In this document: positions 1 to 64,000 of the stretch, in pieces
How the letters are laid out: every line of letters starts with the position of its first letter
Position numbering within the stretch: position 1 is the first letter of the stretch
Source of the DNA: Blepharisma stoltei ATCC 30299
Taxonomy: Eukaryota; Protista; Ciliophora
Direction: 5' to 3'
Assembly (NCBI GenBank): GCA_965603825.1
Contig: CBFDEM010000020.1
Location: 434,001-498,000, forward strand
DNA length: 64,000 nt
Position numbers and translations under genes: made by a program
The notes under the pieces: generated by a model
What the model saw: the letters and a program-made list of their open reading frames with translations, nothing else
The model's database searches: none
Told to the model about the DNA's origin: nothing

Positions 1-585
1 CCATGGCCCGTATAGTCCTGTAGGAAATGTTAGTACTGGCTCTTCTCCATTGCACTGCTTAAAAGCTGATTTAAAATATTTCGTCATCAGCTTATAAGGC
101 TCTGAATTTGGAATAAAATTAAAATCTCCTACTAGTATGATGTTCGAAAATAAAATAGGATTTATCCATTCTATCAATTCCTGAACTTGCGCCAGCCTTG
201 TCTCATCAGACAAATGATCTAAATGAGTATTAATAAACCAAATATCTTGAGAGCCTAATGAGCATTTGAACCTTTGGGCAACCCTAAGTCTTGAATTGTA
301 AGTAAAAACAGCTTCGTCAAGGATAGGAAACTGAGATTTTATTAAGGTCGCATTTCCATCAATGCGGAATTCAGGCTCTGCTTTAGTCATCGGAGATGGC
401 AGTTGAGAAAGTTTAAGAGTGTAATGAGGTAGTGCAAGGATATCACGATTTCCTTGAAAGTTAATTTCTTGAAGGCCAAGGAAGTCACAATTCATATCAC
501 CTATGGCACGGGAGACTAAGTGCTTTCTCTCATGATATCTGCAGCTGGTGTTCAAAATATTAAAGCTCCCGACTTTTATTTCCAT
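1..585 (-). CDS. Endonuclease/exonuclease/phosphatase (EEP) family protein, 3' end outside window
   Basis: Manual translation from ATG at 585: MEIKVGSFNIL...DFLGLQEIN...GNATL...FINTHLDH...ILVGDFN, the EEP motifs (xxN, LQE, NTHL, GDFN). Open to the left edge. Confidence 0.85.
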   Translation of the reverse strand, partial: MEIKVGSFNILNTSCRYHERKHLVSRAIGDMNCDFLGLQEINFQGNRDILALPHYTLKLSQLPSPMTKAEPEFRIDGNATLIKSQFPILDEAVFTYNSRLRVAQRFKCSLGSQDIWFINTHLDHLSDETRLAQVQELIEWINPILFSNIILVGDFNFIPNSEPYKLMTKYFKSAFKQCNGEEPVLTFPTGLYGPW

Positions 586-686
586 ATTATCTGAAACTAA
601 CCTTCAGTAAATTTAAATTTCATTTATTTTAAGTAAGTCATTAATTTTTGTGATAAAATTAGATTACGTCAGAAATATGCTACCAT

Positions 687-2042
687 TTATTGAATTTGAT
701 GTACACTACATTCAGAAACTTGGAAACTTCTTTCTTTTCCATAAAAGTTTTCAGGCTTTATTTCAATTTCTTCGCTTCCTTCATAGCTCCCTTCTAATGC
801 TACTTTAAAAACAATTGAATTGACTTGAGCATTTGCTTTTATTTCAGTAGTTATATCACCTCTTTTGATTTTTTCTCTTTTTTGCATTTTACATATTGTA
901 TCTTGTATTTGGTCTTTTTTCTGACTAAATTGTATATATTCTTCTGCCAATTTTTCATTTTTTTCAAGTATCTTTGAGTTTTCATTTGATAATTTTAACA
1001 GCTTTTCAGTTTCTTCTGACAGTTCATGCTTCATATTATTGATTTCTTGCTTCATTAGTTCAATTTTGTCTTCTAGCGCTCTCTCTTCAGGAGATAGTGC
1101 TGAAGGCTTGCTATAATTATCTTGATAAGAGAGCGTTCTATTTTTTATTTTGCCAAAATCAAGTACAGGTACTGGCCTTTGTTTATTAGGAGTTGTATAA
1201 AGGACCTCTCCGTACTCAAATAATTCGTTACCTACTGAGCTGTCTTCCTCAGAGTCACTGTATTCATCAGAAATTTTGAACTCAAAGCTAAAATCTTTTC
1301 TCGGACTAAATAAATTATTAATGTAGCTCCTTTCAACTCCTTGTTTCCTATTTATCGGATTTTTAAGCAGAGCTTCGATTTTCTGGCACTCACTTCATAA
1401 CATTTTAGAGTTTTCCATCAACTTGTCCCTATGGGACTGTGCATGATAAAGATCCCTAGCAAGATTTTGCATGTATTCTTTTAATTCTTCAGTTTGGCAA
1501 TGTAAATCCAATATTTCATCAGTCGGAGGAACAATTATCATATTCCTCGATTTTCTATATAATTCAGCATCAATTTCCAATTGTTTATTCCTCGTCATCA
1601 ATTCACAAATAATTCTTTCTTTCTTATCATTTTGATACTTAATTTCTTGCAACTTATCTTCGTATTCTTGTATCAATTCTTGTTCTTTTCTTTGCAATTC
1701 AGCTGAAATCTGTTCATTTATCAAAGCTTTCCCTTGGGCATCACTTCTGTCAGTGATGAGTTTCTTAAGGGTTTCTTCCAGCTGTTTTGTTTCGGATAAA
1801 AGCTGTTCGATCATACGTGGCGCTGTATAGCTAATATTGACTGTGTCTTCTGAATTAGACTCATTAAGCTTACTTGACAATATATCGTGGAGCATTTCTT
1901 TGTTAAGTGCTAGGTTTGTTTCGAGATCATCTATATGGATTTTAAGTCGCTCTGTTTCTCGCTCTATTTCTCTTGCTTTGGCAGCTTTTCGAGTTGACAT
2001 TCGTTCGCCACCAGGGAGGGTATGCAATGTGTGACTAAGCAT
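687..2042 (-). CDS. Coiled-coil hypothetical protein
   Basis: ORFs 1395-2042 and 687-1055 are in the same frame and join through one TGA (1395-1397, Trp) with no TAA/TAG between. Heptad-rich. Alternative start at 2000 (MSTRK). Confidence 0.75.
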
Positions 2043-2407
2043 TTTTTTTAGTTTTAAAAGGATGTTAAATTCATAAATGGAGTTTCAAATGCTCTAGGAT
2101 AATGGGAAATATTAGGAATGGAGAAGAAGCTAAGTCTAAAGTTATTTTATCAATTTTAAAAATTCAATGAAGTAACCATATAACTATTTATTTATTGAAA
2201 TAATAAATCCATCCTTATTTTATTCGCTTCTGAAGTATTTTAGCCTACATATTAGAATTATTCTTCTCTTAAATTATTAAAAAATAAACAAGAAAGAATA
2301 TTAAGCTTAATCTTTCCGTGGTTTTCATTAGATAAATTCACCATATATATCTTTTAGAGTATTTTTGACTTTCTTTTTAATAATAAATCCATATCAACCA
2401 TATCGTT

Positions 2408-3058
2408 ATGAGAAATGCCCTTAACCTTCCTATGCCAATGAGCCCAAAATCTTCATTTATCCCTCCTCTACCAGCTAATGGAGACTCAACCCCAAGACTA
2501 TATGACATTGATTTTTGCCCTCCTATGAGCCAATTCTCCGACTCTCAAGCTTGCTATGTATTTTCGCCTCTATCTCAGTCAATTAAGCTTGAAAATCTAG
2601 GCCAAACAGATCAAAAGACACTGCGTGAGTTAAATGGAAATCACAAAAGCAACTTATCATTAGAAACACAGATAGGCAACCCGTTAAGATCTGATGAAAA
2701 AGCCAAATACGAACAAAAAATAGAAGAACTTGAAAGCGAAGTCAAAGCCTTAAGGAGAATGAAAGTCCTACTAAGGGAAAAAGATCGGATCATCGGGAAT
2801 ATTGAAATGCAACTAGAAATTGCAAAAGCAGAAAACCGAGGGTTAAAAAAGGAGGTTAAATACCTTAGACTGCAAAATATAGCACTAACAAACAAATTTC
2901 AAGATAAAAGTGAACAAGAAAGTGGGGAAGCATCCCCAGATCCAGCAACTAGAGTAACGAATGCTTTGAATAGCTTTAAAGCAGATCTAACAGATTTTAT
3001 AGTTAGAAACCAAAGATCGCGGAGCAAAACTTTAGCTCCAAAGCCTGACAAAATATAA
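2408..3058 (+). CDS. Hypothetical protein, Pro/Ser-rich N-terminus plus coiled coil
   Basis: Intact 216-aa ORF, ATG to TAA, flanked by AT-rich spacers. Confidence 0.75.
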   Translation: MRNALNLPMPMSPKSSFIPPLPANGDSTPRLYDIDFCPPMSQFSDSQACYVFSPLSQSIKLENLGQTDQKTLRELNGNHKSNLSLETQIGNPLRSDEKAKYEQKIEELESEVKALRRMKVLLREKDRIIGNIEMQLEIAKAENRGLKKEVKYLRLQNIALTNKFQDKSEQESGEASPDPATRVTNALNSFKADLTDFIVRNQRSRSKTLAPKPDKI

Positions 3059-3458
3059 ATTATAACAGCTTTTGAAATTTTTAATTATGGTTTATTTTGG
3101 GTCAAATTATTATCATATTAAAAGTTATGCTTGCTTTTAATTCGTCCATAAATTTGTAATATAATCAATCGTTAAAAAGAAATCCATAAATATATTCAAA
3201 AGCCAATAAAAGTTGTATCAATTTTATTTTTGAAGAAAGATAAATAGAAAGAAAATATATATTTATAAAATTAGTATAAATAGTTTGATAAAATTAAAAT
3301 TTGAAATAGAAATGAAAATGCTAAATAATAATCATTGAAAATTATTGCTATAAATATATTAATATTCTTTACCTTCTTTAATATAAAATAATTAATTGAA
3401 AAATTCTTTTGGGGCTAAAAAAATTTAAAATTTAATAAGATATCTTTTATAAAATAAA

Positions 3459-3710
3459 ATGGAACTACAAGAAGCTCAGAGATCTCCTGAAGCTATATTA
3501 AACTCCCAAGTCAATAATAATGCAAATAGAAAAAGCATTAAAATTTTAATCCTTAATATTGGATCTAAAATCAAGCAAACAATATTTGGAAGGAAGTCCG
3601 AGCCTGAAAGCATTGAAGAAAATGGTGAGGTTCAGTGGGATAATGGAATAGAAAACATTATGTATGACGATTCAGAGATGTGGTTTGAGCCTTTACCTGT
3701 AAGATTTTAA
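3459..3710 (+). CDS. Small hypothetical protein
   Basis: 83-aa ORF with AAAATG start and TAA stop; GC content higher than the flanks. Confidence 0.55.
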   Translation: MELQEAQRSPEAILNSQVNNNANRKSIKILILNIGSKIKQTIFGRKSEPESIEENGEVQWDNGIENIMYDDSEMWFEPLPVRF

Positions 3711-4102
3711 TTTTTAAAATTTATTGAAATTATGGCGAAAAGCATTAATAAATATGTGTTGACTTTAGGCTATATTATTTCTTGATCAATGCATAAAATC
3801 TTTTAAAGCAAGCTATAAATAAAATTTAAAAATTATGATATATTTATTCTGAATGATAATTTAGCAATAATAAGAAATTCAATATTTAATTATTTGTATA
3901 TGCATCAGCAATTAAAAGCGATTTTATAATAAAATTGCTAATTTTTCATTTAGATTGCTTCTTGAAGCAAATATACAGTAATTTAGATTCTAATCCAATA
4001 CTTTTAATTAAGTTAATCACACATTTTTTGTAATGGAATCACTATTTAATCTTGTAAAATATGTGGAGTTCATCCATTTTGCATTGTGGCTAAATAATAA
4101 CC

Positions 4103-5566
4103 ATGTTATCAAGGCTTTGCCAGTCTGTTCAAAGAGTAGCCTTTAGGAGGTTTAGTACATCAGCAGTGGCATCTGAAGAGCCTAATTTCTTAGAGATGGT
4201 GAACATAAACTATGATAGAGCTTGCCAGCACCTTGATATCGACCCAGCAGTCTTAGAGCTCATTAAGCGTTGTGACTCCTCGTTAACAATGACAATTCCA
4301 CTCAGGAGAGATGACGGCGCAGTCGAATATTTCACAGCCTATAGAGCTCAGCATTCCAGGCATCGCACTCCAACTAAAGGAGGCACAAGGTATGCTCCAG
4401 ACGTCGATCTCGTGGAAGTAACTGCATTAGCGTTCTTAATGACATTGAAATGTGCCTGTGTAAATTTGCCATTCGGTGGTGGGAAAGGTGGCATCAAGCT
4501 TGACCCAAAAACATTAAGTCTCGGTGAATTGGAAAGGCTGACAAGAAGATATGCCATTGAGCTGGCTAAAAAAGGATTTTTAAATCCAGCCACAGATGTG
4601 CCAGGACCTGACCTTGGAACCGGAGAAAAAGAAATGGCCTGGATGATGGAAGCCTATAGATTTTATAACTACGACAATATTTATGCAACAGCCACCACTA
4701 CTGGGAAACCAGTCTCATTTGGAGGAATTTCAGGGAGAACTGAATCTACAGGGCTTGGACTTTATTATTGCTTAAGAGAATTCCTTAATGATGCTTACTA
4801 TACAACTCCAGTAGGGTTGAAGACAGGAATTAAAGATAAATCACTTATCGTCCAAGGCTTTGGAAACGTGGGTTATTGGGCTGCAAATTTCTTAGAAAGA
4901 GATGGGGCTAAATTATTAGGTGTTATTGAAAGAGATGGTGCTGTCTTTAATGAAAGCGGAATATCAGTAGATGAAGTGAAAAAGTATTTAATTAAAAAAG
5001 GCACCTTGAAAGGCTTCCCTAAAGCTCAATTCTATGAAGACGTCCAAGACGTTTTCAAAAAACCGTGCGATGTCCTTATTCCTGCAGCCGTTGAAAGATC
5101 GATCACAGGCAAAAACGCTGTCAACTTCAACTGTAAAATTGTAGCTGAAGGAGGAAATGGCCCTACAACCCCAAGAGGAGAAGATGTGCTGGCATCAAAA
5201 GGAATCCTTGTACTTCCAGATTTATTGATGAATGCTGGAGGTGTCACTGTTTCTTATTTCGAATATGTAAAGAATCTTGGGTTTATCAGACCTGGAATGT
5301 TGACTAGAAAACTAGAATCAACTACAAATAAATGGATTATTGACAAAGTTATGCAAGGAGACACAAAACCAAGCAAAGGCACAATCAGCAAAATCCTCGA
5401 TGGGCCAAGTGAGCAAGATTTGGTTTATTCTGGTCTTGAAGATGTGATGTGTGAAGCAGTGGCTGAAACCAAAAAAACTAGCCAAGAAAAAGGAATTTCT
5501 TTAAGACTTGCAGCATATACAAATTCTATCAAAAGAATCTATGACTCAATGAAGCTCACTCTTTAA
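4103..5566 (+). CDS. GDH: Glutamate dehydrogenase, mitochondrial precursor
   Basis: YRAQHS, PTKGGTRY, PFGGGKGG, DVPGPDLGT, TGKP, QGFGNVG, AEGGNGPTT and NAGGVTVSYFE motifs; Arg/Ser-rich presequence. Confidence 0.97.
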   Translation: MLSRLCQSVQRVAFRRFSTSAVASEEPNFLEMVNINYDRACQHLDIDPAVLELIKRCDSSLTMTIPLRRDDGAVEYFTAYRAQHSRHRTPTKGGTRYAPDVDLVEVTALAFLMTLKCACVNLPFGGGKGGIKLDPKTLSLGELERLTRRYAIELAKKGFLNPATDVPGPDLGTGEKEMAWMMEAYRFYNYDNIYATATTTGKPVSFGGISGRTESTGLGLYYCLREFLNDAYYTTPVGLKTGIKDKSLIVQGFGNVGYWAANFLERDGAKLLGVIERDGAVFNESGISVDEVKKYLIKKGTLKGFPKAQFYEDVQDVFKKPCDVLIPAAVERSITGKNAVNFNCKIVAEGGNGPTTPRGEDVLASKGILVLPDLLMNAGGVTVSYFEYVKNLGFIRPGMLTRKLESTTNKWIIDKVMQGDTKPSKGTISKILDGPSEQDLVYSGLEDVMCEAVAETKKTSQEKGISLRLAAYTNSIKRIYDSMKLTL

Positions 5567-5784
5567 TTGCTTATTCTTAATTTAGATAGAAATTATGATT
5601 TAATTCTAATCCTTGCAATTATAATCTTTATCCTATATTATTAGCAATCTACAATAAATTCTCATTAGTCCGAATTAATTATATTTAAATTTATAATTAA
5701 TATGATAATTGAAAGATGTAGTTAGTACTCCTATAGAAACCAAGTATTACAAAAAGTCTGATATTTATAACTAAAAAATTTTAA

Positions 5785-6231
5785 ATGGCAATCAAAGAAG
5801 ACTCAATGCATAAGCACATTTTTGATTTGTATGACAAAGAGCATGATCTCGTAGTAAACATGGATTGCCTTGGAGACGCTGCAAGGCTTCTAGGAGCTAA
5901 TCTATCAGATGCAGAAATTGAAGATTTTATGTCAGCACTTGACAAGTCTGAACCGCTGATTGAGTTTGAGACATTTGAAGAATTAGTAAACCAGTTGATA
6001 GCTAAGGACAAAATTTCTAAGTATGACCTTATCAAACGTTTAGAGCCGTTTGATAAAGATCTTGACGGGATGGTGGCTGTCAGTGATATAATTAACCTTC
6101 TCTGTGGGCCTGGGGAGCCATTATCAAGAGAAGATGCTGAAGAAATTCTACACGATATTAACCCGCAGAATTCTCCAAAGATTTCGATTACGTCTCTTAT
6201 AGACAATTTATTAAGAAATGAATTAATCTAA
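5785..6231 (+). CDS. Calmodulin/myosin-light-chain-like EF-hand protein (degenerate loops)
   Basis: 148 aa with calmodulin-like spacing: IFDLYDKEHD, ARLLGANLSDAEI, FDKDLDGMVAVSDI, GEPLSREDAEEI. Confidence 0.75.
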   Translation: MAIKEDSMHKHIFDLYDKEHDLVVNMDCLGDAARLLGANLSDAEIEDFMSALDKSEPLIEFETFEELVNQLIAKDKISKYDLIKRLEPFDKDLDGMVAVSDIINLLCGPGEPLSREDAEEILHDINPQNSPKISITSLIDNLLRNELI

Positions 6232-6235
6232 CTTA

Positions 6236-6844
6236 TTATTGAAGCCATGAATCGTCATCAAGTAATTCAAGCACATCTTGTTCAAATGTCCTTGGAGGAT
6301 TTCTCTTGTACTCCAAGGCTTTTCTGCAAATGGTTTCAAATATCCTTACAACGTTAGTTCCATCTGCAGCAGATACAAAAAAGAAATCCAAGCCATGAGT
6401 TTCTGCAAACTTAAAGCTTTTTTTAGTAACTTCTAAGTCCACATCAATCTTGTTTGCTAGCAATATGCAAGGAATGCTAGGACAAAACGTCCTCATTTCT
6501 TTATACCAAACTTTTAAATGGTCATATGTAATTTTTCTAGTAACGTCAAATACAAGAATTGCTGCATGTGCTCCAAAGTAGTATGAAGAATGCAGTCGGC
6601 TGAAACAATCTTGCCCTGCAGTGTCCCAGATATCAATTTTTGTAGGCTCTCCATCTATTTCAGTGTTATATCGAAACATCGTCAATGCAAATGTAGATAG
6701 CTGGCGCTCTTCGTAATCATCTATTAGGAATCGCTCGACAAGCTTGCTTTTACCGACAGCTGAGTCTCCTAAGAGGATGATTTTTATATCAGCGTTGGGC
6801 AGTTCAGCAGCTTCCTTGGCTTTTCGTTCAATTTCTGGATCCAT
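6236..6844 (-). CDS. RABL2: Rab-like GTPase 2 (ciliary, IFT-B associated)
   Basis: LLGDSAVGKSKLVERFL, RQLSTFALT (RABL2-type switch I), WDTAGQ, ANKID and SAADG; no C-terminal prenylation cysteines. Confidence 0.9.
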   Translation of the reverse strand: MDPEIERKAKEAAELPNADIKIILLGDSAVGKSKLVERFLIDDYEERQLSTFALTMFRYNTEIDGEPTKIDIWDTAGQDCFSRLHSSYYFGAHAAILVFDVTRKITYDHLKVWYKEMRTFCPSIPCILLANKIDVDLEVTKKSFKFAETHGLDFFFVSAADGTNVVRIFETICRKALEYKRNPPRTFEQDVLELLDDDSWLQ

Positions 6845-6904
6845 TTTTATGGAATTTTCGTTAAAAGTTTATTAAGAAGCTTAATTTTAAGAAAGATTAT
6901 TTGA

Positions 6905-7518
6905 TTAATCATGTCTTCTGGAGCCATTTGTACGGTTGTTCTGCATAATAAGTTACTCTTGGGTAGGGTGAGCCTGACCTTGATCTTCTTCTTGAATGGG
7001 ACCTTAAGGGTTAGTGTTTATTCTTTATTAGTTGTATATTTCATTACCTTGAAGACGAATATGATCTATCTCTTCTATATCTTGGAGGTGTCCGGCTGCA
7101 TAGCAAATACCTTCTAGATCTTCTTCTTGGTGATCGAGAGCGCCTGTATCTTCTTTCACGCCTTCTCATATCATCTGGCTAAAATTAAAGTTACTGCTTT
7201 TCGCTCTTCTCTTGCAAACACCACTTTTACTGTGGTTCCCAAGACCTCAGTACCATCAGTTTTTTCCAAAGCCTCTTTGGCTTCATTATAGTTGAGGAAT
7301 TCTACGAAGCCAAAACCTCGAGGCTTACGAGTGTAATAATCCTTTGGAATGTAAACATCGCGGATTTCGCCGAACTTGGAAAAGAATTCGCGAAGGTCGG
7401 TGTCTTTGATTTCTTCTGACTAATTGGAAATTACAAGCCCCCGGAGGAAGAGAGAAATTCGTTTAGGAGGAGTCTTTGAGCGCGGTCTCGGAGAGTTGTG
7501 GGGACTGCTGTCAGACAT
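6905..7518 (-). CDS. SR splicing factor (RRM + RS domain; SRSF10/SC35-like class), 5 predicted introns
   Basis: Missed by the ORF track. Spliced translation: MSDSSPHNSPRPRSKTPPKRISLFLRGL/SEEIKDTDLREFFSKFGEIRDVYIPKDYYTRKPRGFGFVEF...VVFAREERKA/PDDMRRRERRYRRSRSPRRRSR... Introns 7420-7434 (15 nt), 7179-7194 (16), 7096-7110 (15, CAG), 7003-7047 (45) and 6941-6956 (16, CAG). Confidence 0.88.
7003..7047 (-). other. Predicted 45-nt spliceosomal intron in the SR gene
   Basis: GTAATGAAATATACAACTAATAAAGAATAAACACTAACCCTTAAG. It contains two in-frame TAA codons, and removal joins RS sequence SYSSSR to SHSRRRSRSGSP. Confidence 0.7.
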
Positions 7519-8214
7519 AACTATTATAAATTATTTGGGCTTTCAATTAGATTTAATGATACGGCTGGTTATTATGCTTTCTTTCAGGCTTTTAACACTT
7601 TTTGAGTGGCCTTTCTTTATTCCTCTTTACTTTCAAAATAAGCTATTTAATGGTAAGTAATAAAGGAACACTTTGAAAGCCATACAAATTGTTTTGACTA
7701 GAGAGATAGAATATTAGCAGATAAATCAGTAGACGCTTTATGTATGATAAAAATAATTATTTAGTCCGGAAAAAAGTTATTCTTTTCCAGTAGGATGCAC
7801 GTACTTATAATTAGCTATTAGAATATATTTAAAAAATTATAGAAGGCTAATATAGCAAGTGATGCTTTTAGGATTCTTGAGAAATCGCTTGAGAGCAGCT
7901 CACTGAAAAATCAAAATTATTTCGGATTTTGTCAAATTATTATCACTCTAAAGAAGATAATTTAACGAAATTCCATAAAATGTATAAAAATATCCCAAAA
8001 CTATGACTTTATTTATTATAATTAATATAGAGATAATCAGGACTAAAAAATATTGATTTAAAAATATAATAAATTTCTAAAACAGAAAATTATTTCTAAA
8101 GCTAAATTAGTGTAGATTAAAATTAAATATTATCCTGCAGTTAGTTTTAAATATATTTCGTAAAAATCATTTATTTAATAATTTATAATTCAATTGCAGA
8201 TATTAAATAAAGAA

Positions 8215-9816
8215 TTATCGCTTCTTTCTGTCTTTTGCTGGCAAGTACATAGCGAGACTAAATAAATATTACTTTGAATTAACGTAACCCTCTTTTTGAT
8301 CCCAAACATACTTTAGATCTTTTTTACTTGGAAGAAATTCTTTTGGAGAAGGCGTTTCCACATGTCTAAGAAGCGACCTATCATTGCTTTTAATCGCCTG
8401 AGGTGCAGAAGAAATGTTTCTTCTGCTTCCTCCAGAAGATTTCGGTCTAGGAATCTCATCTTTAAAGCTTGGCATCCTTGACCTTGATCCTGTGAATTCT
8501 TCTCATATTTCTTTTGAATAGTTCATAAAATTTTGATAATATTCGTCATTATTATCAGGGAAAATTTTTATATAAGCCCCACAGTTTTCTTCTTCATTGA
8601 TGTCTCTTTGAGACTGTATATTTTCTCTCATAATTTCTTTTTCTTGCATTCTTTCTCTTATGCTTTGATTATAAACACTTCTCCTCATTATTTGATTTCT
8701 TTTGGAAATTTCATAGTTTTTCTTGTCTTTTGTAGAAAGTCCCATCATGCACAGAGCTTCTTTGATGACTTGCCGCTTTATTTTTTTATCTAAAGGAGAA
8801 TCTGTGCTGAATGCGGGCGAATGGTTTACTTCAAGAAGCCATGGCTTGAGGTCTGAATCAACAAGTATGTCAAAGCCAAGGATTTCAAAGCACATCGCAT
8901 TTGACAAGTCTTCAGGCTGGCATGATTTATAAGTGTGAGCTAATGAAGGCTGGATTGTGCACAATGTTTTTATAATAATATCGCATATTCCATTTCATAA
9001 AGACTCGACATCATACCCTTTTTCTTCCAAATAGGTAAATACTGCTGAAATACTTCGCTTATGACCCACATCATCAGCTTCTGCATCTTGATTTCCAATG
9101 AATTTCGAATTTCTTTTATTCACAGCATAATTTGTCAAATGCATACAAATCTTATCAAGATTCCCGCCACTCGGTTTTTTATATTCCTCTGTAGCAAACC
9201 TAGCTAAGCCTTCCTCATGTATCCAAAGCCTCAAAGGGTCGCATCCGGTTACTAGGACATAAATTCTCATATCAAATTTCAGTCCTTCTATAAGCAAAGG
9301 TTTATCAACATACTTCTGTACGATATAATGCTCAATTTTATCCATATCCTGGATATCTTGAATTAAGAAGATTCCTCGTCCTTGAGATGATGCTTCAGGT
9401 TTCACTATATATGTGTGGGAATCTCCCTGGTAAAATTCTTCTTGGAATTCAGAATATTCTGCAGGCAAAAATCAAGTTTTCGGAAAAAAGTCATAGTCAT
9501 CGGGAAATAATTTTCTCATTTTATTGAGATTCATACACAAATTGCTTTTCCTTGCAATTGCATACATCCCTGGGAAATGGTTAACTCTTTGATAAGGTTT
9601 CATAGTTGCAAAGACGCTTGGAGCTACTGTACAGTCAAGTCACATGACATCTCAATTGTCAGGATTATCATTCTTAGTTAATCTTCAGCCCATTAGTTTT
9701 CGGCTTACATAACGAACAACTTGATATTTGGTATCTTTTTAAAAATTACGTGCTACACACATAGTTAGTGTGGATTTGTTTTTCGGTTTCAAGCTGGAAT
9801 TGGAATTCAAATTCAT
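8215..9816 (-). CDS. Tubulin polyglutamylase, TTLL6/TTLL13-like
   Basis: With TGA=W: WDVMWLD, QRVNHFPGMYAIARK, FFPKTWFLPAE, YIVKPEASSQGRGI, KFDMRIYVLVT, MHLTNYAVNK, CFEILGFDI, PWLLEVNHSP. 15-nt introns at 9735-9749 (stop-containing, AAG acceptor) and 8258-8272 (if retained, the CDS ends at 8269). Confidence 0.92.
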
Positions 9817-10089
9817 ATTTAGGTTTGAATAATTTTATTATATTTATTTTATGTTTGAAGCAAATATCATTAGCTGCTGTAATTATTCTACACTTATTTA
9901 TTATTAAATTTGTTGCAATCTATAAACCTTACTATAAGTTACATAATTTTTTGGTGGAAAATGCTTTGATAAGTTTTGTGCTTAAAATGTTTATTTCAAT
10001 TTCTTATCTTATTATATAAAATTTATTTTCCTTGACAAAACATAGGTATTAAATATAAATAGAAGGATAATTGAAAAACGAATACTAAT

Positions 10090-11001
10090 ATGTCAAAACT
10101 CTGTATTGCATTGTCTTTCATATTACTTTTTATCAATGCAAATTCATTTAAAGACCTAGAATACGAACAATCGATTTTTCATTCAAGAAATTTCTTACAG
10201 CTTAAACAAGACACTCAAGAAGGAGAATCTAGCCAATCAACTGAAGATGCCACCAGCTCATCAGATGGAAGTTCAACTTATGAAGAAGCTACAGACATAG
10301 AAGGCAGCGACATAACCTATTCTAACTCAGAAGAAGCCAACAGCTCAGACGAAGATGAAGTGTCAAGTGACGGTGATGAATCTGATTTAGAAAAGGAGCT
10401 AGGAGATGTAGAAGAGCTGTATGATGAATATTATTCTGATGCATTGGATGGGACTACTACTGTAACTGTTGAGGACTGTGATGAACGAATTAAAGAACTT
10501 GAAGAACTTCGAGATGAAATGGATGACGACGATGTGGTTACCATTGGTGGAGAAAGCTATACAAAATCTGATATAGACGAACTTATCGAGGAAAACTATG
10601 AGTTGAGAGAAACTCTGGAAGATGAGGATGCGTATGCTCTTTATGAGTATGGAGAAGTTACTTATGTTTCTGAAGAAGAATCAACAGAAGAAACTGAAGA
10701 AGAAGCTGGTCAATATAGCCAATCAGAAGAGGAAGAAGAAGAAAAATATGACGAAGATGAGGATATCACAGTAGTGCAAGTAGAAGATACTTCAAATGAC
10801 GTCAGTGAATACCAAACGCAAGTTATTATGGAAGGAAATGAAGGAGAGCCCTCATATGAAAAAACTGGTGATGAGTACGTTGAAGATATAACAAGTGATG
10901 AAGATTATGATGAAAGCATTGAAACTGTTTCTACTGATAGAAGCGATGAAAATATAAATAGCAATCAAGTGGTACTGGAAGATGTCACTCTTGATAGCTA
11001 G
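10090..11001 (+). CDS. Secreted, highly acidic (E/D/S/T/Y-rich) protein
   Basis: Hydrophobic signal peptide MSKLCIALSFILLFINANS, then NFLQ, then a long Glu/Asp-rich low-complexity body. Confidence 0.8.
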   Translation: MSKLCIALSFILLFINANSFKDLEYEQSIFHSRNFLQLKQDTQEGESSQSTEDATSSSDGSSTYEEATDIEGSDITYSNSEEANSSDEDEVSSDGDESDLEKELGDVEELYDEYYSDALDGTTTVTVEDCDERIKELEELRDEMDDDDVVTIGGESYTKSDIDELIEENYELRETLEDEDAYALYEYGEVTYVSEEESTEETEEEAGQYSQSEEEEEEKYDEDEDITVVQVEDTSNDVSEYQTQVIMEGNEGEPSYEKTGDEYVEDITSDEDYDESIETVSTDRSDENINSNQVVLEDVTLDS

Positions 11002-11252
11002 TTTTCCTTCAAATCAATTAATTACGACTTTAAAAAATAGCATTTTTGAATATTTCTAAGAAATTATATGCTCTTGCATAAATTATTGGGCAAAATTGCT
11101 TGATTCTCAACTTATTTTGAATGGATACTTGATTTTATTTTGAATTTCTTAATTATTTATAAACATCATTTTTAAATTACCTCTAAATTATCAACTATGC
11201 CATTTTATCCCAATTTTAAGCTTACAAGCCACGTAAGAAATGCTTATAAAAA

Positions 11253-14200
11253 ATGTTCAATAGGTGGCTTTCTACCATCGCGCCTGCCGATAACGATAAA
11301 CCTAAAGACAAGAAAAAAGACAGCCGTAGTGACGAAAAGAACAAGACCCCTGACGAATATATAAAAGAACAAATACAAATTCTTGAAAAACGATGTGAGC
11401 AATACAAACAAATTTTACAAGCTAAAGAAATGGAATCATATGACGATAAGTCAAGAATCAAGGAATTCAATGAAATAATCAGCCAAAACTTGAACAGAAT
11501 CCAAGAGCTTGAAGAAGAATGCAAAAATTATATCAAGTTTAGAGTTATAATAGGCGAAGAAGAATGCGAAAAAGCATCTTTATTACTTGATGATAAGCAA
11601 GAAGAACTGGAAAATGAAAAAATGTTACATCAGCAAGATATAGAGAAATTTGAACATAAAATGGAGGAACAAAGCAAAATAATGGAACAAGAAAAAGAAA
11701 ATTATGAGAAATTAATGAAAGAGCTGAAAGAAAAATTATCAGAAGAACGGGCTAAGAAATTAGAGCTAGAAGAGCAGCTTGATTTGAAAAATAAAAATAT
11801 AACTAATTTAGAAGAGGAAATACTTGAATGAAAAGAACAATTAAAATCAAAAGAAAAAGAAAATAGTGAGCTTACAATAAAGCTGCAAAGTTTGAATTCA
11901 GAGTTTTCTAGCAGCATTAAAGATTTAGCAAAAATAAATGAGCAGATCTGTTTGCAACTAGGTATGGCTAACCCAAATTTTTCTGATAATATCAAATTTT
12001 CTGACATGCAAAACTCTTTAAATGGCCTGAACAAATTTTTAAACGATTCTATAAAAGAAATGAGTGCTCAAGTAATTGCAGCACTCAGGGTATATGGAAA
12101 TGAAAACCAAAATAAGCCAATACTAGCAATTTCAGATCTAAAAAATAGCATAAATTTGTATAGTGAGTTATCAATTAACAGCCAGGAAAAGATTAAATCA
12201 TTAGATGAAAAAGTTGAGAAAGCTGCTAAGGACAAAGAAAAGGTTGAGGGGCTACTCCTAAAAGCTAAAGGTGTTTTGGATAAAAAAAATAACAATATAA
12301 AATCTTTACAAAGCGAAATTGAGCGAATGAAAAATGAAATAAAAGAAATCTCAGATTTGAGGGAATCAAATAAAAATCTTGCAGAACAAGTTAATCAGAT
12401 CAGAAGTGAGAAAGCTCAACTAGAAGAAAAACTCAAAGAAATCTCAGAAACTAATTTGGTTTTATCAACAAATTTGAAGTCAGTAAAAGAGAATTTTTTG
12501 TCAATGGTCAGAAAAGAAGAAGCAATCAACGTAAATACTGCAAAGCTAGAAGAATCTGTTAAACATTATCAAGCTAAATGTGAAAATTTAGAAAAAGAAT
12601 TAAAAAATTTCGAGGTTTCTAAAATAAAAGAAATTTCTGAGAAAGAAGCCAAAATTTCTGATCTTGAAACTTCTATTAAAAATTTAACCAGCGTAAAAGA
12701 TCTGCAAGCCGCAGAAATTTCTAATCTCGAACAAAATGTGCTTGATACCATTAAGCAGTATTCTGAGGAAATTAGCTCTAAAAGTACTGTAGTATGTGAG
12801 CTAGAAGAAAAATTGAAAAATTATCTAGAGAACGAGGCTAAATTGAAAGAAAATATTGGAAGTTTAATAAATGAAAATAATGACTTAAAAAACTCAAGCA
12901 CTGAAATAAAGGAAAAGCAAGAAGAATTTAATCAAAAGAATGATTTAATTAAAAATTTGGAAGAATCAGTAGCGGAAAAAACAAAGAAAATTAATGACCT
13001 GGAAGAAGTAGTTCAAAAGCAAATGGAAGAGATATCAAATTTTGAAAAGATTGTAGAAGAGAATAATGCAAATAAAAAAGAAATAGAAATTGTGATAGAA
13101 GAATATGAAGAAAATAGGAAAAGAGATTTATTAAAGATTAAAGATTTAGAGCATAATATTTCAGATCTTGAAAAAAAAATCAATGATTTGGAAAATAATT
13201 TGCTTGAAAAATCAAATTTAATTGAAAATTTAAAAAACTCAGATTTGAATTTGACAAGCTTGCAGGAATTATATAATAATGAAATAACAAAAAACAAAGA
13301 AATAGAGTCTGATTTAGAAAAAAAGAAAGTTGAACTAAAGCAATTAGTATTGAAAATTGATGAAATTGAAAGAAGTTATCAGCAATTAGTCAAAGCAAAG
13401 GATGATGAGCTTGAAATTCAAGCTATAAAAGTAAAAAATCTTGAAGAGAGCTTCAAAAGCTTACAAAATGAAAGTAACGAGAATAAAATCATCATTCAAT
13501 CTCTTTCTGAAAATTCAAAGGCTCTCGAAAATAAACTTCAAAGCCAATTTGAAAATCATCAAAATCTAGAAAATAATTTAGAAATCTTACAAAACGAAAA
13601 TAAAGAAAAAATGCTCATTATTGAAACTTTAACTTCTAGCTCAAAAAATCTTGAAGATCAAGTAGAGGCTGCAAAAAATGAATATCTTTCTCATATAAAT
13701 GATTTAAATATATCATACAATGAAAAAATCAAACTAATTGAAAATTCAAAATCTGAACTCTCTTTGAAAAACCAAGAGCTCGAAAATGAAAACAAGCTGT
13801 TAAAAGAAAAAATTCAAAACTTAGAGTTTATAAAAGATGATTTTGAAATAAAATATCAACAATTAGATGAAATTTGCAAGTCAAAATGCGGAGAAATAGA
13901 GAATTTCAAAAAAATGATGGAAAATAAAGAGTTATCAAAAGATGAACTAATAACAAATTATAAAGAATTAACTGAAAAGCTTGGGAAGGCGACTCAAAAA
14001 ATCAATAATTTAAAAGATGATTTGAGGAAAACACAGGACTTAAAAAATGAAATATTGACACAGAGTGAAGAATTAAAAGAGAAGCTCAGCAAACAGCTAG
14101 AAGATTTGGAAAACCTTAAAATTAATGAGAAGAATATGGAATCATTAATATCTGATTTGAAAGAAAAGAACGCCAAAAAGATTGATGAAGTCAGAAATTT

Positions 14201-15290
14201 AAATACTTTAATTGAGAATATGTCAGAAAAATTACTTTTAAATGAAGAAGATAGATACTCATTAAAGCACGAGCTTGAAGTAGTTAATGCCGACCTTTTA
14301 GAAACTAAAAAAGTCCTTCAAGTGGAAATTGAGAAATCGTCAGAATTGAAAAATCAAATTGATTTAGAAGTTAACAAAAAGAATGAAATGAAGTTGCGAA
14401 TTGATTCTTTGGAAGAATCGCAGCTAAAGAATGACAACTCCAAAGACCTGCAAACAAGTGAGCTTCAAGAGCAGCTATTAAACTCTAAGCAAGAAATATC
14501 TGAAATAAAAGAGCAACAATCAAAAGATCAGAAAATCATCCAGCAGCTAAAGAACTTAATTGATTCCCAATCTGAAGAAATTAATGAGCTATCCCAAAGC
14601 AAATTAAATATGGAATTATCATATTCAAATATTATAAATAACCTTGAAGAAAAAAATGAAAATTTAGAAAACGAACTTTATACATTAAAGGAATTATCTA
14701 TCAAAGACAAAAAAATGCTAAAAGAATTAGAGACTTCACTCGATGCTACACAAGCAAAATTGTCCGCCTTAAATCAAACTCAAGAAAACGATAAGAAATA
14801 TTCTGAGCTTGAAGAAAAATTCATTAAGCAAAACAAAACAATAGAACACTTGAGAGCTACAAACAGCAACCTTAATGAAGAAATTGAGGATGTATATTTA
14901 AAACTTAAGGAATATAAAGAAAGTGTTCATAAACTTGAAGCAAAGAACACAGAATTAAATAGTATGCTAGAGAAACAAAATCATGATATGATAATAAAAA
15001 CAGATAAAAATAATATTTTCGGAATAATTCAGGAAGAGGAAACGAAAGGCTTTGATGAGGAGACAGAATACATACCTAGAAAAGAAATAGGAAATATGGT
15101 GGATAAGCGAGTGGTAAGTCAAGCATTAGTTAGGTATTTGAATTATCAAACTCCAGATGATATTAAACGACACCTACTAAAGGCACTTGCAGGAATGCTT
15201 GAGCTTAATGATGAGCAGAAGCAAGCTATTGGGCTGATTCAAGGAGGAGGATTACTATCTAAATTCACAAGCTATATATATGGACCTTAA
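11253..15290 (+). CDS. Golgin-like long coiled-coil protein with C-terminal GRAB-like domain (GMAP-210/Rud3 type)
   Basis: Two ORFs joined through TGA at 11829-11831. About 1300 aa of heptads ending VDKRVVSQALVRYL...LLKALAGMLELNDEQKQAIGL, which resembles a GRAB/GRIP-type domain. Confidence 0.75.
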
Positions 15291-15421
15291 TTTACAAACA
15301 TACTAGTTGAATAGTTATTAATTGACTAATGGTAAAGTTATTTTTTTAAAAAATTATCAAAACTAAATTTATTCATTTTCCTATATTTTATTGCTTTAAA
15401 TAGAATTAAATAATTGAAAAA

Positions 15422-16330
15422 TTAATTACTCGTTGCTGCATCTCTCAATAGTGCCAAAGGTCCAATTTTTCTTAAAAATCCCAATTCTTCATCATTATTG
15501 ACAAGCATAAATCCCATATATGCCATAGAGTTCAAGTCAAACCTATTAAAGCTTCTTTCTTTTTCTCTTGGCACCACAAGCATCCATCTTCTTGTCAGCA
15601 CCAAATTATAAGAATGCGAAGGACCCAATAGACTCATCAATTTCTTATAAATTCCATACAAATACTCAGATGTTGGGCTATTTGAAAATCCGTGATAAAA
15701 GTGTCTGAAATTGAAGCATGGGATTGAAAAAGGCCTTTCACTTCAATTTTCTTCGATAATTTTTCCAAGCGGGAAGCTTGATATGCTTGACCATGGGATG
15801 ACTTGTATGTGTTTATGTTCTTGGCTATATCCAGAAGCAGGGCCTGAATTAAAAAATGCGAAAGCGTCCAATTCCTTGCATACGTCATAGGCTACGGATA
15901 AGTCATTCGCAGATAAAGGCTCTGCCTGCTTTTCAAATTGATATGTAACTATCAGAACATGGTTATTTACGACAGGGAATTTATTAAAAAGTAGTCTATA
16001 GCTTTGTCCAATATTTTTTATATGAATTCCCTCCTCAAAAGGATAAAGAAAAGGATTTGTTTTTTGCGAATTTCTCAGTGGTTTTTTATGCTCTTCAAGC
16101 TTTACCGAAATAATAAACTGTATGTCATTATCAATTACTTTTTCTTCCCTTACCCTTAGCTTAATCACAGATGGCGGATTAGCAGAAGCAATGATTTCTC
16201 TTAATTTACTCCCTGACCTTCTCTTCACAATTTTCTTCACAGCCACATAGCCAGCTGCAGTAATACTAATTGAAGCTAATGCAACTAAAATATGATACTT
16301 CCACTTACGAAAACTATCTAAAAAGTCCAT
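15422..16330 (-). CDS. ATP adenylyltransferase / Ap4A phosphorylase (Apa1/Apa2-like) with N-terminal hydrophobic anchor
   Basis: NPFL, LLFNKFPVVNNHVLIVT, FFNSGPASGYSQEHKHIQ (HxHxQ) and SYNLVLTRRWMLVVPR. ORFs joined through TGA at 15743-15745. Confidence 0.88.
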
Positions 16331-16359
16331 TTATTAGAATGGATTACTATCCATTTAAC

Positions 16360-17454
16360 TTAATCCCACAGAGAGTGGATATGGAGCTTGAAATCTTGAA
16401 TTAGCTTAGGGTGCCAATATTTCTTATCAAGACAAAGCCTGAAGTTTTCCATCGTGCTCATATCAGTCAGAGTCACCCAAGTCCTATCATTTACATTGTC
16501 AAGCCCAGTTCCTGGGGTTGGTGGGAGAACTTGTAGGTGGGTGACTTCATGGGCTACTTCGATTTCCTGTGAGAAAAATGCTCCTTTTCTTTGGCTAATA
16601 AATAAAATATCTTTTTCTGCGTTAAATTGCATCTTTGTGACAACACCATCGGCAAGTGCATGGAAAAGATAAGTATATCCAAGAGCCATAAGTGGAATAA
16701 GAGGTACCACAAAGGCAGTTACAGCAATAGACCCAGTTGATTGCCAAGGGGAATCGAATAGTACAGTTTGTTGGAGGAAGTTTTGATTTACATTCAAATG
16801 GTCGCTTCTTATATCCATAAATTCATTACCAACTGGATATATAAATCTGCCACTCCATATGCCATGCCACATGTTAAAGCCGATATAAAAGAAGCTTGAC
16901 CAGCCAATTTGTCTCGTAAGGGCAGCACCTTGTCCAGCGTCTTTATTTTCATATAAAATATCACCTTTTTCGAAATTTACATCTGGATCAGGCTCTCTTT
17001 GAGGCTCTTGGACGAAATGTGACTTGAAATTCGGGTTATTTAAGTCTGTTTCTACTTGTGCCCATTTTAATAATTGGTCATTGCCGGTCTCTATATGTTT
17101 TCTATAATTTCCAAGTCTTTCAGCTAAATGAGGGTATTTATCTTCACTAGGAACAGCTTGGCCATACCATGGATAGGCTGGGAAGCGTCCAGCTCTTCCA
17201 TACTTGTTGGGGAGATTTCTGATTCTGATTTCTTCAGGTTTTCCGGCTTCTCTTAAAGCTTCAATTTTAGCGACACTTGAATCAAGTTCGGCTAATCGTT
17301 CATCAAGGGTCTTTTGACGTTCTATTTGAGGTTCTGTTTGCTCTGATGGAGCAACCTTGTGAAGGACTTTCGCAATTTTTGTATCTAGTTCTTCAGCAGC
17401 GCTGGCAGCTGCAGGGCTTGTGAAAGCTCGCCATAATGATCTTCGAGCCAACAT
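16360..17454 (-). CDS. Probable mitochondrial membrane protein (two TM segments; possibly TMEM70/186/223-like C-terminus)
   Basis: Presequence MLARRSLWRAFTS and two hydrophobic segments followed by a beta-rich tail (VVTKMQFNAEKDILFIS). The family call is tentative. Confidence 0.6.
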   Translation of the reverse strand: MLARRSLWRAFTSPAAASAAEELDTKIAKVLHKVAPSEQTEPQIERQKTLDERLAELDSSVAKIEALREAGKPEEIRIRNLPNKYGRAGRFPAYPWYGQAVPSEDKYPHLAERLGNYRKHIETGNDQLLKWAQVETDLNNPNFKSHFVQEPQREPDPDVNFEKGDILYENKDAGQGAALTRQIGWSSFFYIGFNMWHGIWSGRFIYPVGNEFMDIRSDHLNVNQNFLQQTVLFDSPWQSTGSIAVTAFVVPLIPLMALGYTYLFHALADGVVTKMQFNAEKDILFISQRKGAFFSQEIEVAHEVTHLQVLPPTPGTGLDNVNDRTWVTLTDMSTMENFRLCLDKKYWHPKLIQDFKLHIHSLWD

Positions 17455-17619
17455 TATTTATTTGCAATGACATTTAATTGGATATCAAAAATATGGATGT
17501 CGAATAAAATTATATGTTTATAAAAGACTCGTATTTTATTGCAGATAGACCGTTTTCAGTAATTATTTAAATTCATATGGTATTAATATTTTATTGCACA
17601 ATTTAAAACGCTGAAGAAT

Positions 17620-18348
17620 ATGGACAACAGAGTTTCAGAGAGAGTGGAGAATATTGTAAACTTAGATGATAGAAGCATGCTTGATGAAGAAAATAAATTT
17701 TATTATGACCTCGAGCCTATGGATATAAGCGAACCTTATACTAGCAGCATTACTGATTCGACAGATCATTATTCTTCGAATATAGAATATCATAGCGAAA
17801 ACCACGATTTATTAGAAGATATTTTTGTTTCAGATCAAAAAGAAAGACGTAAAAGAGGCAGAAGACCGATTAGACCTCAAGACCCAATCAGAAAGAAAAC
17901 CGAGGAAAAAGATAAGTATTGACTTAGAGCGTTTAGAAGTTATACGTATCAAAACTACAATGATATTATAAAAGGATTAAGCAAATCAGACGCAGATTTT
18001 TGGCAGTTTTATATGAGCCCAGATGGAAAGCCTGGAAAGGGTCATAAATTTCTATCATATGGGAAAATTTATAAAACATTTTTATTTTCCCATACAACTT
18101 TTAGGAGCGCTTTTAAGAACTGATTTGAGCAGTATGGAGACGAATTGTTGAAAAAGAAATATGAGCCTGGCAGTGATAAATGGTTTGTATTTTACGATTA
18201 TGCGAGTAAAGATCTGTGCTATTATGATATGCCGCAGCCTATCCCTGAATCTCCGCCCTCACCGCTTGTATGCATGACTCTAGACGATGTTGTACCGCCT
18301 GAAGAATTTTTACTTGAGTTCAGTGAGCACACTGATACTGCATTATAA
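17620..18348 (+). CDS. Hypothetical nuclear protein with basic AT-hook-like motif
   Basis: Continuous through TGA at 17920 and 18121: ...RRKRGRRPIRP...EEKDKYWLRAFRSY...FWQFYMSPDGKPGKGHKFLSYG...FKNWF... Confidence 0.8.
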
Positions 18349-18728
18349 GAATCTTATAGATTTACGATATTAGTTTCAAATAAAGTGAATAATCATTCAT
18401 TTCTTTTTAAATTAAGTTCTCCTCTTAATAGAGGTTTCAATTGTCCGCATTTTATTTATAAATTTCTTCTAATTTATTCTCCTATTTTATCCTTTTATAA
18501 TAATTAATATTTAGGTTTAGTAATTGAAATAAAAAATAATTTCAAGCAAATTCTCTTTGAAATAAATTTATTTATTGGCTCATTCAATGCCATAGTGCCT
18601 TTGTGACCCTAAAATATTGTCTTGAAGAGCAAAAATGATTAATAAAGCTGCTTACGCTTTTTTATTAATTGAGAGGCCAAATATAATAATTCAGTGAAAT
18701 TTTGTTAGTTTTAGGTGATGTATAAAAT

Positions 18729-18962
18729 ATGGGATCCTGCATATCTTCTAATCATAGGATACTGAACGATAAGCAGATTGCTGGAATTGGATTAAAGCAC
18801 CATGAAAAGAAAGTTGCAATTTACAAAATGTACAAAGAGAAGGCAAAGCAGGCACCTATATTAAAATTACACATAAATCCATTATATGTGAAAAGGATTT
18901 CCAATGATGTGTCAAGCAAGATTGGAACAAGCATTTCTACAACTCATATCGAAGAAGATTAA
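18729..18962 (+). CDS. Small protein with predicted N-myristoylation/palmitoylation signal
   Basis: 77-aa ORF beginning MGSCIS (Gly2, Cys4, Ser6). Confidence 0.65.
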   Translation: MGSCISSNHRILNDKQIAGIGLKHHEKKVAIYKMYKEKAKQAPILKLHINPLYVKRISNDVSSKIGTSISTTHIEED

Positions 18963-19245
18963 GCTGCATGCATATATTAAAGGATTTTAACGAATTTTGT
19001 TTTATTTATGTCTAAGCAGATAATAGCCTTGCATATTCATATTTCCTCATTTAGATACTCCATTTTTCTAAGATTTAATTATCTGAGCCAAAGAGCTATT
19101 AAACTGGTTTTTTTATCTAATAAATTGTTATAATATTTGATTATGTTTTTGCTTTTTTCAATTAAAACCTCTGTTAAATTTATTCGAAAGAATTCAAATA
19201 GTTACCTGAAATAAAAAGATCCTTTTTTAATCGAAGTTATTATAA

Positions 19246-21723
19246 ATGTCTAAGGCAAGAGTTCAGATTTTACCTGTTGGACATAGGGTAATATTTCCTG
19301 GAACAACAGTTCGACTAGCAATATCAAATTTATCTGACTGTAACATATATTAAGATCCCAAAGGCAAAAAAATTACAATAATTGGAATTCTGCCACATGA
19401 GGAATCGAATAATAAAAAATTTTACAATTACGGAACTCTAATGGGAATAGTCTATGATCATCCTATAGCCAAAAGTAATGAATATTCAGAAGAGAATTCT
19501 CAAAGTAACTTTTTTAACAATCCAATGTCCTCATTTTCTAGGAAAGATTCTCACATATTTGCAATAGGAGTAGAGAGATATAAAGTCCTATCAATGTCGG
19601 AAGAAGGAAAAACCATATGGGCAAGTATACAACTAGAAAAAGACACTAGTACGGAAGTTTCTGAAACACTTATTGAAGATTTGCGGAAAAGCGGAATTCA
19701 CTATATTCAGCATGTCAGGATGGCTGATCCAGTTTCAAGGGAGTAAAACGTATTTAGACGAATTAAGCGCATCCAGGATGAAAAAAACATTTCAAACCTG
19801 GGATTTTATATTGCAGGCCTTCTAGAAATTTCAACTGCTGAAAAGCAAGCAATTTTAGAAAATTTCAATTTGGAGGATAGGACAAACCAAATAATTGCAC
19901 ATGCACTGAATACGACTGCAGAAGATCAAATTCACGATGAAATAAATAAAAAAGTTCAAAAAATTCTGCAAGAGCAATTAAAAAAAACCCCGAAACCAAG
20001 TGGGTTACCAGATATGTCTGAATTTCAAAGGATGCTTGGAACTAAACCTTCTGGTACTGACTCAAATGATTTTATTGTAAAATTTCAAGAAAAATTGAAT
20101 GCTCTTCAAATGCCAGAGAGTAGCAAAAAATATGTTCAAGGAGAGTTAAATAGGCTAAAAGCTCTTCAGCCCACAAACTCAGAGTACAATATGATTAGAA
20201 ATTATATAGAAACAGCTGTAGAATTGCCATGAAACACTTCAAGCCAAGATAAAAATGATATTGACCAAGCACAATCTCAGCTGGATAATGATCACTTTGG
20301 ATTAGAAAAAATCAAAAAAAGAATTATTGAGTATTTAGCAGTCCGTGGGCTAAAAGGAGATATGAAAGGGTCAATTTTATGCTTTACAGGACCTCCTGGA
20401 GTAGGTAAAACATCCCTTGGAAAATCAATAGCCGATGCAATGGGTAGAAAGTTCTACAGAATTGCATTAGGAGGTGTCAGGGACGAAGCTGAAATCAGAG
20501 GCCATCGCCGCACATATATAGGATCAATGCCAGGAGTGTTTATTCATGCGCTTAAAACTTGCGGTACCAATAACCCTGTAATTCTTCTTGATGAAATAGA
20601 TAAAGTCGGTAAAGACATGGCAAGGGGTGACCCAGCATCAGCACTTCTAGAAGTTTTAGACCCGTCACAAAATCACACATTTACTGATCATTATATGTCG
20701 ATTCCTTTTGATTTATCTAATATTCTTTTTCTTGCCACATCGAACGTTATAGAAACAATCCCAGCACCCCTTCGTGACCGTATGGAAGTTATTGAGCTAA
20801 CTGGATATAGCACTCATGAAAAACTTCAAATTGCGAAGAGGTTTTTAGTGGCCAAGCAAGTCAATGAAAACGGAATAAAATTTGAGCTTATTGATTTTCC
20901 AGACGAGAGCTTGAATAAAATCATTTTGGAGTACACAAGAGAAGCTGGGGTAAGGCAGCTGGAAAGGAGTATTGGAGCTATATGCAGAGGGATTGCAGTA
21001 GAATATTCAAAAGCGCTTAAATCTGGAAATGATTATCAGAAGAAAATTATAACAAATGAAGTAGTGGAAGAAATTTTGGGAATTCCGATATTTGATAATG
21101 ATTTAGAAGAACGCTTGAAATCACCTGGTGTAGCAATAGGAATGGCATGAACTGCTTATGGAGGAAAAATCATGATAGTCGAAACATCAAAATCATATGG
21201 GTCAGGGAAGCTTAGGATTACAGGACAGTTAGGAGATGTGATGAAGGAGTCAATAATTACTGCTATCAGTTGAATTAAATCAAAATTCCCAAGTTTAGTG
21301 AAACATGATAAAAATCAAAATTCTAGCGAAGGGTTTAGTCAATTAGATATTCACATACATTTTCCAGCTGCAGCTGTGCCAAAAGACGGGCCTTCTGCTG
21401 GAATCACTATTACAACAGCCCTTATCAGCTTATTAACTGGGATAAAAGTGAGAAGTGATACTAGCATGACTGGAGAGATTTCTTTAAAAGGGAATGTACT
21501 ACCTATAGGAGGACTGAAAGAAAAAGTCCTTGGAGCGCATAGAATGGGGATTAAGAGGATCATTATACCAGAAAGGAATAAAAAAGATATTCAGGATATA
21601 CCTGATTATGTAAAAAGTGAGTTAGAATTCATATGTGTCAGAAAAATTGAAGAAGTATTGGCACAAGCACTTGAGGACAAAACAATCCTTGCGAAGATGG
21701 AGGTAGATAACCCCAAGTTATAG
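19246..21723 (+). CDS. LONP2: Lon protease, peroxisomal type (LONP2-like)
   Basis: N-domain RVIFPG; Walker A GPPGVGKTS; LDEIDK; GDPASALLEVLDP; catalytic PKDGPSAG and GGLKEK. C-terminal PKL (PTS1-like) and no mitochondrial presequence. TGA=W in ELPW, GMAW and ISW. 15-nt introns at 19340-19354 and 19743-19757. Confidence 0.92.
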
Positions 21724-21807
21724 ATAATATATTCAATGCATTTTATAGATATTCTAGACTATGTACATATTTTATTGCTATAATTTCAAATACAAATAAT
21801 AAAAGAC

Positions 21808-22980
21808 ATGATGCTGCCTATTTCATTAGACACAAAAAATAAGATATCTCAACATTTAGGCTCTACAGCAAGTTCAGAGCCTCCTCCACAATCAAGATCT
21901 GCTGTAAAATTTGGAAAAACCATAAAAGTTGTTAAAAAAATCCCTCAAACACTTACAATGGATGATGATTTCTTACTTGAGAGTGAAGGTGATATCAGAG
22001 CTTTTTTAAAAACTTCAAAGCCTCCAGCTGCAATAAATTTACGATATAACGATAAAGGAAAAATTGTCCCATATTCAATAGTTGGTTCTCCCACTTTATT
22101 TGAAAGTCAAACTAATGCTCCAAAATATAGCCCTCCTCCAACTTACAGTTTGCCTAGCAGCCCACTCGGATACTTGAAGTTTGGCTTTCCTTTAGTAAGG
22201 AAACAGCTTCTGAAAATAGACCATGAGAAAAAATTTAAAGACAAATTGATTCAAATTAATGAAACCCACAAAAATAATCGAGTCAAAGAAAAAGAAATGC
22301 TGAGAACCATGAATCTCGACCAGCGATTAGACGTCACAAAAGAACAAAGGGCTCTTAAACTCTTCCAAAAAACACAAGAAAAATGAGATCAAATCGACAG
22401 AGGGTTATGCAAAAGAATAAAAAAGCCAAGAGAAGATCTTCTTCCATCGAGAGCTTATGAGTATCGGGAAAAACTTGAAGAACTCGACATAATTGACAAA
22501 GTTAAATCCTCAGAAGTACCAAACAAATATCACTGATATATGTCTTTAAGAGAAGACCCTGAATTTGACAAGCCTGAAGCTTTTGTAAACGTAGGAAATT
22601 ATATGACTGGTCTCTACACAAGAATTAGAGAAAGCTCGAATACTTGCAAATCTATTATAAGGAAGCCAGGAATGTTGAAAACGAGCTACAAGACATTCCG
22701 TGATGATCCTTATTTTAAAGATACGGTAAAAAATGATGAGATATTCAGCAACTTAAGTTTTGTAAGAAGCATCAAAAGTGAAGATTTGAATGTTGTAGGG
22801 TTAAGTAAGCTTCCATTAGAAATTGATGCTGTTAAATCTGCAGGAATAGAATATGTAAAATTTGATGCTGTAGAAAAAGGTGGAGACGAAGAAGTAATCA
22901 TTGAAAACCACATGCCAAAAATCCGTGCATATACTAGTAAAACTACTCTGAAATCATGAAATTCATTAAGTAAATTTTAA
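21808..22980 (+). CDS. MYCBP-associated-protein-like (MYCBPAP N-terminal region) ciliary protein
   Basis: Continuous through TGA at 22384, 22534 and 22957. YSIVGS...EQRALKLFQKTQEKW...KKPREDLL...EYREKLEELDIID...WYMSLR...MTGLY resembles MYCBPAP from memory. Ends at 22959 if the last TGA terminates. Confidence 0.6.
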
Positions 22981-22988
22981 TTAAAAAA

Positions 22989-25900
22989 ATGGATCAATCT
23001 TTAATTTCTCATAGGGATCAAACAAAATCTTCACATTCGAAATCAATGAAAACAATACATTTAAGGACTTTATCATCGCAATCACCACATTCACAAAAAT
23101 TGAAGATTTTTGAGAAGCTTCCGACTTTACATAAGAGGACATCTTCTAATTTGAATTTACCACAGCTTCAAAATACTGAAAATTTGGAAAAATTTACAAG
23201 AGATATTTCATATAGATTGGATACTTTAGAAAAAGTCAAAAGTCGGCTTGAGTCTCAAGAGCACCAGCTAAAAGACATATTGGGGGTTAATCCCGAGGTA
23301 AAACCGTTTACATTACCAACATCGTTAATAGAGATTGAAAAAGAAATCAATGAAAATTCTGAGATGATGAATGGACCACAGAATAAATTTATAAAAGAAT
23401 TAGAGTCCCTTAAATTAAAGATTTTTCAAGATCAACTCAAAAGAAACGAAAATATAATTAAAGAAGGAGGTTTACTTTTTAGAACTCAGAATGGACTTAT
23501 ACAACCACATTTGTCGAATTTACATGAAAAAATACTCAATAAAAGGTTTCATAAAGAAAAAAAGGAGCATAAGGCTCTAACACAGAGAGGTGAGCTGGAG
23601 TTAGGAGCTCCATCTGGAAGAAGAGAAGCTGAGCTTTTGTCTGAATGGCTTGATTATATGATCGAAAAAAATGTAATAAATACTGAAAAATGCTTTGATG
23701 AAAAAATAAGAGCAGCACAGCTGATTTATACACTTTGCTTTAAAGAAGTTGTAAGGCAAATTAGCGTTCACTGTATTGAAAGAGGTATTCTTATGGAAAA
23801 GATATGAAATGCACAAGTAGATTTATATAGCCAGCACGAAAGCACCACAATTGAATCTCTAAATAAAATAGAAAGAAAATTTGCCGATTTAATAAAAGAC
23901 CAGCTCAATGCTTGTGATAATAAAGTAAAAGAGTTAAATAAAATCATTGAAGCATTGAAGCAAGAAAAAGAAGATAAAGAGATTGAATTGGATATTAAAG
24001 AGAGAGATGTTATTCAGTTAAGAAGAGAAATAAATAAGCATATTGAAGATAAAGAAAATTTGAAGGATAACTTAAAAGAAGCTGAAAACGCTATTTACAA
24101 TCATCCAAGGATTAAATATAATTCTAAAATAAAAAAGAATGATATTGCTGTGGATACAAGTGACTTTATCGTTCAAGAAGCTGCCAATTTGCCGGTTTCT
24201 GAAATAAAATCTGAAATTATTGATTTGATTACTTCTGATCCATCTTTAAATCTTATGATGGAGAAAACCAATCTGAAATTAAACCCCCTTAAGCTTGTTG
24301 TCAGTAAGCCAGAAAATATCTTAATAAAATCAAATAAAGCAGAACAATTAGATGCGAATACCTCGCTTGATTTTTATTTTACATATCAATATCATGATTA
24401 TCCAACCCAAACTTCTCCCCAAAACCTTTACATCAAGGCATGTGACTCAATCAGCATTGAGCCGTTTAAAAGAATGGCTGCTTTAATTGAGGCATCACAG
24501 ATTGAAGCTCATCAACTTAAGGAAGACCTTGAACTTTTAAACAAAAATATGACAGAAATTGAAGAAAAAGCTCAGCAAATCACACAAATAAATGAGCCAA
24601 AAGCTAATCAAAAAACTTTTAAAGGAAGAAAAATGGCTAAATCTTTAACAGTTGTAGCGCTATCATTAGGAAGTATTATAGGAGAAAATAAAAAAATATT
24701 AGAAAACCACTGCAATTTTTTAGAGAATAATATAATAAAAAATATTGAACAAGAAAACTTTTGCTCTCAGACAGACTTTCCTGACGTAATTCCTGAAGAA
24801 GCAATGGAATCTGAAGAAGCACGTGAAAAATCTCTGCCAGAGCGCCTTCATAAAAGTATTCAAAGATTTCAAGAGTGCTTAAGTGCTTATAAAAATAATC
24901 GAAAAAGTCCAAATGAAATCATGAAAGACGATTTGATAAAAAGAAAGGGAAATAAATTAAGGATTTTGCTTGACCGTTTGTATCCTATAATAGAAGAATC
25001 TGATGGAAACCAGCCGAAAATGATTTTTGATAATTTTTCTCAAACAGATCTTACAGGAGATAACGTATTTATTGATAGAGTCTTAAGACAGCCAACAGGA
25101 GTGAGCGAATCTGATAAAAATTTTGAATCTTTTATGAGTGACCAAAATACATTAAGAGAAAACAATATGCTCAATCCTTACCTAAATGATAAAGAATCAA
25201 GCGACCAAATTATGAAAACTTTTGATAATAGAACAAACATCAAGCGTCTATTGAGAATTCCAAGCGAAATTCCATCATCAAGAACTTTTGCGGTTAATAG
25301 CGAAGAAACGAAAGAGCATGAAAGGATTATAGACAGGCACAGAATCAGGACCAGTCTTCCCAAAATTGCAATTGCAGCTGAAGAGTTTTTATTAGGCCAA
25401 ATTCAAAAAAAAATATTTTTAACACACCCAGGACAAAAACTACTAAGACAAATCATGAAAGACTTGCAGTCCAAAAAGCAAGTCAAGCACTCGATTGGAA
25501 TAAAAAATCTGATGAAGATTATTAATAACCTCTACACAGAAAAATCATTGCTTTGTAGAGAAAATCAGTCGCATCGAAATGATGAAGCTAGCAATGTTCT
25601 CTATGATATGATGATTAATAGGTATGGGCTCAAAAATGTTGCTGAAAATAAATTCAAAGATGTCATTATTTCATCAATGGTTTATTCAGAGACAAATTTA
25701 AGGGTCAGGAATTTCACCCACTTTCTAGGCATTCAAGGAAATTACTCTCTCTCTGATTGGAATTTTTATTTAAACAGCATCGAATTTATGGGCTATTGCA
25801 ATCTAGGACCTTACATATTAAATGATGAGTCCTCAAATGAGCACTATTCTCCTTATGAAAGAGCTGCATTTTGTGCAATGACATATTTTCAAAAGAAGCT

Positions 25901-26318
25901 GCCATTAGAATTATACGAAAAACTGATATGAAAATTAGAAAAATTAAAAATTGAGCCTCAAAGATCCATGAAGTCTCACCAGAAGATTACAATTCCAAAG
26001 ATCAATACAGACGAGTTTCTTGATTTGATGCTGGAATATTACCATAAGCTCAAAGATGTATTTTATAAATACTACTTCTCAGAAGAACTAAAGAATTCAG
26101 AATTTTTGGAATTGGAGCCTTTTATTGAGACAATGTCAAAAATCCAAGGACTTAAAATTAATGAAGAAGGACTAAGGTCTGGGTTTGAGTCATACTGCAA
26201 TTATATTAAAAATGAAGTTGGAGAAATTGTGAAAGGAATTAGTGTGGAAAGCTTATTAAGCTTTGGAGTAGACAACGATGCTGTTAATTTTCAAATTTTG
26301 TTTGAAAAGACTCAATAG
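22989..26318 (+). CDS. Large protein with axonemal dynein light chain (p28/AXDND1-like) domain
   Basis: PSGRREAELLSEWLDYM...QLIYTLCFKEVVRQISVHCIERGILMEKIW. Three ORFs in one frame joined through TGA at 23805 and 25929. Confidence 0.8.
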
Positions 26319-26336
26319 ATCGATAAATGTAAAAAA

Positions 26337-27443
26337 TTAATAATTTTCACTTCCATAGTTACTGCGCGACCATCGCCATTGAAAAGGCTCTGCTTTATAC
26401 TGAACTCCTTCATCAATATCTGATCATGTCTCTTTAACAGTGTCATCTTCCCTATATGTGGAGTTTAAATCTTTTTCCTTCTTAAGGTCGCATAGTTCTA
26501 AACTCAATCTTTGTATCGTGCTCTGATAATTCATTTCAGTTTCATAGAAATCGCGATTAATGCTTCTTTTAGGAGAGTCTGAGTAGCTTACAGCACTCAT
26601 AATGCTTTTTAAGGCTGATACAATGTATTCTTGCTGTTTAGAAGTTAATGGCAATTTCAAATCATGGATTGATAAAAATTCATTTGCAGTGATAGGATCA
26701 TCAATGTTTTGGAAAAGAAATTTCACTTTTTCACAAAAAAATCGAGAAATCTTATCAACTCAGCTTTCAACTTCTTTATAGAATGCAGAGCCTGGCGAGT
26801 CATATGGTGAAGATGTCATTTTCTCAAACTTTTCTTTCATTAAGTTGTATTCCTGGCTTATTTCTTTCAGCTCATACGTTAATGCTTTATTTTGATTTAT
26901 AATGCTTCTTGTGCTCCCTTCATAATTATTTGTTACTTTTTCAGCTTCACCAAAAAGGTAAATCAGCTGGTCAATAAAAAATTGCAATTTTTCTTCGGCG
27001 TTTTTATTGTTAGAGAGCAAATCTTTTAGTTCTTTGTGAAGATCTAATATTTTAGGCCTCCAGAATGAATTTGATAAGCTTTCTCGGGAAATTCTTGTAT
27101 CGTAGTTTGATTGACCGTTTTCAAACGGACTGAATCATTCTTGACTTTGTTCAACAAGACATCTTAATTGATAAATAGACTCGTCAAGCTCTCCAGTCAA
27201 GCTGTAGACGCTTTCTCTGACTGATTTTTCGTTATTATAATCTTTTTCTTGCAGTAAATCTCTTAATTCTTTGTTCTCTTTTTGCAAAGTCAAAATTTGA
27301 TTCCTTAATTCTTTAATATGCTTCTCTAGAGCTTGATTTGTATTTACGAGCTGCAAGTAGAGGCCAGATATGATAGGTGCCTTTGCTTCTTCTTTGGCTT
27401 TGCTATCAAAGAGGAGTTTGTCATTAATACAATAAAGTGACAT
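26337..27443 (-). CDS. Coiled-coil hypothetical protein
   Basis: Three same-frame ORFs joined through TGA at 27135, 26760 and 26424; first TAA at 26337-26339. Confidence 0.72.
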
Positions 27444-27606
27444 TATGAAAGTATATTAATACTAATTTAAATTATTTAATTCATCAACTTTATCTTCTGC
27501 ACTAATTATGACAATCTGAATTTTTTTAGAAATTAATAATAAAAAGCACCTTAGCTGAAAGTAATTTACTTGAAAATTTAATTTATGCTTAATCGACTCA
27601 TGGCTA

Positions 27607-28521
27607 TTAGCTGCTTTCATTTTCTTTTTTAGATGACAAACTCGTTGTGTTTTTGTCAAAAATTTCTTTTTTTGTTTCCTCATCCTTAGAATATCCAGGA
27701 TTCCTTATTTCTTTGTTATAAATTTCTTCTACTGGATATCCATGATTCTTCAAAGCAATTACTAACTCCATCAGTTTTTGCTCTTTATACTTATATTTAT
27801 TCAGCTGTTTTTTTAATTTTGCTATTAAATTCTCATATGCCCGATTTTCTGAAACAATAAATTTCCAGGTTTCAATATCTTTGGACACAAAATCAACGTT
27901 TACACTGGAAATCTTTTTTAATCTTTCTTCAATTTCTTCGCATTTTTGAGACTTTTCATTAAGATCTTTGGCAATTTCTCCGTTTTCTCGTGCAAGTCTT
28001 TCAATTTCTTTTGTCATAAATTTTAAGCAGCTGAAATCTTGTTGGTAAACCTGCTTCATATCTGTGACATCTCTTAAAAAATCATCAATATTAGCTGGCT
28101 TATCATTTTTTTGCAAATTTGTGATTCATAAATCATAATAGTCTCTTATTTTTAAGAGTATCGGCCCAAAGCTAACATCTCTGTTAACTACTTCATCAAA
28201 AATTTCTTTGACTACTTCATATTTGGATTGTGTCATAACTGAGTCGCTTTCACTGAGGGATAATTCTCTCAATTTTTCTGTTAATTTAAGCTCTAGTGTT
28301 AATGCCTCAGGTGAGCAGCCTCTAGAAAAAATTCCAATGCTATATGGGTTTATATTAAAAGAGGCATTAGTAGATGATGGTGCGGTTATCGTTGTATTAT
28401 GAATTTTTTCAATCAGCGATTTATGCGATTTCTTTACTTTGACTGCAGAAGATTCATCATAGTGGTTTTTTATTCTTTTTTTCATTGGAGATGCTTTCTT
28501 TTGATTGGTAGCGCCTTTCAT
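27607..28521 (-). CDS. Coiled-coil protein with TSNAXIP1 N-terminal-like domain
   Basis: KYEVVKEIFDEVVNRDVSFGPILLKIRDYYDLW resembles the TSNAXIP1_N/C6orf118 motif; joined through TGA at 28126. Confidence 0.65.
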
Positions 28522-28970
28522 CTTAAAATATATTAATATTAATTTATATTTATAGCTTCCAAAGCAAAAAATTCTATCAAATTCTCTTTAAAACTATTAA
28601 AATAGTGTCTAAAATTTAGTTTAAGTAATAATATCTCATAGAAGTCTATATTTGGCAGCTTTAATCGTTTAATTTAACCAAATAAAGTGCATTTCTAAGC
28701 AATTATTTAGTCTCTAGAAAAGTCTAACTTTATAACAAATGCTCCCAAAATTTTTTCTATAAAATAAATGCTAAATTTATTTCACATCTTATGATAAAAT
28801 AAACTCTCTATATTGATCTCATTCATAAAATTCTTTTCTCAATTATTATATCAATATCTATAAATTGGCTATAATTTATTTTCATTTGTTAAAGCATCTA
28901 TGCAATTTTATTTAAAATCCTATAATATTAAAATTCCAGTAGCATTAATAAATTTATCAAGAGCTATAAA

Positions 28971-31559
28971 ATGGATTTAGGAAGACCTCTAAAACTAGTC
29001 GACATCGCAGGCCCTGGAGAAATGGAAATTACTACAGAAGGCATCTCATTCTTGCAAACTCTTACAAAAGAAATTGGAGTCATCTGCATAGTTGGACAAC
29101 CCAGCACAGGGAAATCCACATTAGGAAATAAAATAATCGGCAGAAATGATGGTTTTGAGACTTTTCATGATCAATCATCTCACACTCAAGGAATTTGGCT
29201 ATGATCAGAACCGCTAAAAGCTGCCTATAAAGATGAATCAGGGCTTGATAAGGAAATTGACCTTATAATTATGGATTGCCAAGCTTTTACAGGCAAATTG
29301 AATGATAATTTTTGTTTGGATTTAGAAATTCTGGCCCTAGCAAGCTTGCTAAGCTCTCAGTTGGTGCTTTGTGCAGGGAAGTTAATTAATGAGCAGCTGT
29401 GAAAGGAATTGGGATTTTTATCAGAGCTTTCAAATGTGATTCAGATAAAGTAAAAGATATTTAGAAAGCATGAAGATTCGAAGCTGGTGCTGAGTCATTA
29501 TCTACCTGATTTAACTTGGGTCATTTCAGGACAAGAAATCACAGAGTCAACAAGGTAGGGAATATATAGTAATTATTTAGAAAAAGCATTGGAGAAATCA
29601 GCTGAAGATCCAGTTGGGATTAAAGCAATTAAGTCGAATATCAAACGATTTTTCACCAAGAGAGCTTGCTTTAATTTTCCCTCACTCCAATTTGAAAGTA
29701 ATCCAAACTTCAAAGAGTCTCTTAACTCTCTAATTGACTACATTAAGCAGAGCACTAGAACTAAAAAAATCAATGGCAAAAGTATCGATGGTGCCATTCT
29801 CAGCAACATGGCTCAAGCATATGTCCACAGATTTCATAAGCAAGCTCCAGCTGTCATCTACAGTGCATTTGAAAGATCGGTAGCAGCTGAAGCCCGACGT
29901 AATAAAGAAAAACTCTTCATAAGATATCTTGACAAGATCGGCCTCATAGAAAGCGATCTACCCTGCGAAGAAGACAATCTCTGAAAAGAGCATCAAAATA
30001 CCTCAAAAGAGTTACTGAAAGAGTTTGATAAAACCATGATGAGTGTTTTCGTTCAAGAAGAAGTTCAAGAAGAAAGAATCAGTCTAATTGAAAGAATTGA
30101 TACTTATTATGAAGAACTTAAGTCAACCAATTGTAAAGTAAGTGAGGCAAAATGCAGGGATGCATTTAAATCAATTTTTGATCCTATAAGAGCTGAAGGG
30201 ATCAAATTTAATGAAGAAGACAACACTCCTAATATAGGACTTGTTGAGCAGAAATTCCTAGCTGGGATTAATGAGTATCAAGCACAAGCAGCAGGGCCGA
30301 TGATTGAGTCTGTTTTCGCTGAAGAAATATCATTTATTATTCCTCATATGTCAAGCTTGCTAAGACAACTGCAAAGCCATTTTGACACTGATAAAGAACA
30401 ATTGGAAAGCGAAGTAAAAAGTCTAAGTAGACACAGAGATGAAGCTAGAGCTGGCGAAAAAAGACTCAGGGAACTATTAGAAGAAACTAATAGAAATTAT
30501 GAAAAACAAATAGACCAAAGAGAAAAGCAAATCGCTGAGCTTCAAGCCAGTGTAAATGCCAGAGTCCATTCAGCAGAAAATAAATCAAGATTGCAGGCTA
30601 GAGAAATCCAAGGACTTAAGCTTGAATTAGAGCAATCTCAAAAAGAAAGAGAAATGATGATAGAAGCTGAAAGAGATAGATACGAGAAAAGAATAGGAGA
30701 TTTAGAAAGCAAGCTTTATAAGCTGCAGTTGGAAAATACGAAATACGAAAAAACGCTTGATCAGCTTAGAGAAGAGCATGAAAAAACAATTTCTGATAAA
30801 AATGAACAAATTAATGACTTGTCAAGAAGGGTCAAGCTTATGGAAAGCCAATCAGAGTCTCCAAGTCCAAGACAAGATATGTCACTTTTAAGGACTTTCA
30901 GAGAATATCTTGAAGATATTTTTAATAAATTTTCTAAAGAGCAAAGTGCCAATGCAAAATACCTGGGACAGTTAGAACGAGTTTCCTCTCTCCAAAATGA
31001 AATGAACCAAGTCAGACTTCGCGAACAAGAGAATAAAAACAAACTTATAGATGACTATGAAGAAAAACTGAGACAGCTTAGGCTGGAAAAAGACAGCTTA
31101 GGAAAAGAAATCATCAGCTTAAATGAGAAAATGAAAACCCAAAGCCAAAATACCAAAGACAGCACTCCTGTAGAGCTGGAAAAATTAAAAAAACTCTATG
31201 ATGAAAAAGAAGTACTAATAAAAAGAGTGGTCGAAGAAAAAAATGAAATAGCTTTGGAACTATTGAAAAGAGAAGAGCAGCTAAATGAGCTGTATGAGTC
31301 CGTTGAAGCTTATAAAAAGCAGATTGAACAGTTCCAAATTGAGCTTGATGACAGAGATAATTTACTGAATAGGCTGAAAATTGAGAATGTGGAAGAAAAG
31401 GACGATAATGATATACTGATAAGCGTGATAGGAAGCATTTTGGAAGTCCAACAGAGGAGAAAAAGCTCTCAATTGATACATTTGGGAAGGATTCAGAATC
31501 ATGATAATAGGGGGAAAGTAATGAAGCTGCTAAAAAAGTACAGCATTCCTTTTGAATAA
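28971..31559 (+). CDS. Guanylate-binding protein (GBP/atlastin-like) with long coiled coil; degenerate GTPase motifs
   Basis: PLKLV, IGVICIVGQPSTGKS, HTQGIWLW, LASLLSSQLV, PDLTWV, IKRFFTKRACFNFP, KKINGKSIDGAILSNMAQAYV. 15-nt introns at 29450-29464 and 29555-29569; three TGA=W. Confidence 0.85.
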
Positions 31560-31618
31560 TATTAACTCAACTTAAGTGTTATTAGATTGATTGTCTTAAA
31601 AGTTAATAAAAATTATGA

Positions 31619-32755
31619 TTAGGATTTTAAGAAGTCCTTAATTAGGCAAAGTATTTCAGCTGTATGCGATCTATAAGAGTTTTGATCTAAAATCATTTGG
31701 TCAGCTTCTTCTTTTGTCAGAATGCTCGTGTTTGCTAGCATAAAAGGAATTACTAGAGACTCGCAAAATTTCCCGACATAATTTGGATGGCTTTGCAAGC
31801 ACATCAATTTTCTCGAAATTCCAAAAATTTCATTAGGGGAATTTTCAGAATATCCCCATCTTTCACAAAAATCAGGAAGCTGTACTATATTTTCCCCATG
31901 GTTTTCTGCTATAATATACTGATTTCTGAGATTAGGATATAGTGATTTGAACTCGCTGGTTGTTATTATTGTATCATATTTGAAAATGTACTTATTAGGT
32001 ATTTTTTCAACTGTTCCTCCGAGCACATTAGCAATGATTTGTGCCCCGAGGCAGATGCCAACAAGTTTAATATTGGGATAATCGTTGTATATTCGTCTTA
32101 GAAATGCCTTTAAGTTGATAAGCCATTCTTCCTGGTCGTTAGCAGAGTATTTCCCTCCTAGCACAACAATTCCTTTGATGGTCTGCAAAGCTGTGTCTGA
32201 AGGAAGCTGACCACTGAGGATATAATAATTCTGCCACTTTTCGAATGGTTTGGAAAATATACTTGTCGACCACGCCTCTCCAAAGCCATATATAGGATTT
32301 TCAACAAAGAAATTAAAAGCTGCATAGTCTGGATTATCGTATATAGCAGGTAAAGGATAAGAAATCTCTTCATTCCGGATAGCTTTTTCTAAAAGATTAT
32401 ATTGATTTGCTAAATAAAAATTTTGTATTAAAATTTCCTCATTTCTGACTGGTGTCTGAATATTTTGAACTCCTTCAAGCTGAATGTTAATTGGAACATA
32501 AATTAAAGAGTCCGATGCATGGTGAGAAAAATAAGTGACATGAGCCATTACAGCTCTAGTTGGTTTGTCATAAATCTCTCTAAGATTATCTCATTCTTCT
32601 TGAGTGTAAATTTTAATTCTGAGTCACTCAGTAATCACTCTGGAAGCAGCCATTTGGACTCCAAATTCATATTCATTCATCTTGTAGTCTATCTGGCAAA
32701 AGGTAAGAATCTCATTATTCTCTACTGAGTATGGAACCACAGTTAAGGTCGTCAT
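31619..32755 (-). CDS. Class I glutamine amidotransferase-like protein, tandem copy A
   Basis: GIVVLGG, KLVGICLGAQII, ENHGE, QSHPN. The N-terminus extends to ATG 32755 through TGA at 32624 and 32591, both aligning with TGG in copy B. Confidence 0.88.
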
Positions 32756-32913
32756 TTTTTTTTATTATATTTCAAGTTCTGATTTTCTTAATTGTTTACT
32801 TATTAACTTCTAAACAGAAAAATATTCATAGTCAAAAACTTAAAATTGCTTAATTCCCTTGAAATACAAATTTTTATTAAGGATTTGATTACTATTAAAT
32901 TTTGGAGAAAATT

Positions 32914-34044
32914 TTAATTTCTCAAAAAATTCTTAATCAGCCCCAACAATTCAATAGTGTGAGAGCGGTATTCATTTTGGTCAATTATTATTTGATCACC
33001 TTCTTCCTTTGTAATCATTTTCTTATTCACAAACCAAGGCACATTGTAGCACTCTGGGTATTTTCCAACATAATTTGGGTGTCCTTGAAAGCATAGCCAT
33101 TTTCCTTGAATTCCAAAAATTTCATTTGGACTATTTTCTGAGTATCCCCATCTTTCAGAGCCTTCAGGAAGCCTAACTACATTTTCTCCATGATTTTCGG
33201 CAATTTTATATTCTTCTCTAATGTTTGCAAATCTCTCTCTAAATTCCTGGGTTGTCGTAATTGCATCATACTTTAAAATGTACCTATTGGGAATTTTTTC
33301 AACAGCTCCTCCAAAGGTATCGGCAATAATTTGAGCTCCCAAACAGATGCCAATCAGCTTAATATTTGGGTAATTTGTATTTACCTTCCTCAATAAAGAT
33401 TTTAAATTAATCATCCATTCAAACTGATCATTGGCAGAAAATCCTCCACCTAAAAGAACTATTCCTTTAATACTTTGGAGAGCTTCATCTGTCGGAAGTT
33501 GGCCTTTAGTTACAGTGTAATGCTGCCACTTCTCATGAGGTCTTGAAAAAATGCTTGTGGACCATGTTTCCACAAATCCACAAAAAGGTTGATAATCAAG
33601 AAAACTAACCGAAGCATAGTCAGGATTGCTGTGAATAATTGGCAGTGGATAAGAAATTTCTTCACCTTTAAGAGCCTTTTCTAGGTAATTGTATTGCAGT
33701 GATTGCGTATAGTTTTGCAACAAAATTTCTTCATTTCTAATTGGAGCTTCAATGCCGTGAACTCCTTCAGGCAAAATATTTACAGGAACATAAATCAAAG
33801 AATCATCTGCATCGTGGGAAAAGTAAATGACATGAACCATCACAGTCTTTGTCGGCTCATGATAAGTTCCTTGAAGATGATCCCATTCCTCTTGAGTATA
33901 AATTTTAATTTCAAGCCACTCAGCAATGACTCTGGTAGCAGCCATTTGAGCTCCGAATTCAAATTCATTCATACTGTACTCTATTGAGCCATAAGCAACA
34001 ACTCTGTCGTCCACAACTGAATAAGGAATGACATTGAGGATCAT
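32914..34044 (-). CDS. Class I glutamine amidotransferase-like protein, tandem copy B
   Basis: Intact 376-aa ORF with GIVLLGG, KLIGICLGAQII and FQGHPN; collinear with copies A and C. Confidence 0.9.
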   Translation of the reverse strand: MILNVIPYSVVDDRVVAYGSIEYSMNEFEFGAQMAATRVIAEWLEIKIYTQEEWDHLQGTYHEPTKTVMVHVIYFSHDADDSLIYVPVNILPEGVHGIEAPIRNEEILLQNYTQSLQYNYLEKALKGEEISYPLPIIHSNPDYASVSFLDYQPFCGFVETWSTSIFSRPHEKWQHYTVTKGQLPTDEALQSIKGIVLLGGGFSANDQFEWMINLKSLLRKVNTNYPNIKLIGICLGAQIIADTFGGAVEKIPNRYILKYDAITTTQEFRERFANIREEYKIAENHGENVVRLPEGSERWGYSENSPNEIFGIQGKWLCFQGHPNYVGKYPECYNVPWFVNKKMITKEEGDQIIIDQNEYRSHTIELLGLIKNFLRN

Positions 34045-34054
34045 CTTATATTTA

Positions 34055-35206
34055 TTAATTTCTTAAAAACTCTTTAATGCATTGAAGCAGCTCTACTGTA
34101 TGGGATTGGTACGAATTTTGTTGAGAAATTATAGTCTCGGCTTCTTCTAGGGTCACTCTTTCAATTTTTTTAAAATAGGGGAGATTAAAAACCTCCACAT
34201 ATTTTCCTACATAATTTGGATGTCCTTGAAATCCTAGCCATTTCCCTTGAATTCCAAAAATCTCTATTGGGCTTGTGTCAGAGTATCCTCAGATCTCACA
34301 GTTCGGAGGAAGGCTTGTTATATTATCTCCGTGGTTTTCAGCAACTTTATATTCTTCTCTAGCATTTGAAAACTTTTCTCTGAATTCTGGGGTTGTATAT
34401 ACAGACTCATATTTGACTATATAAGTATCAGAAATTTTTTCGACTTTTCCACCAAATGTCTCAGCAATAATTTGTGCTCCAAGACAAATCCCTACAAGTT
34501 TTATATAAGGGTAGTCTATATTAATTTGTTGTAAGAATACCTTTAAATTTATTAATCAATCATACTCATCATATGCAGAATATTTGCCTCCAAGAATAAC
34601 TATACCTTTTAGTGTTTGCAAAGCTTCAGCTGAAGGGAGTTGGTTTTGGGTAACGCAGTAATGCTGCCATTTTTCATGACTTGAGGAGAAAATACTTGAT
34701 CCCCAGGCTTCCAAAAACCCAGCATAAGGTTTATAATAAGGAAAATAAAAAGTCGCATAATCAGGATTGCTAATTAAGATCGGGACAAGATAAGAGAGTG
34801 CTTCATTTTGGAGAGCTTTTTCAAAATAGTTATGTTCTAATGATCTATTGTAATTACCGATTAATAACTCTTCATTTATGGTAAAAGCTTGGCTGATGGA
34901 TTCTCCGTTTAAAGGTAAATGAACAGGGACATATATGCAATTGTCTGATTCTAAATAAGAAAAATAAGTAACATGAATCATAACAGCTTTTGTGGACTCA
35001 TCAAACGCTCCTCTCAGATTTTCTCATTCTTCTTGACTATAAATTTTTATTTTACACCATTCCGCAATTACTCTAGAAGCTGCAATGTAAACTCCAATAT
35101 CATTTTGTGTCATTTGGTATTGAATTGTATTGAACGTCATAATAACCCTTTGATTTTCCACATGATAAGGTATGACATTTAACATCATTTTTTTATTTCT
35201 CTCCAT
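34055..35206 (-). CDS. Class I glutamine amidotransferase-like protein, tandem copy C
   Basis: Continuous through TGA at 35024, 34556 and 34289; KLVGICLGAQII, ENHGD, FQGHPN; ends IKEFLRN-TAA. Confidence 0.88.
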
Positions 35207-35237
35207 TTGTAACTCTTATTACTATTTTATTTAAATT

Positions 35238-37577
35238 TTACTTCATCGCTTGCTTAAGCCTAACAAAATCATCTTTTCCTATCGGCGGAGGAATCTTCAT
35301 AGCCAGCATATCGCTCCAATTAATACTATAGAAAAACGGGTGTTCCTTTACATCTTGTATAGAAGGTCTCTCCTCTGGGTTCCTCTTCATAACGGCTTGA
35401 ATCAAATTTTCGGCTTCTTCATCTAGACCTTCAGGGAATTTCAACTTAGACTTGGAAATTCTTTGATAAAGGACGCTTATGTTTTCTGTATAAAATGGAG
35501 GCTGGCCAGTTAATAATTCATATAGGTTCGCTCCTATGCAATAAATATCTGCTGGCTTCCAAGCTCCAGTGCCTGCAATTTGTTCAGGTGGTAAATAAGC
35601 AGGTGACCCACAAAATGACATGGCTGGGTTTTCTTCTGTGACGTTTTCTTTAGCTAATCCAAAATCAGCAAGCTTTATGTGCCCATTTGAGTCTAATAAT
35701 AAATTTTGAGGCTTTAAGTCACGGTAGACGATGTCTAAGCTATGCAAATATTCAATGGCAAGGATGACTTCAGCAATATAAAACTTAGAAATGGAGACAT
35801 TTAAGGACTGGGCATACTCAAGAAGTTTTGACAAATCACCGTTAGGGCAATACTCCAAAACCATATATAAGCTATTTGGCGTTTGAAATGCCCAATATAA
35901 TGGTACAATATAAGGATGTCTAATATTTTTCAATATTTTACACTCTGCAATTGCATATTTTAGCTGGTTTTTCTCTCTCAGCATCTGCTTGCTTAAAACT
36001 TTCATAGCGTAGATTTCTCCAGAGTTCTTTTTAACCACTTTATAAACATGCCCAAAACTTCCAGCTCCTAGTTCTTCTAATACATCAAAGCTATCATAAT
36101 TAATAGTCTGGCCTTCATCGTGGTGGTATTCTATCGCTTCTTCTTCAAAATTCATATTTGTCTTTATTCCTCTTAGTTTCATAGAAATCCTTTCACCTTC
36201 TTGGTTTTCAAGGAAATCGCGATTTTCAGGGTTATGGGCATAAGTTTGGAAAAAATTAACACAATTTATTAGCTTAGATACCCATGAATTGGTGAGATCT
36301 TGAGTATTTGTATAGTATTTTAGTGTGATATCTTGGGTATTTACTACAAAAAAGAACTTATTCTCTGCAATGCCACTATTAAGATTTTTCACTTCTTGAA
36401 TATCTACAAATGGTATCAAAACATCAGGATTTTGCCCTTCCAAATAAGAATTTTTAGTAGAATATTGGCCAAAAAGTCCACGCTCAGTATCCATAACTAG
36501 AAATACAAGCTTATCATTAATTTGCCAGGTTGCAGTTGAAAATGCTTCTCCAGTAAAGGCTTTAGGCTTTTCATTAGATTTTTTGCCGTACTTTTCCAAC
36601 ATTTCTTCTCCTAGATACTTAGGTATCAACTCAGCAACTTTGATATTTGTAGCGAGCTCTAATGCAGTTTTCCCATATGGATCTTCTAATTTAAGTGAGG
36701 CTTTGTGGTTCAACAATATCTCAACAATTTCAGCATGGCCCATGCTGGATGCTAAATGTAGCCCAGTTCCTCTTTCAGCAGTCATTTTATTGATTTGGAT
36801 CAGCGGATGACTAACAAGCATTTCCACACAATTTTTGTGGCCTTGATATGAAGCTATTTGTAAAGGCGTTCAATGGTCATCTGTTTCTATATTGCAATTT
36901 CCTCCCAAATCAATAATCTCTTTTAATACATTTGCATGCCCCATATAGCAGCAGTAATGAATGCAACTCCATTTATCGTTGTATCTAGCATTTAAAATTT
37001 CAGCAACAGACTCTTCAAGGACTTTTAGTGGACGGGCTCTCATATAATCTTGCAAAGCTTCTACAAACATTTCAGCCTCTCCCTCTTGGCAAGCCATTAT
37101 GCATCTCGTTAGTCATGGCTCATGCTCATCTTCAGGTATTTCTGGCTCTTGAGGTTCTTCTTCTTGGACTGGCTCTATTGATTGAGCTGGGGCTTGTGTT
37201 TGGACTTTTGAAGATCGGGCTGTTGGTTTTGATGACACTCTTGGCTGCAGAGTGTGTCTTCTCACCATTCTTTTAGGTTCATCATCCAACGGTGCTTCTG
37301 GGGCTTGTGCATTTTCTATAGCTTTCTATATAGATTTTACTTCATCTAAGAATATTTCTGCTCCATCTGATATGTTATAAAGTGAAATTTTTGAAGAGGT
37401 AGGAAGGAGAACCTATGTTGAATTTACTTTCATTCCAGAACTGAATATACTCAATTTTTGGAGGGGCGGAGGAATCATCGTGATACGGGCAATTTCGACC
37501 TTTAAATCCTTGACTTTGCTATTAGGACCAATATTAACTTCAAAGAAATTATCTGAACCTCGGATAATGAGCTTCAT
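35238..37577 (-). CDS. AGC-family Ser/Thr kinase with ubiquitin-like, ankyrin-repeat and PH-like domains
   Basis: N-terminal MKLIIRGSDNFFEVNIGPNSKVKDLKVEIARITMIPPPLQKL (UBL pattern); ankyrin repeats (WSCIHYCC, WTPLQIAS, TGLHLAS); PH-like segment ending SWVSKL; kinase GAGSFG, YAMK, YRDLKPQN, DFG, FCGSPAYLPPE. Stop-containing 15-nt introns at 37413-37427 and 37326-37340. Confidence 0.9.
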
Positions 37578-38138
37578 TTATATCTTATGAAATCTAAAAA
37601 TTTTTTATACTAAAATATTATTATTTCACTTAAAATAATTGAGAACTAATCTACTTGAGCATGAAAGCTATTTGATAAATCATTTTTATTAGTATTTAAT
37701 CCCTGTACATTTGGCTTAGTAAAGCTTATTTTTTTGTAAATAAAATTATTTATGCTGGATATGCTGTTAGGAAAAGTAAAGTAATATTAAAGGACGAAAG
37801 CAAGTGATGTATAATTTCTAAGTACTGATAACTAAGTTATTGCAGATACAAAGCGTAGCATATAGTGTAAGAAATCACTGCACCTGCTTTTATTCAACAA
37901 TCAAGGCAATAAAATAACTACTTCTTTAATTGAAGCAAATAGAAAATCTATTGATATTGAACAGTCAACTTTTATAATCTTCTGATAAGAAAATAGCACA
38001 ACATTTTAATCTGACTGTATATAAGAATTCGATCTATATTCTGATAATCATGCCTATAAGTTTATAGTGCTATAGTCTTCATTATTAAATCAAAATTCCC
38101 AACTTTTTTAAATTTACTAAAACGAGTCTTTAAATTGA

Positions 38139-38987
38139 TTATTTCTTGTCTCCATCCACAAATCTCTTCAACCTTATGTAAAACATCCAAATTAGAGCTT
38201 GTCCCATGCTTCTCTCTGTTCCTCTAATTAAAAGTCCTTTTGTGAATCCTTGCACCCCTTCCTGCTCATAAATAATTTTTAGCCCTTTAATTAATCCAGG
38301 ATATTCGGTGTGACCGTGAAACTGATACCCAGACATTGCTCTGTTTTTCATGACGTCAAATGGCTGAGTAACTAGGGAAGCAGAAAATCCAGATAAGCCT
38401 CCTGCTACAAAGTTAAGGAGATTTGATCTTTTATCAGTTTCTGTTAATCTTCCAATGAATTTGGCATACTGCTCATAAAAAGGGACTGATAAGGCTGTAT
38501 AAGGGACATCTCTTAATAGGTTTGGAGCTAAGCCTTTTCAGAATCCTTTGATTTTGTGCTTACCATAAATTTCTGAAATAGCACCTAAAATTTTTTTTCT
38601 CCCATGAGATGGATTTTCCATCTGAACTTTGATTACTGAGAGTGGGCACTGAATTGTAACAGCGATTCCCCTTCCAATAAAAGAAGCCACACTATCCGTT
38701 AATATTTCTCTTAATAATCCTCCAGAAGATCGGCCTAATTTTTCCCTTATAAGTTCTAGGAAAAAGAATAGTGTTCCGCCTCCTATAATTGACCTCATAA
38801 ATGAAGCAGAGTTTCCTTTTCAAAAACCTAAAATCCCAAATTTTTCATGAACATATTTTATGCAGCCCATAATAGAATTGACTTTATGCTGGTATAGAAG
38901 AAGTGTCTTTATAACATCTAGAGGTTGTAAACAACTTGAAGTCATTGCAGCAGCTCCGCCACCAATAAGGAAATTTTTGAACTCCAT
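38139..38987 (-). CDS. Mitochondrial carrier, SLC25A38/Hem25-like
   Basis: Three carrier repeats QPLDVIKT, CPLSVIKVQME and QPFDVMKNR; GFW(TGA)KG twice; LLRDVPY. Confidence 0.85.
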
Positions 38988-39219
38988 TTATATATATAGA
39001 TTTTAAGATATAAGAACAATTATTTACGATATTTATAACTGACAAAGAAAAATAACTCTTTATAATGGGCTATGAATTATTCTATTTATAATAACTTATT
39101 TATCTGTTATTTAGATAATTTACTATTGCAAAAAATATGTAATTGAGTTTACTGTTCTTGTGATAAAATTTCACTCCTTTTTGCTATTGTTAATACATTT
39201 TTTATATTTTTGAGTTAAA

Positions 39220-41285
39220 ATGCTATCGGAGTTTTATGGTTTACCAAGATCAGACATAGAGTTCAATCTATTCTACTTAGAACCTCAAGAAGTTTTAATA
39301 TCATCAGTCGTCGTATCTTTAAAATCAGGAGACTTCGAAAGGTAAAAAAAATATAGTGAATCTGGAAAGCTACATTTGAACACAAGATCTTTTATCTTTC
39401 AGCCTACTTTTTCAAAGCATCCTTTATTAAAATTCAAGCTCTCGAGCAATGATTTTTCCTACTCGTTCAATTTTCCTCCATCTCTTAGTATTACTCAATC
39501 GCCAAACTCAAAATCTCATAGTTCCACAGTTGACCGGGAATCTCGTATTATTCGTCATGCAAATGCTCCAGACAGAAATCCCTCCTCGAAGTCTATAAAG
39601 CGAGCAAAAATTCATAGAGGTCACCATACATCTGATGGATCATCAACCTTAATTATTAGCGTAAAAAGCTACGGAGTAATATCACGAAGCCCTCCTTCCC
39701 CTTGCCAATCTCAGCAAGTGGCTGAAACATTTTTCTTCGAAATGTCTCAAGGCGATCTCCTAAAACTCAGTACTGAGCTAGATATGATAATGAGAAGCAC
39801 AGACGAAAAAGCTATTACTTCACTAGTCTATAGTGTGAGATATAAAGAATCCCTCTCAATGTTGCAGAACGTGGACGATTTTAATCCTGATGATATTCTT
39901 TTAACTCAAAAGTGCAAAAGAATTTTGCCTGAAGGCGAACAATGAGGCTCATTTGTGATGACCCAGGAATCTCTGCATTTTTACCCCTTGATTAATGCGA
40001 AGCCTAAAAGAGCTGTTCACATACAGTTCAAAATAATTTATTCTGGAATGAGATATAGATACTTGTGGAGAAATAATGGACTGAGAATTGATTATTATGG
40101 ATCAAAGTACCCTGTTTTATTTATATTCGAGACTGAAGAGCAGAGGGAAAATATTTATAATTTTTTATTAAATAGAGTCAAATTTAAATCTCCAGCTGAC
40201 CAGCTTGTTGATGCAATGGAAAAATGAAGAAATGGGTATCTATCGAATTTCCAATACTTGATGTTTTTAAATAATATCGGAAACAGATCGGTGCTTGACA
40301 TGACACAATATCCCATTTTCCCGTGGATTTTATCAAAATATCATGGAGAAGGTAAAGAATAATTAGATTTACCGCTTTACGACTATACTAATTTTAGAGA
40401 TTTATCGAAACCTATAGGATCTCTGGATAGATCCAAGCTGGAAAAGTTAGAAGTAAGGTTAAATAGGCGCTACAAGTGGAATCAAAAAACCAGATAGAGC
40501 CTCCAAGTCTATATTCTTCCTTTTATTCTACATCTACTATAGTTTCATATTTTTTATTGAGGCAAATTCCAGAGTTTCTCGTGAGAAATCAAAATCAAAT
40601 TTATTCCACCCAGGATAAAATGTTTAACAGTGTAGAAAAATCTTGAAATTCTAGTATAAAAATGATAGGAGACAACAAAGAGCTAATTCCTGAGTTTTAC
40701 TCAAGAAATCCAGATTTTTTATTGAACTTAAATGATATGGAACTTACAAACGATGAAAAATTAAGCGATGTTGAAATCCCACCATGAAGCAGGGATGCGA
40801 ATAGCTTCACTGAAATTATGAGGGATGCTTTGGAAAGTGATTTTGTCAGCGAAAACTTGCATAACTGGATAGATTTGATATTTGGGTATCGTCAAAGAGG
40901 AGAGCAAGCAGTTGCTTCTTTAAATACATTCCCGAGCACGTGCTATGGTATCAATTGAAATTCCTTTAAATCAACATTAGAAAAAGATGCATATGAAATT
41001 CTTTTAAGAGAGTTTGGCTCATGTCCAAAGCAATTGTTTTTTATTCCTCATTCTCCAAGATCGTTTAGGCTATTGCCTGAAACCCAAAAACCAATAGAAA
41101 AAAATGAAGCTGTCCTACGACAAGAAATTTCACAACTAGAGGATTATTTAGATCAAATACAAGATTATCACCAAGAGCAACTGAATAAGCTATTAAAACA
41201 ATATCAAGCTGAAACTGATAGTTTGAAGAGAAATCATATTATAGCAGTTGAGGTTTATCAAAGTAAAATTAAAAATAAGAAATAA
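39220..41285 (+). CDS. BEACH-domain protein, FAN/NSMAF-like (GRAM/PH-PH-BEACH), ending in a coiled coil without WD40
   Basis: [102 protein letters not shown]. Introns at 39342-39356, 40352-40366 and 40453-40466 (14 nt). Confidence 0.88.
40453..40466 (+). other. Candidate 14-nt intron (or 15-nt intron with a 1-nt assembly error)
   Basis: GTAAGGTTAAATAG. A 3n+2 removal is needed here to connect two conserved BEACH segments. Confidence 0.55.
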
Positions 41286-41526
41286 ATTAGTATAAATAAC
41301 AGCTTAAAAAAATATATGATAATATTTCAATACTTAATTACCAAAAATTTTCTCTGTTATTAGAGCACATAATATTTTAAATACGGCTAAGTTTTTTTAG
41401 CTGTTGAATTAAGAGTATTATAAATTTGTAAACACTTGATTTAAAATCATCTATAATACAATGACAGAACTCTGATGCTAAAAACATAAAATCTGTCACA
41501 GACTATTTAAGAATTAAATTTATAAA

Positions 41527-42402
41527 ATGGATAAATTATCTGCTCTAAAACAAGCTCTTGAAGCAGAACGAAAGAAAAATCAAGACTTACAAGAGCAACT
41601 TAAGCTCAAAGATATAGAAAACGATCTCTATGTAAATCCCACGCAGAAAAAGCAACTTCTGGAAGGCTCCCCCCAGCAAGTCTCCAGCATCAGACGTCCA
41701 AGTGTAACAAAAAGAGTATATTCTATTAAGGAGCAAGAAGCTTTCATCCAATCAGTGGAACGTGAAGAAGAAAACATCACAAACAGGCTTCAAAAATCCT
41801 TCAAAACTTTACTTCGAGAAAAAATCGATCTTGAAAACACGCTAGAACAAGAGCAAGAATTTATTGTGAATACAATGAGTAAGCAGCTAGCACAAGCAAT
41901 AGGCCAGAAACTGTAGAAATTATATAGAGAGCTTAAAAAGAAAGTAGAAGCACAAATCAGGTCAAGATCACCTTCTGATGTCGACCTATCTAAAGAGGCT
42001 GAGTTTGCAGCTGAAGAATTTAATTCTAGCTTTAGCAGTGACAGTGAAAGCAGTAGAGAAAGTATCGGAATCGAGGAAAAAAGAAAAATGAAGGCATTGG
42101 AAGCTGAGTTAAATTACATAAAACAACAGATTGATTTAGCAAAAAATGATATAAAAAAATACAAAAATTTGTACATCACAATGATGGAAAATCAGCAAAG
42201 GTTGGTTAAAGAAAATTTTTTACTTAGCAAGAAATTGGGAGGAAGTGAAGGAGAGCCCGATGACATTGACATTAGGAGCGATATTTCGTGTGGAAGTCTT
42301 TCCAGTAGAAGTTTAGGAAACTATTTGGAATTTCGCTCTGAGTCTAATACTCCGCACAGCTATTCACGAGAGGCAAGTAGCACTCCAAAGAGGAAAAGGT
42401 AA
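41527..42402 (+). CDS. CCDC6-like coiled-coil protein
   Basis: VEREEENITNRLQK...EKIDLENTLEQEQEFIVNTMSKQL matches the CCDC6/DUF2046 pattern. Stop-containing intron at 41913-41927; probable stop-free intron at 41632-41646. Confidence 0.78.
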
Positions 42403-42438
42403 AGTTTAATTTTATAAATTAAAGTCTAATATATTAAA

Positions 42439-44544
42439 ATGAGCTCTAAGAGAACTCCATCACGAAAAACAGAAAGCCCAACACTCATAAGATTTCTCAA
42501 CCGAAAATCCGTTGCCAATACCTCTTCGGAATTTTCAGCAACCCCAAAATCGTTAAAAGTATCTCAAATGTCTAAAAAATATCAACTTTATAGCTCAGCT
42601 TTCCAGAAATTTAATGCAAAATTAAACAGTAAATTTTCTCTTCGAGAGTCTTTAACAGTAAAAAGAATCGGACTTTCTCCTGCCAGATTTTCTGCATCAC
42701 ATCCAGTATCCCGTTCGTTTACCTTAGACACAGCAAGTACCAAAACACTTAATACTACCAATGGCAATGCTTTTAGCTGCCAGCTGTTAACATATTCTGA
42801 GCAAGATGGTGCATCTGATTGTAACCAATTTGCTATCGAGGCAATTTGCTTGCCAATTCCTGAAGAAAAATATCGTAAAAAAGTATTTACGCCAAGAAAA
42901 GAACTAAATATTTTGAAACCTTTACAATCAGCAACTACAAATACATTTCAGAAAAAAGGATCGAAGCAGAAGATTCCTTTTAAAGAAGCACAACAAATTA
43001 AATCCTGAGTACTCAAAGCAAGACCTGAAATAGAAAAAATGTGAAGAAAATATATAAATAGAAGCAATGGGATTGATCCTATTGTGCCTGTAAGCATGAA
43101 TTATAAATTTTATATTGGGAAAGGAAATAATTCTCAATTAATTAAAAAATTCCTGTCAAGTAGATCTTGATGGACTGCAACCTCAAACCCTGCTGAGGCA
43201 AATTTCATATGAACTCAATGAAAAGATAGAAGTTTGCTATCTCAATTTGAAACCGCAAAAGATAAGTCAATATCAGTTGCTGAAAATGCACAAAATTCTT
43301 TATTTTGTCCATTAAAAGCCAAAGGTAACAATAAAGTATACCAACCAGTAGAAATTGATTCTCTTGGGTTTCAATCAATCATTTACTCCTCATCATATGC
43401 AACTTTATGTGAAGAGCAGATAAACTCAATAAATCAAAAGATGCACAATCGATTAGAGTTTAATCAGCATTTATCTAATAAAAAAGGATTATATACAAGC
43501 ATGAAAAATTATTATGAAGCGATTGGAGCAGACCTTTTCTCTTTTTTACCATTAACATTTCATATAAGAAATGGGGATGATGACTCTGAGTTCGAAAGAT
43601 TTAAAGAAGCCTTTGCCGACATGGAAATGCAAAAAAAAATAAAACCAAGATTTCAAAATCTTTGAATTATTAAGCCAGGTGAAAACACTAATAGAGGTGT
43701 AGGAATCACTGTTTGCAGCTCAATTGAGCAAATTAAAAATATTATAAAAAATAAAGTTAACCCCAAAACAGGAGAAGAAAGGACATTTATTTTGCAGAAA
43801 TATTTAGAGAGGCCTTTTTTGATACATAAAAGGAAATTCGACATTCGTTGCTATGCTTTAATTACCTCTATAAACGGAGTCATTCAAGGATATTTTTATA
43901 CTGATGGATACTTACGAACTACCTCTCATGAGTATTCAATTAAAGACATTTCTAATAATTTTATTCATCTCACTAATGATGCCATTCAAAAACACTCTGA
44001 GGAATATGGGAAATTTGAAAATGGTAACAAGCTCTCTTATAGAGACTTCCAAAGGTATTTAGATTTTCATTGTTCTGAAAAGAAAATAAATTTTTACCAA
44101 GAAGTGCTACCTAAAATAAAAACTTTAGTCAAAGATACTATGAATGCAGTGTTTTTAAAAATCGACCCTAATAGAAGAGCCCACTGTATTGAAATTTTTG
44201 GGTATGATATTATGCTTGATAGCAAATGTAAGCCATGGCTTATTGAAGTTAACACCAACCCATGCTTAGAACTTTCAGCTCCTTATCTTGCTATGATAAT
44301 CCCAGCTATGGTTGAAAACGCTTTCAGAATAGGTTTAGATCCCCTGTTTCCTCCTCCTAAAGGAAAATTCGGCTCCGACTCCTTCTCCGAGAACAAATTC
44401 GAGCTGATTTTCCATCAAGAAACTGATGGAAAATCTCTCCTTTCCTCAGCTGGAATCCGTAAAATACTGCTTGAAGAATCTAATATAGTCTCAGACAATG
44501 AGGAATTATTTTCAGACGACGAAGAAGAAAAAGTCTCTGAATAG
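42439..44544 (+). CDS. Tubulin-tyrosine-ligase-like protein, probable glycylase (TTLL3/8/10 group)
   Basis: Continuous through six TGA codons: FYIGKGNNSQLIK, SRSWW, NFIWTQW, LWIIKPGENTNRGVGI, QKYLERPFLIHKRKFDIR, IHLTNDAIQK, EIFGYDIM, PWLIEVNTNP. Confidence 0.88.
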
Positions 44545-44640
44545 AAATTAATTTATTTACTTTATTCTAGGAAAGTTTAAGAGCCCTTGAAAAATGGATA
44601 ATCTGCATAATTCATATTAAACTATTAAATATTTAATAAA

Positions 44641-45168
44641 ATGCAAGATTACGGCAACCTAGTGAATTCCTTTAATGACTATCTGCTTTACGATGAAAGG
44701 AAAGGAAGGATTCTGCACACTCGCTATCTCAACAAGGCTCAATTTATGGAAATGTGGAGATTCCACTTCAATAGGCTTAGACCTGATCTGAGCAATTCCC
44801 AGCATCAACAAATGCTCACTTCGTTGAAGGCTAGCAGATATATTCAAGGGTATTTGAGGAGTGCTAATATTCGCGAGTTAGGAAGATGCTACAATATGAG
44901 CATTGCAAACTTCCCTGATGAAAGAGCTCAAGAAATCTACTTAAACCAACTTAACTATGTGTCCCCTGCTGCTGGGCAGCCTGTAGGATTCAAGATGACA
45001 AGCTGGGAAGATGCGACCAGAAATGCGATTTATGTGAAAAGAGTGCTTGGGAAGATTGCTAGCTTTGGACTACATTACCCGTATTTCGCCTTGGAATATA
45101 CGCAGGAGCAAAAGGCTCAGCTTGAAGAGCAGACCTATCAGTACTTCAAAACTCTTCTAACTAGTTAA
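44641..45168 (+). CDS. Hypothetical protein, probably highly expressed
   Basis: Intact 175-aa ORF with C-ending codon bias like the neighbouring housekeeping genes; no family recognised. Confidence 0.75.
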   Translation: MQDYGNLVNSFNDYLLYDERKGRILHTRYLNKAQFMEMWRFHFNRLRPDLSNSQHQQMLTSLKASRYIQGYLRSANIRELGRCYNMSIANFPDERAQEIYLNQLNYVSPAAGQPVGFKMTSWEDATRNAIYVKRVLGKIASFGLHYPYFALEYTQEQKAQLEEQTYQYFKTLLTS

Positions 45169-45189
45169 TAGAAGAAAAGATTATTCAAA

Positions 45190-45693
45190 TTAACGATTAA
45201 GGATGGCTTCAAACTGCTCCTTTGTTACAGCACCGTAGCGGTCTTTGCAAGCTTCATATATCATTTCTCTTAATTCGTCTTCGCTAATATTTTCTCCCAA
45301 TTCAAGTGCAATTTCTCTTAGATTCTCGTAGGTAATTCTGCCCGCTGAGTCTATATCAAATAAGTCAAATGCCTTCTGGATTTCATCTGGGTTATCTTTT
45401 TCACTCATCTTCATTGTCATGATTTCTAAGAATTCTTTGAAATCGATTGTGCCGGTCACGTCTCTTTCTTTGTCTGAGCGGTCAACTTCATTTATGAGTC
45501 TTTTTATTTCGTCTTTTTGAGGCTCAAAGCCAAGAGCTCTTAAAGCTACCTTAAGCTCTTTAGCTTCGATTACTCCAGAGCCGTCAGTATCGAACAAATC
45601 AAAGGCTTCTTTTACTTCAGCTTTTTGCTGCTCTGTTAATTCTTGCCTGAAGTGACTTCTTGCAGTATTTCCTTTCTTGCTACCTGTTTGCAT
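45190..45693 (-). CDS. CETN: Centrin (caltractin)
   Basis: [67 protein letters not shown]. Confidence 0.93.
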
Positions 45694-45915
45694 ATTAATA
45701 ACTGATGAAAAATTATTAAAATGATCATTTAAATAGAATTTTGCTTTTGGTATTTAAATTACTGAAGCTACTTATAAATTAATGCAGATTTCTAAATATT
45801 AGTCATGAGTATTGAGATATGTTGAATTAAGCTAAACCTCTGATGATACACGCAGTGCAAGTGAATTCTCAGTGCTAATTTTTAATCTAGGAGCCTTTTA
45901 AAAAACCATGATAAT

Positions 45916-46248
45916 ATGGATGAAGTCTTAAAAGTGCGTATTCTCATAAGTGACCAAGGAGACCCAAAACTATTTATTTCATACCCCAAGCAAAAAGATT
46001 TAGAATGTTTAAGCTGAATAACTCCACACAGTGCTTTGCAATCCATATTAGAAACCCAAGCAACTGCTTTGAAGCATCTCATAGAAACCAATGACGAATT
46101 GGTATCCTTTAACAAATTATCTGAAATTGAATTAGAAGAGCTTAGTCTTAAGTTTAAAAAATATTTGCCTGCTATTAAAGGCATGTCAGAAGACCTAAGT
46201 GCAATCCATAAAAGTATTGGAAGAATGAAAAAGAAATTAAAAATATAA
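45916..46248 (+). CDS. KxDL-domain protein (KXD1/BORC subunit-like)
   Basis: ILETQ...LIETNDELVSFNKLS...FKKYLPAIKGMSEDLSAIHKSIGRMKKKL matches the KxDL pattern. In-frame ATG at 45916 reached through one TGA; the 5' end is uncertain. Confidence 0.7.
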
Positions 46249-46292
46249 TGTCTTGTATTAATCTCAATTTCTTAGTAAATTAGTGCGGGTAA

Positions 46293-49200
46293 TTAATTTA
46301 AAGAGAATGTGTAATGCTTTGCATTTTCTCTCATCAAATGCACATTTTTTCCATCTTCAGTCCAGCTTAGCGTAATCGTATCCAGAAATTCCCGATATGT
46401 GACTACAACAGGGTCGATTTCTGGGAGTATTATAATACGATTTGCTCTTATTTCTCCTCCCATAAAGCCTAAAAATCCTCCATCTAATTTTCATATCCTT
46501 ATTGAAAAATCTTGATAGCTATAAGAAGCCAGTGTGCTTCCACTTGGGTTGAATTCCAAAGCAGATATTGATGAATCATGGCCAAACAGCTCTTTAGTCT
46601 TGGTAGCTGTTTTAAGATCATAAATCATAATGCTGCTCTCAACAGTTCCAATGGCAAATTTTTGTTTTTCTTGGTTGTAAGCTACCATTGGCAAAGAAAT
46701 CACGAGCTTTTGCAAGCAATCAACAGCTTTTTCGATGCAATTTTTCCTTATACCGGAGGTTGAGGGGTCTAAACATGCTAGTAGCACATTCATGACGTTT
46801 GGAAGAACCATTGAGATTTCATCATATCTTTTTTCAATAAATGTAGACAGGGCTGATAAGCAGTTGGCTGAATAAATTTTGTCTGAAGATTTTTTGGTGC
46901 CATTATAAATGCAGTCTAGAAATACTTGAATTTCGCAAGAAGCAAGTCTCAGGATTGCTTTATAAAGGGTTTTCTTTATAAGAGGATCAGGACTGCAGCT
47001 ATGAGTTAGCAATTCATTTATAATATCTTCAAGTTTATTTTCTACAAGATCTTGCTTTCATTGCTGCATCCCTTTACCTAAGAGCTCAGCAGCTATTGTT
47101 ATATTCCCTTGCATCCCAGTTTTTAGCATGCATCTATAGACAGTCACCAATTTATCTGTTGTCTCTGAATTAATATGATCTGAATTTATAGAGATATATC
47201 CTAAATATGTGACTATTAAGCTTTCCACAAATGGAATATATGTTCTCTGCTCTTTTTGAGGCATAAAGCAATTTATATTAGGAACAGAGCTTAGCTTCTT
47301 CGAAGGAGACCTACATTTCACAGGTTTTGACAGAAAAACTGATAAAAGAACTTCAAAACAGCTTTTCTTAGTGTCAGGGTCCAAAATTTTCATGAAAAAA
47401 TCTTGCAAATGCTTGGACGGCCTATTGTCTGATAAAGAATGCAGTATAAAGAACGTTAGATCTGGGAATTTGAACTTATAATTTCTCATGTATGACTCGG
47501 CAATTTTCTTAATTGCAGCTTTCAAGTTTACCTCTATAGAGCTTAAAGCTACCAGTAAAGACAAATTCGCAGTCATTAATTGAGCTGAAAGGTAGCCAGA
47601 GATTTCATAATTGCTCTTCTCTTTCGGCAATGTAAACGATAAAGCATGATTCAGCCCAATCGCCCCAATTCCTGCGCAGACTCTGGGCTCACTGAGTTTC
47701 ATCAAAGATTTCAAGTTTTCCACAATTTTTATCTGTGTTGCAAACTCTTCATTTCAATACCCTAGCAACCCCATCACATATTCCATATAAGGCAGCGCAA
47801 TTAATTTTTTTTCAACTCTTTTTTCGATGCTTTCTATATTCAAAAACAAAACTTGGTACTCCCTTCCTCCAATCCATATATTTCTAATTACGAAAGGATC
47901 AGAATATTTAGAGACATAATTTTGCCTTAAATTGTAGTGGATAATTTGATGGTATTGCGAAAGACCTAAATCAGTGCTCTCGTATGAAATGTGCAAGGTT
48001 GCTTGTCTTTTGGATTTCCTGAAAATTTTATGGGCTTCGTCTTTTGAGATGATTCTTTCTAAAGCCTGCATGATCATGTTGAAAAGATAGATGTAGCCAT
48101 CATCGCATTTAACCAGGAGGTATTCTAAGCCTACGTGAACTTCTGCTTCTTTTATTCTGGAGCTGAGAGCTTGGAAATAGCATAAAGATGCTTTGTTGGC
48201 TAAAGTGATAAGTAAAATTGACCCATCTTCGCACTGAGCTAATAAAGTTTGCTCCCACCTTTCTTTGCTGAACTTAAGACCTTCTTCATTTCCAGCAGCC
48301 ATAGTTTCTTTTAAGCAGGAAACTGGGATTAAGGTCTTGACTGGGCTGCATCAGACATTTAAGGTCTGCAAAGGCTCAGTTATTACTGTATTTCGGTCAA
48401 TTGCTTTCACATATGCTCGAAAGTTTCATAAGCAAAGAACGTTATCTGAGCTACAACTGATGAATTTTTCTCTGTTTAAATAGACACAAGTAATAGGTGA
48501 TTTGTGATAGCTATATATGAAAATTGAATGGCCCAATGTGGTTGGTGTTACTAATATTCTTCCCAAAGTAGTGCCAATGATATAAAATGGGAGATACTCA
48601 TAAGCTACTAAGGCTGAAACAGTAATTTCTTCTCCAGGCTTTAAATATGTTTCAAAGCTGTAATCTGCATAGCAATAAATATCGTGCTTTTTCGTTGAAA
48701 ATTCAGAAATATTTTGCAAAGTATATTTTTCTTCATCCAGCACGTTGGTAATAAAAATTTTCGAGTTATGAACAGATATGATATCATCCTTGAAAAATTT
48801 TGTGAGGGTTACCGGGATTTTAGCGTCTATAGAAATATGGTCTAACTCAAATTGATAAGTCTTTTTGGTTAGAGGTTGACCAGAAAACTTAGTATTTATT
48901 TTTGTGACTTCAATAGTGTTTAAAATTTCATCAACATCATATTTATAAACTTCCCCATTATCCAATAACACATAAAAAAATTCGCAGTCGAGCTTGGCGT
49001 CAATAATTTTGCTGTTCACATCTAAAATTGCTTCATGTGGAAAAGGCAAATCAAACCAAGAATAATGAATGAACCACACGTAATACTCGTACACAACTGC
49101 TAAAAGTCCAGCGTCACTTGAAGATTTCATCAATGACGGCATTTCTTCCTTCAGCTGAAAATTCTGCCATGGATCAGGATTAATCTGAGGCAAATTATCT

Positions 49201-49793
49201 CTATCATAGTAATAATCTTTTAAGTCAGGTATTGTCCAAACATCGAGTTCTCCTGTTGCATCTAGCGATAACAAATTAAGATTATTGCTAAAGTATGCGG
49301 TTTCAATATAAACCACCTCTCCTGGCATTGAAAAGTATGCAATTCTCTCCATTGCCCATGTATCTATGAAATAAATATCAGAGGATTCCCCAGAAATTGC
49401 GACAAACCTGTCCTGGATTTTAAGCATTTTGTTTAGCATCACATGCTCTGGAAGTATGGCGGATTCTGAAATGCTCATGCATCTTCCATCGTTTAGGTCC
49501 CAGCATCGTAATCGATTGTCTTGATGTAGAGAGATTAGCCAAATAGTGCTTCCAATTAACTCTGGGCACGGTGCTTTGATAAATTCGAGTGCTCGGCATA
49601 CAGATTCAATACCTATTGTGCATATTATTTCTGGAGAGTATTGGTTGCTGCTTGGTCTTCAAATGCAGATATCGCCTGTCTCACTGCCTGTGCAAATTAG
49701 ATTATCGTGGCATGCAAGAGATGAGAAATTATGGGTTAATTCTTGTCCTTTCTTGTTCCAAAAGATAAAAGGGATTTGTAGCGAGCAGTTCAT
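46293..49793 (-). CDS. WDR7/WDR72 (rabconnectin-3 beta)-like WD40 protein
   Basis: N-terminus LQIPFIFWNKK..THNFSSL...ICTGSETGDICIW; C-terminus LACLDPS...RKNC...LPMVAYN...IYDLKTA...GHDSSISALEFNPSGSTLASYS. Single frame with many TGA=W at WD positions. Confidence 0.85.
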
Positions 49794-50184
49794 ATTTCTT
49801 TTTATAAAATACTTATGGTTTGATAATAATGGTGAATCATATCAATAGATAAATGCATAATTTTATTATTTTTATAAGCGAAAATATCTTTGAGTTTTTG
49901 AACAAATAATTCTATAATTTTTCAGAGATTTTGATATTGAAAATTAAATGCTATTATCAAGCCATAAAGTAAACCTATTAATTCTTGAGTAAATTTCGAT
50001 TATATTGTGAAGCTTAATGCTAAACTACAGTATTTCTGCTAATTATAAATTATTGCTAATATCTTTCTCAACACTCTTTTCTTCATTGAAAAATTCGCTA
50101 TTTACTTAAAAAATACTAAAAAATTATTGCAATTAAGATCACCTAGATGAATGAACGATTAATATTCTGGATAAGAATAATAAA

Positions 50185-50454
50185 ATGGCAGAGAGGCGTG
50201 CAGTGATAAAGAATGCTGATATGTCTGAAGAGATGCAGCAAGATGCTGTTGATTGTGCAAATCAGGCTATGGAAAGATTTAACATCGAAAAAGACATCGC
50301 AGCCTACATCAAAAAAGAGTTTGACAAGAAATACAACCCAACCTGGCATTGCATTGTTGGAAGAAACTTCGGCAGTTATGTTACTCACGAAACAAGACAC
50401 TTTATTTACTTCTACTTGGGACAGGTCGCGATTTTACTCTTTAAATCTGGCTAA
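50185..50454 (+). CDS. DYNLL1: Dynein light chain LC8
   Basis: Near-canonical LC8: [16 protein letters not shown]...[54 protein letters not shown]. Confidence 0.98.
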
Positions 50455-50586
50455 GCTAAACAAAATTAATATTTTTTAGAGAGAATTAACCTGAAATTTC
50501 CTATTAAACCTAAATAACTGTTCTATTTCTAGAAAACTGCTGATGTTTATTTTCTAAAGATGCTTTTAATTAATAAAACTAACTAT

Positions 50587-52620
50587 TTAGCGCTTTACAG
50601 CATCCATGCTCTCCATTTTAGCGATCATTATGAGGACTTCTTCCAGCTCTTGGTCCTCTTTTTCTTCAGTTTGGATGATGTTAAAGTCTGCTTGGTTTTT
50701 TTGTGTGTTTCCCCATTTATTCAATTTAAATGGGCTGACTTTTTCTTCATGTTGAACGATTTCGAGATTAGGCTTATGGCAGTCGATACTTCCCCATGGC
50801 TGCATCTTGGATTTAGGAGGCGGGATATAGTCTAATGGCTTGGCTTTAAAAAAAGTATCGGTGTCTGCCCTTTTTCTTTTCTCTTGAGGCTGGATTTGTG
50901 GGAAAGGGATTTTTTGTTGGATTTCATCATTGCCGGAAAATGCTCTAATTTTAGACTTAGGCTTTTTCTTTTTTTTAGTGCTTTTAGCTGTATCAAGGAG
51001 CTGGATAGAAATAAAATCACCTTTTGTAATAAATTGTTGGATTCCTTCAAGAAGATGAGGCTTGATTGCCAAAAAATAATCAATATTAGCAGGAGTTAAA
51101 TAAAGACTCTATATAAAATTTACAAGATTTGTGGCGATGAATTTTTCACTTATTAGCTTGAGATTGCTACAGCTAAAAATATCTGAGTATAATAAGAGCT
51201 CTGGAGCTGTACTAATATTCTAAATCATTAATACCAAAATTTCAATTATTTTTTCTTCAGCTATATCAAATAAGCTTGGCATACTTGTGTGGGGATTTGG
51301 TTTTTTTTCTGGGATAGTAGTTCCTATGATTGCAAAATAGTGATTTTGCTGAAACGAAGCCTTGACACATCCTCTTAGCAAAGGACATTTCTCAACTCCG
51401 CTTGGCAACAATAAACAGAGATTTCGCTTTATATCAACAGCAGTTGCGATTTTCCCACTAAAAATAGATTTAATTTCATATGCAAATTCCTTTAACTTGT
51501 AATGTGTTCTGCTATTAATTTCTGAGTTTTGTAGCCAATGCAATATATAAAAGCTGGTCAGGACATAGACTGCATGCTGCGAGATAGCTAATGATTTTAC
51601 AGTTCCAGATGCCCCACCTGGGAGATGCAGTTGTAGGATTTTTCCTGATTCATTAGATCTTGCTATGCATTCTGAGCTCATTTGAATGCATGAAACATCT
51701 TCTCCAAGCTCAAAATCCACAATAGTATCATCTCTCGATTGTATTAAATTCAATGGATTAACTTGAATTATATTTTCTCCATTCTTTTTAAGGAATAATT
51801 GATATGCTGAGTCGTCTCCTCATAAATAAAGGTCTCCATTCTTATTCATAGCCCCACAATGATTTTTCCCAGATTTTATTTTCACAATAAAAAATTTTTT
51901 CAATGCAGTTAATATTGTTGGGCTGACGATATACTCTACCCCTGGAATCCCCAATTGGCCAAATTTATTATCGCCCCACACAAAAATATCACCTTCATTG
52001 TTTAGCTACATTAACTTTACACATAAAGTATGGCTAACTCCTATTGCGATTTGTATAATTGATGTAACCGGGACAAGAGTAGGATTAACATAAGTTTGCT
52101 CATTGCCTAACCCTAAAATTCCTTTTCTCCCTGATCCAAAAGTCCAGACATTCCCTGCGTCAGTAAGACAAATTGAATGATATTTTTGTGCTTCAATATC
52201 AACAATATTTCTGCTTGGGACTTACATAGGAGGAAGATGTGATGGGCTAAACTCAAGTTTTTTGGGGTTTATTTGCTTTTCTTTAGCATATCCCAATTGA
52301 TAGTCTGGGCCAGCTCCTCAGCTGTAAAGCTGGCCTAGATTTGGAGATTCATTTATAGGAAGAAGATCACAAGGTCTGTTTAAACTGCTATCGAGTCCAG
52401 TTAGAAGAATATGGGACTTTTTAGACCTTTGCAGTATATAATGGATTCATTGTAGTTCCCTAAGCTGGCAAGCATAATGCAATATATTTCATTGTCTGGT
52501 TGGCGATTTTTCTATTAAATCCTCAGGAAAAAGATTCAAGGCTTCAAGATTTTTGGACTCAAGGGCTGCATAGCAAGTACATTGGAAAAGGGACTTTATA
52601 TTAAAATTCTTGACATCCAT
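50587..52620 (-). CDS. Ankyrin + RCC1-repeat + BACK-like protein (IBTK-like)
   Basis: WNILHYAC (ankyrin); LYSWGAGPDYQLG, GNVWTFGSGRKGILGLG and GDIFVWGDNKFGQLG (RCC1 repeats); BACK-like helical segment. Four stop-containing 15-nt introns: 52211-52225, 52006-52020, 51220-51234, 51109-51123. Confidence 0.78.
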
Positions 52621-52713
52621 ATGAATATTATTTTACATGTATTTCAGCATATAATTTACCTAAATCTCCTAAAAGCAAGCTTCTTATGCACAAAATTTAA
52701 ATATTTCTCATAA

Positions 52714-53307
52714 ATGAGGCCAACTGATTTGCATTTTCGAAGCCCAAAAGAGCGCACCCCAGATCATTACAACCCAAATCTCACATATGACGGCAGAAGT
52801 CTCTCAATTCCATCCAGATCAAGAAAGCAGCTTTTTGCAAAAAGTAAAAGATTCGGCCAATATGATTTTGAGTACTCAAAGACTGATCCTTGCGTTGGTC
52901 CTGGCTCTTATCTTTCTTCTACAACAAGAAATAGAGTAAAAGGTGTAGTTCAAATAAAGCCTTTAATTGTTATGAGAAATACAATAAGTAACGGATTTAC
53001 ATACGTTGGTAACACATTAGTGTACGACCCTCTCCTCCTCTCAAAAAAACAAAGAAAACTGGACCAATCCTTCCTCAACGACTCAACAAGATCGACAGTC
53101 GCATCATTCAAAGCTTTATCCCACAAATCTTCTCCGAGAGACCCTCAAAGTGCTTCTCCTTTAAAAGCATCCCTAAGAAATTATTCTCCCCAAAGAAAAA
53201 AGCAAAAAAGCCTAGTAAAAAGCAATTTAAAGACAATAGAAAAAGTGCTGAACGAAATAGAAAAAAAAGAAAGGGTGGAAAGAAGCAAAACGCTGGGATT
53301 ATTGTAA
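52714..53307 (+). CDS. Basic hypothetical protein with SHIPPO/STPG-like repeat
   Basis: Intact 197-aa ORF with TPDHYNP...FAKSKRF...VGPGSY. Confidence 0.65.
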   Translation: MRPTDLHFRSPKERTPDHYNPNLTYDGRSLSIPSRSRKQLFAKSKRFGQYDFEYSKTDPCVGPGSYLSSTTRNRVKGVVQIKPLIVMRNTISNGFTYVGNTLVYDPLLLSKKQRKLDQSFLNDSTRSTVASFKALSHKSSPRDPQSASPLKASLRNYSPQRKKQKSLVKSNLKTIEKVLNEIEKKERVERSKTLGLL

Positions 53308-53358
53308 TGCAATATAATTAAAAGGAATTTAATTTTCAAATCAATCTTTTATAAGCAT

Positions 53359-54450
53359 TTATTTTGGCTGCTGCATGAAAGGAGAGTAATAGTAGGGATT
53401 TGCAGTGTAAAACTGGTTCATTGCAGGCATGTAGTAGTTTCCAGGCATTCCAGTATTGAACTGCATCGCTTGAGGAGGCATGGCAGGATAATTCATAGTC
53501 GGGTTCATTGAAGGATTTTGTGGGAAACCTTGACCACCTGCATTTGTAGTGTTTGGTGGGGCATCGAAAACATCAAACGGGTTTGATGACTGAGGAAAGT
53601 CTGGTAAAGCTGCTGGCTTAGGTGCAGGTGGCTTGGATGCTTGATTTGGTATTGAAGGATTTTCAAATAAGTCTCCATGAATTTCTGTTCGAGTTTGCTT
53701 AATTTCAGGAGCGGTAAAAATGTTTTGGCTTGCCGGAGGAGGCTGATTTATTGCTTGAGATTTAGGAGCCTGTCTTTTTGGCTCAGGAGGTCTAATACCT
53801 ATTGGTTTGGGTTTTTGCTCATTAGCTGGAGCTTCTAGAGTTCCCCATTGATCATATTTATGTATTGGCTTCAATTCTTGCTCTCTTGCGTTTTCTCCAT
53901 CATTTTCATAATAAGGCTCTTCAAAACATTCGTCAAATGGATTGCTTGGGACTGCTTTTGAAGGATTAAATTGAGTTGGCGGGTATTCGTGCTTTTCTTC
54001 CTTCTCTGAATACTCAGGAGCTTGTCCGAAATTTTCGTTTCTTTCAAAGCCTCCAGGACCAAATCCTCCATCCTCATTGTTGCTAAAATTATCATCAATA
54101 TACTTCTTCTCATATCCAAACTCTGCTTGATTTTTTGCTTGCAAGAACATGTGCTCAAAAGATACTGAATCGACCCTAAGATCATATGAGTCGCCTTGCT
54201 GGATGACATTTAAATTATGATCCTTTCATACGAACGGATACTGAAGCATCCCTACACTTTTGCTGCTTTGATGCCGAATATCACCATTAACTACAATTTT
54301 TCTTTTACCTGAAATCTTTGAGATATAGAGATCAACTTGGATTTGGTCTCCTTCGATTTCAAGTCTCCATGAATGCCTTTTTTTGGAAGATTTGAACCTT
54401 TTCCCCACTCCTTGTTTGTCGTAGCTGATCACTTTTACACCTTTTGGCAT
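53359..54450 (-). CDS. FAIM-like N-terminal beta domain plus Pro-rich tail with NPF motifs
   Basis: HSWRLEIEGDQIQVDLYISKISGKRKIVVNGD resembles FAIM1; joined through TGA at 54226; two SNPFD motifs; M/P/Y/N-rich C-terminus. Confidence 0.7.
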
Positions 54451-54647
54451 ATTTAATTATTAAGTTTCTGATGGAGTTTGAAATGGTAACTTATATAAAA
54501 AATAAGAAAATTTATAAGGAATTAGTAATGAGGAAATGAGAAAGAACCCTGCAAATTTTCAAAAATGAAACTTACGATATAGAAAAATAATGAAATAATT
54601 AGTTTTAATGATTAAAAATATAAGATGATAAGGAATTGCAGATTTTA

Positions 54648-57600
54648 TTAATCCGTTTTATTTTTGAGAGAACTTCGTCCGGTAACCATTTTGATTATTT
54701 CCGGTGACCTCAATATATCCATAAGCTCAAAATAAAGCTCTTCCTCTCTCAACAAATCTCCAGTCATTCTGCTGACATAAATGCCTGTACAAAGATTAAT
54801 CAGAGGATCTGGATTTGGCATTTCCGTCATTTGGATGTTATAAGCCCCACCAATGACTACTATCCTCAGCAGCCTTCCGACTAGATAGACGACAGATATA
54901 TAAAATGTTATGACCGAAAAATTAAATGTCACAGGGCTGTAATTATAAGAAATTACATAAAAATGCATCTGCTCCAAGATAGAGCCTTTAAGGGAATTAA
55001 CCTGTCAATACCCTCCTCCTCCATCATTGACTAGGGTTAATACTACTCCCATCATATAATCTGTATCTGAAGCAAGTGTAGGGACTAGTGGGGAACCTGA
55101 GCTGGGGATTTTTATAACTTGTGAAAAGCAGTTATCACATTGAAAAGTAGAGGCAGTTTGCTTACAAATTATATTATTCATATCAGACACATGCTCAGGG
55201 GATAATCTTGTTTTCTCGTTTTTTTGAGAATTTGTTTGGATTTCTGGGTAGTCTCTATTGAAGGAGTAGGTCATCTGTAAGTAATAAGCCTTATTTGTGC
55301 TGTTAGAGGCTAAGCCAGAGCATAAAGCAGATTTACTGGATGGTGAAATACTTCAAATATCATCAGGATTTGGGTCCAGAACAACAGATTGCATAAGCTC
55401 TCTATCAGAAGCTTGAATTTTCCCGAAGTTGTCGAATTTCATGTTGTTTCATTCTTTTTCTGAAATTTTGCTGATTGATGATACTTGCGACCCTTTAAAG
55501 AATTGATAATAATTCCCAATATCGGTTTTAAGCCCAATTTCAATTGTAATTGCTTTTACAGGATTTGTATCAATAATCGGGTTTAAACTGCTGAAAATGA
55601 TCAAAGGTGCTAAAATGCATAGTAAAATAAATAGCAATATGCAAGCACCCATAAAGGTTTTTTCAACTTTGCTGATTTTTTGTCCAGGCTTTCTTTTCTT
55701 TTGGTCTTCTTCATCACATTTATTAATATACAGTCTTGCATAAATATCTTCAAATTTAAACCACTGAAATAAACTTAATGATGTGGTTGTAAAAGTCCAA
55801 TCAATCAATGTCCTCAGCTCAAAAAGAAACGGCAAACCTCTATAGATTTGGAAGAAAACAAGAGCAGTCATACTACTGCTTTTCATCAATGGAAATGCTC
55901 CAGTTCTAAAAATAGGAAGTCCAAGCTGCAGCTGCACAGCTATAATAGTGAAATAGCACATATAAATGATATAGAACCACTGCAATGATGAGTTAATCTG
56001 AAAGTTATTGCATCTGGACTCATCAAATAAATGCTCACAGTAAGAAGTGCCAGACATATCAATGTTCCCATTTATTGGAAAATACCAAAAGACGATTAAA
56101 TGAACTGCAAGGAGGAGAGTTAAGTGCAAAATCAAAGCTGTGACGAGCTGCCAATTCCAGTTGATTTTCTTATGAAATTCTTGAGGTTTTGATTCAAGTT
56201 GGGCTGTCTGTGATGTCCTTTCTAAATAAAGATAACGCTCCATCAGCATTACAAAGATATGAAAAATCAGCGCGATAACCATATGCCCAGGAAACTGGTT
56301 TGCTCTATATAAAAATTACTGGAATGAGTTTGAAATATTTTGCGAATCTCCACTCATTTTTGAAAAGAAGCAAAAAAGATAAATTAAAATCAAAAACTGA
56401 ATCAAGATAATTGATGTATACATGTCCTTCCCTGGCTTTTCTTCCTTGCATGAAGGCAAAAGCCGTTGAAATAGTGCTTTAACTCTTCCTGTGCAAGTTA
56501 GCTTTGGCCTTGGATTGAATTCAGACCATTCTTCTCTAGAGCTTAAAGCAGAACTCACAATACTTTCTCCTTCTGGATTTCTCATATAAGCTTCTTCAAG
56601 AGTTTCTAGCTCAAACTCTGTATATTCATGCAAGCCAACTTTTAAAAGGTAAAATTGGTGTATCAACAAAATAAGCATACACAAAGCATCCCAAAGGACA
56701 TAATCCACTAAATTATTACTATATGTGTTTTCTGCCAAATTAAACCCTATTTTTCCTGAATCTGTATACCCAGTCAGAAAATTATTTTGAAATATCAATT
56801 CTCAAACATTCAGTTGCAGGCTGTACTTAATGAAAAATATTACCTCAGAATATAGCTGCATTATTAGAAAATACTGTGCAGGAGGTCTTGGGTATTCTAA
56901 TAAAGCATAGCCGCATACTGAAATTGGATAAACCAAAGATTCAAGACTTGCATTGTAAAAGTGATTCAAGAAAAATATCAAATAAACTAACCCTTGTGTG
57001 TTGCTAGCAATAATGAATAAAATAATCAAAAAGTAATCTTTCACAGTCAGTGTAAATTCGCTTTGACTATCTTCTTCATTTTCTGGTTCTTTTTCAATGT
57101 TTCCAAAAGACAGGCTCTCTTCCATCTGCTCGTCCAGTTCCTCAATTTTTTCTTCTTCACTATTGAACTCAACAAAGGATTCTTTCTTTGGGTGTTTTAG
57201 CTTCTCAATGTATTTTCGATATAAAATTGGATTCATCTGTCTAATTAAAAATCTTTGAAATTTAGTCTTAAAGCTGTCTTCTTGAGGTGGAGGAGGTATT
57301 TTCAGAGTTTCTTGACGTTGCAGGAGAACAGTGGATTTTCTTGGCCTGAATATTGGGTGCCTGTCGTTTTCGTAAAAAACCCTGTTCCAGCTTTCAACAG
57401 TTCTATCAAGTCGCTTAACGCCGTGCTCAAAATGCTGCTGTTTGGTGCGGTAATAGACATTCTTTTTTATTCTGCCATTGTTAAAATGATGAGCCATGCC
57501 GATGCCAATGCATTTTGATTTTATTTTTAGCTTGATCCTTTGATCTTCCAAATAATTTTTAAACTCTTGGCTTTGCATGATGCGATAAGCAATTAGCAAG

Positions 57601-60600
57601 GCTCCGTATGCGTAAATTCTAAAATATACATCATATTGATTGCTGCTTATATCTGAAGGAGGGTTATTTTCTCCAGCGCTTCACAGCTGTACAAGGCCAA
57701 GAGCACTTAGCCAATCCTTTAATTCATGTGGATAGTATGATATTGCAGGAATTTGGTACAAAATTTGGCATGTAAACTCGATAGCCATCCACCTAATCAA
57801 ATAGTTTCTATAGAGTCTTATATAATTGTCAAGAGCTTCCTTGCTTTTTAATACATCATTTGCCCTCCATATAAAAGAAAGACAAACAAAGCAATATACA
57901 AGCGAAATAAGTCCAGTGCTTTTGCTAATGAACAGTAAACCCACACACAGTATGATATAATTAAAACTTGAATAAAATTTCTTTTTGAGGCTAAATAAAG
58001 TTTTTACAAGCTTTGACTGCTCCCCTTCTGGATTGATTTCAGTTACCTCATCTGCGTCTTCTTTAATTTTCGAAAAATATAAGAAATACACTTGGATTAG
58101 CAGCATCAGCAGTATTTCACAGATCAAGTCATAAACTTGGGCATGATTAGTCCCAAGGTTAAGAAACGTAGGATAGTCACTATTAGATCAGCTTATCGTC
58201 TTATATCATGGCACATTTAAGTATGTCTGCCCTCCATTGGGAAGCTTTCTAGGAGAATTCGAGTCGTCAAGGTTGCTCAAATAAATGGCATATTGCAGAA
58301 TAGTCATCGCAACTACTATATAGTTGCAAGATTTTACTCTTTTATTAGTTGATTGCATGCCAATAGTGCAAAGAACTGTGAAAACATAAACAATGCTTAC
58401 CACTGTAAGCTTTTTGAATGCTATTAATAGCAGAACTGCGGGTATTAAGGACTCAATAATGACTTTTACAAACTTTAGCAGCTCTATATGCATGTTATCA
58501 TTCGAAGTTGATTCTTGGATTCTTTCTTTGTGGGATTGGACATATTCGATACAATATCTTTCTATTATTAAGGTAATTACAAAGGACACGTACTCATAAT
58601 TTTCAAGAAGCAGCAAGTTGTTGTCTGGAGATTTGTTAAAGCCCAAAAAAAAATAAAGCCAAATAAGGACGTTGAAATTTTCTGTGTTGAAAAAAGACCT
58701 ACTTATAAGAAAGCATAAGTATGAAGCTATAAGACACAATATACTCCATATGTAAAGATAATTCCATAGGCTGCATCTATGCTTTATCTCAGCCTCAGCA
58801 TTTCTTTCTTTTCCTGATATAAATTCCCTTGTTAAAATAATAGCATAGTTCCCAATAGCCACAATATAAAAAAGCATGGATAATGATAATCTTGCATATA
58901 TTGAAATCAAAGAGGCAATCAAAATCATAAACAATGCGAAATGCTTTCCACAATACACGAGAAATAAAGCAGGGGCATTATTTATCCTTCCTTCATCTTT
59001 GTGAATTAATAGTGAAAATGTCCCAATATCATCTTGCACACATGAGTGCAATCTTTTGTAAATTCTAGAAAAAATGACCCCAACTACAACAAATAAGCAA
59101 TCACTTATCATACTTTGGTATAAATGAGTAGGACTGTACACTTGAATCCCCAGAATTTTCGATTCCCAGTAAGTAACATTGCTAAAGAACTCCATAAATT
59201 GAAATAAATATCTAAAAACCAGCAAAAATCCACTGTAGTAATTAAAGAGAAACCATCATCCATGAACTCTGGCTAAGTTTTGAGAAATAGTTTTTGATTT
59301 GTCTAATAAAAGCATGCACAAATAAATGCACATCAAAGTAAATCTAAAAAAATTAAAAACATTCAAATCAGATAGGAAAATGATGAGGAAAATTATTGAA
59401 AATGCTATGTATGTGTACAAATAGTTAACCCATTGGTTCAAAACCGATCCAACCCGAGTAATTATGGAGCTTCTATAGCTAGATGATCCAAAATTAAAAT
59501 TTTTAATAAAGGCCCTATAAGCATTTAGCTGCATAGCAGCTGATAAAAGTAGTAGTCATTCTAAATAATTATCAGGGAAAAATCCAAGTACTATATCTTT
59601 TGATGTGGGTAGTCCTATAATTTTGACAGAAAGCCAATTAAAATTAAAATTGCCAGATGCCATAATAAGGATTCAAATATACTTGACCAATAAAACAAGT
59701 TCTGTATATGCCACTAAATAAATCCAATATTTTTTGGAAATGGCTGAATTTAATATGAAAACCAAAAAGAAAAGCATATATCCCAAGTGCACAATGTTTA
59801 TTGCTGATAGTCCAATCACAAAAAGGACACATAGAGAAAATTTATTGGAGTTTTCTAGAAGTATTGATAGAGAAAGTCCAAGTGCTGTCACTTTTCTGCT
59901 GCTTCGCTCAAGCCCTTTTTTTCTGTCTGTCTCATATTTAATAACAATAAGCATAATAAATATAGTAAACAGTTGAAATGCAACATCAAGGGGCCCACTA
60001 ATTTTATGTCCTCCAAAAGCTTGATTAAGATTTATACCGATGATATTAACAATAAAGAATGTCAATAAATCGCATGATAAAATTGGTATAAGTGTAAAGC
60101 GAGTCACTTTGATAACTCTGCTGACGTCAAAATCAATCACAGAATAAAAAAGCCATAATAGCAAGCATATTCCTATCCAGCTCATAAAATAAAAAGCCCA
60201 TATAAATATAGAAAGTCTTCCAATTGTATAAAGGGCGTTAAATGAGATATAGTATCTATAAGTCGATCTTTTTTCTTTATGGACAATGGGCTCTTCTAAA
60301 TACTCAATGTTATTAGACTCCTTTACTTCGCAGTCACCTTCAACTGTATTTTGCATGCTCTCTGATGAATCATACCCAGATGATTGATATGTGATATGCA
60401 AGCGCCTGCAATAAGTGCTATAAAAAAATAGCAAGAGCATAAAAATAAAATTCATGGCATCTCGAATCTCGAAGCTTAAAATTCCAATTTTTTGGGCAAT
60501 TTTCATAGATAGGTAGTCATTTATTAAAAAATGATACCAATACATACATAAAAACTGGATTAAAGATATACATGATAGAATGAAACTTCCCGATTTAAAG

Positions 60601-61139
60601 CCGATTAGTGATATATCTAAGCGCCAGGTTAAGCTTCAACTTAAAGCGATCAATAGATACCCAAAATTCATTATTGTAAATGATGATACAGATATCAAGC
60701 AGAGTATAAAAAAGCAGAGCAGTTTTTTAAAAGAAATGTGAAAGCTAGTCTCTTCGTGTCTCTTTTTCACTTTCAGATAAACTCAGCTCAGTGCTGATGC
60801 TATATTAACCAAGATATCAGGCAAAATAGTATGAGCAATATCATTTGTTTTATTTTCTCCATTGCTCAGAAATACTCCTAATAATTTCATAGCTCATCCC
60901 TCATTATCTACAAAGTTCCCAGGTCCAGCAAAATAAAAGATACAAATCATCACAAACTTGTAAACAAAAAGAATCAAAGAAGTGCAAAATAATAATTTGA
61001 ATACTTGTAGGTGAGGAATTAATTTATGGGTGATATCCCATCAAATAAATACTACAAAGGCTAGATATATCCCAGATAGCACTGACGGCATCCATAGTGA
61101 GCATAGGAGAATAATAGTGCTGAGGAACTCAATAATCAT
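54648..61139 (-). CDS. PIEZO: Piezo-type mechanosensitive ion channel (about 2158 aa)
   Basis: Many TM segments; [39 protein letters not shown] and FYISVVYLVGRLLR...EEELYFELMDILRSPEIIK motifs. More than ten TGA=W; one stop-containing 15-nt intron at 56305-56319. Confidence 0.93.
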
Positions 61140-61165
61140 ATTAATTTTGTTAATTAAATTTAATA

Positions 61166-62491
61166 ATGAATATTTCTGTCACTTTTTTACTTGCAGTATT
61201 TCTGACAGTGAACGCTGATTTTATAAACCCAGAAGAAGTTCACTTATCTTGGACTGAAAATCCCGGCGAGATCAGAATTACATGGGCGACCAAGCTCCCA
61301 TCCAAGTCCTACGCTACTTTTCGGCCACTGCTCTGCGACAGTGTAGTGAATCCTTCAGTTTGAAATCAATCAAGAAGCAACGATACGAAATTTATTTATG
61401 GGTCTCCTGAAAAATACAACCATCAGTTTATTCATACAGCGACCATTTCAAACTTAAATCCTAATTGCTTTTATGAATATTATGTTGGATGCAATTGGGT
61501 AGTCAGCGAAAAATTTGTTTTTTCAGGTAGAACCCCGGTGCTTAGCTCGACAGCAAATGACGCGCAGGCTTTTAAAGCTTTGATATTTGGAAACTGGGGA
61601 TATGGGATATCTGGACAGTATACTTCTTACCTGATGAGCCGAGAAAGCCAAATAAGGGATTTTGACGCGGTGTTTCATTTAGGCAATATTGCTTACTCAC
61701 TTGATTCACACAATGGAGAGACAGGGGACGACTTCTTTAGCATGATTCAGCCAATAGCTTCTAGCTATCCTTATATGACAATTCCAGGAACTCAAGAAGA
61801 CTTGGCAAACTACACACAGTATCATATGAGATTTCTTATGCCGAAAAATAATGATAATAAGGGAACCGGATTCTTTTATTCGTTAAATATAGGCCCTGTG
61901 CACTTTGCCATGATTAATTCAGAGCTATATTTCAATAAAACTCCTGCATCATTAGCATTAGAACAGACGAACTGGCTTAGAAGTGATTTAACGTCAGCAA
62001 ATCAGCAAAGAACTGCAAGGCCTTGGATAGTGATATTAATGCATCGTCCTCTTTATTGTGCATCTAACTTGTCACTGACACGACACACAATTTGTGGAAG
62101 CGAAGCCACAGTTCTTAAAGAATCTTTGGAAGAAATTATTTATGACAATTCAGTGGATTTGGTAATTTCAGCACACTTGAATGGCTATGAAAGAAGTGCT
62201 GCAATATATAAAGGAGAGGTCTTAAAAGGAGCAAATAGTACCGCAAATTATTATACAGACCCAGCTGCCCCTGTTTATATAGTTAGTGGAGCTGCTGGCA
62301 ATTCAGAAGGCTTGGATCCGCTATATCAAAGTGTTTCAGTCCCTGAAACGACTGAATTCGTTGGCTCAACGTATGGCTATGGAAGAATTTATGCATATAA
62401 CACTACTCACTTGTACTGGGAACAATACAATGCTGCAAACTTAACCCAGGTAGATTATCTCTGGATAAGCAAGTCTCAAGCAAGATATTAA
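61166..62491 (+). CDS. Purple acid phosphatase (ACP7/PAPL-like) homologue, secreted, degenerate metal ligands
   Basis: Signal peptide, PEEVHLSW, FN3-like N-domain, FFYSLNIGPVHF, RPWIVILMHRPLYC, YER, PVYIVSGAAG, YGYGR; TGA at 61361. Confidence 0.88.
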
Positions 62492-62521
62492 ATGCTAAAG
62501 CGTTAAATTGACTTAAAATAG

Positions 62522-63067
62522 CTAGTTAAACACATCGCTAATCAGTGATGATTTTTGTTTTTTCATTAATAAAGGTCGGTTAGGCTTCGTGACTGAAACT
62601 TTTTTGGTTCCAGCCAACCGATCAATGAAATTTTTATCCACAGCCGACTTGGTTCTTGTAACTGTTTTATTTTTAGAGCAAATAGTTTTTGTTGCATAGG
62701 TAGGTGTCTTCTTGTTAAAAGGGGAGATGCTCTTTTTGTTGGATTCTTGAGTGCCTAGATGGGACTTTGACTTAGTGTTACTTAACGATCTCCTCTTTTT
62801 TGTGGGTTTACAATTTTCTGTAAAATTTGTTCTTTCTGTCAAAATTTCATTTGGGGCGTCTCCGTCAGCTTCCAAAACGTTTTTGAGATTGGAGATCTTT
62901 GAAGATGATTTTTTTCTATGGGATGGCTTGTTTTCTCGCTCTAGTTTGACTTCCATAAGCCTAGAACAGAGGTCATGGTACTCGAAATGAACTCCGTATT
63001 TGTCCTCAACTGTAGGCTGAGGGTGCTCTCCGAGAATTTGTTTATATAGACCATTATCACCTAACAT
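62522..63067 (-). CDS. Basic low-complexity hypothetical protein
   Basis: Intact 181-aa ORF with a short ordered motif GVHFEYHDLCSRL followed by a K/S/T-rich tail. Confidence 0.7.
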   Translation of the reverse strand: MLGDNGLYKQILGEHPQPTVEDKYGVHFEYHDLCSRLMEVKLERENKPSHRKKSSSKISNLKNVLEADGDAPNEILTERTNFTENCKPTKKRRSLSNTKSKSHLGTQESNKKSISPFNKKTPTYATKTICSKNKTVTRTKSAVDKNFIDRLAGTKKVSVTKPNRPLLMKKQKSSLISDVFN

Positions 63068-63103
63068 TTTAAATTATAACGTCATTAAATTGCAAAAATT
63101 AAA

Positions 63104-64000
63104 TTACAGTTGCTTATTTGAGGATCTTTTCATTATTACGGGGCGGACTGGCATTTTGACAGATTTAACACAAAAATTTGGAAGGACTTGATTTGTTGTT
63201 TCCTTAGCAAAATGAAGGGTTCGGTTTGCTTTAGGCCTTGACAAGTGCTTTACAACGGTCCTAATATTTCGGTCAGGAAGGCTCTGCAACTTTGCTACAG
63301 CAGATTTATTGCAATCGACAATAAAATTTGGTCCTAAATTTCCATTTCTACTTGTAGAAATGCTTCTTTTTCTGGTTTCTATTTCGTTTTTTCTCTCAAT
63401 GTGCGTCCTGGATCTTGAAGCACTCATAAAAGGCTTAAAAAACCTCGATCTATACGTTTTATTATTAAAATTTTCAAAGGAGGTCGAATTGATAATTTTT
63501 GGCGAGATTGAAGTTTGAAAATATGTAAAAGTTGTGAAGCAAGCTCCTATATCAGAAGCTGACACAAAACTTTTAAGCTGACTGGGCTCATCTTGAAGGT
63601 ATATTGGATTTTGAGGGATAGGAATTTTGAATTTAAATGGTTCGTCTTCTATTAAGCAAATCGATGAATTTCTGCTATAAATTGAGGCACTTTCTGATTC
63701 ACTATCGCCGCTGTCACTTCCTGAAGTGTCATTTGAGCCTTCATCTTCTAAGCCTTCATTTTTCTGAGCTCTTTCTATTTCCTCTAAACTGAAATATTTT
63801 GATAATGAAGTATCAATAGGAAATTCATCGAAAACTTGATTCCATTCATTCTCGCTTATTTCTCTTTCATGCTTAGGCTTTATAGAGTTTTTCCTTTTAT
63901 TTAGCTTCTGCTGTCCTTCTTTTGTGCTCGGTCTTCTTGAATTTATTGCGAATTTGGCTTTTTCTTTCATTTCTTGCATTTTTACCTCTCTTTTTTCTTC
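63104..64000 (-). CDS. Hypothetical protein, 5' end probably outside window
   Basis: The frame of ORF 63104-63979 stays open to the right edge; Ser/Lys-rich. Confidence 0.7.
   Translation of the reverse strand, partial: EEKREVKMQEMKEKAKFAINSRRPSTKEGQQKLNKRKNSIKPKHEREISENEWNQVFDEFPIDTSLSKYFSLEEIERAQKNEGLEDEGSNDTSGSDSGDSESESASIYSRNSSICLIEDEPFKFKIPIPQNPIYLQDEPSQLKSFVSASDIGACFTTFTYFQTSISPKIINSTSFENFNNKTYRSRFFKPFMSASRSRTHIERKNEIETRKRSISTSRNGNLGPNFIVDCNKSAVAKLQSLPDRNIRTVVKHLSRPKANRTLHFAKETTNQVLPNFCVKSVKMPVRPVIMKRSSNKQL

What the first reader, a model, noticed from the sequence alone, without database searches (positions are those of the whole stretch)
7003..7047. A 45-nt, classical-looking intron with competing acceptors inside an SR splicing-factor gene: possible autoregulatory splicing switch in a 15-nt-intron genome
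Seen: the RS domain is interrupted by GTAATGAAATATACAACTAATAAAGAATAAACACTAACCCTTAAG, three times the length of nearly every other intron here. It has two U2-complementary branch motifs, ACTAAT and ACTAAC, which the tiny introns lack. Three outcomes can be read. Splicing at the distal AAG (45 nt) gives in-frame ...SSSR-SHSRRRSRSGSP. Splicing at the proximal AAG (25 nt, 7023-7047, A at -6) frameshifts to RINTNP-stop. Retention gives an immediate TAA. Established: heterotrich introns are almost all 15-16 nt, and SR genes in animals and plants regulate themselves by unproductive splicing. Inference: this may be a retained long regulatory intron controlling RS-domain length or mRNA level, implying a second splicing mode in the heterotrich spliceosome.
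Basis: partly seen in the sequence, partly recalled or inferred. Interest (0 to 1): 0.9.

Follow-up and report, generated by a model that had tools for sequence, protein, structure and literature searches.

The report
Conserved long intron in SR gene
In a ciliate whose introns are almost all 15-16 letters long, a splicing-factor gene keeps a real 45-letter intron; relatives as distant as Stentor have a long intron at the same spot, and some of their transcripts leave it unspliced, which points to an old splice-or-retain control like that of animal, plant and fungal splicing-factor genes.

Summary
Window 7003-7047 (minus strand) is a genuine 45-nt GT-AG intron in the RS-coding part of an SC35-like/SRSF10-like SR gene. 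The genome fits the Blepharisma stoltei ATCC 30299 MAC assembly.

- **Splicing:** Transcript contigs remove exactly this stretch and four 15-16-nt introns, giving a 168-aa protein.
- **Annotation:** The public gene model stops at the TAA at the intron's 5' end (141 aa). It lacks this intron and the last two exons.
- **Conservation:** A 29-47-nt intron sits at the same codon in the B. stoltei paralogue, both Stentor coeruleus copies and six uncultured heterotrich-like contigs. This scan had already noted the paralogue's 47-nt intron on another contig (s1-646725). All other introns in these genes are 15-16 nt.
- **Core element:** An 18-nt core (purine-rich AAAGAAyA block plus CTAAC branch motif) is 16-17/18 identical between this gene and Stentor, although silent coding sites are saturated.
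- **Retention:** Two relatives' transcriptomes hold forms that retain only this intron. One of them also holds the spliced form.

A regulated splice-or-retain switch is therefore likely but not shown for this gene. Feedback by the protein itself is untested.

The parts
7003..7047 (-). 45-nt GT-AG spliceosomal intron, phase 2, inside the RS-domain coding region
   Evidence: Sequence. Exact 45-nt skip in transcript contigs of X1 and X6, and the same junction in the X5 loose end.
7044..7046 (-). TAA stop read in frame if the intron is retained. It is also the stop of the published gene model.
   Evidence..SSSR*. The NCBI model P0154 / L041 spans 475 nt from the ATG.
7010..7014 (-). CTAAC branch-site motif. 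The presumed branch A is at 7011, 9 nt from the intron's last base.
   Evidence: A CTAAC motif lies just upstream of the 3' splice site in 9 of 10 homologous introns; L042 has CTTAC. Lariat not mapped.
7015..7027 (-). Conserved purine-rich block (TAAAGAATAAACA) just upstream of CTAAC. It is complementary in register to U2 snRNA UCUGUUCUU and resembles SRSF10-type binding motifs.
   Evidence: The core is 16-17/18 identical to Stentor while 4-fold sites are 7/22. In-register pairing is 8/9. The U2 sequence comes from the same genome. The pattern is unique to the two SR paralogues in the genome.
7032..7041 (-). AAATATACAA, a 10-mer shared only with the B. stoltei paralogue's 47-nt intron; role unknown
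   Evidence: (a shared 10-mer is reached by 21/2000 shuffles).
7023..7025 (-).
   Evidence: frameshift to RINTNP*; no such junction; part of the conserved purine block, not a conserved acceptor context.
7435..7518 (-). Exon 1 (ATG at 7518; short RS-like N-terminal extension)
7195..7419 (-). Exon 2, the RRM domain
   Evidence: Pfam RRM_1 E=1.1e-18; nearest solved single RRMs are Tra2-beta, SRSF2 and SRSF10.
7111..7178 (-). Exon 3 (start of the RS domain)
7048..7095 (-). Exon 4 (RS domain, ends ..SYSSSR with TCA AG|G)
   Evidence: The exon end TTCAAG is conserved at nucleotide level in orthologues.
6957..7002 (-). Exon 5 (SHSRRRSRSGSPYPR); not in the published model
6905..6940 (-). Exon 6 (NNRTNGSRRHD plus TAA at 6907-6905); not in the published model
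7420..7434 (-). Intron 1, 15 nt
   Evidence: Left out in contigs
7179..7194 (-). Intron 2, 16 nt
   Evidence: Left out in contigs
7096..7110 (-). Intron 3, 15 nt
   Evidence: Left out in contigs
6941..6956 (-).
   Evidence: Left out in the X1 contig

Best explanation
Window 7003-7047 (minus strand) is a genuine U2-type GT-AG intron of 45 nt in the RS-domain coding region of an SC35-like/SRSF10-like SR protein gene of Blepharisma stoltei. Shown: it is removed in the main assembled mRNA, giving a 168-aa protein. Shown: if it is kept, the frame stops at once (..SSSR-TAA), which is where the published gene model ends. Shown: a long intron (29-47 nt) sits at the same codon in the paralogue, in both Stentor coeruleus copies and in uncultured heterotrich-like organisms, while every other intron of these genes is 15-16 nt. 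Shown: seven of the ten share a core of a purine-rich AAGAAyA block, 4 nt, then CTAAC, with the 3' AG 7-8 nt further on, and this core is far better conserved than silent coding sites. Inferred: this intron is recognised through a strong base-paired branch site rather than through the fixed 5'ss-to-branch spacing of the tiny introns. Inferred: it has been kept long because it serves as a splice-or-retain switch. The spliced form gives the full-length SR protein. The retained form gives a message with an early stop and a long 3' UTR that still holds a spliced intron, and so is probably unstable or encodes a tail-less protein. This would be the ciliate counterpart of the unproductive splicing that controls SR genes in animals, fungi and plants. 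Whether the SR protein itself, or U2 snRNP availability, sets the choice through the purine-rich block is open.
For: - Splicing: an exact 45-nt skip together with the four tiny introns in a zero-mismatch transcript contig, and the same junction in two related organisms.
- Frames.
- Homologous long introns at the same codon: 47 nt in L002, 42 nt in L025, 43 nt in Stentor L026 and L028, 42 nt in L029 and L030, 29 nt in L036, 43 nt in L043 and 35 nt in L042. They are aligned.
- Constraint: the 18-nt core is 16-17/18 identical between this gene and Stentor while 4-fold sites are 7/22. Between the paralogues the figures are 12/18 and 6/20. The introns of the two paralogues align better than all but 14 of 2000 shuffles.
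- Specificity: the core pattern occurs in the 41-Mb genome only in the two SR paralogues, against 7 hits for the reversed control pattern.
- The downstream exon stays open and RS-rich in nine of ten homologous copies.
- Retention isoforms: the tail of B. japonicum MMETSP1395 peptide P0151 is the translation through the retained 47-nt intron, and P0049 stops at ..SSSR. In another heterotrich transcriptome, Transcript_2405 (P0160, 154 aa) stops at the intron boundary and Transcript_2406 (P0267, 184 aa) equals the spliced product of L042. The tiny introns 2 and 3 (and in P0160 also intron 1) are spliced in these retained forms.
- The X2 contig ends exactly at the exon 4/intron boundary, as expected at a branch in the assembly graph.
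- Context: 97% of B. stoltei introns are 15-16 nt and splicing frequency falls with intron length (PMC9942806 SI). SR genes are controlled by unproductive splicing, and the retained fungal SRSF5 intron is likewise unusually long (PMC4379411; PMC7726792).
Against: - No retained or alternatively spliced form of this particular gene was seen in B. stoltei.
- The database holds no transcript-derived 141-aa product.
- Conservation of the core could reflect only what a long intron needs to be spliced at all in this spliceosome.
- One orthologue (L043) lacks the purine block and another (L042) lacks CTAAC.
- Retained forms in Trinity or MMETSP assemblies can be unprocessed pre-mRNA. In B. japonicum the in-frame 15-nt intron 1 is retained too.
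- NMD and feedback are untested.
- The tail removed by retention is only 13-30 residues, so the truncated protein may still work.
Confidence: 0.55

Rival explanations
1. It is a constitutive relic intron with no regulatory role. It is simply an ancestral intron that escaped miniaturisation. Its CTAAC and purine block are conserved only because a long intron cannot use the spacing-based recognition of tiny introns and needs a strong U2-paired branch site. The retained forms in transcriptomes are ordinary unspliced precursor.
For: - The only form seen for this gene in three organisms is fully spliced.
- Splicing efficiency falls with intron length in Blepharisma (PMC9942806 SI), so a strong branch site would be needed.
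- The purine block pairs 8/9 in register with U2.
- The B. japonicum transcript also retains a tiny in-frame intron.
Against: - It does not explain why this one site stayed long in every lineage sampled, across a Stentor/Blepharisma split dated by PMC13685798 at about 400 My. Heterotrichs kept only about 1% of ancestral introns and shrank the rest (PMC13685798).
- Intermediate lengths of 29 and 35 nt exist, so shrinking is possible.
- Retained and spliced forms are assembled side by side, with the tiny introns removed.
Confidence: 0.33
2. The proximal AAG (25-nt intron, branch ACTAAT) and the distal AAG (45 nt, branch ACTAAC) compete, and the proximal choice frameshifts to a premature stop.
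For: The sequence allows it: A at -6 of the proximal AAG and the frameshift to RINTNP*. The (A/T)AAG lies in a conserved block.
Against: - No contig in four runs shows a 25-nt skip.
- ACTAAT is not conserved: the paralogue has no A at -6.
- In Stentor the proximal site would give an in-frame 7-residue insertion instead of a frameshift.
- The conserved AAG is better explained as part of the AAGAAyA block.
Confidence: 0.05
3. There is no intron. The gene ends at TAA 7046-7044 as in the public annotation, and the sequence downstream is 3' UTR.
For: The public models of B. stoltei (P0154) and S. coeruleus (P0152) both end at ..SSSR.
Against: Transcript contigs skip exactly the 45 nt. The downstream frame is open, RS-rich and conserved in nine of ten homologous copies. 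P0267 proves the spliced product in a relative.
Confidence: 0.01
4. It is a DNA-level deletion (an IES-like excision between the AAGGT direct repeats that flank the segment) rather than RNA splicing.
For: Five letters fit on either side of the joint (column 'both').
Against: - The segment is present in the MAC assembly and in DNA contigs of every relative, with GT..AG ends and a branch motif.
- It is absent from contigs that also lack the tiny introns, so those contigs are RNA.
- The repeat is simply the exon AG|GT consensus on both sides.
Confidence: 0.01

Closest known systems
Unproductive splicing (alternative splicing coupled to decay) of SR genes, especially the retained long intron of fungal SRSF5/srp2 (Lareau and Brenner 2015, PMC4379411)
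   Same: It is an SR gene. One particular intron is retained and brings an in-frame stop. The intron position is conserved over very long times, and the intron is unusually long for its genome, having 'resisted the pressure toward shorter introns'.
   Different: The SR subfamily differs (single-RRM SC35-like/SRSF10-like, not SRSF5). The organism is a ciliate. The scale is extreme (45 against 15 nt). Here the intron core sequence is conserved, whereas the fungal intron sequence is not. NMD sensitivity and feedback are untested here.
SRSF10 autoregulation and plant SCL33 decay-inducing splicing (PMC8522700, PMC7244321, PMC7726792)
   Same: These are the closest named protein relatives (plant SCL30A/SCL33, SRSF10), and both are known to produce non-productive isoforms. 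The SRSF10 RRM binds AAAGACAAA or AGAGAV, which resembles the conserved AAAGAACA block.
   Different: SRSF10 uses competing 5' splice sites and a minor-spliceosome intron, and Blepharisma has no minor spliceosome. No binding data exist for the ciliate protein.
Ordinary heterotrich tiny introns (15-16 nt, branch A at position 10, i.e. -6)
   Same: GTAA 5' end, AAG/TAG 3' end, the same spliceosome, and a stop codon on retention in phase 2.
   Different: It is three times as long. The 5'ss-to-branch distance is 36 nt instead of 9. The branch A is at -9 instead of -6. It has a full CTAAC motif that the four tiny introns of this gene lack.
Yeast-type branch site UACUAAC paired to U2 GUAGUA
   Same: The CTAAC (TACTAAC in L025 and L043) is conserved, and the U2 of this genome has the identical GUAGUAUCUGUUCUU.
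   Different: The possible extra 7-bp pairing of the upstream block with U2 UGUUCUU is separated from the branch helix by two mismatches and is only weakly better than chance.

Membership tests
U2-type GT-AG spliceosomal intron | GT at the 5' end and AG at the 3' end on the coding strand | tested here: met
   the joint ends read CT..AC on the + strand.
U2-type GT-AG spliceosomal intron | Absent from mature RNA while present in DNA, with the reading frame restored | tested here: met
   The X1 contig has 0 mismatches and skips 45 nt plus four tiny introns. The frame continues as RS domain.
U2-type GT-AG spliceosomal intron | Branch-point adenosine used for lariat formation | not testable with these tools
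   A CTAAC motif is present and conserved. No lariat reads are available.
Heterotrich tiny intron class (15-16 nt) | Length 15-16 nt with the branch A about 10 nt from the donor | tested here: not met
   The length is 45 nt and the presumed branch A is at intron position 37. Class definition from the PMC9942806 SI.
SR protein, SC35-like/SRSF10-like single-RRM subfamily | N-terminal RRM | tested here: met
   Pfam RRM_1 E=1.1e-18 on exon 2.
SR protein, SC35-like/SRSF10-like single-RRM subfamily | C-terminal domain rich in Arg-Ser dipeptides | tested here: met
   Translation of exons 3-6..RRSRSPRRRSRSRTPPRYRRDRSYSSSRSHSRRRSRSGSP..
SR protein, SC35-like/SRSF10-like single-RRM subfamily | Closest named relatives belong to that subfamily | tested here: met
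   The named hits are plant SCL30A/SCL33/SCL28, SRSF10 and 'FUS-interacting SR protein 1', and NCBI names the gene SCL25A. By PDB sequence search it lies close to Tra2-beta, SRSF2 and SRSF10. No phylogeny was made.
Autoregulated unproductive splicing of an SR gene | An alternative isoform with a premature stop made from the same intron | tested here: inconclusive
   Shown for the paralogue in B. japonicum (P0049, P0151) and for an orthologue in another heterotrich (P0160 against P0267). Not seen for this gene in B. stoltei.
Autoregulated unproductive splicing of an SR gene | Conserved non-coding element in the regulated intron | tested here: met
   The 18-nt core is 16-17/18 identical to Stentor while 4-fold sites are 7/22.
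Autoregulated unproductive splicing of an SR gene | The unproductive isoform is degraded by NMD | not testable with these tools
   Needs UPF1 depletion or a translation block.
Autoregulated unproductive splicing of an SR gene | The protein binds its own pre-mRNA and shifts the isoform ratio | not testable with these tools
   There is only a motif resemblance to SRSF10 sites.

The most novel reading that the evidence does not exclude
Heterotrich ciliates have kept one conventional intron in their SC35-like SR genes since before the Stentor/Blepharisma split. This intron is read by U2 base pairing (CTAAC plus a helper helix between the AAGAAyA block and U2 UGUUCUU) and not by the spacing ruler used for 15-nt introns. 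The SR protein or U2 snRNP level acts on that block to choose between the productive mRNA and a retained-intron decay target. That would mean two recognition modes in one spliceosome, and an SR feedback loop that predates the divergence of these ciliates.
Probability: 0.22. Interest if true: 0.82.

Novelty: new variant of a known kind. Interest (0 to 1): 0.66.

Why it matters
- **Gene models:** Two published heterotrich gene models, B. stoltei 'SCL25A' and S. coeruleus SteCoe_21851, stop at this intron and lack their last exon or exons. This work corrects them.
- **Capacity of the spliceosome:** The tiny-intron spliceosome of heterotrichs still handles a classical intron with a yeast-like branch site. 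That gives a natural pair of substrates, 15 nt and 45 nt in one transcript, for asking how the branch site is chosen when there is no room for U2 pairing.
- **Reach of SR-gene control:** The pattern 'SR genes keep one unusually long, retainable intron' would extend from animals, fungi and plants to ciliates. This bears on whether unproductive splicing of splicing factors is ancestral to eukaryotes or keeps re-evolving. In a genome with 0.29 introns per gene, a 0.6-kb gene with five introns, one of them under sequence constraint, is a compact system to test that.

Tried and rejected
1. **Shared 10-mer as a class motif.** A genome search for the Blepharisma-specific start of the intron (GTAAT, 1-2 nt, AAATATACAA) gave the two SR paralogues plus two unrelated places (a TPR gene and a stretch that is not an SR gene), against one control hit. 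It is not a class motif.
2. **U2 duplex energies.** Energies of whole introns against U2 nt 29-56 were only weakly better than shuffles (14 to 132 of 500 shuffles as good; for L036 424 of 500). The extended U2 pairing therefore rests on the in-register count alone.
3. **Conserved hairpin.** RNAalifold on eight orthologous introns with flanks found no conserved hairpin (-0.1 kcal/mol), so the idea that a hairpin shortens the intron is rejected.
5. **Other RS-containing RRM genes.** L003, L004, L005 and L013 showed no comparable long intron on inspection. A GT..AG candidate in L013 is in-frame coding.
6. **Missing records.** P0049 has no contig on record. P0162's sample file was too large to give DNA. 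P0154 is on record only on the genome assemblies, not on any transcript contig.
7. **Unresolved transcripts.** P0276 and P0277 (MMETSP, 146 aa) end in ..SRSR. Without their DNA I could not tell which intron, if any, stops them.
8. **Joined model not searched.** Searches used exon 2 by reference or protein ids returned by the tools. Joined translations were computed only locally.

Full report
**What is there.** The finding lies on the minus strand.
- Reading 7518 down to 6905 gives a small gene: ATG at 7518, a 28-residue Ser/Pro/Arg-rich start, one RRM (exon 2, 7419-7195; Pfam RRM_1 E=1.1e-18) and an Arg/Ser-rich tail.
- The gene is interrupted by GT..AG stretches of 15, 16, 15, 45 and 16 nt.
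The 45-nt removal is in frame, the 25-nt removal ends in RINTNP-stop, and retention ends in ..SSSR-TAA.
The real C-terminus is ..GSPYPR|NNRTNGSRRHD, with the stop at 6907-6905.

**Which genome.**
- The assembly has 41.46 Mb in 64 contigs.
- The public record of this locus is B. stoltei CAJZBQ010000020.1.
- UGA codes for Trp in this species.
- This fits the Blepharisma stoltei ATCC 30299 somatic genome (PMC9942806).

**Is the intron real?** Yes.
- The runs that hold this stretch behave as RNA, because their contigs lack the tiny introns.
- A 601-nt contig of X1 has no mismatch and covers 6885-7592. It lacks 6941-6956, 7096-7110, 7179-7194 and 7420-7434, and it carries a joint that skips 45 nt with ends CT..AC on the + strand.
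- A contig of a related organism (X6, about 92% identical) has the same joint.
- A contig of a third organism (X5) ends 14 nt past the joint, with letters that equal 6987-7000.
- The spliced 168-aa form is therefore the assembled mRNA in three organisms.
- No contig shows the 25-nt form or the retained form of this gene. Contigs drop rare variants, however, and the X2 contig stops exactly at the exon 4/intron border, which is what a branch in the assembly graph would give.

**The public annotation misses it.**
- The NCBI protein of this locus ('SCL25A', P0154) ends at ..SSSR, and its gene spans 475 nt from the ATG to the TAA at 7046-7044.
- The annotation pipeline calls an intron only from reads with a single gap. 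It needs at least 10 such reads and a spliced fraction of at least 0.2 (SI).
- Here the flanking exons are 48 and 46 nt, so most reads that cross this intron also cross a neighbouring one. The miss may therefore be technical and says little about retention.
- S. coeruleus SteCoe_21851 (P0152) also ends at ..SSSR.

**Relatives.** I searched with exon 2 by reference and then with protein ids returned by the tools.
- The closest paralogue in the same genome (L002 on contig 46; RRM 67% identical) has the same exon plan. Its introns are 15, 15 and 15 nt, followed by a 47-nt intron at the homologous codon (TCA AG|G after ..SSSR).
- DNA of further relatives shows the same arrangement (aligned):

| Source | Locus | Long intron |
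|---|---|---|
| Stentor coeruleus MPUH01000525 | L028 | 43 nt |
| Stentor coeruleus MPUH01001483 | L026 | 43 nt |
| Metagenome scaffolds | L025, L029, L030 | 42 nt each |
| Metagenome scaffold | L043 | 43 nt |
| Logan contig | L042 | 35 nt |
| Logan contig (GC-rich) | L036 | 29 nt |

- In every one of these genes the other introns are 15 nt (15-16 nt in the window gene).
- The exon behind the long intron stays open and Arg/Ser-rich in nine of the ten copies, for example SHSRRYSSSSDSR in Stentor. The exception is the apparently broken Stentor copy SteCoe_35300.

**Sequence constraint.**
- Seven of the ten introns share a core: (T/A)AAGAAyAmAnACTAAC, followed after 7-8 nt by the 3' AG of AAG or TAG.
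- Between this gene and the Stentor copies the 18-nt core is 16-17/18 identical. Four-fold degenerate sites in identical codons of the RRM exon agree at 7/22 and 7/20, which is saturation.
- Between the two B. stoltei paralogues the core is 12/18 against 6/20 at silent sites. Their whole introns align better than all but 14 of 2000 shuffles.
- In the whole 41-Mb genome the pattern GTAA, 10-40 nt, AAGARYANANNCTAAC occurs only in these two genes, against 7 hits for the reversed control.
- L043 keeps TACTAAC but not the purine block. L042 has CTTAC instead of CTAAC.

**What the core may do.** There are two readings and I could not separate them.
- *Reading (a): extended U2 pairing.*
  - The U2 snRNA of this genome reads GUAGUAUCUGUUCUU, as in human.
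  - With CTAAC set on GUAGUA, the block upstream pairs in register with UCUGUUCUU at 8 of 9 places in all seven introns.
  - Other CTAAC sites average 4.3 of 10, and 4% reach 8.
  - The three substitutions seen in the block (C to U, A to G, and A to G in B. japonicum) all keep a wobble pair.
  - However, two mismatches separate this helix from the branch helix, and duplex energies are only weakly better than shuffles.
- *Reading (b): a protein-binding site.*
  - The block is purine-rich and resembles the sites of the nearest animal relative. The SRSF10 RRM binds AAAGACAAA or AGAGAV (PMC8522700).
  - A to G changes fit that reading as well.
- No conserved hairpin exists.

**Retention.**
- The B. 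japonicum transcriptome (MMETSP1395) holds peptide P0151. Its tail ..QVQGNSNIQVFESTF is the translation, in a shifted frame, straight through the retained 47-nt intron of the paralogue, as far as the TAA inside CTAAC.
- P0049 from an MMETSP transcriptome (the source name is cut in the record) matches P0151 exactly over 79% of its length, and its ORF stops at ..SSSR. In both peptides introns 2 and 3 are spliced.
- In another heterotrich transcriptome two neighbouring transcripts were assembled. Transcript_2405 (P0160, 154 aa) stops at the intron border. Transcript_2406 (P0267, 184 aa) is exactly the spliced product predicted from L042.
- The long intron is therefore left in some assembled transcripts in which tiny introns are removed, in two lineages.
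- This is not proof of regulation, because such contigs can be precursor RNA.

**Interpretation.**
- The intron is real and ancient. PMC13685798 dates the Stentor/Blepharisma split to about 400 My and reports that heterotrichs kept about 1% of ancestral ciliate introns.
- This intron has stayed long, under sequence constraint, at one site of one SR gene family, while all its neighbours are 15-16 nt.
- Lengths of 29 and 35 nt in two lineages show that shortening is possible, so a pure 'cannot shrink' argument is weak.
- The best fit is a splice-or-retain switch of the kind that controls SR genes elsewhere. The closest parallel is the retained SRSF5/srp2 intron of fungi, which is also among the longest introns of its genomes (PMC4379411).
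- I put this at about 0.55.
- The main rival, at about 0.33, is a constitutive relic whose core is conserved only to make a long intron spliceable.
- The competing-acceptor version has no support.
- Feedback by the protein itself, NMD sensitivity and the branch nucleotide are untested.

**Novelty.**
- Neither the B. stoltei genome paper nor the 2026 ciliate intron survey mentions a conserved long intron in SR genes, and a literature search found no paper that does.
- The Stentor study attributed introns that were not 15 or 16 nt to mis-assembly (quoted).
- I class the finding as a new variant of a known kind: unproductive or retained-intron control of SR genes, here in a tiny-intron ciliate and with a conserved branch-site core.

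Noticed in passing
window 6905-7518 (-): The gene has five introns in 614 nt, in a genome with 0.29 introns per gene. The positions of introns 1-3 are shared with the paralogue, Stentor and most metagenome orthologues, so this SR gene family is an island of retained ancestral introns.
   Followed up: partly
window 6300-6848 (-): A Ras/Arf-type small GTPase gene starts at about 6845, only about 60 nt downstream of the corrected SR stop codon (6905). With the published stop at 7044 the gap would be about 200 nt.
   Followed up: no
L026:1500-2010 (Stentor coeruleus MPUH01001483, SteCoe_35300): This Stentor copy keeps the 43-nt intron and its core, but its RS-coding exons are out of frame (the annotated protein reads ..PHEETDLDIDHQ..) and the tail has in-frame stops. 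It is either a decaying duplicate or an assembly indel.
   Followed up: partly
L002 (G000:C46:783249-786458, minus strand): In B. japonicum transcripts (P0049, P0151) the in-frame 15-nt intron 1 of the paralogue is read through as VIFTQ. Tiny 3n introns without stops can thus persist in assembled mRNA.
   Followed up: no
window 7032-7041 (-) and L002 intron: AAATATACAA is shared by the two B. stoltei paralogue introns although silent sites between them are saturated. It is absent from the Stentor-type introns, and no function was found.
   Followed up: partly
alignment A1, columns 1-12 (exon end before the long intron): The exon end TTCAAGTTCAAG (Ser-Ser-Ser-Arg) is conserved at nucleotide level, silent positions included, across Stentor, the paralogue and the metagenome contigs. 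TTCAAG recurs at the intron's 3' end in several of them. This may be an exonic splicing signal.
   Followed up: no
L037:1501-1690 and L038:1501-1690: There are two U2 snRNA genes in the genome (160 and 127 bits). They differ in stem I and in 3' parts but are identical from the branch-site recognition sequence to stem IIa.
   Followed up: no
L029:1431-1440: A run of N inside intron 3 of the metagenome scaffold orthologue; the length of that intron is unknown.
   Followed up: no
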